A DNA stretch of 64,000 nt from Macrostomum hystrix (lineage: Eukaryota; Animalia; Platyhelminthes). Positions 1 to 64,000 of this stretch are shown one piece after another. The stretch spans positions 4,278,001 through 4,342,000 of the forward strand of contig CATNEN010000037.1 in assembly GCA_950097015.1 (NCBI GenBank), given 5' to 3'. The notes below the pieces were generated by a model. It searched no databases, was not told the origin of the DNA, and saw only the letters and a program-made list of their open reading frames with translations. Each line of letters begins with the position of its first letter. The stretch's first letter is position 1. The position numbers and the translations under genes were made by a program.

Positions 1-2959
1 CTGCGCCGCCTGCGCCTGCGCCTCCTGGCGCTCGGTCTGGCGACGGTCTTCAACCATGCGAGACTTCAGCCATTCGGCTTCGATGTCTTCAGACGGTGGC
101 TCGCCGCGCTCCATGCGCTGATAGCAGGACTGTAGGTACTGCTGCTTGTCCCGCACCTGCTGCTGCAGTTGCATGGCAGTGCTCATCAGCATGGTGAGTT
201 CAGCCGTGCCGGCCTTCATTCGCTTGGTAACGGAGCCCATGCGGAACTTGTAGCCGTTTACTTCTTTGGCCAGGGCCAGAGTGTCGTGCTGGCCGGCCTT
301 GCTCCGCCGCTCCAGCTGTTCCACCAGCCGGCCAACCGCCTCCAGCAGTAGTTGCCGCTCCAGCAGTTGTTCCTCCTTGGCTGCCAGGCGGATTTCCATG
401 TCCTCGCACTTATTGTGCAGCTCAATGGGACCCGGGTCGGTGCCCTCTAGGTAGCGCAGCCGACCGTCCTGGCCGGGGTCCTCGGTGCGCGACTCCATCA
501 GCAGCAGCCTGTCCTGACAGATGCTCAGCTGGATCTGCAGCACAGTCAGCTCGTCTTCAATCTGGCGCTTCTTCGGCAGCTTCTTCTTGGCCAGCTGCAC
601 CTGACGCTCGTCCTCCTTCAGCTGGAGGCGCAAAAAGTCTAATTCTTCTTCGCGCTGACGCAGCTCCAGTTCGCCGCGCTGAATAACGGCCTCCTGCACG
701 CGCACCTTCTCCTGAAGAACGTACACCTCTTCGTTGCGCTCGATGAGCTGCACGGCACGGTCGTTTAACAGCTGGACGGCTCGGTCGGACTGCTTGCGCA
801 GCTGAACCATGGCCTCCTCGGAGGCATTCACCAGTCCGTTGAGTTGGTTGATGTCCAATTTTAGCTGCTCACGTACCTCGTTCTGCTCGTCGTCGTTATG
901 TCGCTGCTTGCTCACCTGTTAATAGTTCAAGTGCACAGGCAGTTGAGCCATTTGTGCAAATTAAATTGATACATTCCTCGAGTTTTCATGTCAAAGAATT
1001 TTTTGACGAAGAGAATGGTCAACGGCTTTTATTGTTTTTTAAAGAATATTGTTAATTCCAACTCACCTCGTTGCGCAGCTGATCCCGCATCACAATCGAG
1101 TTGGCGTGACGTAGGCGCAGCTTTTGCAGGTGCTTCTCTCGTGTGCCTATGTTGGTGCGAAGAATCTCAACCTCGTTCTCCAGAATGCGAATCTTCTCTC
1201 GCATTTCTGAGGCCTTCTGGGCGGCCACCTGTACCAGGCTAACGCACTTGTTGCGCTCGTTTTTGATGACATCGTACAATTTGGCAAAGTCCTTCAGCTT
1301 CACTTCAAGCTCGCGGTGCTTCTTCTGGTGGTCCTGAATCTGCAACTGTCGACTCTTGAGGTCCTCAATGACACGTTTGTGCCGCATCTCTGCCTTCATG
1401 AAGTCTCGCGCCTTCTGTTCTCGCTCGTCGGCTTTGATAGCGGCCAGGCGAGTCAACTCGATGACTTCAATGCGCAGGTCCTGCAGCTTATACTGCAGCC
1501 GCTCCTCATCCTCAATGCTCTGGGTCACCTTGACCTGCTCTGCAGATGTCAGCGACGTCTCCTGGGCTACGTTGCGCCGGAAATCTTCGACCTCCTTGTC
1601 GAGGACAGCTTTTCGCTTCTCCATGGAGCCATCGTCGCGGGGCACGCTATCGAAATTCTGTTTTGTCTTCTCGTGTACCTGCGTCACCAAAGTGAGCGCA
1701 TCTTCGCTGGCCTTCTGCTGCAGCTGCGCCTTCTTAAGCGCCTTCAGCTCTCGCTCCTTCTCTCGCGCCTTTCGACTGTGTGTCTCCATCAGATTGCGTC
1801 GCTCTAGGTTCAAGTGACGCAGGTTCATGTCGATGGTGGCCCGGTCTGTAACCACCGTCATTTCCTTCTGGCGCAGCTCCTCCAAATCACCATTGATCTT
1901 ATCAACCGTCTCCTGGCTCTTTGAATTGCTGGTGACCTGTTGAGTGGCATCACGCTTCACGGTCTCCAGCTCTTTCGCCAGGCGACGAGATGCCTCCTCC
2001 AGGCTCTCCAACTGTTTCTGCATGACATCGATCTCAGCTTGTCGCTCTCTGGTTTCCTTCTCGCAATCGGTCTTCTGCTTTCGAACCCGCTCTGTCTCCT
2101 TGTTGAGCTGAGTTGGCAGGCCACTAACCTTGACTAAGTCAGACTTCTTCTGGTCCAGGTAGTCTTTAACCTTTTCCAGCTCGTCACGCAGCTCGGCGGT
2201 CTGCTGCTCAAGCTCGTACTTCGCCTCCGTTGTCTTCTTCTTTTCACGAAGCCTCTTGTTGATCTCATCCTGCAGTTCAATCTTGTCCTGCTCCAGCTGC
2301 TTGCGCCGCTTTTCGATGTCATCCGCCTTGGGAATTCTGTCGTACTCGCGCTTGAGAATGTCCCGCTCTTCCTTCAAGCACTGGATTTTGTACTCGAAGT
2401 CGTACACCCTCTCTTCGGTCAGGAGCAGCTCATTGTTGTATTTGAGTAGGGTCTCACGCAGCTTCTCAGCCTCAGATGAAACATTGTCAGGGAAGTTGTC
2501 CTGCTTGCCTAGCTCAGCCCGCTGGTGCTCCAACTCCAGTGTGTGCTGCTTGGCCTGTTGCAACAGCTGGAACTCCGAGTCCCGCGACCGCTTCAAGAAC
2601 TCAAACAGCTGCATGTACTTCGCCTTAAAGATGGCCACCTCCGTGCCTGTGAGCTTGCCCTGGTTGAACATGTCGTCCAGGTTCTTGAACGCCGGGCTAT
2701 TACTCACAGCCATCTGGCCCTCCGATTCTAGCGTGGCCTTGGTTGGAGGCAGCGCGTACACTGGTGCCTCGTAGTCGTCATCAACTGCTGGAAGGTCAGA
2801 GCTGTCAGCCGGACTGGTTGGCTCCAGGCCAAAGGCGTCCTCATCGTCAGCGTCCTCATCGTCCCGCTGCAGATCCGCTGGCAGATCGTCTTCGTCTTCT
2901 CCATCGTCTCCGAAGCCTCGTTTGGTTTTGACCTTGTCTTCGTCGCCTAGCGATGCCAT
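1..2959 (-). CDS. CCDC146: Coiled-coil motile-cilia protein CCDC146/MBO2-like; exon 1 = 2959..1067, intron 1066..916, exon 2 = 915..<1 (3' end outside window)
   Basis: ATG at 2959 (MASLGDE); the TTG start at 3004 in the ORF track is ignored. KLYDVIKNERNKCVSLVQ...ILENEVEILR...HANSIVMRDQLRNE resembles CCDC146. Donor GAG|GTGAGT at 1066, acceptor ACAG| at 916; exon 2 continues as coiled coil (VSKQRHNDDEQNEVREQLKLDINQL). Confidence 0.88.
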
Positions 2960-3120
2960 ATCGCTGTGCGACAGTTGCTGCTTGCTCTTTCGGGATGCTC
3001 TCAAATAAAAAGCACTAAGGAACTCGCAATTCTAAATACTAAAATGCCGAACTTAAAATGTCTAGCCTTGTGATATTTTCTGCTGTCTTCTTTTGCATGA
3101 AATTATTGTGAATTCAAATT

Positions 3121-3134
3121 GGCGCCGTAGCAAC
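3121..3134 (-). promoter_or_regulatory. Candidate RFX X-box upstream of CCDC146
   Basis: GTTGCTACGGCGCC on the minus strand; 10/14 match to GTTGCCATGGCAAC with one near-intact half site, about 160 bp upstream of the ATG of a ciliary gene. Confidence 0.45.
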
Positions 3135-4503
3135 GGGCCTTAGCGACAGCTCCAGCGCCTTTCCTTCTGGCAAAGGGTGTTTAGACTGCACAAGGTGGAG
3201 TGCGTAAGACTGTACACTTTCAGGTATGGAGTGTACAGCCGGTTTGGAGTATGAAAATTGAACAAATGCCCCTGCATGCTCTACCCTTGCATGCAGGTTC
3301 AACATCTCTTACCCTCCAAGCAGGCATGTTCTCTCTCAGCTCAGCTCTCAGTGTCAGTTAACACTGCCACACCAACCCCAGCGGTCATAAAATTCTCAGA
3401 TAATAAAGGCAGACAAAATATACTCTGTACGCCCACATGCGCCTACTGGCAATAGGTAAAGTAGTAAGCTAAGAAAATGAATGCTGCCATCAATTTAAAA
3501 TATCGCTGTCGCTGCTTATAAAAACAAAATTCACAGTCCATGCATAATACATATGTAGGCGCAAAAAGACAATGCAAAACAGTTATTCTTTATCCAAAAT
3601 TTAATTAAAAATTTAAAATTAATTTTGGAATAACAGATGTACAGTTATAATTTGTTTTGAGCTTGTTTATGTAGGCTTAGCTACTAGTAACCATTTTGCT
3701 ATAATTCCAACCTTTTTATAGCCAGTTAGGCCTAAACCCACCGTTACAATATGTGAAATTAACATCATTGAGTACTTTTACAGCATGGTCCAATATGCTA
3801 TACGCCTACTTTGCAACAGAGACCAGAAGCACTTTCAAACACTTTTGCAAGTGTGTGGCGTGTGCCAGCTGTCCTGAATGTCTGTTGGAAATTTCCTATG
3901 CACAGTACATGATCTTGAGTGTGTCCTTCTCAAGTGTGCCTACATATATGATGTGGTTGGCCTAGTCATAACTTTTAAGCGATTAAATTACTAATGGCTC
4001 TGTTTTTTTTTAATTTACTGGCTCTGTAGTATCATGCAGTTAAACTGATAATCGTTATTATTGGTAATAATAATAGGCCTATCATGTGCTTAATAATAGA
4101 AATTATATTTTTCTTATAAAGACAAAGCATATAGAAACCTAATGCTTCTAACTTTGACATTATAATCATTTATAGTCTTAAATATAAAATAGATTGTTTT
4201 ATATAAAATAGTTTTTTATTAATTTGTGTATTCTTTATTATTCATTTTGTTATTTAAAATAGTAAAATATACTTTCTTAATGCTAAGCACTAGTAAGGTA
4301 AATGTTAGGAGTAGGCTTTTCGAAATATTTAGCTGCATACTTCAATTGTTTTTATTGTCTAATTAGTACTTAGACTAGGCATATTAAATCAATTTCTACA
4401 AATTTATTTTTTTATTTATGAAGTATACTGAGTTTTTTCTTCAGGTAGCCTACCCTCTTTGCTCTAATCTTTATCTATTGATTCTATTTTCAGCCATTTA
4501 TTC

Positions 4504-4821
4504 ATGTCGAATCCCAGCCCCACTGCTCAAGACAGCCTGCTTCGGGCTGTACTTCTCAGCACTAAGAATGGTGTCCGACTATGCGAGCTGCAGGCCCAGT
4601 ACAGGGCCCTGGCTGGGCACGCCCTCAACCTGGCTGGACATGACAATGTGACTTCACTACTGCGCAGCTTGTCTAATGTAGGCTACATTCGCCTAGTGAA
4701 TGGCGAGTTAGTCGCATTTGGTCGAGAAACAGAGGAGACAAGCCACATCTGCTCGCTTATCCAGCGACAGAGAACAGGCGGCGGCAACCGAGGCGCTAGT
4801 CGAGAATGCCAACTATTATAG
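4504..4821 (+). CDS. Stand-alone extended LOTUS (OST-HTH) domain protein, TDRD7/TDRD5 N-terminal type, 105 aa; possible out-of-frame extension to 5014
   Basis: LRAVLLSTKNGVRLCELQAQYRALAG ... LLRSL ... ETSHICSLIQRQR aligns by eye with the TDRD7 LOTUS (LRAVLQSHKNGVALPRLQGEYRSLTG ... ETARIAQLVARQR). A pyrimidine-rich acceptor TTTTCAG ends at 4493, 10 nt before the ATG. Confidence 0.85.
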   Translation: MSNPSPTAQDSLLRAVLLSTKNGVRLCELQAQYRALAGHALNLAGHDNVTSLLRSLSNVGYIRLVNGELVAFGRETEETSHICSLIQRQRTGGGNRGASRECQLL

Positions 4822-5994
4822 GTCTGATTATAAGCAGCAGCGGCAGCGGGTCTGTCTGTCTGTTATCAACGTCGATGAGGAAAGCGACAAGGACTTGCCC
4901 TGCCGGTTGGTGCGCCTCGGCGAGGCCAACACAGGCGGCCTGCGTGTCACCATCAGTAACGATAGGCACAGTGCGGTCCGGTCTAGCCATGGCCGCTGGC
5001 CAGTCAGGGTCTAATTGAACTGCTTGGAAACTAGTTGTGTGGCACCTAGCGCACTATTAATGTTCGTTGTAACTGTGTGTGTCATTTTACAAAAAAATTA
5101 AGGTGCCATTTGCTTCGTATTGCTTCCCCAGCTAAAATCAATAAGATCTCATGTTCTTTGTGCTGCCCAATGTTGTTTTAATGATTTATTTTATTTTTTT
5201 AGCTTCTCCTTTGTCTTTTTAGTTTTTTGGTCTTCTTAGTTCAATTTGATATGGCTGCATCGATTGATTTTAATCGAACTTTGTGCCTGATCGATAGAAC
5301 ATTTGCACAATTTTCAGCTTTTGCTCGTAATTTACTAATTTTGTTATTAACTAACGTTAGATCCAAGTGTCAACAGTTATATTTTATTTCATGACTTACT
5401 CCTGCCAATATGCTTATACCTTCGAATTTATAAATGTAGAAATGTATCTTTGCATTTCATCCTTGCCTAGGAACTTTCCACTACGAGACTTTCTTTTTGT
5501 CGTCGAAACTAAAAGAATATTACTTTGCAGTTGTAAATTGGACGTATTTTTTTTGTTAAAGTTTATTTGGGTACTTTTAAATTTCGCATTCGTAGTCATT
5601 CTTTGTGCACAGCATGCTTAGCTTGTGCAGATTAAAAATAGTGCTAGTTTTTTCCTCGTCTATTTATTTCGTATTTTATATTCGTTATTATTTTGACGAT
5701 AACTTTGTGTCGTATGTTGCATCGATTGACTCCAAGAAGCAAATATATACGTTGACAAGTCTCTAAAATCACTCAATTCTAACTCAAGTATATACCCATT
5801 GTTCGATCTTGGAATTTGCAGATCAAATCGCAGATCGCAGATCTTTGAGGGTTGCCGTTCATTTTCTTCGTTATGGTAGGATTGTTGAAGTCGGGAAGTC
5901 TTATTTTTTTATTTAAAGTCGGCACCCAGGGTAGATCGTGAAATCCGTCATTGACACACCACCAGCTGTAACTAGCTCCCTCTATTTTACGGCC

Positions 5995-6375
5995 CTCACT
6001 CCTACAACCTCCTCACGCCATGCCTCTCTTACAGCCCACTCCTATACAACCACCTCACTCCGTGCCTCTCTTACAGCCCCACTCCTACAACCACCTTACG
6101 CCATGCCTCTCTTACAGCCCCACTCCTATACAACCACCTCACTCCGTGCCTTTCTTACAGCCCCACTCATACAACCACCTCACGCCATGCCTCTCTTACA
6201 GCCCCACTCCTCAACCACCTCACGCCATGCCTCTCTTACAGCCCCACTCCTACAACCACCTCACGCCATGCCTCTCTTACAGCCCACTCCTATAACCACC
6301 TCACGCCATGCCTCTCTTACAGCCCCACTCCTCAACCACTTCACGCTATGCCTCTATTACAGCCCCTACTCCTAC
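5995..6375. repeat. ~43-bp minisatellite
   Basis: Tandem units like CCTCACGCCATGCCTCTCTTACAGCCCCACTCCTATACAACCA. Confidence 0.9.
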
Positions 6376-6573
6376 AACTACTCACAAAGTCTTTTCTCAT
6401 TGCGGTTTATGTGCATAAACACATGAAACACACGTCTGGATGTTGCTTCGTTAGCCTCTTAATCTTCAAACTAAAATATGGTACGATACGCAAAATAGGC
6501 TTTTAACTGCACAGCAAGGCAAACTGCACGAGAATGTATTTCGAGCATTCATTTGAAGGGAATTCAAGTGGTC

Positions 6574-9255
6574 TCAAGCACACGTCGGCACACTCGCAGC
6601 CGCTACAGTCAGCATCTCGACCGCCTCCTCGCCAACCAGCAGGCACTGCTCCCGCTCCCGCTTGAGTGTCTCTTCGGCCCAGAGCTTCTCCCGGCCGCTG
6701 ACGAAGCCCTCGGAGTCGCGCACGGTTTCTGGCAGCGGCATATCCTTTGTCTCGGGCAGCAGGAGGGCGGTGAAGGCGGTGAGGATGCTGAGCCCACCGA
6801 ATATGAGGCCGGGAAGATAGTGCACACTGTTGCCAAGCGAGTTGATTGGCGGAGCCAGAATGTTTGCAAGGGCGGCCAGCCCGGTGCCCAGGAAGAGGCC
6901 ATTGTTGCGAACTGCGGTTGGGAACACCTCGGCTGACCAGACCTCCATGATGCAGTAGCCAGCTGTGAGTAGGCACTTTCCTGCCAGTGAGTAGTGTGAG
7001 AACTGTCATTTAGGTGAGAAATGTCATTTATTAGATGAGAATTGCGATTGATTAGATGAGAATTGTGATTTCGGAGATGAGAAATGTGATTGATTAGATG
7101 AGAATTGTGATTGATTAGATGAAAATTGTGATTTAGGAGATGAGAAATATGATTGATTAGATGAGAATTGTGATTTAGGAGATGAGAAATATGATTGATT
7201 AGATGAGAATTGTGATTTAGGAGATAAGAAATGTGATTGATTAGATGAGAATTGTGATTTAGGAGATGAGAAATATGATTGATTAGCTAGATGAGAATTG
7301 TGATTTAGGAGATAAGAAATGTGATCTATTGGATGAGAAATGTGATCTATGGAATGAGAAATGTGATTGATTCGATAAGAATTGTGAGTTATGGGATGAG
7401 AAATGTGATTGATTAGATAAGAATTGTGATTTTTGGGATAATAAATGCCATTTAGGAGATCGGAAATGAGAAGAACGGAATGAGAAATAGAATTTATGGG
7501 GGAAGAAATGTGATTTTTAGGATAAGAATGTGATATAGTTCGCGAGTCAACGTCTAGCAAATAAAGCAAACAAATTCCCGATTGATCACCCACCTGACAT
7601 GGCAACAATGGCCTTGGCTACAGGGTAGCTGGCATCCGGGATGTTCGGCACGGCCACCACGCACACTCCGCTCACAGCCGTCAGGGCTAAGGTGGTGTAT
7701 TTCCTGCCCAGCCTATCACTGAGCAGCCAGGCCAGGAAGTAGCTGGGGATCTCCACGGCGCCGCTGACCAGCACGTTCACCACAATGCTGGAGCTGATGA
7801 AGGTCGTGTCGGTGGCCAGGCCGAAGTAGCAGAATGTGAACATTGTGAGGAAGTTGAAGATCACCAGCGTCTTGGTGCGCATGCGCGGGTAGGAGACCAG
7901 CTCCAGCAGGTTGCCCGTGGGCTCGCCCTCCACCTCCACCTAGTTGCGTGAGCAGAGCGCTTCCTGTGAGACCCCTGCCCTCAGTGCCCCCTGCCCTCAG
8001 TGCCCCTGCCCACAGTGCCCCTGCCCTCAGTGCACTCCTGCCCTCACCCTCAGTGCCCCTGCCCTCAGTGCCCCTGCCCTCAGTGCCCCCTGCCCTCAGT
8101 GCCCCTGCCCTCACCCTCAGTGCCCCTGCCCTCAGTGCCCCTGCCCTCAGTGCCCCCTGCCCTCAGTGCCCCTGCCCTCAGTGCCCCCTGCCCTCAGTGC
8201 CCCTGCCCTCAGTGCCCCCTGCCCTCAGCGCACTCCTGCCCTCAGTGCCTCTGCCCTCACCCTCAGTGCCCCTGCCCTCAGTGCCCCTGCCCTCAGTGCC
8301 CCTGCCCTCAGTGCCCCTGCCCTCAGTGCCCCCTGCCCTCAGTGCACTCCTGCCCTCAGTGCCCCTGCCCTCAGTGCCCCTGCCCTCAGTGCCCCTGCCC
8401 TCAGTGCCCCTGCCCTCAGTGCCCCCTGCCCTCAGTGCCCCCTGCCCTCAGTGCCTCTGCCCTCACCCTCAGTGCCCCTGCCCCTCACCTTGTTGGCCCT
8501 TTGCCGCCAGCTGATGCCGTTCCACCTGGCAATGCGGCGCAGCACCTGGATGGCCTCATCGATGCGGCCGCGCAGCACCAACCACCTGGGCGACTCCGGC
8601 ACTATGGTGAATATCACGATATAGTTGATGCAGAACAGCAGCGAGAACCACTGGATGCGGCGCCAGTCCTTCAGAAGGTAGACTATCACCCCGCTGGACA
8701 TGTAGCCCACACACCAGAATAGCCAGTAGAGATTGCCTAGCATAGCCCTGTGTTTCTTCTGGGTCATCTCCTCGATGATCAGCAGTCCCTGATAGTACAT
8801 TGCGGCCGGGAAGCCTATGCGTACATTTCAAGAGCGGAATGCATTCAGTTAAAAAGTCAGTGGTACAGCTGCAGCGACTGCTGTTCAGTCCATGGACTCT
8901 GGCGCCGCCACACCCGTTTTAATTACTATCCTAGATTATGTTTTAATGACAGTTTAATTGAAAGTATTTCAAATACCCGCAGTAAATATTTTTGCATCTC
9001 TCAAAATATTAAAACATCGCCTCGGACTTCCAGTTTCACAAAACATCTGCATCGTCGAGATATTGGAGACGATTCTCGTCGGCTGTCTGGTGGCAAAATC
9101 AAGCAATCCAGGCATCACTTTTCTGTTAAATATCATGCCTAAATATGGATTCGCCATAGCAGTTTGTACAGAGTAATGTTTGTTGTCGTCGTCACCAGGT
9201 CTTTGAAAAAAATCGTTGAATACCTCGATGCTGACGTCGGACGGCTTTGGGTAGG

Positions 9256-9294
<39 letters not shown>

Positions 9295-9895
9295 GGGTAT
9301 TTGAAATACCCCCATGGTCTTCCCCAGGGGAAAAGTACCGTGCTCTTTCTACAGCTAATAGTTGCCATGATAAATGCGTGTACGCTATCTGACCCTTGAG
9401 GAAGCGGGCCAGCAGTTGTGAGTGCACATCCGGCATGAACACGGGCAGCACGGTGGTGACAATGTCCGCCAGGCCGCACACCACCAGCACCCGCTTCCGA
9501 CCGATCCTGTCCCCCAGAGTGCCGAACAGGAAGCCGACCGCGTTGCCAAGGAAGAACATCGACATCATCAGCGTGGCGTAGTGCTGCCGGTCGCACACCA
9601 GATTGTATTCCTCCAGCACTGAGCGAGTAAACGCCCCGCCCGGCTCGTACTCAAATTCGGTGCACTTCTCAGTGCCATTATTCAGCCTCTCCAGGCTGCA
9701 GTGGCTGCCGAAATCCTGGGCAGCGTTGCCGCTGCTGTTCTGCTCCGAGCACCTGTGCGGAGTCTCGTGCAGCGACAAAACCAGCAGCTCAATGTCCAGC
9801 ACCGCTTTGAAGTTGGTGAAGGACAGCGCCAGGAACATGACCAGCTGGACGCGACCGAAGCCGCCGATCTCAGCTAGAACGCTCTCGTACTCCAT
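6574..9895 (-). CDS. SLC22-family organic cation/anion transporter (MFS), 526 aa; exons 9895..9394, 8814..8489, 7939..7594, 6980..6574
   Basis: MEYESVLAEIGGFGRVQL start, EYNLVCDR, GDRIGRK, VPESPRWL, SDRLGRK, EVFPTAVR, LLPETKDMPLPET motifs. All three GT-AG introns give consistent phases (1,0,1); total 1581 nt. Confidence 0.92.
7025..7470. repeat. Degenerate GA/T-rich ~42-bp minisatellite in SLC22 intron 3
   Basis: GATTGATTAGATGAGAATTGTGATTTAGGAGATGAGAAATAT units. Confidence 0.85.
7972..8485. repeat. 15/16-bp minisatellite filling SLC22 intron 2
   Basis: CTCAGTGCCCCTGCC units, starting a few bases from the donor at 8488. Confidence 0.95.
8964..9335 (+). mobile_element. Non-autonomous element, Helentron/DINE-1 (HINE)-like, copy 1
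   Basis: Perfect 15-bp inverted repeat GTATTTCAAATACCC (8964) / GGGTATTTGAAATAC (9295), internal GGCAGTA/GGCAGTG microsatellite, and a short hairpin TTCCC-CAG-GGGAA beyond the 3' repeat. Homologous to 13461 and 21937. Confidence 0.6.
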
Positions 9896-10366
9896 GCTGA
9901 ATGAGCCCAACTTCAACACTAAAATGCTATGTAAAGTGTAACTGTCGTCTGTTGCTTCTCAGCCTTTCTTCTCACAATGCCACTGACCAAATTCCTGCGT
10001 TGATATACTAGTATTATTCAGAGACGGGTCCAGCGCAACCGTTCGCATTATCAGACGGCGCGCGTGACTCTATGGTGCTGCAATTGTTGTGCAAATCGAA
10101 TCGTATTACTAAGGCCGCCCCTGGTGTGACCGTCCCGTTCCAGTGCTTTTTCGGTCCCCGCACAGGGAGAGCCACTGGCAGCACTTGCTGCACCGCTTCT
10201 ATGCGGTTCCCTTTGCACTTTAATAAGCTGCCAAGGCAGTCCGGCATTAACAAAATAAGGGGGCTGCAATGCACAACGCATGAACGTTAGCGCGTAATCC
10301 TCTCCTATGTTCTATCTGTCTATTTATCTATCTATAGACATAGCTGCCGGTAGCTTAGTTTAACCA

Positions 10367-10660
10367 CTTGTAGCTTAGTGGTTAAAGCATCGGACTCACG
10401 ACTTGAAGGTCGAGGGTTCGATTCTCGACTCCACTGGAGCAATCTGTGTCATTTAGCAAGACAATTTACTCCGTATTGCTTCAGTTCAGCAGCTGATAGC
10501 TGCCAGTGGGTGTGGCGTTCCCCCAGTCCATGGTCTGAACAACCGTACGCAGTCTTCAGTTACGCCACGCAATAGCTGCCGGTGTGCTGTCGGCTGCACA
10601 TCTGACCCAATTGGGGAATGCGTAATCAATTATTATTTATATTACTGTTATTATTATTAC
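10367..10660 (+). mobile_element. tRNA-derived SINE family A (CORE-like body), copy 1
   Basis: A box TAGTGGTTAAAGC, B box GGTTCGATTC, body TGTGTCATTTAGCAAGACAATTTACTCC...CTTCAGTTCA, (TTA)n tail. Homologous to 39781 and 58405. Confidence 0.85.
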
Positions 10661-12242
10661 GTACGAGTATCTATCTATCAATCTATCATCTTATCATCAC
10701 ATTTTTATTCATGCCTTGGAATGTCGTTAACTTCGAGTAAATGAGAAGCTGCACAATCAGCAAATCTCTTTCATCCTAATTTTCTAACTGTTTTCTCTTA
10801 CTTTAAGTAGCAATATAAGCATTTCGAATGTATATTTTATGTCTGGACCAAACTAATATAGAACGCGCTGTCAGGCGACTAAATAAAATAACAGAGCGGA
10901 GGCGGATAAAATCCCGCCTAATTTCTAGAGTACGAAGCGGCTTCTAGTTGGAAAAAGGAGGAGGAAAAAGAAGATTTCGTGCGCAATATTGAAGGCTCCG
11001 GTGGCGGGGGCGGGGGTTGAGTCGGCTAAAGCGTGACGCCAATTTAGCTTTTGAATATCATTTCCCCTACCTGTAGCTCTCAGGTGCTAAAAACTTTCTT
11101 TTTTATCTGGAATCCAACATTTTCTCTTTTTTTTCGCTTTTAATTCATTTCCTCAATGTGAGAGCGGGAAGCGGCGACAGTGCGGAGTCGGGATCGAGTT
11201 CTCATCGGAGGAAGGGATCTGTTGAACTCAGCCAAGGGATCAGGTGTGCCGGAGCTTTACCGGACAATTCTCTAATGGATTGGATTTCAGACGTCTTATC
11301 GATTATGACCTCTAGTCGGACTGGGAATTCCCAAAACACTTCCTCCTAAGATGATTGGGGATATTGCGGCTAATAGTGTTTACCAGGTGCTGGCTCTAGC
11401 CGAGATTCGAACCATGCACCGCTCATCACGAATCTGGCCAATCAACGTATATTGATTCAACATTCGAACGAAAACTTGACAGCTTGATGGCGATAGAATG
11501 GGGTGAATTGAAAGCTATAGAGAGTGGTAAGAGATGAGAAGTGTGAGAACACTAGGCTTAAGGCGATGCTCGCTTGGTAAGTGAGAAGGGCTTGGCTCGG
11601 AGCCCGGCTGTCCAAGCATGCAGAGGTAATGCGGGCGTTGGCTAATGCAATAAAAGCTGCAATTCCAGCTGTCCCTAACCGATATATTTGGCGATCACCC
11701 CCCCACCCAAAGCAGCAGTGGACACAGCGACCAAACAGCCCAAACTCTACCATCTCCTAAGCCTCCACGCTGATGGAAAGTTCCGTGAGTAAAAAAAAAT
11801 AATTAAGTCTCGTAAGCCCGTACAGCTGCTGGACGGATAAGTGCAGAGCCAGAAAGTGTCAGCGGAGAAACGGAATTAGTCCCTAATGTCTTTATATTTC
11901 TCTGCGCCCCGGCTTATGCGTCTGACACGTTTAAAACTTTGTCTTTTACTGGTTAAGCTATTTTTCTCAGAAGTCTTAGTCGGTGAATAGATTGATGGAC
12001 TAAATAGACTCACGTAATTTGGGAGGAAAAAGTTGCTAAATCTTTGACTGATGAAGAAAATAGAAACGATTTTTTTTGGTGGAATTTTAATCTAGCAGTG
12101 GCACTAGACCAAAATAGATTTTCATTGCAGTGAGCTCTACGAGAAACTCATTTTTTTAGCGGGCAGAACTCAACCATTGAGTCAAAGGCTCAGAGAACTG
12201 ATTGCTCACTTAATCTCAGTGCGCTGATCAGCTGAATGATTC

Positions 12243-13185
12243 GGGAGTGCAGTTAGGAGGGCCACTGAGGGATCTGGGAGTGCAGTTAGGAGGGCCACTG
12301 AGGGATCTGGGAGTGCAGTTAGGAGGGCCACTGAGGGATCTGGGAGTGTAGTTAGGAGGGCCACTGAGGGATCTGGGAGTGCAGTTAGGAGCTCAAACTG
12401 AGGGATCTGGGAGTGCAGTTAGGAGCTCAAACTGAGGGATCTGGGAGTGTAGTTAGGAGCTCAAACTGAGGGATCTGGGAGTGTAGTTAGGAGCTCAAAC
12501 TGAGGGATCTGGGAGTGTAGTTAGGAGGGCCACTGAGGGATCTGGGAGTGTAGTTAGGAGCTCAAACTGAGGGATCTGGGAGTGTAGTTAGGAGCTCAAA
12601 CTGAGGGATCTGGGAGTGTAGTTAGGAGGGCCACTGAGGGATCTGGGAGTGCAGTTAGGAGGGCCACTGAGGGATCTGGGAGTGCAGTTAGGAGGGCCAC
12701 TGAGGGATCTGGGGGTGTAGTTAGGAGGGCCACTGAGGGATCTGGGAGTGCAGTTAGGAGGGCCACTGAGGGATCTGGGAGTGTAGTTAGGAGGGCCACT
12801 GAGGGATCTGGGAGTGTAGTTAGGAGCTCAAACTGAGGGATCTGGGAGTGTAGTTAGGAGCTCAAACTGAGGGATCTGGGAGTGCAGTTAGGAGCTCAAA
12901 CTGAGGGATCTGGGAGTGTAGTTAGGAGCTCAAACTGAGGGATCTGGGAGTGTAGTTAGGAGCTCAAACTGAGGGATCTGGGAGTGTAGTTAGGAGGGCC
13001 ACTGAGGGATCTGGGAGTGTAGTTAGGAGGGCCACTGAGGGATCTGGGAGTGTATAGTTAGGAGGGCCACTGAGGGATCTGGGAGTGCAGTTAGGAGGGC
13101 CACTGAGGGATCTGAGTGCAGTTAGGAGGGCCACTGAGGGATCTGGGAGTGCAGTTAGGAGGGCCACTGAGGGATCTGGGAGTGC
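12243..13185. repeat. 33-bp minisatellite
   Basis: GAGGGATCTGGGAGTGCAGTTAGGAGGGCCACT with a GCTCAAACT variant. Confidence 0.95.
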
Positions 13186-13460
13186 GGTAAGAAGGATAAC
13201 ACAAGATGACGCAAGTCTTGACTACCTTTGTACCTTTAAGTGTACTAAATAAAAAGTAATGATGTTTTGTAATGTCAATTACATATGGAAATATTCACGG
13301 ATAGGAGAATACCGCGTCACTCAGTTTCTATTAAACGTACAAAAAGCATTTATGCAAAGTGCAAAGAAATGCGTGCAATTACAAAAGAATGACTGCAAAG
13401 ATTCTCACTGTCAGCTTTTAATGAATTGAAGGCCCTATTGTAACAGTAGAAGGCCACGGA

Positions 13461-13688
13461 GTATTTCAAATACCCATTTTTCCCTTTTTTGTATCTTCTA
13501 AAATATTCAACCAATCGCCAGAACTTTTCCGCTCTATTGGATAACATTCCAGAATCACAAAACATCGGGGTGTCTGGTGGCAAAGACCACCAATACAGGC
13601 AGAACTTTTCTGCTCACAAAATTTCATCATGTAACCAAGTCGTGAAGTAGGCATTGGATTTGAAATACCCCCGTGATCTTTCCCCAGG
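13461..13688 (+). mobile_element. HINE-like element, copy 2 (shorter)
   Basis: GTATTTCAAATACCC ... GTCTGGTGGCAAA ... GGATTTGAAATACCCCCGTGATCTTTCCCCAGG. Confidence 0.6.
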
Positions 13689-13700
13689 ACCAGGTCCGGG

Positions 13701-16700
13701 TCAGACAGTGCACTCGCATTCCATCAGCGGGCAGGCAGCCTTCGTTTGATGGCCTCGGCAACTACCGCAGCTTTGGTCTTCATCGAGCTGCTGCTGCTGT
13801 TGCTGCCTCATTTGAGTCTGCGAGTGCAGCTCGCGCAGCCGCAGCGCCGACTCAGCGGCCGCCTCTGCTGCAGTGCCGATGAGCAGGGCAGTCCGCCGTC
13901 TCCGTTTGGCAGCCACCGCCGGTAGGAACAGCCGCAGGAAGGTGTCGCGGAACTGCGAGCTCATGCCGTACAGCCAGAAGAAGTTGCTGGCTGAGCTGGC
14001 CAACACCAGCAGGTCCATGAGGTTGCCCAGCTGGCGGTAGATTGTGTGAAGCACGCACGGGTCCGCTGCTGCTGCCAGATTTAGGCAGCCCTGGGGAAAC
14101 TCGGTCACCGTGAAACTGACCACCACTGCCACCAGTAGGAAGGTGGTGCGCGTGTGCTCTCTCAGTCGGTGTGCTTCTCTGCTTCTAGTAGAAACCTGCA
14201 GCTTTAGGCGGTGTTGCTGCTGCTGCCGCTGCTGCTGCTGCCTTGAATTGTAGCGCCCATTTTCTGCTTTCAGTTGCTTTCGACGTTTTGCAATCTGAAG
14301 AGAGTGAAATTTCTCCCAGTTCAATTAGCTCGGCTCTCACCAGAGCCCTCTCCTAGCCTCCAGCCAGAGCCCTCTCCTAGCCTCCAGCCAGAGCCCTCTC
14401 CTAGCCTCCAGCCAGAGCCCTCTCCTAGCCTCCAGCCAGAGCCCTCTCCTAGCCTCCAGCCAGAGCCCTCTCCTAGCCTCCAGCCAGAGCCCTCTCCTAG
14501 CCTCCAGCCAGAGCCCTCTCCTAGCCTCCAGCCAGAACCCTCTCCTAGCCTCCAGCCAGAGCCCTCTCCTAGCCTCCCGCCAGAGCCCTCTCCTAGCCTC
14601 CCGCCAGATTACCACCAGCTAGAACCCTTCAGCTAGAACCCTTCAGCTAGAACCCTTCAGCTAGAACCCTTCAGCTAGAACCCTGAAGCTAGACCCCTGC
14701 AGCTAGAACCCTGAAGCTAGAACCCTGAAGCTAGAACCCTGAAGCTAGAACCCTGAAGCTAGAACCCTGAAGCTAGAACCCTGAAGCTAGAACCCTGAAG
14801 CTAAAACCCTTCAGCTAGAACCCATCAGCTAGAACCCTTCAGGTAGAACCCTTCAGCTAGAACCCTTCAGCTAGAACACTCTAGATAGAACCCTTCAGCT
14901 AGAACCCTTCAGCTAGAACCCTCTAGATAGAACCCTTCAGCTAGAACCCTGAAGCTAGACCCCTGCAGCTAGAACCCTGAAGCTAGAACCCTGAAGCTAG
15001 AACCCTGAAGCTAGAACCCTTCAGCTAGACTCCTGCAGCTAGAACCCTGAAGCTAAAACCCTGAAGCTAGAACCCTTCAGCTAGACTCCTGCAGCTAGAA
15101 CCCTGAAGCCAGAACCCTTCAGCTAGAACCCTTCAGCTAGAACCATACAGCTAGAACCCTTCAGCTAGAACCCTCTAGATAGAACCCTTCAGCTAGAACC
15201 CTGAAGCTAGAACCCTGAAGCTAGAACCCTGAAGCTAGACCCCTGCAGCTAGAACCCTTCAGCTAGAACCCTTCAGCTAGAACCCTTCAGCTAGAACCCT
15301 TCAGCTAGAACCCTTCAGCTAGAACCCTGAAGCTAGAACCCTGAAGCTAGAACCCTGAAGCTAGAACCCTGAAGCTAGAACCCTGAAGGTAGAACCCTGA
15401 AGCTAGAACCCTGAAGCTAGAACCCTGCAGCTAGAACCCTGCAGCTAGAACCCTGAAGGTAGAACCCTTCAGCTAGAACCCTTCAGCTAGAACCCTGCAG
15501 CTAGAACCCTGAAGGTAGAACCCTGCAGCTAGAACCCTGAAACTTTGATCAACGAAGATCGCAACTCCACTGGTCCCCAAACACCTACCGCCTGCAAAGA
15601 AAGCACATTCCTTCAACTCCTACAATTCCAAATCGGGGGAAACTAATTTCTTACTACCAGATTAGGAAATCCCAAGTTCCAAAGCCTGACTATGTCCGCA
15701 TCAATCTGCATCAGGGTGGCACAGCTTCATCGATTCCCCAGCCTGTCTCCCTGCCGCCACCTGACCTGAACTGAGCCTGTTGCTAGCCTACTTACCCGCC
15801 TGCCTTTGGGGAATAATTATTGGAAACCAACTCTGCCACTTCTGCTTTTTTCTGATTCACTAGCAACCAGCTTCCCTTCTTTGATGCGTCCATTCACACC
15901 TACCTCTCCCTCCCTTCTGTCTCCCTCTCCCTTCTGTCTCCCTCTCCCTTCTGTCTCCCTCTCCCTTCTGTCTCCCTCTCCCTTCTGTCTCCCTCTCCCT
16001 TCTGTCTCCCTCTCCCTTCTGTCTCCCTCTCCCTTCTGTCTCCCTCTCCCTCTCTTCTGCCAATCTCTCATTTTCTCCCCCTGCACTATTGTAGTCATAT
16101 TTTCATGCATTAGAAATCATTTTCCCGTGCTCAACCTTATCGCTATGCTGGATAGCATCATGTTTTCGACCTAATTTCAAAGGGTACTGCTGTGTCTTCT
16201 GTCTTTTTCTTCTCTATTTCCCTCATAGGAGAACGCCTCCCCAATGCTCAGATTTCCATCAGCCAGTCCTATTCAGTCGCCCATAAAGTCTGGCGTGTTG
16301 CCCCAATGTGTTTGAGATCTGTTGGATAATTTCAAACTACTTTGATAAGGCACTACTGGTCTCTGCCTGCTTGGATCTCTCGAGGGAATTTCGAGTCTGC
16401 TGCTTCGTGACAGGTCAGCCTGGCCGCATCCCCCGTCCCATGCTTTCTCTGTCTCGCGGGAGATCAGCTTTCAAAGAAATCGAACCCTAATGCTTGTGCT
16501 GCAAGCTGATGTACGATGTCTGTCACTTGTTTAAAAAATCTATGCATACGACAGCAGGCTGATCAGCTCTGGCCGAGAATCAACAACTATTCAGTTGGGC
16601 CAGTCCGTGGACTGGAGCGGGCACCCACCGAAATTCTTACCCCAGCCAATGTCGGTACCCATTTCACAGCTGGCTGAACTGATCACCACTTTGTAATTAA

Positions 16701-17279
16701 GTGACACAATTCAAGGACACAATTTGTTTGCCTTCAAGGACCCAGATTAGAACTCCCGACCTCTCTCTCGATCAGACTCAGTCCCTGTAACCAATGGGCT
16801 ACAAGGTGGGGAGCGAGTGGCGGAGCGGTGAAACGCGTTTGCCTCTCGCACCAAGGTCCCTAAGCTCGATTCCGCGGCGAGGCCACATTAATTTGGCTTG
16901 TCGTACAATTTACGCCATTGAAGGCCAACCTTCAAGGCACAGTGAGAGTGTACACTGCCTGACGATGAGAAAGTCAGGGCGGATGTACGCTCCTGTGTGG
17001 GCGTGTGCCTGCGTACAGTATCTGTGTGAGGAGTCAGCGAAGGGTGCAGAATTGCCTCCTCGCTGGCTGCGGGTCTAGTGTCACCAATAGATGCTCCGAA
17101 TATATGTTAAATCACAGGAGTCAATATTTTGACTCGATCGTAATTACCATTCTCAATCCCAGTCTGTGTAGTCTAATTTAAAATATCCCCCCCAAGTCCT
17201 AAGCCGTCGACTCAAGCCCAAGCCGATGGCACTCTATCGCTGTCTCTGGGACTATTCATAATGCCAATAACGATAGGCA

Positions 17280-17322
<43 letters not shown>

Positions 17323-18709
17323 CGCGATAACCATCGAGCCAGATCAGCCTGAGCAGCCGAGCTCACAAAAAGGGAGTTAAAAAAATCCCCGAATGGAAAA
17401 ACGGGCCGCCTTTTCAATACAATCGCCCGGGGAGGCCGTATTAAATGCATAAAAGCATGGACAGATCTGCAAGTGACTGAACCAGGCAGACCTAATAGAC
17501 CATGCCTAACCCAGCCAGCCAGGACAAAGTACATGGTTAGTGCGGGATCTGCCAATGCGATTTCCTGCTTGGCCAAATCCCAGCCTGCTTTATACAGCTT
17601 GACAAACATGAAAATATGCCTTGAATTCAGGCAGTGGCTTGCTGTACGCAATCGACCAAGTTGGTCCTCTTTGACTCGGCTGATAAAACACTATTCTGAA
17701 ATCAGTCCCAGCCTCCAGCACCACCCAGTCCCAGCCTCCAGCACCACCCAGTCCCAGCCTCCAGCACCACCCAGTCCCAGCCTCCAGCACCACCCAGTCC
17801 CAGCCTCCAGCACCACCCAGTCCCAGCTTCCAGCACCACCCAGTCCCAGCCTCCAGCACCACCCAGTCCCAGCCTTCAGCACCACCCAGTCCCAGCCTCC
17901 AGCACCACCCTGTCCCAGCCTCCAGCACCACCCAGTCCCAGCCTCCAGCACCACCCAGTCCTGATCCCAGCATTCTGCGTGCATCTCACCTGTTTCAAAG
18001 TGTACAGCAAGATGCCGCTGAAGATGCAGTTGAGCACTGAGCTGCCAATCTTGACCAGGATGCCGTAGATGTACATGTTCAGCGTCTCCATGTGCGCCGA
18101 CTGCACCCAGGGTTGCACATCGAACCACCAGCTCTCGGTGCCGTTCTCGCCGAAGTTTCTCAGCCTGTACATGAATGAGTTGGGCAGGCTGGCTAGCAAC
18201 GAGACCCCGCCAATCACCAGAATGCAGTGCCGTACGCGGCGCATGCTGCACCAGGCCGGTCCGTCAGTGGGAAAGTACACCACTACAAAGCGGAAGAAGG
18301 CCAGAGCCACTGTGAGTAGGGTGCCAACCACGTGACTGGTGATTGACAGCACATTGTGCAGCAGTACCAGCTGGATGCCGAACCGGGAATGCCCGCCCTC
18401 TGGCAGCGGTTCTGTGGCAATGTAAAAGTACACCGCGTAGTACAGATAGGCGGCAGTTTTCACAATGTCGCAAACGGCGATGCCAGTCAGCAAGACGTTG
18501 AACGGATTGCGCATTCCAGACCGGGTCAGAGCCGCGGCTACGGCACAGTTCAGCAGCAGGCCGACAATGCAGATGGCCGAGCTGAGATAGCCGTGCACAC
18601 CTGTTAGACCTGACTCCACCTGCCACAATAGGCTGATATTGTAGCTGCTGCAGTCTAGCTCCTGCTGCTGCTGCCGCTGCTGCTGACTGGTGTTCAGTGC
18701 CAGCAGCAT
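13701..18709 (-). CDS. Rhodopsin-class neuropeptide GPCR, myosuppressin (DmsR)/FMRFamide-receptor-like, 437 aa; exons 18709..17990 and 14294..13701
   Basis: HGYLSSAICIVGLLLN, MRNPFNVLLTGIAVCD, LTVALAFFRF, REHTRTTFLLVAVVVSFTVTEFPQG, SNFFWLYGMSSQFRDTF. Phase-0 intron (CAG|GTGAGA ... TTCAG|ATT). Confidence 0.88.
14337..14605. repeat. 24-bp minisatellite (GPCR intron)
   Basis: CCAGCCAGAGCCCTCTCCTAGCCT units. Confidence 0.95.
14617..15540. repeat. 14-bp minisatellite (GPCR intron)
   Basis: AGCTAGAACCCTGA / CAGCTAGAACCCTT units. Confidence 0.95.
15545..16500 (-). mobile_element. Possible highly decayed CR1-like LINE ORF2 fragment, interrupted by a 17-bp CT-rich array (15905..16065)
   Basis: Broken minus-strand translations EKAEVAEL..N and SPDLEL*ELKECA resemble the tether/pre-RT region of CR1-type ORF2. 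Many stops and frameshifts. Confidence 0.35.
16575..16805 (-). mobile_element. Divergent SINE related to family A
   Basis: Shares CAGTCCGTGGACTG, GGTACCCATTTCACAGCTGG and AAGGACACAA with family A; tRNA-like head ending ...AACCAATGGGCTACAAG. Confidence 0.7.
16812..17097 (+). mobile_element. tRNA-derived SINE family B, copy 1
   Basis: A box TGGCGGAGCGG, B-box-like AGCTCGATTCC, CCTGAC-GATGAGAAA-GTCAGG hairpin, 3' GCCTCCTCGCTGGC motif. Four copies in the window. Confidence 0.85.
17703..17962. repeat. 23-bp minisatellite next to the GPCR exon 1 donor
   Basis: CAGTCCCAGCCTCCAGCACCACC units. Confidence 0.95.
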
Positions 18710-19029
18710 CGCCCTAATTTGAAGTCGCTGCACAGTTGAAACTAAGCAGACACAGTCCAGCTGCCTGTGCGAAAGTAGGAAAGTAGGAAAGTAGGAAAGT
18801 AGGAAAGTAGGAAAGAGATGGCTTTGATGCAGTTTTCATATAGGTTTGCCACACTAGGCTCCTATTGGCTGATTTAGACTGCATTGTGTCATTTCCAGCT
18901 GGCCCAGATTATGCTTTTATGCTGCACTTTCTGATCACAATTTATTTTCGGGATGTGTTGACTGGCAGACATGTTTTGGTTGACTAGCTAGATTCTACGA
19001 GCCGTATTTTATTTAATGTCAGGCGCCAC

Positions 19030-19650
19030 TGTCAATCAGCCATTCAGGTGTCACTGCCTGTCAGGTATCATTGCCATTCAGGTGCCACTGCCATTCAGGT
19101 GTCACTGCCAGTCAGCTGTCACTGCCTGTCAGGTGTCACTTTCTGTCAGGTGTCACTTTCTGTCAGGTGTCACTTTCTGTCAGGTGTCACTTTCTGTCAG
19201 GTGTCACTTTCTGTCAGGTGTCACTTTCTGTCAGGTGTCACTTTCTGTCAGGTGTCACTTTCTGTCAGGTGTCACTTTCTGTCAGGTGTCACTGCTTGTC
19301 AGTCAGGTGTCACTGCTTGTCAGTCAGGTGTCACGGGTTGTCAATCAGGTGTCACTGCTTGTCAGTCAGGTGTCACGGGTTGTCAGTCAGGTGTCACGGG
19401 TTGTCAGTCAGGTGTCACTGGTTGTCAGTCAGGTGTCACGGGTTGTCAGTCAGGTGTCACTGGTTGTCAGTCAGGTGTCACTGGTTGTCAGTCAGGTGTC
19501 ACTGGTTGTCAGTCAGGTGTCACTGGTTGTCAGTCAGGTGTCACTGGTTGTCAGTCAGGTGTCACGGGTTGTCAGTCAGGTGTCACGGGTTGTCAGTCAG
19601 GTGTCACTGGTTGTCAGTCAGGTGTCACTGGTTGTCAGTCAGGTGTCACG
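19030..19650. repeat. Compound 17-bp then 21-bp minisatellite
   Basis: GTCAGGTGTCACTTTCT switching to GTCAGTCAGGTGTCACTGGTT. Confidence 0.95.
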
Positions 19651-20234
19651 GCCTGTCCGGGATTCAAAACCTGGACCTTCATGAAGGGAGCCCGATGCTC
19701 TAGAATGTGAGTTAAATTTTGCTATTAAAATAAAAAAATCCATATTGTCACGTGATTATCTATTTGCCGTCGCTCGCATTCAGTTATCGATCCTGCAATT
19801 AGCACCAGATCTTTGGCAGTGATGCAATTTGCATTAATTTCTTAGTGCTGCTCCTTTCTAATTCAAATCGGTTTTTCCCTGGCAGTTTCGCCAGGCTGAG
19901 AAAGCTAGTTTAACTCGAAGAAGAAGAAAATAATGACTCCCATGATGATTGATTTGACTTCTCTGCACTGTTCGGCAGGCGGTGAAGCTCAACAGGAGAA
20001 GGTAAAAATAGCTGGACAAGCAACTGATTGATAATGGCTAGACTAGCAATCCAAAAACTATATTATGGCTAATATATTTCCCACAAATTTAAATTTGACT
20101 GGCTTCCGAAATGAAAATAATATTTTTATTTTACCAATGCTTCTAAAAAAAATTCCGAAAGCGTTTCCTTACAATGGGGTTTTATCAAAATGAGATGCAT
20201 CGGATATGATTTCTATTGAACAAGATTTCGATTA

Positions 20235-21320
20235 AATGGGATTTCTATTCACTGGGATTTCTATTCACTGGGATTTCTATTCACTGGGATTTCTATTCAT
20301 TGGGATTTCTATTCACTGGGATTTCTATTCACTGGGATTTCTATTCACTGGGATTTCTATTCATTGGGATTTCTTTTCATTGGGATTTCTCTTCATTCGG
20401 ATTTCAATTCATTGGGATTTCTATTCATTGGGATTTCAATTCATTAGGATTTCTTTACATTGGGATTTCCATTCATTGGGATTTCTATCCATCTGGGATT
20501 TCTATCCATTTGGGATTTCAATTCATTGGGATTTCAATTCATTGGGATTTCTGTTCATTGGGATTTCAATTCATTGGGATTTCTGTTCATTGGGATTTCA
20601 ATTCATCATGGGATTTCCATTCATTAAGATTTCCATTTATTGGGTTTTCCGTTTTTTGGGATTTCTATTCAATGGGATTTCAATTCATTGGGATTTCCAT
20701 TCATTGGGATTTCTGTTCATATGGGATTTCTGTTCATTGGGATTTCCATTCATTGGGATTTCAGTTCATTGGGATTTCCGTTTATTTGGGATTTCAATTC
20801 AATGGGATTTCAATTCATGGGATTTCCATTCATTGGGATTTCTGTTCATTTGGGATTTCCATTTATTGGGATTTCCGTTCATTGGGATTTCCGTTTATTT
20901 GGGATTTCTATTCAATGGGATTTTAATTCATTGGGATTTCTATTCATTGGGATTTCAATTCACTGGGATTTCAATTCAATGGGAATTCTATTCAATGGGA
21001 TTTCCATTCATTGGGATTTCCATTCGTTGGGATTTCTATTCAATGGGATTTCCATTCATTGGGATTTCCATTCGTTGGGATTTTTATCCATCTTAGATTT
21101 CAATTCATTGGGATTTAAATTCATTGGGATTTCCTTTCATTGGGATTTCTGTTCATTGGGATTTCTGTTTATTGGGATTTCAATTCTTTGGGATTTCCAT
21201 TCATTTGGAATTTCTATTCAATTGGATTTCAATTCATTGGGATTTCCATTCATTGGGATTTCTGTTCATTGGGATTTCAATTCATTGGGATTTCTGTTCA
21301 TTGGGATTTCAATCATTGAG
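20235..21320. repeat. Degenerate ~19-bp minisatellite
   Basis: TTCATTGGGATTTC(TA/CA/AA) units. Confidence 0.9.
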
Positions 21321-21936
21321 ATTTGGGGTTTGGATCGGCCGGAATTTCAGGGATCAGTCATCAGCTGACACAGGCAAGAAAGCATACAATGCAACTAATC
21401 CTATGGGATTAAAAATTAAATTAAATAATACGTTTATTTTTTGTCGTCGACATTTTTTGGGAAATTAATTTTTGGTGGCATTGGGCCCTAATCCCACCAA
21501 GGAAGGAGGACTGACTTCGGTTGGGGGACATTTGAGAGTGAGAATGAATGATCTCCATCTATTTAGTTATACGAGCCGTACGAGTTTGTTAAGAAATTAT
21601 AATCTGTGAGTTTTTTTGAAATCCATTATTGAAATTATAAAACCGATCGAAATTTGCACACAAAGCTTAAACTCCCAGATTTTATCTCCCATATCCGGTT
21701 TCTGCTAACCAGAGCGGATGACACAGCGTTTTTCCTATATTTATATTTGTTGCAACCAAAAGCATAAGTTGAATGCAGAATGAGTCGCCAAAAACGAAAG
21801 CTGAAATAGACTACTGACAGTGGCATAATTTGCGCATGAAGCAAATTTTAAGAAAATATTCCTTTCTTAAATATATTGATTTTTAGCGAATAAGGGCGTT
21901 GCTTTGGTTTATTTTAAGAGTAGAAAGAACAAGCCA

Positions 21937-22156
21937 CCCCCCCTGGAGAAAAACCATTTCAAATACCCACTGCCGACTTCACGACATCTCCCAAACCGAA
22001 CGACCGACTTTTCGTCAAAGTTCACCCTTTGCGATGAACTACGTTCAAAGCCACCCGAGACAACATCGTCGAGATATTCACGTTCTGGATTTTCAAAGCG
22101 ATTGGTTGAATATTTTGGGAGATACAGAAAAAATAAAATTTTGGGTATTTGAAATA
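21937..22156 (-). mobile_element. HINE-like element, copy 3 (inverted)
   Basis: Reverse complement begins TATTTCAAATACCC...AAAATATTCAACCAATCGC and ends GGCAGTGGGTATTTGAAATGG...TCCAGGGGG. Confidence 0.6.
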
Positions 22157-22399
22157 GCTCAATTGTGGTATTTCTACTGTTAATATCAATTTAAGTTAGG
22201 AGCCGAGGACTTATTTAGCTAGCACCTATAGCTGATGCGAGAGTAGCTATAGATGTCCATGATAGGACCCTTGCCATGTTGCTTGCGATCCATTGTTAGC
22301 ACTAGAAATAAAGACTTGTATGACTCGACCTACCATCGATTTGAGTTCACTCACCGTCCATTGAACCTGACTATGTTTAATTAGATTAAATATACCTGA

Positions 22400-22825
22400 C
22401 TCACTTTGATTTGACTTGACCCACTTTGATTCGACTTGACCCACTTTGATTCGACTTGACCCATTTGGATTAGAATTGACCCACTTTTATTAGACTTGAC
22501 CCACTTTGATTCGACTTGACCCACTTTGATTCGACTTGACCCATTTGGATTAGACTTGACCCACTTTTATTTGACTTGACCCACTTTGATCCGACTTGAC
22601 CCACTTTGATGAAGCTTGACCCATTTGGATTAGACTTGACCCACTTTGATTTGCCTTGACCCACTTTGATTAGACTTGACCAACTTTTATTTGACTTGAC
22701 CCATTTGGATTAGAATTGACCCACTTTGATGAAGCTTGACCCATTTGGATTAAAATTGACCCACTCTGATGAAGCTTGACCCATTTGGATTAGAACTGAC
22801 CCACTCTGATGAAGCTTGACCCACA
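22400..22825. repeat. 20-bp minisatellite
   Basis: TTGACCCACTTTGATTCGAC units. Confidence 0.9.
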
Positions 22826-23012
22826 GCGTCAGATTGAGTTGGCACGCTGATTCGCTATGAGTCAACTATCTTGAGTGAACATGCAGCATATTCTAAATTA
22901 ACCAACGACAAGCAACAAAGGCTGAAACGCGGCAGAGGTAGCGGGTACAGCCCATCAGTGAGTTATAAAGGCCAGGGCAGGAAGGTAGGAGTTGTTTCAC
23001 TGAGGCAGCCAG

Positions 23013-26000
23013 TCAGCCGGCTGAAGATCTGCCAGAGCTGCCCCGTTTTCGAAAATAACGAAAAGCCAGGTAGATAAACTCGATGATCTCAACAAAGCAG
23101 GCCATTGTGAGGCCCAGATACAGTGAGCACAGGCCGCCGATACGGCAGACCAGAGCTTCAAAGGTCACGGTCAGCTTCTCCTCTCGCCTGACCGTGTTGA
23201 AACTCTTCCGCCGAAGCACAACATAGGCAAAGTTTTTAGTTAGCTCGTGCTCGGTGTCGTTCGGTATTTTAGTCAGATCGGTCAGGCGCAGGTAGGCCAT
23301 GATAGAACGAAAGCTGTCCTCCAGGACGGTGGCATTATTGTTGGTGTCCTTGAATCGCTTCCAGCTATGCGACTGGTTGAGCATCCAGTGCAGCTGGAAG
23401 TCGGACACTCGCCAGCGAGTGATTGACAGCTCCTTCTCGTAATAGTACTTGCTGCAGCGCTTCAGACAGCGACGGCCCTCCACTTTGCGTTGCTCCTCTT
23501 TCCAGTCGATCTGCCTCAGGCAGAACAGGTTCCTGGGGTGGCGGGGCGGTTGCCATGGAGACATTAATATGAGATAATTGAGAGGGAGAGAGATTTAAGA
23601 TTTCATTTGATAGGGTCAGCAATGGGGAGTTAAGTGTGAGAAGTTAGAAGTTGGATGTGAGAAATTAAGTTTGTGATCATAAATTTGAAGTCAGATATGA
23701 GAAGTTTAAATTTAGGTGTGAGATATAGAGGAAATTTAGTGCAATAAATCCGCAAGGCGTGATAAATGAAAAGCAAGGTGTGAGAAATGAAAAGCAAGGT
23801 GTGAGAAATAAAAAGCTAGGTGTGAGAAATGAAAAGCTAGTTGTGAGAAATGAAAAGCAAGGTGTGAGAAATGAAAAGCAAGGTGTGAGAAATGAAAAGC
23901 AAGGTGTGAGAAATGAAAAGCTAGGTGTGAGAAATGAAAAGCAAGGCGTAAGAAATGAAAAGCAAGGTGTGAGAAATGAAAAGCAAGGCGTAAGAAATGA
24001 AAATCAAGGTGTGAGAAATGAAAAGCAAGGCGTAAGAAATGAAAAGCAAGGTGTGAGAAATGAAAAGCAAGGTGTGAGAAATGAAAAGCAAGGTGTGAGA
24101 AATGAAAAGCAAGGCGTAAGAAATGAAAAGCAAGGTGTGAGAAATGAAAAGCTAGGTTTGAGAAATGAAAAGCAAGGCGTAAGAAATGAAAAGCAAGGTG
24201 TGAGAAATGAAAAGCAAGGCGTAAGAAATGAAAAGCTAGGTGTGAGAAATGAAAAGCAAGGTGTGAGAAATGAAAAGCTAGGTGTGAGAAATGAAAAGCT
24301 AGGTGTGAGAAATGAAAAGCAAGGTGTGAGAAATGAAAAGCTAGGTGTGAGAAATGAAAAGCTAGGTGTGAGAAATGAAAAGCTAGGTGTGAGAAATGAA
24401 AAGCAAGGCGTAAGAAATGAAAAGCTAGGTGTGAGAAATGAAAAGCAAGGCAGGCGTGAGAAATGAAAAGCAAGGTGTGAGAAATTAGAAGCTAGAAGTG
24501 AGAAATTAGACGCTGGAAGTGAGAAATGAGAAGTCAGATGTGAGAATGGACTATTTAGTATGATAATTTAATAGAGGATGGGAAAAATGAGGAAATGCAA
24601 TAAAATAATATAGAATTACTAGTATATTGATTGATTTAGTGAAGTAACTGGGTTGAGGTTTTAGTCTGCAAATTAGCCCATGAGTAAGTTTATAACACAC
24701 TTCAATCAGCGAAACAGACCAGTTTGGCTAATTAGGACAGTCCGCAGTATTTGATCAACAGATCTGACGGCTCCAATCAGATTCCGCTAGCAACCAAGTC
24801 GCTCACAATTAGAAAAAACACGATTGTAAATCAATGCAGACAGCTGCCAGTTTGTCAGTTCTCGGCTAAGCTAATTTAATTAATTAATTTCATCGCATTT
24901 TGGAATAATCATGTATTACTTCGTATTATTTTTTTATAATGATTCGTAATATCGCTTAAACTATGGCTGAACTAAAAACTCTGACCTAGAGACTAAGGCT
25001 TTATATTTTCTGCTGATTACCCCAGAGAATAATGCTAGGAATTATTCATGACCCCAACATGCCACCTCGAGCTGACGCCGGTTCAGTTTTTGTGAGATTG
25101 AGTTAAAATGAATTTTATCTTACAAATTTCTAGTTCTCATTGCCCCATGCGGCTCACTTAAAGAAGGGCAGAGGGCCCGATTGCCCCAGCACTCCGCAGT
25201 AGGGCACACTGTTGCTAAGCAACCCGGGCGGCCTTGGATACCGGGAGATGACGCAGCCGCATTTTCTCATCGCCAGCTCGTTCAGCTCCTGACGAACGCA
25301 GGCGTCGAATGAGTAGGCGTACGAGTTGTCGAGATCGGCGATTCTGGGACTGTCAGCTGGGTGGCACAGGTCCGTTGGACAGTCTGGAGCCTCCTGCCAC
25401 AACACGGAGTCAAATGACACTTCAACCATCTTGCCTGCGGAGTGTTTTGAATGCGTAAATAAGTGTAGTACACTTTGTATCCGCGACTGTGAGCGATCCA
25501 TCAGATCCATCAGTCATTGGGCACGATCCATCAGTCATTGGGCACGATCCATCAGTCATTGGGCCCGATCCATCAGTCATTGGGCCCGATCCATCAGTCA
25601 TTGGGCCCGATCCATCAGTCATTGGGCCCGATCCATCAGTCATTGGGCCCGATCCATCAGTCATTGGGCTCGATCCATCAGTCATTGGGCCCGATCCATC
25701 AGTCATTGGGCCCGATCCATCAGTCATTGGGCCCGATCCATCAGTCATTGGGCACGATCCATCAGTCATTGGGCCCGATCCATCAGTCATTGGGCACGAT
25801 CCATCAGTCATTGGGCCCGATCCATCAGTCATTGGGCCCGATCCATCAGTCATTGGGCCCGATCCATCAGTCATAGAAACATATTCCTCAATCTTTGAAA
25901 TCGATCGATGTGTCATTTTTTATCAATCAACCCGCCAGTCACTCCCGATCAATCAACCCGCAGTCACTCCTGATCAATCAACCCATCCGTCACTCCTGAT

Positions 26001-27343
26001 CAATCAACCCATCAGTCACTCCTGATCAATCAACCCGTCAGTCACTCCTGATCAATCAACCCATCAGTCACTCCTGATCAATCAACCCGCCAGTCACTCC
26101 TGATCAATCAACCCGTCAGTCACTCCTGATCAATCAACCCGTCAGTCACTCCTGATCAATCAACCCATCCGTCACTCCTGATCAATCAACCCATCCGTCA
26201 CTCCTGATCAATCAACCCATCCGTCACTCCTGATCAATCAACCCATCCGTCACTCCCGATCAATCAACCCATCAGTCACTCCTGATCAATCAACCCATCC
26301 GTCACTCCTGATCAATCAACCCATCCGTCACTCCCGATCAATCAACCCATCCGTCACTCCTGATCAATCAACCCATCCGTCACTCCTGATCAATCAACCC
26401 ATCCGCCACTCCTGATCAATCAACCCATCAGTCACTCGTGATCAATCAACCCATCAGTCACTCGTGATCAATCAACCCATCAGTCACTCGTGATCAATCA
26501 ACCCATCAGTCACTCCTGATCAATCAACCCATCCGCCACTCCTGATCAATTAACCCATCAGTCACTCCTGATCAATCAACCCATCCGTCACTCCTGATCA
26601 ATCAACCCATCAGTCACTCCTGATCAATCAACCCGTCAGTCACTCCTGATCAATCAACCCGTCAGTCACTCCTGATCAATCAACCCATCAGTCACTCCTG
26701 ATCAATCAACCCATCAGTCACTCCTGATCAATCAACCCATCCGTCACTCCTGATCAATCAACCCGTCAGTCACTCCTGATCAATCAACCCGTCAGTCACT
26801 CCTGATCAATCAACCCATCAGTCACTCCTGATCAATCAACCCATCAGTCACTCCCGATCAATCAACCCATCCGTCACTCCTGATCAATCAACCCATCCGC
26901 CACTCCTGATCAATCAACCCATCAGTCACTCCCGATCAATCAACCCATCCGTCACTCCTGATCAATCAACCCATCAGTCACTCCTGATCAATCAACCCAT
27001 CCGTCACTCCTGATCAATCAACCCATCCGCCACTCCTGATCAATCAACCCATCAGTCACTCCCGATCAATCAACCCATCCGTCACTCCCGATCAATCAAC
27101 CCATCCGTCACTCCCGATCAATCAACCCATCAGTCACTCCCGATCAATCAACCCAGCGGTCATTGCCATTAGTCGATCAATCAGCCAGCAGAAAGCAAGT
27201 TGTCAGAGCTCTCAGAAGGCAGCTGAAATCGGTGCAGCCTCTTGCTTGATGGCAAGCCGGAAGCCATCAGACCTCAATTTGATTTGCCGCCTCCCCGAGT
27301 TACAATTTGAGCCGAAAGAGAAAGTGGAAGCAAATGAGATTTA

Positions 27344-27382
<39 letters not shown>

Positions 27383-30300
27383 AGGGGTGCTCGCAAAGCA
27401 GCCTCAAGTGCCTCTTGCCCATTGAGCAGCAAGATGGATAATGCCTCAGAAGACACACTGCACGGCACACAGACTCACACCCTTTGCCTTTTATGACCCT
27501 TTAGAGGCGCAGGCATGACCTAGAACGAGGTCAGCAAACTGTTGGACTTAATGAGAGGGGTACCGTAATATTTTGCAGCAAAAAATCGGCTGCATCTATC
27601 ATGCCAATTGCTTTTGTGTTCTGAGATTGAAACTGAATATGTTACTGCTTTAAAAATGTGAAAAAATCTACTCAGTCCTTGCGACAATTGATCCGCGAAG
27701 CAAGAGGCACTCAGGTGAATTGCCTCTCTGATCCTTTGTGTTTTCTGCTGCCATTCTACATTCTTCAATTCCAGGCCTGCATTCCTAAAACGATTTTGGG
27801 GGAAAATATTGCACAGCCAAGTCACAGCAGACCCAGTGCGACGGGAAGTGTCGTAGATAGATAGAAATTACAGTTAGCCCAGTCAGGTCAGACACACAGC
27901 CACTCAAATTTATACGCATGCTAATATAATATTTGCAGGATCGAGGGCTGAGGGGCATGGCACATCATTTGGTGACACCAGACCCGCAGCCAGCGAGGAG
28001 GCAATTCTGACCATTCCGCTGACTCCTGAGCACACACGCACACAGATACGCAGGCACACGCTCACACAGGTGTGTACATCTGCCCTGACTTTCTCATCGT
28101 CAGGCAATGTACACTCTCACTGTGCCTTGGAGGTTGGCCCTTAAAGGTCGGAAATTGCACGACAAGCCTCCAAGCCTTCTCTCCGCGGCCTCGCCACGGA
28201 ATCGAGCTCAGGGACCTTGTCTCGCTCGATTACACGAGTTGCTACCCTCTGGCTGAGGCTCAGGCTCCTGACCAATCGGCTACCACTGGTTTTTAATCCG
28301 CAGTGCACTCACCCCTCCACTGGATATTAAGCTAATCAAATAAATTTTATTGCTGCTGGTTGGCAGTCAATCTGTCACGCACCGGGGGCCCAACGTGCCT
28401 TCATCGTTCCGTGGCATTCTCCTCTCTCTCATTCTCTCAAATTGTGTTTGCTGCCAAATAGGCAGCAGCCCCGGGGCTTCAAGAGGTCAAGGCAGCGAAT
28501 CAATCAAGCTGCTGAGTTGGGCTTCCCCTTGGCAACCCGGCCAAGCCCACAAACAAACCAAACCTCCCAGATCCCCCATCCGCTCGTGCTCCTCATTGAT
28601 TCCGGGAACTGTGCGGCTGCATTTTATTCCCCCCCACATCGATCTAGGTCGAGCAGGTCGTTCTCTGCCGGAATGATTGGGGCCTGAGTCAGGTCTGAGC
28701 ATAATTGGCCCTATCGAGGATGTGTGAAGTGTGCAGCAGACCTGGGCGCCACCCCCCTTGTGTATGGGTTTGCCGCTGCTTTTCACACTGAATGGGTCTC
28801 GAGTCAGGGAGGCACGACTCATTTCTGTAGGTATTTTCAGCCTTGTCATCAAGCCCAGCTAGCGTGCTCAGGATGCTGATGGCTTCATAATGATTATGTT
28901 GATTCGCTCCTCCGATTTTTACAAGCTACTCAGATTGGTACAAACTACTCAGATTGGTACAAACTACTCAGATTGGTACAAAATACTCAGATTGGTACAA
29001 ACTACTCAGATTGGTACGAACTACTCAGATTGGTACAAACTACTCAGATTGGTACAAACTACTCAGATTGGTACAAACTACTCAGATTGGTACAAACTAC
29101 TCAGATTGGTACAAACTACTCAGATTGGTACAAACTACTCAGATTGGTACAAACTACTCAGATTGGTACAAACTACTCAGATTGGTACAAACTACTCAGA
29201 TTTTTACACACTTCTCTGATCTGCACAAACCTGCTCAGGTTTTTACACACCCTCAGATCAGTACACACAGGCAGATCAGTACACACAGTCAGATCGGTAC
29301 ACACCCTCAGATCGGTACACACCCTCAGATCGGTACACACCCTCAGATCGGTACACACCCTCAGATCGGTACACACCCTCAGATTGGTAGTACACACCCT
29401 CAGATCGGTACACACCCTCAGATCGGTACACACCCTCATATCAGTACACACCCTCAGATTGGTACACACCCTCATATCAGTACACACCCTCAGATTGGTA
29501 CACACCCTCATATCAGTACACACCCTCAGATTGGTACACACCCTCATATCAGTACACACCCTCAGATTGGTACACACCCTCAGATGGGTACACACAGTCA
29601 GTTTGTCACACACAGTCGGATAGTCCAACCTGGTTCCACATTGACCCCGCCCTGCTCAATATCCGGGTAGAGCTTGCTCTCGTGCAGCAGCAGTCGCAGG
29701 CCGTAAGCCTGGTCGAAGACGTCTGAGACGAAGGCTCGCTCGTGTTCAGACGGCTGCTGGTCAGGAATCACAGAGCCCAGATCCAGGATGAGGTAGACAG
29801 CTGAGATGAGCTGGCTGTTCTGGGTTGGCTGCACTGTATAGCAGTTGAAGTATCTCGGATGTGACACCAGCTGAAAGCGCAGATCGCAGTCTAGCTCATT
29901 GCCAACAAGCATGTTCGGCCCGACAGTAACCACGCAGTGGAGCAGAAATTCGCGTACTGAGTGTCCGAGCAGGACTGTCTGGCTGTAGTTCAGCCACTGG
30001 TAATACACGTTTACCAAGTCATATCTGTAAATTCGCAGGCATAATGTGGCACTAGTCAGAGTGTACTGACACTAGTCAGAGTGTACTGACACTAGTCAGA
30101 GTGTACTGACACTAGTCAGAGTGTACTGGCACTAGTCAGAGTGTCCTGACACTAGTCAGAGTGTACTTACACTAGTCAGAGTGCACTGACACTAGTCAGA
30201 GTGTACTGACACTAGTCAGAGTGTACTGACACTAGTCAGAGTGTACTGACACTAGTCAGAGTGTACTGGCACTAGTCAGAGTGTACTTACACTAGTCAGA

Positions 30301-33162
30301 GTGCACTGACACTAGTCAGAGTGTACTGACACTAGTCAGAGTGTTTTGACACTAGTCAGAGTGTTTTGACACTAGTCAGAGTGTACTGACACTAGTCAGA
30401 GTGTTCTGACACTAGTCAGAGTGTACTGACACTAGGCAGAAAAAATTGAAGTGCAGCGCAGTTGCCAAGTCACTCAGTTGGCACTGATAATCAGTCAAAA
30501 AATAAACAGGCTTCATGAAAAAACACTTTCAGAATTGTTTTTTGCTTTTTTCTCCCATAATCTTCTTTCATCATAACTATACTAAAATAATTAGAAGCGG
30601 CAATTTTTCGCTATTATTTATAATTACTTCTAATGGTCTAGCTACGATTCGATATATTGGTCTAGCTACGATTCCATATATTGGTCTAGCTACGATTCCA
30701 TATATTGGTCTAGCTACGATTCCATATATTGGTCTAGCTACGATTCCATATATTGGTCTAGCTACGATTCCTTCTATTGGTCTAGCTACGATTCCATATA
30801 TTGGTCTAGCTACGATTCCATATATTGGTCTAGCTACGATTCCATATATTGGTCTAGCTACGATTCCATATATTGGTCTAGCTAAGATTCCATATATTGG
30901 TCTAGCTACGATTCCATATATTGGTCTAGCTACGATTCCATATATTGGTCTAGCTACGATTCCTTCTATTGGTCTAGCTACGATTCCATATATTGGTCTA
31001 GCTAAGATTCCATATATTGGTCTAGCTACGATTCCATATATTGGTCTAGCTACGATTCCATATATTGGTCTAGCTACGATTCCATATATTGGTCTAGCTA
31101 CGATTTCATATATTGGTCTAGCTACGATTCCATATATTGGTCTAGCTACGATTCCATATATTGGTCTAGCTACGATTCCATATATTGGTCTAGCTACGAT
31201 TCCATATATTGGTCTAGCTACGATTCCATATAATGGTCTAGCTACGATTCCATATATTGGTCTAGCTACGATTCCTTCTATTGGTCTAGCTACGATTCCA
31301 TATATTGGTCTAGCTAAGATTCCATATATTGGTCTAGCTACGATTCGATATATTGGTCTAGCTACGATTCCATATATTGGTCTAGCTACGATTCCATATA
31401 TTGGTCTAGCTACGATTCCATATATTGGTCTAGCTACGATTCCATATATTGGTCTAGCTACGATTCCTTCTATTGGTCTAGCTACGATTCCATATATTGG
31501 TCTAGCTACGATTCCATATATTGGTCTAGCTACGATTCCATATATTGGTCTAGCTACGATTCCATATATTGGTCTAGCTAAGATTCCATATATTGGTCTA
31601 GCTACGATTCCATATATTGGTCTAGCTACGATTCCATATATTGGTCTAGCTACGATTCCTTCTATTGGTCTAGCTACGATTCCATATATTGGTCTAGCTA
31701 AGATTCCATATATTGGTCTAGCTACGATTCCATATATTGGTCTAGCTACGATTCCATATATTGGTCTAGCTACGATTCCATATATTGGTCTAGCTACGAT
31801 TTCATATATTGGTCTAGCTACGATTCCATATATTGGTCTAGCTACGATTCCATATATTGGTCTAGCTACGATTCCATATATTGGTCTAGCTACGATTCCA
31901 TATATTGGTCTAGCTACGATTCCATATAATGGTCTAGCTACGATTCCATATATTGGTCTAGCTACGATTCCTTCTATTGGTCTAGCTACGATTCCATATA
32001 TTGGTCTAGCTACGATTCCATATATTGGTCTAGCTACGATTCCATATATTGGTCTAGCTACGATTCCATATATTGGTCTAGCTAAGATTCCATATATTGG
32101 TCTAGCTACAATGCTGGCTACGGTTGTAGCTGAAAAGATAATATTAAAAATGATTGCCCTTGAGCTTCGGGCAAGGGCACATAACTTGGTGACTCTAGAC
32201 CCGCAGCCAGCGAGGAGCGGCTGCTCATTTCGCTAAACTCCTAAGCACAGGCTCACACAGGTGTGTACATCTGACCTGACTTTCTCCTCGTCAGGCAGTG
32301 TACAATTTCCCAGCGCCCAGGTTGGCCCTCAAGGTCGCAAATTGCACAAGCCTCCAAACTCTCTCTTCGCGGCTGCACCCGAAATGAATGTGGCCTCGCC
32401 GCGGAATCGAACTCAGGGACCTTGGCGGGAGAGGCAAACATGTTAGACCACCTCTGCCACTTATCCCCTTAACTGAAATGGCAAAAGCAATGATTACTTA
32501 GTGAGGGTGCTGGCCAGGGAGTGGTGCCCTCTAGCCATGAGCGCCCTGGCGTGGGCTCGGAGGGCGTCGTTGAAGCTGCTTGGCGAGGGCACCTGGCCGC
32601 TAGCCCAGAGCTGTGCCGCGCGTGCCGAGAACGGATAATGATTGCACAATGTCACCGCAGGAAAGTCGCTGGCGTGGTTGCTCAGAATCGACGTCTGGAT
32701 GCCGACATCGGCCTCGTAATAGTTGACGACGATCTTGTATGAAGACAGCAGCAGGAGGCCGAGCATGCACAGGACAAACAGAAGCCAGAGACAGCGGAGG
32801 CAGGCGCTCTCAGCTTTCACGATGCGCGGCACACCACGCAGGCTGCTATTGGCGCAGAACAGCTGGCGAAGGTCGCTGCTGACGCCGCTGCCAACACCGC
32901 CGCCGCTGCCGCCGCCGCTGCCGCCGCCGCCGCCACTGACACTGAGAAAGCGTGAGCGGCGCTGCTTCAGGCTGCTGTTTGAGGAGCTGCCATTGATTGA
33001 CACGGCCGGATCGGACTCAAGCGGCTCTGGCAGATGCAGCATTGCCTTCAATCGCAGCGGAGATCTTGTCATTGAGCTGACTGCCTGCCGGGGGATCAAA
33101 TCCCAATCTGCTCTTTTATCCGTCGTTGGGAGATCAGTGGCTGGCCAATCAGCGGTGCCCAA
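23013..33162 (-). CDS. DEG/ENaC (amiloride-sensitive sodium channel/ASIC-like) subunit, 618 aa; exons 33162..32498, 30024..29630, 25434..25158, 23532..23013
   Basis: LWLLFVLCM TM1, FPAVTLCN, HPRYFNCYT, GLRLLLHE, CVRQE..MRKCGC, CLKRCSK.YY, GGLCSLYLGLT..VEIIE TM2. Intron phases 2,1,2 are consistent; total 1857 nt. Confidence 0.9.
23760..24540. repeat. 21-bp minisatellite (ENaC intron 3)
   Basis: GTGTGAGAAATGAAAAGCAAG units. Confidence 0.95.
25497..25873. repeat. 21-bp minisatellite (ENaC intron 2)
   Basis: GATCCATCAGTCATTGGGCCC units. Confidence 0.95.
25925..27155. repeat. 26-bp minisatellite (ENaC intron 2)
   Basis: GATCAATCAACCCATCMGTCACTCCT units. Confidence 0.95.
27955..28240 (-). mobile_element. 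SINE family B, copy 2
   Basis: GCCAGCGAGGAGGC at 27989, CCTGACTTTCTCATCGTCAGG, GGAATCGAGCT. Confidence 0.85.
28925..29600. repeat. Related 19-bp and 18-bp minisatellites next to the ENaC exon 2 donor
   Basis: TCAGATTGGTACAAACTAC then TCAGATYGGTACACACCC. Confidence 0.95.
30050..30436. repeat. 20-bp minisatellite next to the ENaC exon 2 acceptor
   Basis: ACTAGTCAGAGTGTACTGAC units with an internal GTCAG/CTGAC inverted repeat. Confidence 0.95.
30636..32110. repeat. 24-bp minisatellite with a 696-bp higher-order repeat
   Basis: ATTGGTCTAGCTACGATTCCATAT units; rare variants recur exactly 696 bp apart. Confidence 0.95.
32185..32460 (-). mobile_element. SINE family B, copy 3
   Basis: GACCCGCAGCCAGCGAGGAG, CCTGACTTTCTCCTCGTCAGG, GGAATCGAACTCAGGGACCTTGG, head ...CTCTGCCAC. 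Confidence 0.85.
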
Positions 33163-33397
33163 TGGGTGGCTTTGGGCTCAGCTGAACAACCGGGTGCAGT
33201 AAGTCAGTGCAAGCCATGCAGATCGCTGCTAGAGATCAGGGCAGCGGACTTCAGCTTTGGCTTCAGCTTTTACGATTCTGGCTATGACTATATTCTTATT
33301 GTATAGATATTACTAATAGTCTGTCAATGGCTTTTCAAGTAGTTCTGGCTGTGGCTCTAGCTACCAATACCATACTAGCAGTGTACTATTCTAATCT

Positions 33398-33698
33398 GAG
33401 CAGTGTGTACAGATCTGAGCAGTGTGTACAGATCTGAGCAGTGTGTACAGATCTGAGCAGTGTGTACAGATCTGAGCAGTGTGTACAGATCTGAGCAGTG
33501 TGTACAGAACTGAGCAGTGTGTACAGATCTGAGCAGTGTGTACAGATCTGAGCAGTGTGTACAGATCTGAGCAGTGTGTACAGATCTGAGCAGTGTGTAC
33601 AGATCTGAGCAGTGTGTACAGATCTGAGCAGTGTGTACAGATCTGAGCAGTGTGTACAGATCTGAGCAGTGTGTACAGATCTGAGCAGTGTGTACAGA
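33398..33698. repeat. 19-bp minisatellite
   Basis: GATCTGAGCAGTGTGTACA units. Confidence 0.95.
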
Positions 33699-34453
33699 AA
33701 TCAATCGATTTTGCGTGCAATTCAACCTTCATCTACTGACTACTGGCGAGAACCCACCAGCATCTATAAATAATTGGGGCTGTAGGGTACTAAACAGCAA
33801 GATATAAAAAAAACAAAATCCTAGTTTAACGTCCAAGGCCTAAATCAAAGCTGAGCAATCGGTTGTCTTTTCAAAAGTGCAGCCATTTGTATTATAGCTC
33901 CAGAAGTTAAATTACTTCCTCCTGAGTCGTATTCTATGTTTTCTATCGGCCATGCAGGCAGGCACTTTGCGCTTGAAATGTTACTTTTCTCAACAGACGA
34001 ACTATACAGAATTTCGTCCATCTCGTCTATTAAGGCTAAACTACTTCCAATCGGGGTGAGATCATCTCTCTGCATAAATGTAATTTCGCTTACAGCTTGG
34101 ATAAAAAACAAACTAAACATGACATTGAGCAGTTCTGGCTCTTTTTATGCGAAAAAGCAACGTTGCTTAACTCTGCCACATGCCACTTGGGTTTAAGAAT
34201 CCAATTGTTATGCATAGACCATATCTGAAATGCAAATCCTGCTCTACCGGGTTCTGATTGAGTGTTTTGTGTTTTGCATACATTTATGCTGCCCCAAACA
34301 GCCATCAGTGCTGATGATCGCCTTGTGTCCTTCAACTGGGAAATTCTCTGCCGCATTGATGTCGGGCAAGGCTTTATGATGCCCTGCTGCCTGACACTGC
34401 AACAGGACAGACCCCTGCCATACTGCCATAGCCTTAGCAACCGCAGGGCTGAA

Positions 34454-34782
34454 GGGGTCGGTGGCACAGCGGTTAACGCGTTTGCCTCTCGCACCAAGGT
34501 CCCTAAGCTCGATTCCGTGGCGAGGCAACATTCATTTAGGGCGCAGCCGCGGAGAGAAGGCTTGGTGGCTTGTCGTGCAATTTACGAACTTGAGGGCCAA
34601 CTCAAGGGCCAGTGAAATTGTAGAATCCCTGACGATGAGAAAGTCAGGATAGATGCACACCTGTGTGCGTGTGTGTCTGCGTACGGTATCCGTGTGCATG
34701 TGTGCTCAGGAGCCAGCGAAATGGGCAGAATTGCCTCCTCGCTGGCTGCGGGCCTGGAGCCACCAAATGATGCGCCATTTCC
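34454..34782 (+). mobile_element. SINE family B, copy 4
   Basis: GGGGTCGGTGGCACAGCGG head, AGCTCGATTCC, CCTGACGATGAGAAAGTCAGG, GCCTCCTCGCTGGC at 34733. Confidence 0.85.
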
Positions 34783-34849
34783 TGCAGCCCAACTGCAGTT
34801 ATTATCAATTATCATTATTAGCATTATAACCGCTGGGCTGTAGGGAAGC

Positions 34850-36511
34850 AACCAATGGAATGTAGGGCAGCAACCGATGGAATGTAGGACAGCAACCAAT
34901 GGAATGTAGGACAGCAACCGATGAAATGTAGGGCAGCAACTGCAGGGCTGTAGGGCAGCAACCGATGGAATGTAGGACAGCAACCGATGGAATGTAGGAC
35001 AGCAACCGATGGAATGCAGGACAGCAACCGATGGAATGTAGGACAGCAAATGATGGAATGTAGGACAGCAACCGATGGAATGTAGGACAGCAACCAATGG
35101 AATGTAGGACAGCAACCGATGGAATGTAGGACAGCAACCGATGGAATGTAGGGCAGCAACCGATGGAATGTAGGGCAGCAACCAATGGAATGTAGGACAG
35201 CAACCGATGAAATGTAGGGCAGCAACTGCAGGGCTGTAGGGCAGCAACCGATGGAATGTAGGACAGCAACCGATGGAATGCAGGACAGCAACCGATGGAA
35301 TGTAGGACAGCAAATGATGGAATGTAGGACAGCAACCGATGGAATGTAGGACAGCAACCGATGGAATGTAGGACAGCAACCGATGGAATGTAGGACAGCA
35401 ACCGATGGAATGTAGGACAACAACCGATGGAATGTAGGACAGCAAATGATGGAATGTAGGACAGCAACTGATGGAATGTAGGGCAGCAACTGATGGAATG
35501 CAGGACAGCAACTGATGGAATGTAGGACAGCAACCGATGGAATGTAGGACAGCAACCGATGGAATGTAGGACAGCAACTGATGGAATGTAGGACAGCAAC
35601 CGATGGAATGTAGGGCAGCAACCGATGGAATATAGGGCAGCAACCGATGGAATGTAGGGCAGCAACTGATGGAATGTAGGACAGCAACCGATGGAATGTA
35701 GGACAGCAACTGATGGAATGTAGGACAGCAACTGATGGAATGTAGGACAGCAACTGATGGAATGTAGGACAGCAACCGATGGAATGTAGGACAGCAACCG
35801 ATGGAATGTAGGACAGCAACTGATGGAATGTAGGACAGCAACCGATGGAATGTAGGATAGCAACTGATGGAATGTAGGACAGCAACTGATGGAATGTAGG
35901 ACAGCAACCGATGGAATGTAGGACAGCAACTGATGGAATGTAGGACAGCAACCGATGGAATGTAGGACAGCAACTGATGGAATGTAGGACAGCAACTGAT
36001 GGAATGTAGGACAGCAACTGATGGAATGTAGGACAGCAACTGATGGAATGTAGGACAGCAAATGATGGAATGTAGGACAGCAACTGATGGAATGTAGGAC
36101 AGCAACCGATGGAATGTAGGACAGCAACTGATGGAATGTAGGACAGCAACCGATGGAATGTAGGACAGCAACTGATGGAATGTAGGACAGCAACTGATGG
36201 AATGTAGGACAGCAACTGATGGAATGTAGGACAGCAACTGATGGAATGTAGGACAGCAACCGATGGAATGTAGGACAGCAACTGATGGAATGTAGGACAG
36301 CAACCGATGGAATGTAGGACAGCAACTGATGGAATGTAGGACAGCAACTGATGGAATGTAGGGCAGCAACTGATGGAATGTAGGACAGCAACTGATGGAA
36401 TGTAGGACAGCAACTGATGGAATGTAGGACAGCAACTGATGGAATGTAGGACAGCAACTGATGGAATGTAGGGCAGCAACTGATGGAATGTAGGACAGCA
36501 ACCGCAGGGCT
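34850..36511. repeat. 22-bp minisatellite (~75 units)
   Basis: CAACCGATGGAATGTAGGACAG units. Confidence 0.95.
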
Positions 36512-37035
36512 ATCATCTTGTCTTTTTCAATTAGTAAAAAATCTTCATTTTCGAATTACGAATTACGAGCGTAGGATTCAAACTTCGAATTAAAAGTAAC
36601 TTTGGTAAAAATACTGACCAGAAAAAATACTGATCTCACAGAATCAGAATTGATTTAAATCACGTGATATGAAATGCACTTCGATTAAAAATCATTGCCA
36701 TCATACAACTCACTTCAATATCCAATATGCCATAGTTACATAATTATATACTTCAATTTGTTTAGGCATTGTGAAAAATAATTTGAGAAGCTTAGAATAC
36801 CTATATGGATTGACTTTCGCTGGTCAAGTGGAGCTGGGAGTCGAATGATTGAGAAGGCGCGCAGGACACAGAAAGTTGAGCAGCTACCGGCCCGCTTCCT
36901 ATCACGCTAAGCTAAATTTGTACGCCACTAGGAAGCGGTCAGTTGTACGTATTAAGGGATACATAATAATCCACGCATTAGCGCCTCATACGACTGTTCA
37001 TGCCCTAAATGACAGGAACTTACACTTGACACGCA

Positions 37036-37460
37036 TACTTTGAGTGACTGCCCACCAACCCCAGGGTGACAGGCACACTTTGAGTGACTGCCCACCAACC
37101 CCAGGGTGACAGGCACACTTTGAATGACTGCCCACCAACCCCAGGGTGACAGGCACACTTTGAGTGACTGCCCACCAACTCCAGGGTGACAGGCACACTT
37201 TTAGTGACTGCCCACCAACTCCAGGGTGACAGGCACACTTTGAGTGACTGCCCACCAACTCCAGGGTGACAGGCACACTTTGAGTGACTGCCCACCAACT
37301 CCAGGGTGACAGGCACACTTTGAATGACTGCCCACCAACTCTAGGGTGACAGGCACACTTTGAGTGACTGCCCACCAACTCCAGGGTGACAGGCACACTT
37401 TGAGTGACTGCCCACTAACTCCAGGGTGACAGGCACACTTTGAATGACTGCCCACCAACC
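37036..37460. repeat. 40-bp minisatellite
   Basis: CACTTTGAGTGACTGCCCACCAACYCCAGGGTGACAGGCA units. Confidence 0.95.
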
Positions 37461-38619
37461 CTATAGATAATCGGGTACGCATAGTGACTGCTAAACTCTT
37501 GTTTTGGGCAAGTCAAGGGAATTGTTAAAAACCAGTTCAGTTTTAAAGTACATACAGAACTCTGATACAGATACTCTAGTAAGCCTGAGTATTCGACCCC
37601 TAATTTCAGATCTATATTTACCCATCGCACGTAATGTAAGACAAGAACCGTTAAATCTTATAGTGCAAACTGTACAGAAACGCAAACGGCGCCAAGAAAA
37701 AAAACTAAATCTAAAACAGCAGTGATTTTGCAGCTTAGAAATATTATTTTAAAATGGCAATCGACGCGAGTCGATGACAGCTCACATATTACCAGTTGTA
37801 AGTAATAACAAAGAATGAGTATAGAGGCCTATTACTAGTAGTAGTCGAGTGTATTTGTTTTCAGTCATATATCAAGTGTCGAACAGGTGTTGAAGTCGGC
37901 TGTCGCTGCGCTGATATTATGCAATCCTACAGTACACAGACATTATAGTAGTAGGGTATTTATGCAGCAAGGTTTGTACAAAACAAAGCATAAAGATGGC
38001 TTATATTCGCATACTAACAGAAATCGTGTTAGAAAAATGGTAATAGATGTGTCTAAAACGGCAGATTATAATTTATCATAGACTAATAGAGAATGACAAG
38101 GACACTCCCTGAATGAATTGGTGAATAGACCTAAAAACATGTACACTATTAGAGGATAAATGTCATAACAATGATTAAATAAAAGAACAGCACAGAGAGA
38201 CACAGGAGGACACAGGCAGATCAGTGTTAATTAAATTCAGCTTGTTTTCATTGCGCTATAAAATGCCAGGTTTTAATAAAAGGTTGATATAAAAAGATTA
38301 ACAAACGCATAAGAAAATCAATTAGTCAAGTCAAACTCGACCTTAGTCTGTGTCACCTGCAAATAGCAAATAGCTTTACAGATTATTGTTTATTAAACGC
38401 ATATTACATAGTGCATACACTCGCTCTAATTCAACTAGATAATATAGATAGGCTATTCACAGTCTAATGCCATAGACAATACAGAAAACTGTGCTTTGTT
38501 TTTACTTTATTGCCACAACAAACAATAATAAAACAGAGCTGGTAAATAAACAATATTATTTACAGACAAGCAAAAAACAGCTAAGCAACAAGCGCTATTG
38601 AGCCAAGGACCAATAGAGG

Positions 38620-38890
38620 AAGGACGGGATACTTAGTTTCTTGGAAACTTTATTGAAGGCTGATTTTCACGCAAAAATCCACTAACCAGATTTTCAACAA
38701 TTCAGTATAATATTCTCGCAATACACTTATAGTTGATTAGAAAGTGACTGTAAATTGAGTTAGTCACTAGATAGCTATTTTGACTGACTATTTCACGTTT
38801 GAAAAAAAAACGTAAAAAGTTCCCGTTTCGTTAGTGCGTTTGAAAATCAGCCTCTAATAAATTTTCCAAGAAACGAAGTGTCCCATCCTT
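38620..38890. mobile_element. MITE/foldback-like element with ~60-bp imperfect terminal inverted repeats
   Basis: AAGGACGGGATACTTAGTTTCTTGGAAACTTTATTGAAGGCTGATTTTCA ... TGAAAATCAGCCTCTAATAAATTTTCCAAGAAACGAAGTGTCCCATCCTT. No clear TSD. Confidence 0.6.
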
Positions 38891-39445
38891 GCATTTAGCG
38901 AGGACAACTAGATGTAGAGGCAAATTTCACTGGCGATATTTGCCGAATCATTTAAGGACTAAGATTGAGGAAACTCTTGTACATAAAGTGGTCATAGGCT
39001 TCTAGTTTGTAATAAAACGATAATGAGAAAAAAGCTAACAAACAAGTTTATTAAAAACAGCATACTTTACCCAGTAACTAGGCAAAACAAGATGGGTCAA
39101 ATTTTTTAATGCATAAAAAAGAAGCACAATAAATAGACAAAACATCAAATAAGTGTTATCTCTAGCATAGGACACAAAATTATGAAAACTGATCAACCAG
39201 ATTGGGTCTAGCATTTACACACATTCCACTGGCCTAGGCTATCCTTATTTGTGCATAAAAGCCTTAGCGGGTAAGCTGTGCGGCGGGTGCCACTGTGCAT
39301 GGCCGAATCGCGCAGCTCTGAATCTGAATTAAACTAGTCAGTCCATTCAGGTCCGGAAAATGAGGATTTTGGCGGTGAGTTGTCTCTCCAGTTTCTAGAT
39401 GTGCCGAGTTAGCAGGTGTTAAATGAACAACCGCAACGATTCGAT

Positions 39446-42400
39446 TTAAGCCGAATCTGAGTCCGAATCCGAAGAATCCGAGTCTGACGAATCAGACGAG
39501 CTGTCACTCTCCGACGAGCTGCTGGAGTTGCTGCCGCCAGCGGCCGGTTGCGGCGCCGAAGCTCCACCTTGAAGGACGGGGTTGGGGAAGTTATGCAATA
39601 ATTTATTGAAACCAGCGAGATCGGGAGTTCCAGTCCTCGCATTTATCACCTAATGCTTATATTCACCCAGCTATAGAATAGCTTAACTAGGTATAATTTT
39701 GGAGTCTTTTCTTACGATTAGTAACTAAAAAATATAAATAAGAAGTACTTTCTCGGAATCTGTATGGAATATATGCTTACTAATAATAATAATAATAATT
39801 GATTACACCTGTCCCGATCGGGCCAGATGTGCAGCCAACAGCACAGCCGCAGCTATTGCGCGGCGCATCTGAAGACTGCGTACAGCTGTTCAGTCCGTGG
39901 ACTGTGGGACGCCACACCCACCTTCAATTATCCCAGCTGATGCAGTTTATGCAGTGCCCCATTTAACAGCTGGGTGAACTGAAGCAATGCAGAGTTAAGT
40001 GTCTTGCTAAAGGACACAAATTGTTTCAGTGTTGTCGGAAATCGAACCCCCGACCTTCAAGTCGTGAGTCCGACGCCCTAACCACTAGGCTACAACCTCT
40101 GTTTATCCAAAGGTTGTTTCTAACAATTAATCCAAAAAAGAATTCAGACCTACGGTGACGTAACTAGCTGAATTTGAATCTGACTACTACAAGTAATATG
40201 GATTGATGTATTAAGGATTTTTTATAAATAGAAAACAGTTTTTAGAGTAATAATGATGACATTGTGATTTGAGAGTCAAAAATCACTAGCCAAGCTAAAA
40301 CTAATAAGCACCTCATCACTGAGTCGCAGCTAAAACACTCGATGACCTACGAAACGATAAAAATGGTTTGAATCAAGCCTTGTGCTAAGTACTATTCCAA
40401 ATATATATTTGAGGCCAACCTTTTCTAGGCCGCTTCTGCGCGCTGGCTCCGTGCGCAGCCGGGGCTCGTCGTTTGCCAGCAGCCCCAGTAGCAGCGTTGG
40501 CAGCCGCCGCAGGCGCAGCCTTGGCGACTGACGCTGGAGCCGCAGCCGCAGCGGGCTTGGCGTGCAGTACAGAGTGGACGTACTTCTCCAGCTCGCGCAG
40601 GGTGGCATGCTGCAGCGTCTCAAAGTCGATCTCGATTTCGTCCGGATTCGAGTCGCGCAGAGTTGGCTCCCGCTGTTGAATGATTTGAACTACCCGGCCC
40701 AGACGATCGCCAGGCAGGTTGTTGATGTCTAACGATAGCTGGCGTTTCTCCTCGTAGGTCATCGGCTTAGCCGAGGCTGCTTCTTCGTCTGAGGCCCAGC
40801 CAGCGGCGGCAGCGTGAGCCGGCGCCGACTGTTGCTTGCGACCACGGCGGGCGGGCACTGCGCCGCCCTTGCCGAGGGAGCCAGCGGTGGCCGCAGCTCC
40901 GGCGCCACCGCGTTTGGCTGAAGCCGGCGTCGCTGCCGCTGCTGCCACAGTCGACGATTTCTTGCTAGTGGGAGTCGGCGCGGGTGCAGCAACAGGCGGC
41001 TGCTGGGCTGCGGGCCGGCGATCTGCGGCAGCAGCGGCAGCTGTCGCAGGCAAAGCTGGCGTTGACGCTGCCGGGGTTTTCGGTGCCCGGCTGCCAGTGG
41101 TTGTACGACGCTGCTGCTGCTGCTGTTGCTGGGACTGCGACTGCTGTGGCGGCTGCTGTTGCGATTGTTTGCGACCAGCCGGTGTGCCAGCGGCTGATGC
41201 GGCGACAGCCAACTGACGAGAGGCCAGGAGAGCCCGGATCTCTTCTACACAGGCCGTCATCTGATAAACAGAGGCAGAATTCAATACAGTGTTTAAAATT
41301 TACAAGCATACTAACACCGCAATAGTTCAGTTCACTCTGTAAAATTGGCACCAGTATTTGCCACTCTACTGACTGAATTACTGTACACTGCGACTAAAAA
41401 CACTGCAAAAAAGTTTCTGCTGTACATCGGGCCTGACTGGGCTACGTGTAATCAGCATTTTCTTCCTATTCAAACTAACTACTGTCCGTAGAATATATGT
41501 TCACAAACAAATATGACGTATTATTCACCTGAGAATACAACTCCTCGATGCGAATGGACAGTTCGCGGACACGCGCGACGTCTGCAGGCTGAGCAGCCGT
41601 TGACGCATCGGTGGAACTGTTGCCGCCGGCTCCTCCAGAACGCGATAACGAAGCAGGGCCGTGACTGTTGGCATTGACGGTGGGGGCGGGTGCTGCCGCT
41701 GCGGTGGCTGCCGGGCGCCCACTGTTAACGGACTCAGCCGAGCACATACGGCTAAACTGTTCATTAAAGTATTTAAGCAGCTCTTTGCCAACTTTGTAAA
41801 CGTCAGAGTTTTGTGGATTATAGCGGAAGCAGTTATTTAGCATGAGATGAAAGTCGCTAGCGAACTGTTCTCGACTGGTGTACTGGCCGGATTCCAGCTT
41901 CTTGCGAATGGTGCTCAGGTCCATGGGCTCGCTAATCACATCGTAATAGTCAGTTAGGCCCAGAGCCAGCACGTCTACAGGCTCCAGGAAGGGCCAATTG
42001 ATAGCTTTATGCTTGGTCGAGGTCACATCCTTCAGCAGGGCGGCGCAAGCCTTCAGACTGTCTGATTTGTTAACGGAGGCGGTGGCGGTCTGCGTCGGCG
42101 GCTGAGACGGAGGCGTCAGCGGCTCCCGCTTCACGGCTGGCCTCCTGACGGCTGCTCGCCGCTGCGCCTGACTCGGTACCGGCGTCGTCGTCGTAGTAGT
42201 AGTCGCAGACGCAACCGTCGGCGTCGCCGTTGCGGGCGTCGTCGCAGTCGCCGATTTAGCTGGCGGATTCGGCGTAGCCGCTGGTTTGACCGGCTGCGGC
42301 GCAGCAGCTGCCGAAGCTTTTGCCACAGGCGTGCTATCTTCGCGACGCTTCGCCGGCGGCGGCTGCGGCGCAGGTGGCGACTTTTTCACAGTCGGTGGCG

Positions 42401-42836
42401 CTGGCGCTGGCGCTGGCGCTGGCGCTGGCGACGGAGTCGGAGCTGGCTGCTTGCCGGTGACAATCTCCTTTTCAACTGTTGGATAGTTGCGCATCTTCTC
42501 GCGAAAGACAGCTTCGACTTCTTCGGCCATGAATACGACATCTTCGCCGGGCTTATTAAATACGAAGCAATTTAGAAAGATATTATTTATGTCGTCCACG
42601 CATTCTTGACCGCTCTGGTAGACTTTGCCGCTGTTTAAACGATTTTTAACTGTGTTGAGATCCATCGGTTTGAGCACAATATTTGGATAGTCGGGTATGC
42701 ACAGGCGCACTGGGTCGACTGGGGTCTTAAATGGCCAGGCATTCGGCAGCCGCAACAGTGCCGGCAGGGCCTCGCGTTTAATATAGTCGAGCTGGTTGCT
42801 CCAATAGCGCCGCTTTGGCTGCTGCGATTGGTCCAT
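39446..42836 (-). CDS. BET-family double bromodomain + ET protein (BRD2/3/4, Fs(1)h-like), 756 aa; exons 42836..41529, 41260..40420, 39567..39446
   Basis: BD1 [33 protein letters not shown]; BD2 [32 protein letters not shown]; ET domain [34 protein letters not shown]; Ser/Asp (SEED) tail. Phases 0,1 are consistent. A specific paralog cannot be assigned. Confidence 0.93.
39781..40097 (-). mobile_element. SINE family A, copy 2 (in BET intron 2)
   Basis: Reverse complement: GTTGTAGCCTAGTGGTTAGGGCG...GGTTCGATTTCC...GTGTCCTTTAGCAAGACACTTAAC...(TTA)n. Confidence 0.88.
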
Positions 42837-43236
42837 GGCTGCTGCTGCTGCTTCTACTAAAACAGGCTGACAATTTCGGTCTGTAAAATATTTAAACTAA
42901 GCTAATGAGAATGTGTTGTGCACTTAAATAATGAATGTCCAATTCATTGATTTTCGAAACACAACAAAAATATATAGTTTCAATTTTGTGACATTAACTT
43001 ATCATTGCTTATTAGAATATTACTAACTTATTATAAATGCATTATTGAATTGTATAAGCATTTATACACTATGCATTAGAGATTTAGGTAAGCAACAAAA
43101 ATATTTCTAAAGTGGGTGCACTCAGAGGTCAAAGAGTACTTCTCTTAAAGAATGTGAGCAATCAAAATACAAGCAATCCAAGCAAAAGGAAGTAAGAAAC
43201 ATCTATTGAGAAATAAATATATATGTAACAAAATCA

Positions 43237-43450
43237 TACATGTGCAACCTCCCAAATCTTAGCCGGGCATGCGACTTAGTTTGCTCTCATTTGCTCTATT
43301 TTTCTCTCCCCTTTTTCCTCTTCTTCACGCCTTCCTTTTTTGTCCCTTGGTCCCCCTTTGATTTTTTTGCGCTTGGTTGATTGGTTTTTGCGACTTACCT
43401 TGCTTGGCCCTTGTTTCACCCAGCTGGTTTGGCCGGGTGTTGCACATGTA
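43237..43450. mobile_element. Small MITE with TA-flanked terminal inverted repeats (Tc1/mariner-like), copy 1
   Basis: TACATGTGCAAC ... GTTGCACATGTA perfect 12-bp inverted repeat including TA; pyrimidine-rich interior; second copy at 58708. Confidence 0.75.
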
Positions 43451-45886
43451 TGTAACAAAATACATTACACCTAATTACAGGGTCTTATTATTTAGCAAAA
43501 GCTGAATGCAATGAATTAAACTCATAGCTAATTGATACCTCAGGATAAGGTAAGTATTATATTTACCCTAAATCACATCATCATATTATTTAAGTACAAC
43601 AGGCATAGTCACTAATAGTAGGAAAAATACTAAAGCTAAAAGTAAGACACACATAGTATATTAAAGCTACAAAACTTAATACTTAACTATTGACCGATAT
43701 CTGACAGTCATAAATATGTCATTTCTTTTAGATCTAAAAAGTAGGCCTAGACTTACTAGTTTTAACTTTAAATATAATCATTATAGACAATCATTCCCAA
43801 TAATGAGGCTGGTTAGAACCTCAGGTTGAGTAAGACCATCTGCAACATTTTAGTTACTTTTTGCTCCTTGCAGCAAACTGTAGGTCACAAAACTATGTTG
43901 TGGCATAATTTTGTACATGTTATTAAGCAAAAAGTATCAAAAGTACTTAAACAATGGCAGACATCAGTTTCATGTTACATTGTTTTGCACTTTTTGCAAA
44001 TAAGCCACACACAATGCTTTAGGGCTTATTTTTACCTGTGTCCAACATCCGTGCAGGTTTTTTTAAACTGATTCCAATAGAGTACACTAAGGTGGCCATA
44101 CCAACATAATCTAGCAAAAGCTTATACAAACTCCTATAAAATTGCTCTGGCAACTGCTACAACCTTGGCCTAAATTACTAGGTACACCTATAAGCAATCA
44201 ATAGATGAAAATTTTATATCAATTATATTTTTTATTAAGGGTTTATTTCTAATATAGGGGCCTATCTTCTAAATATAGATGTCATTAAACAATTTTTTAA
44301 TCTTAGATTTTTTAGGGGTTTTTTCTAGTAAAATATAGCCATAGGCCCTATTTCATTTTCTTAACTCTTATTGTGCACAAAGTTAAAGTAGTTTCATATC
44401 AGATACAAAAGCTAATTTGTAAAAAATCTCTTTTTTGTCCATGGCATACACTGATACAGTGTTTTAGTTTTTGGCACACTGCAAACATTTGTGTAATTAA
44501 ACTTTTTCTATCACCTTTCTATCACATAGTTTTCTAGCCCCTTGACAAGTACTAGACCTATAAATATAACTAACATATATAGATTATTCTAGAAATTTGA
44601 TGTTGATTGGCATAAGGACCAAGCTAATATGGTCACTGGAAGTCTCAATATATTTGCAATATAAAACAAATTGGTACATAGATGATTGCATTACAAATGC
44701 TTTTCTAAATAGAATAAGCATTATGATTGCCAGTACATCAGCATTTTCCCTATACAATTGGCAATAGTTTACTATTGCATTAGGCGCTAGGCCTACTGCC
44801 TTACTACTGGCATTTTGTATATAAGAGTACAGAAAAATGCATATTATTTATGCACGCAAAGGAGTAAAAAAGAGTTCATTTATGTGACTTTTAAAGTACA
44901 CTGGTCAAAGAAATGAAAAAATAGAGACATTTGTTTCAAGAATATATATAGCTGCAAAAAATCGAAAGTAAGTATAATTTAAATTTGCACTAAAAATGCA
45001 CCTGTAGGACATAGCTATCACGGATTGTATAGAGTTAAAATGTTTTCAAGTTAATTTAGATAAACCTGGTGATTCTATGATTAAGTTGTGTTTTATTTTT
45101 TGCTTGTTGTTTTAATCGATAAAATTTTCTCTAAAATAAACTCGAACATACTGTTCGTATGAATCGGATGAATAACATGCCCGTACAAATTCGGGTGCAT
45201 CTTGGCTACAACCATCTGCATATGCATCTTGATTTATGGCTAGAGAATTTTTTCAACTCGTTTTTATCGCATGCAGTAATTTTTTAATTCAAGCTGAATA
45301 ATTGTTTCCAATATGTAATAAATGCGTTCATACCATTTTAATCATTGAGCACTTTGTTAGCCTTTATTGTCTATAAAGTTCTTGTTTTAAATATAAATAC
45401 ATGTCCATAGCAAATACAGTTTCCTCTTCAAATCAATGAAAATTGTTGCACGGCGCCGCAAACTGTCTGGAAGACAGATCAGAGATAGAATCTTTATAGT
45501 CGGTGATAAGATATTCACAATAATAATATATGCTTGCTGTCCCCATTATTTAATAAAGTTGTTTTCCACCCTATTTGTAAAATAATAGTAAGAAAGAAAT
45601 ATCGAGAGAAATTATGTCGACAAATACTCTAAAATCTATATATTTTTTCAATGAATTTGTTTACTTTTAAAATTGATAGATCAATAAACAAAAGAAAGTC
45701 CTTACGGCGATTAAGATTGATGTAGATCATTATATCAGTGTTTTTGCAAAATATTTTTGTACCAATATTGCATAGCACAACCGCCTGTAGGCAGATAATA
45801 ATCTTGGTTTGCTTCACTGCGTAGTTTATGAAAACTCACAGGAAAGCTCCTGTCACCATGCAATTGAAACACACGAATCCCACGAA

Positions 45887-47500
45887 TTAATTGTGAATCA
45901 CAGAGTAATAGTCCAAGTCTGCCCGGCTGACAGACTTCTCTCCACCAGTTTTCGTTGCCATCTGCTCATCCTGCTGGAAGGCCTCGTTCTCAAAAGAGGA
46001 CACACGGGTGGAACTGCCAACTCTCTCGCTCACCGACTTTGATCCGTCAGCAATGTCCTGCCGGGAGTCCTGGCGCTGGAGGAACTGGCTGAGCCTGACA
46101 GACAGCTCCTGTCTGTATTTCTTGTCAATAGGATATTTGTAGATTAGCGCCAGAGAGACCAGTAGGCACACAATTGGCCCCGGGCCGACTAGATAGCGAA
46201 GCGCCAAGCCGACTTCGTAGGACTGCTCGCATGCCTCCGGGCTCGAGTCGTAGCCAACCAGGGACATGGTGATCTGCGATGCTGCCATGCTGAAACCGAC
46301 CGCGAACTTGTTGAAGAACACGTACAGCGAATAGAATGTGGCCTCTCTGCGGGTGCCATGCTTCAAGAAGTAATCGTCGATGACATCAGGCAGCATTGAC
46401 CAGGGCAGCAGCATGGAAATGCTGATTGCAAAGCCCGACACACTCATCACAAGGTAAAAGGCCCAGACAACGTCCCGAGGAACTAGCATAGCGCACGCCA
46501 GGCACGGGATGAACATTACCACGCCGACACCGAAAATATTCTTCTTTCCGAAGATTTGAATCATGCGATTCCACAGCGGAATGGCCAAAATGGCAATACC
46601 GAGCACACACAGGATGCCATAGCTGGTGTGGTCGCCCAGGCCCAGGCTGTGAGTAGTGTACAGCGCCAGGTTAGTTTGCACCATCTGCACGGCCAGCGAC
46701 ATAAAGAGGAAGGCAAGCATCAGCAGTACATAGGGTCGGAAAGTCAGCACCGCCGTTACATTGGCGAAGAAGCCGTCGCTGGTGACCTGCTTCTCAGCGT
46801 ACTTTTCCTTGATGCCGAATGATCCCGCGATTCCACAGAGAAAGTAGATTCCAACAATGGCTGCCGCACCTATCAGGTAGACTCCTCGCTCCTCTTCTAC
46901 CGTGATTTGGCCCTCCCGGCTGGAGCCGCAGGAGGCGGCGATCCGCTTGGTGCTGATGATGATGCCGAACATGCCAACACCAACAATGGTGCCCAGCAGT
47001 TCGAAGCTCATCCGGAAGGCGGTGGCCGCGTCCTTATCCGCCGAATGTCGAGCGATCAGCATTGTGGACGACGTGTAGGGCACGTGGTAGCAAGTTATCA
47101 GGGTGCAGTACAGCAGGTAGACAATCAGGTAGTACACGAACTTGACCGCATTGTAGTCCTCGGTCACGGGGAATAGGACAATCCACAGGATGAAGAACAG
47201 CGCGCAGCCAATCGGATTGGAGATCATCATCCAAGGCCGCGTCTTGCCAAATCGCGTATCGGTCTTTGACACCAGGTGACCAGCCATCGGGTCCGTGACG
47301 GCGTCCCAGGCGCGGCCTACGAAGAGGATGACGGAGACATAGTAGGGCGGCAGCTTGGCCACCTCCAGCATGAAGATGTTGAAGAAGAAGCCGACAACGT
47401 TTGATGACATCTGCAGCGGAGGAGCCGCCAAGCCGAACAGCAGCTTGCGCACCAAAGTCAGCTCCGTCTTGGGCTCGGCATCTGCCTTGTCAACAGACAT
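45887..47500 (-). CDS. MFSD2A: MFSD2A/B-like sodium:lysolipid symporter (GPH family of MFS), intronless CDS
   Basis: ILFVGRAWDAVTDP, RFGKTRPW, VPYTSSTM, LPWSMLPDVIDDY, EATFYSLYVFFNKFAVG, YPID. Likely ATG at 47500 after CCGCAG acceptors; an in-frame ATG also exists at 47584. A vs B paralogy is not resolvable. Confidence 0.85.
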   Translation of the reverse strand: MSVDKADAEPKTELTLVRKLLFGLAAPPLQMSSNVVGFFFNIFMLEVAKLPPYYVSVILFVGRAWDAVTDPMAGHLVSKTDTRFGKTRPWMMISNPIGCALFFILWIVLFPVTEDYNAVKFVYYLIVYLLYCTLITCYHVPYTSSTMLIARHSADKDAATAFRMSFELLGTIVGVGMFGIIISTKRIAASCGSSREGQITVEEERGVYLIGAAAIVGIYFLCGIAGSFGIKEKYAEKQVTSDGFFANVTAVLTFRPYVLLMLAFLFMSLAVQMVQTNLALYTTHSLGLGDHTSYGILCVLGIAILAIPLWNRMIQIFGKKNIFGVGVVMFIPCLACAMLVPRDVVWAFYLVMSVSGFAISISMLLPWSMLPDVIDDYFLKHGTRREATFYSLYVFFNKFAVGFSMAASQITMSLVGYDSSPEACEQSYEVGLALRYLVGPGPIVCLLVSLALIYKYPIDKKYRQELSVRLSQFLQRQDSRQDIADGSKSVSERVGSSTRVSSFENEAFQQDEQMATKTGGEKSVSRADLDYYSVIHN

Positions 47501-48442
47501 TGCTGCGGAATAGCTGCGGGTCAAGAAGCGGGTAAATGTACGGATAGCAACTATCATTTGAGGGTCTCGAGTATTATCATTCATATCACTCTTGTAAATG
47601 AATATTTTTAGTAATATTTTTTCCAGTTTTTACAGCAATGAACGCAGATGAAAAGCAAAATCACCTACTGTACCTGTTTTACTGCCGAAACAAGCTTTGG
47701 TCCTGGAAATTAAATATTCTTAGAACTTTAGGCTGTCGTGAAATGTGAAAAAGTCAGCTTAGAGCTATTGAAAGCGAACCGTTTTAATCTGGAGCTTAAA
47801 AGCGTTAGTCAATCAGCTGGGTACGTAGCTGAGGCTTAAAGAGCTCGATCTTATCTATCTCATTCTGCAAGGTGCTATCACTAATCAGATAGTCATGTAC
47901 TGTTGAACATTCATAGCTGTGAGTTTTTTCTTCTGGTCGGCATGGAGATAGCCAGAAAGTGAACATTAACCCATTTGAGAATACTTTTGCTTTTTGAATA
48001 TTAGCTTTTTAGACAATTCGCTTTCTTGATACCGCGTGGCGTATCGTCGACTTTCTAATATTCACTGGGCACATAACTCAATAGGAAGGAGATAAGTAGG
48101 GTTTCGCAAGTAGTCCTTGGCTTAATAAAATAGTTTACTTTTTGTTATTCGACTCGTACTCAGGGACAAAAAATAATATTTATTTAGTATCTAGTAGTCC
48201 CCGCTCGTACTACATTTTCGACTACTGGTTGGAAGGACGCGTCACTTACCTGCCACCTACCTGCACCCGGGTTGCGATTTTAATCTGGAGTATACAAAGC
48301 ATCTGTTAGCAGAAGACAAAGACGCTTACCATTTTAAGGTTACCAAGTACTGATTTGAAGCTCCGCATTCGAAAGCTTTTTTGCAAAGTAGTATACATAT
48401 TTTTTTTTGGCGATCTCCAGCGGTGCAATTCCCAAGGGTGGA

Positions 48443-49455
48443 ATGGATCCACTGCCACAGTTCGGGGCCTTCAAGACGGTGCAGACGGTCTGCGAGGCCG
48501 TCGGAGCCGCGCTCAACCTGCTGCTGCTGATCTTCACCTTCAGGCGCAGGGTCGGCACTCGACTCAGCACGGTCCTGCTGAGAAGCCAGTGCATGCTCGA
48601 CGCTCTGGTGCTCATAGTCGATGTGCTCAGCCACCAGTATGTACTGTTCGCCTTCCCGGCTGCTTCGGTCAGCTCACTCGAGTGGGAGCTGTACTGCTCT
48701 GTGGTGTTCAGCCACATCATCTACTACATGGTGTTGGTGATGAGTGTGTACTGCTGGCCCTGTCAGCTGAGCGGTGCCTCTGTCTGACGCTTCCGTTCTG
48801 GTACCAACGGCGCGGCAAGCAGATTCTTGTGGTCAGCTTCCTTGCTGTATTGACGTCCCCGATTGTGGCGAGACTACCCTACAGTTTGCTGGCGCATAGG
48901 CTGAAGAAGAGCCAGATGCCGCTAATTGGCAGAAATAATGAAACTGCCAGTGAGCTACGAACGTGCAGTATGTTCAACGATTCCTACGCAGTCAACTTGC
49001 CGCTAGAGCTGCTCTATGCCCTGATGGTGTGGGCCCTGCCTTTCGCCACGCTGGCGCTCTATACTGTCACTCTTGTCGCCATGCGACGCACGGCTGCTCA
49101 GAGTGGACAGCTCAAAGCGGGTTGGGGAGCCAGTGGGGCTGCCAAGCGACTCACCGTCATCATCGGAGTGACCTCGGGTCTGTTTGTCATTTTGCTGGCT
49201 CCCCAGACCCTCCTCGGCGTGCTGTACATCACTGGAGCCATTCCGATGGAGCCGACGTTCTTCGCCATGGCTCTGTTCCCGTTCATGGGCAGCATCAACT
49301 CGGCCTTGAACCCCTTGGTGTTCTTCGTCTTCTGCGGCGCCCGTCCGCTGCTAGACTCGGCGAGCCTCAGCGACGAGCGCAGGGACGCCGCCAGGACGGC
49401 CCGAACATCGGGGCTCGAGCTGCCCGAGGCTGGGCTGCCAGTGAACTCATTTTAA
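48443..49455 (+). pseudogene. Rhodopsin-class orphan GPCR split by a single -1 frameshift near 48749-48751 (pseudogene or assembly indel)
   Basis: Frame A gives TM1-TM3 (GAALNLLLL, SQCMLDAL, ELYC..HIIYYMVLVMSVY); frame B continues LLALSAERCLCL, TM5-TM7 and NSALNPLVFF. One missing base joins them. Confidence 0.75.
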
Positions 49456-50332
49456 AGGAAGTGCTGGCGTCAGACTTTTTATCTTACTCTCTTATTTATG
49501 AAGCACAATTAAGCTTTACAGTCGTTAGAATTTGTCACAAATAGCCATTTTCAGCGGCTTAAAGAAAACTTTTGAGAATCTCCGTAACTATACAGATATA
49601 GCACATCTTCTGGCTTGTCAATTACACAATTGAAGACATTTTTGTGCTTGTAGTCTGTCTTGGAAAGTGTTGTTTTGTAGTCTAGGCACTTTTGTGTCCA
49701 GGCAAGATACCTTCAAAACAGACAATGACCCATAAAGGTATTTGATATTCTACATCAAATTAATTTTTTTATCAACAATTAGACAAATAAAGGATAGTAG
49801 CTTGCCGGTGTAACAAAACAACTTGGGATGTAACGCTCATGTCACTGCTTTGCGACCTTTTGTATTAGTTAGTGCGATGTCGTGAACATTTTAAACCCAA
49901 CGCCTCTCGTACGTGAGTTAGAATAAATACTTTCAAATAAAAATAGCAAAAAATGTTTTTGTTTTGACGATTTAGTCGAGCTAAAATATGAAATATTTTT
50001 CTACGAAAATAATAATTAAATAATTGTAAACACGAGTACTCTAATGTTCTGACATGGAACAAGTGGACGTGTAGGTGTGATACCAGAAATAGACAAATAT
50101 TTTTTATCGTAAATAATATTTGATCAAGCAATCGTATATATTCATGTAGTCAATCAATAACAAAAAATACGTATTTATGACATTATATATGTACTTCTTA
50201 TGACGCTTACATGTCCTACATGTCCTACATTGATTACATGTAGTCAATCAATAACAAAAAAATACGTATTTATGGCATTATGTACTTCTTAGGACGCTTT
50301 TGTCGCCTCTGAGCCGGTCAGTGCAGCAGCAA

Positions 50333-52405
50333 CTACTGTCTGCTGGCCTTTGGTTTCACTGAGGGAAGGCCCAGCCGGTTGCACAGCCGGTTGCATTCGT
50401 GAGCAGCGAAGTAGGCCTGCATGCCCGGCATGCCAAGGTTGAGCGGCGAATAGCGCGTTGTGTCGAGACAGTGAATAGCCGGGTCCGTCATCAAGATCTT
50501 GCCCCTACCTCCGGCTTCGTTTTTGCAGATTTTTCCCTGTTAAGATGTCAGAATTTTACTTCTAAGAAAAATACAACAATTTCACTTTTGATAGTTTTTT
50601 AGCCAACGAGAGATAGGGAGTTCGATTCTTGACCCAATAAAGCAATTTGCGTTCTGGTGCTAGACTGTTAAATTTAAGATTTTAGCATTAGCTGAGGTAG
50701 AAATCTAGGTGGGTGTGGCGCCCCCTTGTCCATGGAACGCACAATTACTTTATTTCTATCAATATAAAATATCAGATCATAATATCAGACTATAAACCTC
50801 CCGAAGCACTACTCTAAGTAGTTCATCACAGCTTTTTTAAGTTGAGCTTTTATAAGAGTGCTATATAGATAGCAGTTTTTTCTAGAACTTTTTCTGAAAA
50901 TTTACAAGTTAAGGAAGGGCTTGGCCACAGCAAAATAGTCTTACCTGAAGATCGACCACCATTAGGAATCCCTTCGAGTAGTGGTAGGTCCAGTGCGAAA
51001 AAGCCGCTATAAGCTCTAACAGCATGGGGTCGATGCCGTGTTTGGCAACCTTCTCGGCAGCCAGGTGCATCGAGTAGCCGCAGTTGTTAGTGAACTTGAC
51101 GAACTCACCCTCACCCAGGTACTTCCGTTCGCAGGACATCACTCGCAGTACATTCTTTTTGGGCCTAAGTATCAGCGTCCTGATCTTAAGGAATTTAATC
51201 TGAAGCGTCTCACCAACAGCTTTCGTGCGCTGATTAAAATTGTCTGCCAAGAAAGAGGCAATCGTCTGCACTTCACTGGCTGTCCGATAGCGTTCCAGGC
51301 TGTTCTGCTTGTGTCCGACCAATTTGTATTCTTTGAGCACTACCTCCGTGAACGAGCTCGACTCAGCACCAGCCGGCTGAGCGGAGTCGCTGGGAGGTCT
51401 CTGCTGACCGCCGCTCCTTCCGCCTCTCCCTCGTCCTCTGCCATGAAAGCCAGGAGCATTGTAACCCTGGAATAGATCCAGACCGTAGTAGGCAATTCTC
51501 TCAGCTCCCTCCGCAAAGGGAGTGTCTGCAACCTTCACGCGCACATTTTCGATTTTCTTCTCTACCAGTGGAACGTCGTCCTTAACGTTCTCGATTGACT
51601 CTGGAAGTTTGTACTGCAGGTAGGAGCCAATCTGCGTGAGCAGTTCGTCCCAGTTCGGAGTGCTTGGATTCAGTTGGAAACTCCTGGCCTGCATGCGCGC
51701 TGTGCCCAGCTTCGTCTTCTCGACATTGTTGTCAACCGACGTCGTGATGGAATTGATCACTGACCCGGCTATGTTAGCAATTGCCTCAACGTTGAATTCT
51801 GTGATTGGACGGCCATAGGCCAAGGAAAAAAGCTCAATCATTTGGTCTGTACTACTGTTAATCTTGCCGAAGTAGTAATCGATATCCAGGCGCTTGATCG
51901 CCTCAAAAAGTGAAGTTTCCGTCCTCCCTTGGGGATCTCCTCCTGGATATTTGTCGTCGACGTTGTGGAACCGTTTTCCGTGACAAGGCGCGTCCGCCAT
52001 ATGAAAGATGATGCGAGTTCCGGCGTCCTCCGACCACTCGAGTTGAGTGGTTGCGATCTCCAACCCACCAAAGACGTCTTCGGGTGTGTCGCCACCTCCA
52101 GATGCAGCGACATTCCGGCAGAACCTGATGCAAAGCTCCGGGTCCTCAGTGAAGCCGAGCGTCTCAAATGGGATCTTGTCTGTTAGATCCCTGTAAGCCA
52201 CCAGTGCGAATCGGAGCTTGAGAATCCCTGATAGGCTCTGCTTGCCCTGCACCAGCGAGTTCACGACCTTGTTCACGCTGTCGCGCACACCGTCGATATG
52301 CGGCTGCATACTGCTAGTTGCGTCGATCAGAAAGCAAAAGTCTACGATCTTGGAGCGGCGAATATTGGCCATGACGTGACTGATGCTCGCCTCGTTCATC
52401 TTCAT
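50333..52405 (-). CDS. vWA domain + alpha-type (eEF2K/MHCK-like) protein kinase, VwkA architecture, at least 554 aa; exons <=52405..50945 and 50536..50333
   Basis: vWA: DFCFLIDATSSM, ALVAYRD, GGGDTPED, MADAPCHG. Kinase: PFAEGAERIAY, VVLKEY, KFTNNCG, AFSHWTY..MVVDLQ|G. Exon 2 (not in the ORF track) gives MTDPAIH, NLGMPG..YFAAHECNRLC*. The open frame extends upstream to 52597, so the true start is uncertain. Confidence 0.9.
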
Positions 52406-54929
52406 TGTTGCCTCGAATGTTTCCACCAATTTGTCTTCATCCTCGATGTCCTCGCCGTACTCTCTGCCATCTCTCTCCCAGATGTTGCGTAGCCGCCGAT
52501 TCAAGCCGCTGATCTGATTTTGCCCGCTTCTTCCTCTGTGATCTTCGGAGATTAAAGTGAGAATTCGAGAGTAAAACTTGCTGTGATTAAAGTGCAATTG
52601 TTGCTAATATCACTCCCCAATAATATTCCCTATCTCGACTCACCATTAGAATATCGACTAGATGCCATAGTTCTCGTTAGCACTCAGTGGTGAATAGTCT
52701 TCAGTGTGAAGTCCAGATATTCTTTCTTTATTCTTCTTTTATGAACCACAGCTTTATGCGCATTCTGAAAAATACACCAACGTACTATCAATAACAGTAT
52801 AGTAGAGTACATAGAGTAGAGGAATGCGTACAGAGTGTACGTTTTGCTGTGGGTGTGAAGTTCTAGGGAGGCAGTGCATGTGCAATCATGATGTACGCGG
52901 TACACTCTAACTATCTGCGCAGAAAAGTTTTTTCTTAGAAATAACTTTTCTTGGAAACGTTTCTTTCAAATAAACAACTGGTGTTGATGCTGGCTTGTCT
53001 TTCCTTCCTGTTTAACAAAGCCAACCAGAGAAAAAAATACTGGAATTTTTTGTATGAAGGCCAATCTGAAAAAAATATAAGATTATACGAATTACATAAT
53101 AAATATATACGTTTTTAGTTTGAAGAATTACCAGGCTTTTTCTATTCCTCACCAGGATTTTTCGCTGACAGATTATAACAGAAATTAACGCATTGGGCCC
53201 GAGGCCGAATTCTGAGTAGTGAGACTCAAACTCTCGGGCAGCCAGTTGCTGAAGAAAATGCAGATTTTCGGACTGTATTTTATAGTGAGGTCATAAACTG
53301 TGTTAGATGGTTGGGTTTTTTAGTTTAACAAGCGGCATTCTATACAATTAAAATTGTTTTTATTTTAACAAAATACAACGCCATCTATAGGTGCTGATTT
53401 TTACATGCATTCCCCGTTTGCCCGCCAACGCAGTCTATGTCTTAAAGCATTTCATTTATTTGCCCCAGGAAATATATGATTTATTTCCATGGATGAATGA
53501 ATAGAGGCTTGTTTAGACTTCTTTTGTTGTTTACTCACTGTTTATTTTACTTTTATCACTACCATGCCTAATGGCTCAAAGCGCTATACTGTGCTGCACT
53601 AGAATGTCTGTCCAAGTCAGGGATGCGGGACTGTCCTGTGCTCCTAACATTGGGCTGTAGTGTTCCGAACTCTAATTTCATATGATTTAATCATTCTAAC
53701 AGTCTGTTCTAATCGTTACTGGTATCGTATATGTGTGTTGTTTTCCTGTTCCAATTTCACTCAATTTCACCATTCTAACAGTCTGTGTTATCATGTACGT
53801 TAATAGAATCGTGTACCACAAGTTTTGATGTGTCGCTGAAGAAATAGAACTTACTAAAAGGGCACACACAAAGGTACTCCCTCGATGATGAAACTGAACT
53901 TACTACTTAGGCCGCGGGAGAGTTCTGAGCGAAATAGAAGTTACTTGTGTTGAAATAGAACTTTAAAACCAATTTCATAACTCCAATAGTAAAATTCAGA
54001 TAAAGCATCGCCAGTAATCCATTATTGTAGCATTGTCATCGCACCCTCATCATCACCCTCGACATGAAAATCTGAAATAATTACTTTTGTAATTTGCAGG
54101 GGATTTGTAATCATTCCTCTGCTTCAATTAACAACTTCAATTGACAAACAAGTAACCAGAGAATAACGAGCGCTCGATAATCTCTGCAAGTAACCGACAT
54201 TCTCAGAGTTCTTTGCGCTTGTGCATCGAAAGAAAGGGGCGAAGGCCGAAAATTGTCTATGGCAATCATCAACCAATGAAAAGGCACGGGGGAACCGGAT
54301 GCAAAAGAGTCAAAAACGAAAATAGCCAGAGCCAGAATAGCAATCCATTCTATTCATTCATCCATGTTTATTTCCCGCTCGCCCGGGCGGATAAACGGAA
54401 CGTTTATCATAGACAACTCACATGTTGTCTGGGGGACCATTGACGTCTGGGGGAAATAAAAAGAACGTGCACAACATGAGCAGCATTGAAACTTAAATAT
54501 AATTATTATTGTCAAGAATGATATAGTCATTGCACAAGCATGCGTCGTCGCGACGATAACCTAAAGGTACCTAGGTGAAAGTATTCCTCACAATGTTGTT
54601 CTCGCCGTTGCCCTCGATCACCATGCGCTTAGAAGCCGGCGGTGGGCAGGCTTCGACAGTAAGCTACGTCTCGGACTCGGAAACAGTGGACACGGAGCCC
54701 TAGACTGACTGCGTGCCAGTCCTTGAAAATATACAACACCCAACGTACGTACAACGCACTTCTTACAACAACGTACAACAACGATCTTAATGGTGTTCGG
54801 AGGTACCGTGCCGGATATCAATTTGCCTCAGCCTCAGCCTCATGCAGTTAAGATCGAGAGCTGGCCAAAGCTCAGCAAGTATCAAATTTGATTTCCAGCA
54901 TAGACAGTCTTTCTAGCCTTACATGCCTA

Positions 54930-55270
54930 GTGTACACCACAGGTCCACAGACTCTTCTTCAACAGTATAGTTTCTAGCTTTTCATAGATAATTGATCGGC
55001 AAACAGGCGAGCCAGCTGGCAGGCAGCACGCTTATATAGGTCTGCGTTTTTGGAGTCACTTCGGGATCCTTTTTATAGATCGGTGTGATTAGGGCACTTG
55101 ACCACTGTGCAGGAGTTTGGCCGAGTCTTACGATTGCGTTAAATGGCGTTTGTCTCTTCTTGCGTTACTAGACACATCCCTCCAACGAAGTTTATATGGT
55201 CTGCGTGCCTTTTTGACACGCAGCTAGACGTGTTGACCTCTCGGTCTCAGCTTCATTGTTCGCAGAAGGT
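54930..55270 (-). mobile_element. Decayed non-LTR retrotransposon RT N-terminal fragment (possibly extending to ~55900)
   Basis: Minus-strand translation FNAIVRLGQTPAQWSSALITPIYK...RPI matches the FN..G..P..W..A.I.PI.K...NYRPI start of LINE RTs; stops and frameshifts present. Confidence 0.65.
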
Positions 55271-57559
55271 CCAGTTTAACTATTGACCGATGTATTAAAA
55301 ACTGCTTTTCCAGTTTATAAGCTGGATTGGGGCCATTCCAGTTGAGGGTCATAGAATGTCAGCGCATTTCAATCGCATAAAACCATTTTGCAAAGGCCAA
55401 TGGACTTAGAGTTAGCTTAAAGCTTTAAACTCGTAGAAATATAATTTCTAATACTCAACGTAGATACGAGTACTCATAGTTTACTTAGATAGCCATGATT
55501 GTAGGAAAACTGTACTACTAAGCTGTAGATTGTGGCTATAGCGCTTCAAGTTTTATGTTTTTCTCATCTGGTGTTTTCTTATAATTTGTCTAGCGGTTTA
55601 TTGCAGTCTAAATGTCTTTAAGGCTATAACTCCTAACGACTATCGACGCTCAGTATACCGGCTGGCAGTTGCGATCTCTCTGGATCGTTATCTCAGATTC
55701 TGCTCAATAAAGAACACGTACACAATGAGTTTTCTATAATTGGCTAACTTAACGGAGCTCAAAGCTGAATCTCTGACTAACTCGCGGGCGAATCTTTTTC
55801 CGCGCTCCGCTCCGATATATATAATGTCTTTAAAACCCCTCGATCCGAGGGGGAGACAATACCATAGCAACAGTACTCTTGAAAGTTTGAAGTGAGTGAG
55901 GTCGCAGCCTCGATTCTAGTACAGTTAGTTTCATTAGACTAGTTGGTTGGCAGGCACGCCAACCCCTTCTCTAAGGGGGGTGGGGAAAAGTCCTGAAAAT
56001 ACCTTAGTTGAGTTAGTATTCGTTCCCCTTTCTACTGAGATCTCTTTTCTACTGTTCATTATCCCCTTTCCTTTCATCGATCCCGTCTTCTTGTGCGGTC
56101 CCGGCCTCCTCCCAATCTCGTTCCCGATCGGGTCCGGGCGGCTCCAGTTTCGGCAGGGTTGGGTCGATGCAGGCAGCTGCAGGTCGGGACAGGCCGAGTT
56201 GATTCCGGCAGCTCCACGTCAGCACAGCTGCGGGTCCGGTCTCAGGCGGTTCCACGTCAGCACAGCTGCTGCCATGCCGAACCGGGTTTGTGCTGAAATG
56301 ATTAAATGATCTCGGGGCGGATTTTGTCTAATCATTCTCCTTTCAGTTGCTCGCCCTCTCTGCTGTTGCTATTTTTAGTTTAGTTTCCTACTAGCGCTTA
56401 CTTGAATTCCCTTCAGATTTCTAAGTCTTATAGGGGCAGACGCTTCGAGTCTTAAGCAGTGGCTGGTCAGCTGCTCAATGGGTTCTATAGCGGGGGGGGG
56501 TAAATAGCATTGTAGAGGGCGACAGTTGTGTGAGAGCTGATTCAGTATAGTGCCGCTAATTTTTTGCAAGTGCGAAAGTGTGTATAAATATATATTTTAG
56601 AGAAGCAAAGTGGGCAAGTGGAAAATATGGCTGAGAAAAGTGGAAACCAGAGACTTCTCTAGCTGGCACATACTCGTAGATTAATTATAAACTACAAAAT
56701 AATATTTTTTGCATTCAGGATTGAAACACACCTACAACAATAGGTAGCATTTCATTACTTTTACTTTACTTTCTTTACATATACTTTGCGCTATAAGTAT
56801 TGGCTAATGGTCGACACAGCGTGATGCCCCCAAAGTCCTGGCTAAAGCCACTGCACTGCACTGACTGATGTAGAGATTTGCTGTGATACAGGTTACTCGA
56901 TCACGAGCAACTGCATTGGTCTAATTTCTAATGTAAAGTCGAGTTTTGAGGCACGTTTGCTTGTCTATAATTGGGACCATCTACGAGCACAGTAATCATT
57001 AGCTGTAGCTAAAATACATAAACCAATAGCTAAATACGCGAGCGAATTGATTGGATTAAATAATTGGACTAATCAAATCATTGGATTAAATAATGAAATA
57101 AGGATGGAATGCGCGACTATCTTACGCCGAAGCTAATTAGCTTTAAGTACCTTAGCTATGCTAATTTGTGGCGAAACAATTAGCGGCGAAAAAGAGTTAC
57201 ATCAAGATCTAGTAGAAAATTACTTTTCTAAAAGTAGCGAGCGAGTTTAAAAAAGTGGGTTTAAAGCGAGTCGCTAGTGAAACGTGAGTATTAAAATTCA
57301 CGTACCGTATTTTTCCATTGACCTTAAAGAACCAATATATAAATTTAGGGACGAAAACTTTATACAGATTTATATTATTAAGGAATTTGAATACAAGCAC
57401 GTCCTAAAATCGCGTCTCATAGTTTTAATTTGTTTTACAGTTATAATATCCGTCGTATTGTTTTCATATTTCACACTAGTTTTATATTCTCCTTTTTGCT
57501 GATGATCAGGCTCGTCTAGCAAACGCAGCAGCGGAACTTCGATCCATGATTAATTTTAA

Positions 57560-58110
57560 TTAACTGAACTTTATTGCCAGCAAAACTACTTGGATTTGAA
57601 CATTGATAAGACCAAAGTAGTCATATTTAGCAACTCTAAAAGGATTAAAGAGCTCAAATGATAATAACCTCAAATTTATCTATAAAAATGAACCTATTGA
57701 AATTATTGAAAGCTTCAAGTATCTAGGTATCACATTTGACAGTCACCTGAATTTTATAGCCTGCTTGGACTACCAAGCAAAACAAGGTTCTGCAGCAAAG
57801 TTTTCATTCTTTATAGGATTAATAATACATCCATTGACATCTTGCTTATTAGGCCTAGCCTAAGCACTTATTTAAGACTGTTGTCATTACTGTCATCACT
57901 TATGGATGTGAGGTCTGGACTCCATTAGCAAGCCACTCTAAACTTGCTGAGCTTGACAAAATGCAAACTAAATTATACAAAGTCCTTCTTAACCTTCCTT
58001 CTTGCACAAGCAGTAAAGTTATTCTTAATGAACTCTATATTCTACCTATATCAGAAATTATCAAGAAAAGGTACCTCCTCTACTGTTTAAAGCTTAACCA
58101 CAAAAAATAA
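57560..58110 (+). mobile_element. Decayed 5'-truncated LINE, RT C-terminal part
   Basis: LNIDKTKVVIF, FKYLGITFD, YGCEVW and LDKMQTKLYKVLLNLP motifs, with in-frame stops. Confidence 0.8.
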
Positions 58111-58404
58111 ATCAAACAACTATTAGACTCTTTTTAATCCTGTGAATTGCTTCTACAGAGTTTATTAATTTACCTTTTTCTTTTTTATTTCTATAACTTA
58201 TTATACCAATAATTGTCACTTTCGTCCTTATTGCTCGTTATTTCGTGTTCTTGCGCCGCTTCAAAAAATAATCTTTCACTGAATTATTTTTCTTTTTTCC
58301 ATCTTTTTCATTATATTGTGGCCTACTTTTCAAATATACTCGTCATTACTGGCCTAACGGGTACTCTACCCGAGCCAGGTCTACAACTAATACTACTAAA
58401 GTAA

Positions 58405-58705
58405 TTAACAATAATTGATTACAACTGCCCCAATTGGGTCAGATGTGCAGCTGACAGCATAGCCGCAGCTAATGCATGGCGCATCTGAAGGCTGAGTATA
58501 GCTGTTCAGTCCATGGACTGGGGGTATGCCCCACCCACCTTCAATTATCCCAGTTGATGCTGGTACCCATTTAACAGCTGGGTGAACTGAAGCAATGCAG
58601 AGTTAAGTGTCTTGCTAAAGGACACAAATTGTTTCAGTGGAGTCAGGAATCGAACCCCCAACCTTTAAGTTGTGAGTCTGACACCCTAACCACTAGGCTA
58701 CAACC
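58405..58705 (-). mobile_element. SINE family A, copy 3
   Basis: Near-colinear with 39781..40097; GGAATCGAACC B box, CTAACCACTAGGCTACAAC head. Confidence 0.88.
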
Positions 58706-58707
58706 CA

Positions 58708-58944
58708 TACATGTGCAACCTCCCATATCTTAGCCGGCCGTGCGACTTAGTTTTTGCTCTATTTATGACTTAGTTTGCTCTCATTTGCTCTCTTTTTCTC
58801 TCCCCTTGTTCCTTTTCTTCACGCCTACCTTTTTTGTCCCTTGGTGCCCCCTTTGATTTTTTGTGCTTGGTCAATTGGTTTTTGCGACTTACCTTGCTTG
58901 GCCCTCATTTCACCTGGCCGGTTCGGCCAGGTGTTGTGCATGTA
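58708..58944. mobile_element. TA-flanked MITE, copy 2
   Basis: TACATGTGCAAC ... GTTGTGCATGTA; interior homologous to 43237..43450. Confidence 0.75.
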
Positions 58945-59679
58945 TGCTACAACCTCACACACTAAGTAAAGTACTATGAATGCAATAATAAACACTTTAT
59001 ATGTTTATCTCTTGTCTTAATGGTTTTTAACACCCTTTAAGCTAGTGTTTTTGTCAATTTGCATGTCTAATTAATTTGTAAATAAAGTAGCACAGCAACA
59101 ATAAAATTGGGTTCTAATACATTTGCTATTAATGATGAATATGCTTTTCTGTTTGAGCCTTTATATTTATATTATGACACCATTGTTTAGTTGTAGCTTA
59201 GAAGGTGGAAGTTATACAAATTAAGTAATGCAAGTAGCTAAAAGGTGTCATAATTCTGTTCTGGCATATCTTATTCATTGTTCTCAGCTAGCCGAATAAC
59301 AAATAGTATGGGTACATTTTTTTTAAATTGGTACTTGGCATAGCTGAAAAACTAGGCCTATGCAAAGTAAATTACTTTGAGCAGATTGTAATCAATACAA
59401 TGAAGAAAGTAAATATGTGTGATTGTGTGTCTAATATTTTCAAATTTTAATTGATGTAGCTATCTATGTGCTATGGTGATGTCCTTGTGGCATTTTAATA
59501 ATTTATCATTTATAAGAAATAAACTTATTAGACAATCTAGCCATTAGGCAATATAGCCATAGGAGTTAGGACTCATTAGGTTATATTGTAGCCTGGCTCT
59601 TTTCTAATAATTCAAATTCATAATACCTATAACAGCATAACACAAAAGTTATACTTCACCTTAGAAACTTTGTCCGACT

Positions 59680-60075
59680 CGGAATATTCCAACAGTTAAT
59701 GTGTTATACATTACCTGTTGGAATATTCTGACAGTTATTCCTACTCAAAAGTCAGTTTGTTTAAATACACACTCAGACAGTTATTGCAACTCGAAATTAA
59801 CTGTTGGAATATTCTGACTTGAAAGTCAGTTTGTTTAAATACACACTCAGACAGTTATTGCAACTTGAAATTAACTGTTGGAATATTCTGACTCAAAAGT
59901 CAGTTTGTTTAAATACACACTCAGACAGTTATTGCAACTCGAAATTAACTGTTGGAATATTCTGACTTGAAAGTCAGTTTGTTTAAATACACACTCAGAC
60001 AGTTATTGCAACTCGAAATTAACTGTTGGAATATTCTGACTTGAAAGTCAGTTTGTTTAAATACATGCTCAGACA
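59680..60075. repeat. 74-bp tandem repeat (~5 units) rich in inverted repeats
   Basis: GTCAGTTTG recurs at 59751, 59825, 59899, 59973 and 60047. Confidence 0.9.
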
Positions 60076-61066
60076 TAAATTTTTCATAAATTTAGTGAAG
60101 AAGCAAAAATAATTCAACCTAGGCATATTTTTAGAAATATGGCATATTAGTAACTAATGGCTGATGGGGCTATTGTATTGTCTATTGGTAAGATATGAAA
60201 CACACCTTTTGAATAGATGTCACAATAGATATCAATATTAAGCAGTTGCTATAGCTATGAAAGGACAAAAAGAATTTGCCGTTATAAAGCATCCAAAATA
60301 CTTAAGAAAATTGTTAAGAACTCTATAAAAGATAGTGGCAATGTAGAAAATTGTGCAAAAAATATATAAGTTAGCTAAATGCATTGTATATGATCTTGAT
60401 ATGGTGTGTATATATATATATATATATATATATTTGGTTATCAAGGTCTACAAAGTAAACACTTCTAGACTTGGTTTAGGTCAGCCCCACAGACAACTCT
60501 AATTTGTTTTCCTATATTGTTATGATAATTTAGCTAGCTACATAATTTGTTGTTTCTAAAAATATTTGACTGATATTTCAGCAAGTATCTCTACCCCTCT
60601 GTCAATAAGGCAATCTAAATTAAATATTTGTAGTACTAGTCAGTTGTTCATGTATAAGTTATCTAAAAACTGAAAGATAGGCACCTAGTGGCCTATTTGG
60701 CCACTAGGAGATTAATATCTGTCAATTGGCAACATAGAAACTTCATAAAACAGAGTGCTGTGAAAAATATTGTTACTAAAAACATGTATGCTTTTATGTT
60801 CTTGTAAAATATTCTTAGATTAATCTGCATAGGGAAGCCTTTTATATTTTTTACAAGTCCAACCTCTTCAATCTGCCCCCACCCTGTGATATATGACACC
60901 ACTTTGTCTCGTGTATTAGTATGAGACGTTTTTTCAACAAATCACTAAATTAGTATGTATGCCTCGTAGTAAGGCCTATTTTGAATATAGCATTAATCAC
61001 CAGAGCTCTAAAAGCTTGTCTTCCTTAATGTTTTTTTCAGTGTCAATAAAAGAGTCAAGTTGTCCA

Positions 61067-63383
61067 ATGCCGCCAGAATTGGCCCATTCAGTTCTGGCTC
61101 CAGTTGAGCCAGGCGATTCTCACAGCAGTCTGACTGTGCCACAGAGAATAGCCGCTTCCTCACTAGGCGGCTTATTAACCGCCGTCACTATGACACCGTT
61201 CGATGTTGTTAAAACTCGCCTACAGGCGCAAACAAGGCCGGGAGCGGCGATGGCGTCGGCCGGTTCAACAGCAGCTAGTCGATGCTTTCTCTACTGCAAC
61301 GGCCTAATGGATCTGCAGCTCTGCGCTGTCAATGCCTACAATGCTCGCTGTGCGGCTAAATCTACTAGGGAGTCGCGCCTATTAGTACCTAATTTCTGTC
61401 GGCATCAGTACTACACCAGCTCGACTTATCAGGGCAGCTGGGTGAGTACCGCGGGCAGATAGCTTGGGTTAGTCGTGAAATTTATGCCCAGGAGGGCCAA
61501 CCATTTATGCAGGGGTCGCAAAAATCCGGCTCCCTAATGTGGCCCCTGACGAAATTAGTTTTCAACACCTGCTCTACGACTTTTTATCTCTTCTCTACCT
61601 AATTTATCTAATCTCTCCCCTGTCTCATCTCTGACCTGTCTCATCTCTCCTCTGTCTCATCTCTCCCCTGTCTCAACTCTACCCTGTCTCATCTCTCCCC
61701 TGTCTCATCTCTCCCCTGTCTCATCTCTCCCCTGTCTCATCTCTCACCTGTCTCATCTCTCACCTGTCTCATCTCTCCCCAGTCTCATCTCTCCACTGTC
61801 TCATCTCTCCCCTGTCTCATCTCTCTACTATCCGATCTCTCTCCTGTCTCATCTCTCCTCTGTCTCATCTCTCCTCTGTCTCATCTCTCCTCTGTCTCAT
61901 CTCTTACATGTCTCATTCCTCCCCGACTCCCCTGTCTGATCTCTCTACTGTCCAATCTCTAACAACAGTCCATCCGGCTCACTGTTGGATTCTCTCTTTA
62001 ACCCGCAAAGTATTCTGAGAATGTACAATGCATATCATCAGGCGCTCAGGGTAGATGCACACACTGTGTGCTCAGGGATCAGCGAAGGGCAGGATTTCCT
62101 CCTCGCCTACAGTTCTCTCGGGGCAGCTCTTGAAATTACTAGCGCGCTATTATTACTATGCCACATATCAATTTAGGATGCGGCTATAAGGATTGCCAGG
62201 TCCGAAGGTCTGCTGGCACTATGGCGCGGTCTGTCAGCTAGCCTTGCCCTCACTGTGCCAGGCACTGTTATCTACTTTACCACGCTCGACCTGCTCAAAT
62301 GGCACATGGGCTATCGGCCGCTGCAGCCTGGTCAATCTTCAAGCAGCAAGCACTGGGTGCCCCCGGTTGCTGCCGGCGCCGCCCGCGTCACCGCCGTCCT
62401 CTGTCTATCCCCGCTGGAGCTGGCCCGCACTAAGATGCAAGCCGAGGGCCTTGGCTGGTCCGCTGTTGGCCGCGCCGCCGCTCTGGAGGTCGGCCGCTCC
62501 GGCCTGCTCAGCCTTTGGCGCGGCCTACCGCCTACACTGCTGCGCGATGTGCCATTCTCAGCCATCTATTGGTTCACCTACGATGGCCTGCGGACTCGAC
62601 TGCTGGCCGCTAGGGCTCAGGTTAGTCTGGCTTCAGGTCGTGCTTTTGCTGACACCCTGACTGAAGCCATATCTGACACCCTGGCTGAAGCCATACCTGA
62701 TACCCTGACTGAAGCCATAGCTGTCACCCTGACTGGAGCCATATCTGACACCCTGACTGAAGCCATATCTGACACCCTGAATGAAGCCATGTCTGACACC
62801 CTGATTGAAGCTATAGCTGACACCCTGAATGAAGCCATATCTGACACCCTGATTGAAGCTATAGCTGACACCCTGATTGAAGCCATATCTGACACCCTGA
62901 CTGAAGCTATAGCTGACACCCTGATTGAAGCCATATCTGACACCCTGAAGGAGGCCATATCTAAAACCAAGATTTTATGCTTTACAGGCCGTCCCTGTCC
63001 GCCGACGCGCTGTCTCCTCGTCCTCCGCGGCTCCTGTACTCACCGGTCCCGAGGCGGCCGCCTTTGGCTGCGTCGCTGGGGCCGTTGCCGGTCTAGCCAC
63101 GCATCCATTCGACGTGCTGAAGACGCACCGTCAAATTGAATTCGCTGGCAGCCTTGGCACTGTCCGTAGAACTCCGGGCACGGTGGACGCCATCCGGCTG
63201 CTGCTAGCTCGCGGCGATAGTCGCGGCGGACATCGGGCTCTGTTCTCGGGCCTGGCGCCGCGCCTCCTGAAGGTTGTGCCAGCATCCGCCATCATGGTGG
63301 CCACATTTGAACTGCTCAAGAATGAATTCAGCGAGCGCAACGGTCGCCTAGCCGGGCTTGGGCGTGACAGTCTGACAGCCTGA
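61067..63383 (+). CDS. SLC25A40: Mitochondrial carrier SLC25A39/40-like (glutathione transporter), 404 aa; exons 61067..61441, 62177..62620, 62988..63383
   Basis: MTPFDVVKTRLQAQ, CFLYCNGLMD, IARSEGLLALWRGL, SPLELARTKMQ, LLRDVPFSAIYW, THPFDVLKTHRQ, GLAPRLLKVVPASAIM. All introns are phase 0; total 1215 nt. 39 vs 40 paralogy is not resolvable. Confidence 0.9.
61610..61950. repeat. 16-bp CT-rich minisatellite (SLC25 intron 1)
   Basis: CTCCCCTGTCTCATCT units. Confidence 0.9.
62650..62965. repeat. 24-bp minisatellite (SLC25 intron 2)
   Basis: GACACCCTGACTGAAGCCATATCT units. Confidence 0.92.
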
Positions 63384-64000
63384 CAGACACGCTGCTAATA
63401 GTCCTCACCTGCACTGTTCTATCCGGATTTTGTTATTTTTGAATTCATAAATTGAAGAACTTTAGCTTGTTTGACCCTGGACACTGATTATCATTGCTTT
63501 GATTGTTTCTGTTCAGTCTTTAATGTGCACTCTTTCTGTGTCTCTCCGTTGCTGACTCTGGTTTCTGCCCAGTCAATTTCCAGCCACCCGATCTGTTGAT
63601 TTTGATAAGAACCGGTTATGAAATTTCCCTGCTCAAGCAAGAGCCATAAAACGGTGCTTGGCTGGCTTCCATGCTTTCCATATTTTGCTGTCAAAGCCTT
63701 CACGCTTTGTGTATTTATTTTATACCGAAGGTGAGATAGGTTTTATTTGATTTGCTTTGATTAGTTTTGTGGTGAAGAGTTGGCTTTTCTGATATCTGTA
63801 AGCATAATTATCTCTCGCCTCTGGCCCAGCTACTTTAAGTAGAAGCACAGTTATTTCATGCCTTTATTAAAGACAAAGACCTAGTAATAGTAACAAGGAA
63901 CTGGGTAAGTCAATACTTTCCGACCAAGAAAAATCTGCATTGGTCACTCTCGTAGAACCCCGTGCATTGTGTTATTTTATCGGGGAGAAGTGTTTTCATT

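Follow-up and report, generated by a model that had tools for sequence, protein, structure and literature searches.

A short open reading frame (ORF) in the 64-kb window (that is, the whole analysed stretch of 64,000 nucleotides of Macrostomum hystrix DNA) encodes a LOTUS domain and hardly anything else. It is quite probably the frameshift-truncated, ancestral-locus copy of a Tudor-less extended LOTUS (eLOTUS) gene of about 208 aa, whose locus has been captured by a repeated element. On this reading, the native gene encodes an N-terminal eLOTUS domain and, after a linker rich in Q, R and G, a short C-terminal block that is conserved. The loss of 116 bp from the linker would have shifted the frame and left a 105-aa LOTUS-only product at a locus that is still transcribed, and an element of 7-12 kb would have taken up about 1.6 kb of this locus and carried it to at least nine other sites, five of them with the full ORF. 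The native protein would dock onto a Vasa-type helicase by means of its LOTUS domain, with the tail perhaps making a second contact, and the 105-aa product could still dock, albeit without the tail. Most likely, the truncated copy is a decaying allele, or at best one with a partial function, and not a purpose-built microprotein.

eLOTUS domains are Vasa docking and activating modules in germ granules, and their usual hosts are large scaffolds such as Oskar, TDRD5/7 and MIP-1/2. The short Tudor-less eLOTUS architecture described here seems to be new and, going by the databases, confined to Macrostomum. Judged from the sequences, the capture and spread of a small eLOTUS gene by a mobile element appear to be new as well. 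The features of the locus are collected in Table 1.

Table 1. Features of the LOTUS locus and its surroundings (positions in the window)
Feature	Position	Strand	Remarks
ORF, including stop TAG 4819-4821	4504..4821	+	residues 1-100 homologous to the family; 101-105 (ECQLL) are a frameshifted tail
Polypyrimidine tract and AG acceptor (ttttcag; AG 4492-4493)	4487..4493	+	10 nt 5' of the ATG
Extended LOTUS (OST-HTH), residues 10-90	4531..4773	+	winged-helix core and C-terminal helix; Pfam, PDB phmmer, model, Foldseek
eLOTUS C-terminal extension helix, residues 76-91, ETEETSHICSLIQRQR	4729..4776	+	helix in the model; in the predicted helicase interface
Deletion junction with 3-nt GAG microhomology	4802..4805	+	116 nt missing relative to all nine paralogues; DNA alignment
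Out-of-frame C-terminal remnant (ENANYY...LVRLGEANTGGLRVTISN...GRWPVRV; stop 5012-5014)	4802..5014	+	frame of ORF 4718..5014
Locus segment also present in element-borne copies (86 nt of 5' flank, ORF, about 1 kb of 3' flank)	4418..5993	+	blastn, 84-91% identity
Stretch resembling the element backbone (el38 1419-1794)	4104..4418	+	about 72% similarity; LOTUS-less elements have that backbone segment
Convergent SLC22/sugar-transporter-like gene, terminal exons	6577..7940	-	Pfam Sugar_tr (weak); tblastx to M. lignano; synteny anchor

The LOTUS domain and its extension helix

The sequence-only reading had described an ORF of 105 aa with an acceptor of its own, and it is present exactly so in the letters. 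In the DNA alignment the acceptor before the ATG is kept in nine of nine paralogues, the Macrostomum lignano orthologue has an AG acceptor 9 nt ahead of its ATG, and an RNA-type contig (X5 record 25; these contigs are described below) begins at window position 4497, just past the acceptor AG. Its role could be in cis, joining a 5' exon that is not seen here, or in trans, as a site of spliced-leader trans-splicing.

The LOTUS identity of the ORF is beyond chance. The Pfam family OST-HTH (PF12872) matches residues 8-59 with 23.2 bits (E 6e-5), slightly below the gathering score of 23.8; the corresponding values are 19.8 bits for the 208-aa paralogue and 25.2 bits for a paralogous 577-aa frame (L016). 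Among the PDB sequences, phmmer finds the LOTUS domain of Oskar (E 7e-6, residues 10-90), TDRD7 (5e-5) and TDRD5 (1.6e-3). An AlphaFold2 model of the 105-aa product, made from an alignment of 53 LOTUS sequences, has a mean pLDDT of 82 and about 90 over residues 11-90. It consists of helices at residues 6-18, 26-37 and 49-55, strands at 60-65 and 68-73, and a C-terminal helix (ETSHICSLIQRQR) at 80-87, which spans residues 77-92 in the model of the 208-aa protein. Both the model and Foldseek indicate a winged helix-turn-helix fold, with a three-helix core and a beta-hairpin. The top Foldseek match is human TDRD7 3rco (TM 0.87, rmsd 1.6 A), followed by Oskar 5nt7_A (83 columns), TDRD5 3s93 and Tejas 8wxs, and the top 29 matches are all LOTUS domains.

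Jeske et al. (2017, PMC5458760) defined the eLOTUS subclass by a C-terminal extension, which Vasa binding requires in addition to alpha2. In the window ORF the winged-helix core is followed by such an extension, able to form helix alpha5. It aligns with the extension of Oskar in 5cd8/5nt7 as far as residue 90, and H81 and Q89 are nearly invariant across the 53 LOTUS sequences. The initial assignment of a LOTUS domain including its C-terminal helix is thus one on which PDB phmmer, the 53-sequence model and Foldseek agree.

The ORF had also been called Tudor-less, and this description applies more widely than to the ORF itself. A six-frame search of the whole genome with TUDOR (PF00567) gave no match inside the window, the nearest ones on the same contig being located 60-70 kb upstream of it, and the domain is equally absent from the 105-aa and 208-aa proteins and from the M. 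lignano orthologue. Pfam finds OST-HTH alone in the 105-aa and 208-aa proteins, with no OSK (SGNH-hydrolase-like) domain.

In fold and subclass, the domain is reminiscent of the N-terminal eLOTUS of TDRD7/Tapas and TDRD5/Tejas, including the C-terminal extension helix. Unlike in TDRD5 and TDRD7, no Tudor domain C-terminal to LOTUS is encountered in the gene, the window or the orthologue, and the native protein is small, its roughly 208 aa comprising no more than the eLOTUS, a linker and a short C-terminal block. The LOTUS domain of Drosophila Oskar is the best PDB sequence match, at only about 29-32% identity, and the OSK/SGNH domain sets Oskar apart from the proteins studied here. A parallel in architecture may be sought in the C. 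elegans proteins MIP-1/EGGD-1 and MIP-2/EGGD-2, which two reports (PMC8331183, PMC8616582) describe as Tudor-less proteins composed of LOTUS and intrinsically disordered regions that bring a Vasa homologue to germ granules. They have two LOTUS domains, are much larger than the 208-aa family and are likened to it at the domain level. A protein of 208 aa consisting of an eLOTUS domain and a short motif would be a compact natural tool for learning what eLOTUS does alone, in a flatworm genus that is in use for stem-cell and germline work.

The native gene family and the deletion in the window copy

A six-frame search of the genome (220 Mb in 42 contigs) uncovered nine further copies on other contigs, with 89-94% amino acid identity. 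The paralogous ORF has 208 aa and represents a single-exon gene. A word search with this 208-aa query among 5.8 billion clusters returned one protein, the M. lignano hypothetical protein BOX15_Mlig017850g3 (P0001), which has 218 aa and shows 38% identity across 94% of the query length (E 6e-28). With a family profile, HMMER finds the same protein as the only full-length match among 1.84 billion representatives (E 1.5e-83), and the other 80 matches align through the LOTUS part alone. OST-HTH occurs in 80 of these 81 relatives, which is strong evidence from the opposite side for membership in the LOTUS family, and Tudor in 27 of 81, LOTUS there being usually N-terminal.

The M. lignano ORF is uninterrupted, is contained in a single exon and has its own stop. 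Common to both species are the LOTUS domain with its helix, the Q/R/G-rich linker and a C-terminal block, LVRL..GG..LRVTISN..RWP, and the remnant of this block in the window is conserved in P0001. The C-terminal part of the family protein has no relatives detectable by HMMER among the 1.84 billion representatives, and a search of the ESM Atlas for look-alikes of the C-terminal 69 residues gave no usable match. In a structure prediction of the 208-aa protein from six sequences (mean pLDDT 42), residues 93-208 are predicted to be disordered and without a fold. Among database relatives, none was found whose native end lies directly behind the LOTUS helix; in the orthologue and in every paralogue, the frame continues. 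The orthologue search, proposed earlier as a way to find a conserved single-domain architecture, gave as the sole full-length relative a protein of 218 aa with linker and C-terminal block. In a literature search, no paper was found that joins Macrostomum with a LOTUS domain or that names Mlig017850.

The family does not stand alone in the genome. On the same contig, 165 kb downstream of the window, there is a 577-aa frame (L016:5306-7036; C37:4447306-4449036) with an N-terminal LOTUS domain 46% identical to that of the window, an RG-rich stretch behind it and then a long tail. Tudor exons were not found within reach of this frame. Of the host paralogues of the small LOTUS gene, it may be the nearest. 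Short frames of about 137 aa, with a LOTUS domain 38-40% identical, are located at L021:4159-4569 (C2:4777158-4777568) and at C3:15553729 and 15557885; one frame of this type lies only 4 kb from an element-borne copy on C2. From these sequences, there seem to be several small LOTUS genes in the genome.

In an alignment of the ten copies, the window copy is the only one that lacks 116 nt after about position 4804 (116 gap columns were counted). The loss causes a frameshift, 116 not being divisible by three: beyond the junction five novel residues, ECQLL, precede an in-frame TAG at 4819. The GC-rich, coding-like block extends beyond 4821 to about 5015, where ORF 4718..5014 ends, and the frame-2 tail of the window matches the C-terminus of the family. 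Correspondingly, the open frame measures about 223 aa in most of the nine paralogues versus 117 in the window. The deletion appears to be recent, because the out-of-frame C-terminal remnant is still recognisable. The idea of a LOTUS-only microprotein, which was the core of the sequence-only reading, is not supported as a description of the gene: the nine paralogues and the syntenic orthologue code for about 208-218 aa, and the window copy has been cut short by a frameshift. More generally, short ORFs that end inside coding-like GC-rich blocks should be compared with their paralogues before they are called microproteins.

The assembly is supported here by sequencing contigs of a particular kind. 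Three runs (X2, X3 and X5) were taken as RNA-like on the basis of contigs that are limited to exons and break at splice sites, none of them being recorded as RNA. Their contigs contain exons only, break at positions 1062 and 6983 and differ from the sequence beyond, while the DNA run X1 is continuous there. Such contigs give no transcript ends, strand or level. Contigs of X5 match the window copy over 4497-4665, 4673-4804 and 4775-5007 with 0-1 mismatches, and contigs of the undeleted paralogues are also present among the RNA-type contigs. The contig over 4775-5007 (X5 record 27) spans the deletion junction without mismatch. Therefore, transcripts are made from the truncated copy, and a second study bears out the junction. 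As 4433-5228 is without a contig in DNA run X1, confirmation of the deletion comes from the assembly and the RNA-type contigs of that other study alone.

It could be imagined that the deletion is a segregating allele, with an intact 208-aa allele of this locus in the population and the broken one in the assembly. This is a possibility of some weight, although it is on the unlikely side. A further contig, X5 record 28, is exact over window positions 4775-4804, including two positions that set the window apart from all nine paralogues, and then enters the 116-nt segment; no assembled copy has this combination, the best one having 1 mismatch. Because this suggests undeleted sequence with window-type letters, the deletion may be polymorphic and not fixed, and the same run also holds the deleted form. 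However, the argument depends on 30 letters in one low-depth contig at a site without cover by DNA contigs, and record 28 may stem from an allele of this locus that is intact, from a paralogue missing from the assembly or from a chimeric unitig.

Predicted helicase docking and tests of selection on the copies

Three tandem genes for Vasa-like DEAD-box helicases (L030, L031 and L032), about 5 kb apart and with motif VI HRIGRTGRCGNTG, are located at C25:7420843-7434271. For one of them, the best matches among solved structures are Vasa of Bombyx and of Drosophila (E 2e-79 and 4e-77), followed by DDX3X (2e-68), and its residues 174-339 align with the Vasa C-terminal domain of 5NT7. The complex of the 105-aa product with this C-terminal RecA domain from its own genome is predicted with an ipSAE of 0.83 in three runs, compared with 0.00 for the best of 3 controls; contacts agree between runs to at least 88% and the pLDDT of the partner is at least 79. 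In the calibration of this score, 51 of 78 solved complexes came up to the mark, as did 2 of 108 mismatched pairs.

The predicted interface involves LOTUS residues 11-20, 36-39 and 76-91. It is formed by an N-terminal core helix and the C-terminal helix, much as alpha2 and alpha5 are used in Oskar (PMC5458760), the helices being compared in kind and not mapped one-to-one. Because a like complex (5NT7) has been solved, passing the test is to be read as likeness to the Oskar-Vasa mode and not as proven binding; it may reflect a memory of 5NT7. The complex model that had been recommended as a check passes its controls with the C-terminal helix in use, in the sense of a likeness and a predicted binding only. 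From homology, fold and the complex model, the LOTUS domain would dock onto a Vasa-type C-terminal RecA domain via its first helix and its C-terminal helix.

The 208-aa ORF is kept in five element-borne copies (L002-L006), and the other four (L007-L010) have stops or indels. Over the ten copies in the genome there are 23 synonymous and 63 non-synonymous changes, the latter including 6 stops, which corresponds to an omega of about 0.87, not different from neutral (P = 0.33 for an excess of synonymous changes). Variable sites are distributed 29:14:21 over the codon positions. Between the two species, pN of the LOTUS part is 0.23 against a saturated pS of 0.82, and pN amounts to 0.46 in the linker and 0.42 in the tail. 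By this comparison, the LOTUS domain is strongly constrained between the two species, with a looser linker and tail. There seems to be no sign of current selection on the truncated form or on any copy in this genome, as judged by tests of low power.

These data bear on the question whether the 105-aa product, once it had arisen, was maintained as a functional microprotein, which would either activate Vasa as a free protein or compete with larger LOTUS scaffolds. The LOTUS domain and its helix are intact, free of stops and indels and modelled with confidence, transcription proceeds across the deletion junction, and the modelled complex with the own Vasa-like domain passes its controls. Moreover, the LOTUS part has diverged by 3-4% from the paralogues versus about 10% in the flanks. 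On the other hand, the fixed differences of the window copy in the LOTUS part are spread 3:3:3 over the codon positions, and pairwise comparisons of this copy give an omega of 0.5-1.1, with little power because each pair offers just 3-5 synonymous changes. The recognisable remnant speaks of a recent deletion, and database relatives, orthologue and paralogues do not stop where this product stops. A maintained microprotein is thus unlikely, and the truncated gene of the 208-aa family remains the preferred explanation.

The ancestral locus and the repeated element

In M. lignano (L022), the LOTUS gene occupies 10001-10657 (+), and downstream of it, at 12583-13640, lie convergent SLC22-like exons, which match window 6577-7940 in tblastx; gene order and orientation are the same in both species. 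By comparison, the LOTUS gene is the sole part that the dispersed copies share with the M. lignano locus. Because of this LOTUS/SLC22 synteny, which is clear on the downstream side only, the window is considered to be the ancestral locus. A relaxed dN/dS had been named beforehand as the mark of a retro-pseudogene fragment of tdrd7. The relaxation is indeed seen among the copies of this genome (omega about 0.87), but the fragment is not: the locus is ancestral and syntenic, the closest multi-domain paralogue is 46% identical, and the lesion is an internal deletion of 116 nt and not a truncation of a cDNA.

The nine dispersed LOTUS copies are all located inside a repeated element of 7-12 kb, for example from L011:5854 to L017:5623 (C24:3947353-3957122), with further copies on C38, C1, C10 and C2. 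At least six copies have an exact common left boundary, (A)CTAGATTGAAGG..., with unrelated flanks. The common right end, ...CTGCACTTCGACCTAACTAG, is preceded by a palindrome with a 21-bp stem. Both ends carry ACTAG and a short imperfect terminal inverted repeat. At 97% identity or more, the genome contains at least 24 left ends, but LOTUS is present in about nine elements only. Window 4418-5993 corresponds to el38 1795-3790 at 84-91% identity, and LOTUS-less elements keep the backbone (el38 1-1794 and 4341-7100) without the window-matching part, although some of them also match window 5362-5993. The element copies are 96-99% alike and therefore young, with the window copy as their outgroup. 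The window stretch 4104-4418 could possibly have offered the patch of homology at which the element acquired the locus.

Capture of host genes by DNA transposons is familiar as Pack-MULE or Helitron-type transduplication. The present case is similar in that an element with defined ends bears about 1.6 kb of host sequence and that LOTUS-less versions exist. It differs in that the captured piece is a whole small gene and not a fragment, and that no transposase was found in the element; a 240-aa open frame in its backbone has no Pfam match. A Helitron, for which the 3' CTAG and the hairpin could be adduced, is ruled out, since TC is lacking at the 5' end and the right flanks do not regularly show T. 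Long terminal inverted repeats were also discarded: the 1,070-bp inverted arms on C24 consist of a second, inverted left end, and other copies of the element have one left end or two direct ones. Head-to-tail neighbouring elements have one ACTAG between them, pointing to recombination at a short identical site or else to tandem or circular junctions. Tandem units of 10 kb on C1 contain only the LOTUS-less backbone and an unrelated reverse-transcriptase fragment. Beside a LOTUS-less element, at L057:514-3769 (C1:24658513-24661768), there are reverse-transcriptase (YIDD) and protease ORFs of an LTR-type retrotransposon, which lie within the C1 unit repeated every 10 kb.

The direction of the transfer could also have been the reverse, the window copy being an old and by now degraded piece of an element with LOTUS that had inserted beside SLC22. 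The resemblance of 4104-4418 to the element backbone and the matches of 5362-5993 with some LOTUS-less elements are compatible with such an insertion. It is nevertheless improbable in view of the same place and orientation of the M. lignano gene relative to SLC22, the young age of the element copies with the window copy outside them, and the result that no element terminus was found anywhere in the 64-kb window.

With the window as the ancestral locus, a host gene of germline type has been broken at its original site while copies on a mobile element persist and are transcribed, which makes this a clean case of gene capture and turnover. One might go further and speculate that the element expresses the captured eLOTUS gene from many sites and that these copies, or the truncated product, act as Vasa decoys that weaken silencing of the piRNA type. 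If true, Vasa of the germline or of neoblasts would be titrated off Tudor-bearing scaffolds to the benefit of the element; we regard this as very improbable. Hardly any credence can be given to the last alternative, in which the 116 nt are an intron lost from the window copy and about 105 aa is the normal family product: the segment can be placed as GT...AG given the GAG microhomology, but a GT there is expected about 1 in 16 times under that microhomology, RNA-type contigs of paralogues (X3 record 20, X5 record 28) run from exon into the segment with no joint reported, the segment is as GC-rich as exons against 22-28% GC in the flanking non-coding DNA, and in M. lignano the ORF is uninterrupted with the C-terminal block conserved in the unspliced frame.

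Two other features of the window were observed. Strand-skewed tandem-repeat tracts at 5938-6426 (+) and 7024-7608 (-) flank the terminal exon of the SLC22 gene; their GC skew goes down to -0.75 and up to +0.9, and they generate long artefactual ORFs of repeated peptide units. Upstream, 1052-3004 (-) holds an uninterrupted, coiled-coil-like ORF of 650 aa without Pfam match, which is well covered by RNA-type contigs; these show the splice break at 1062, and the transcript ends near 3080-3108.
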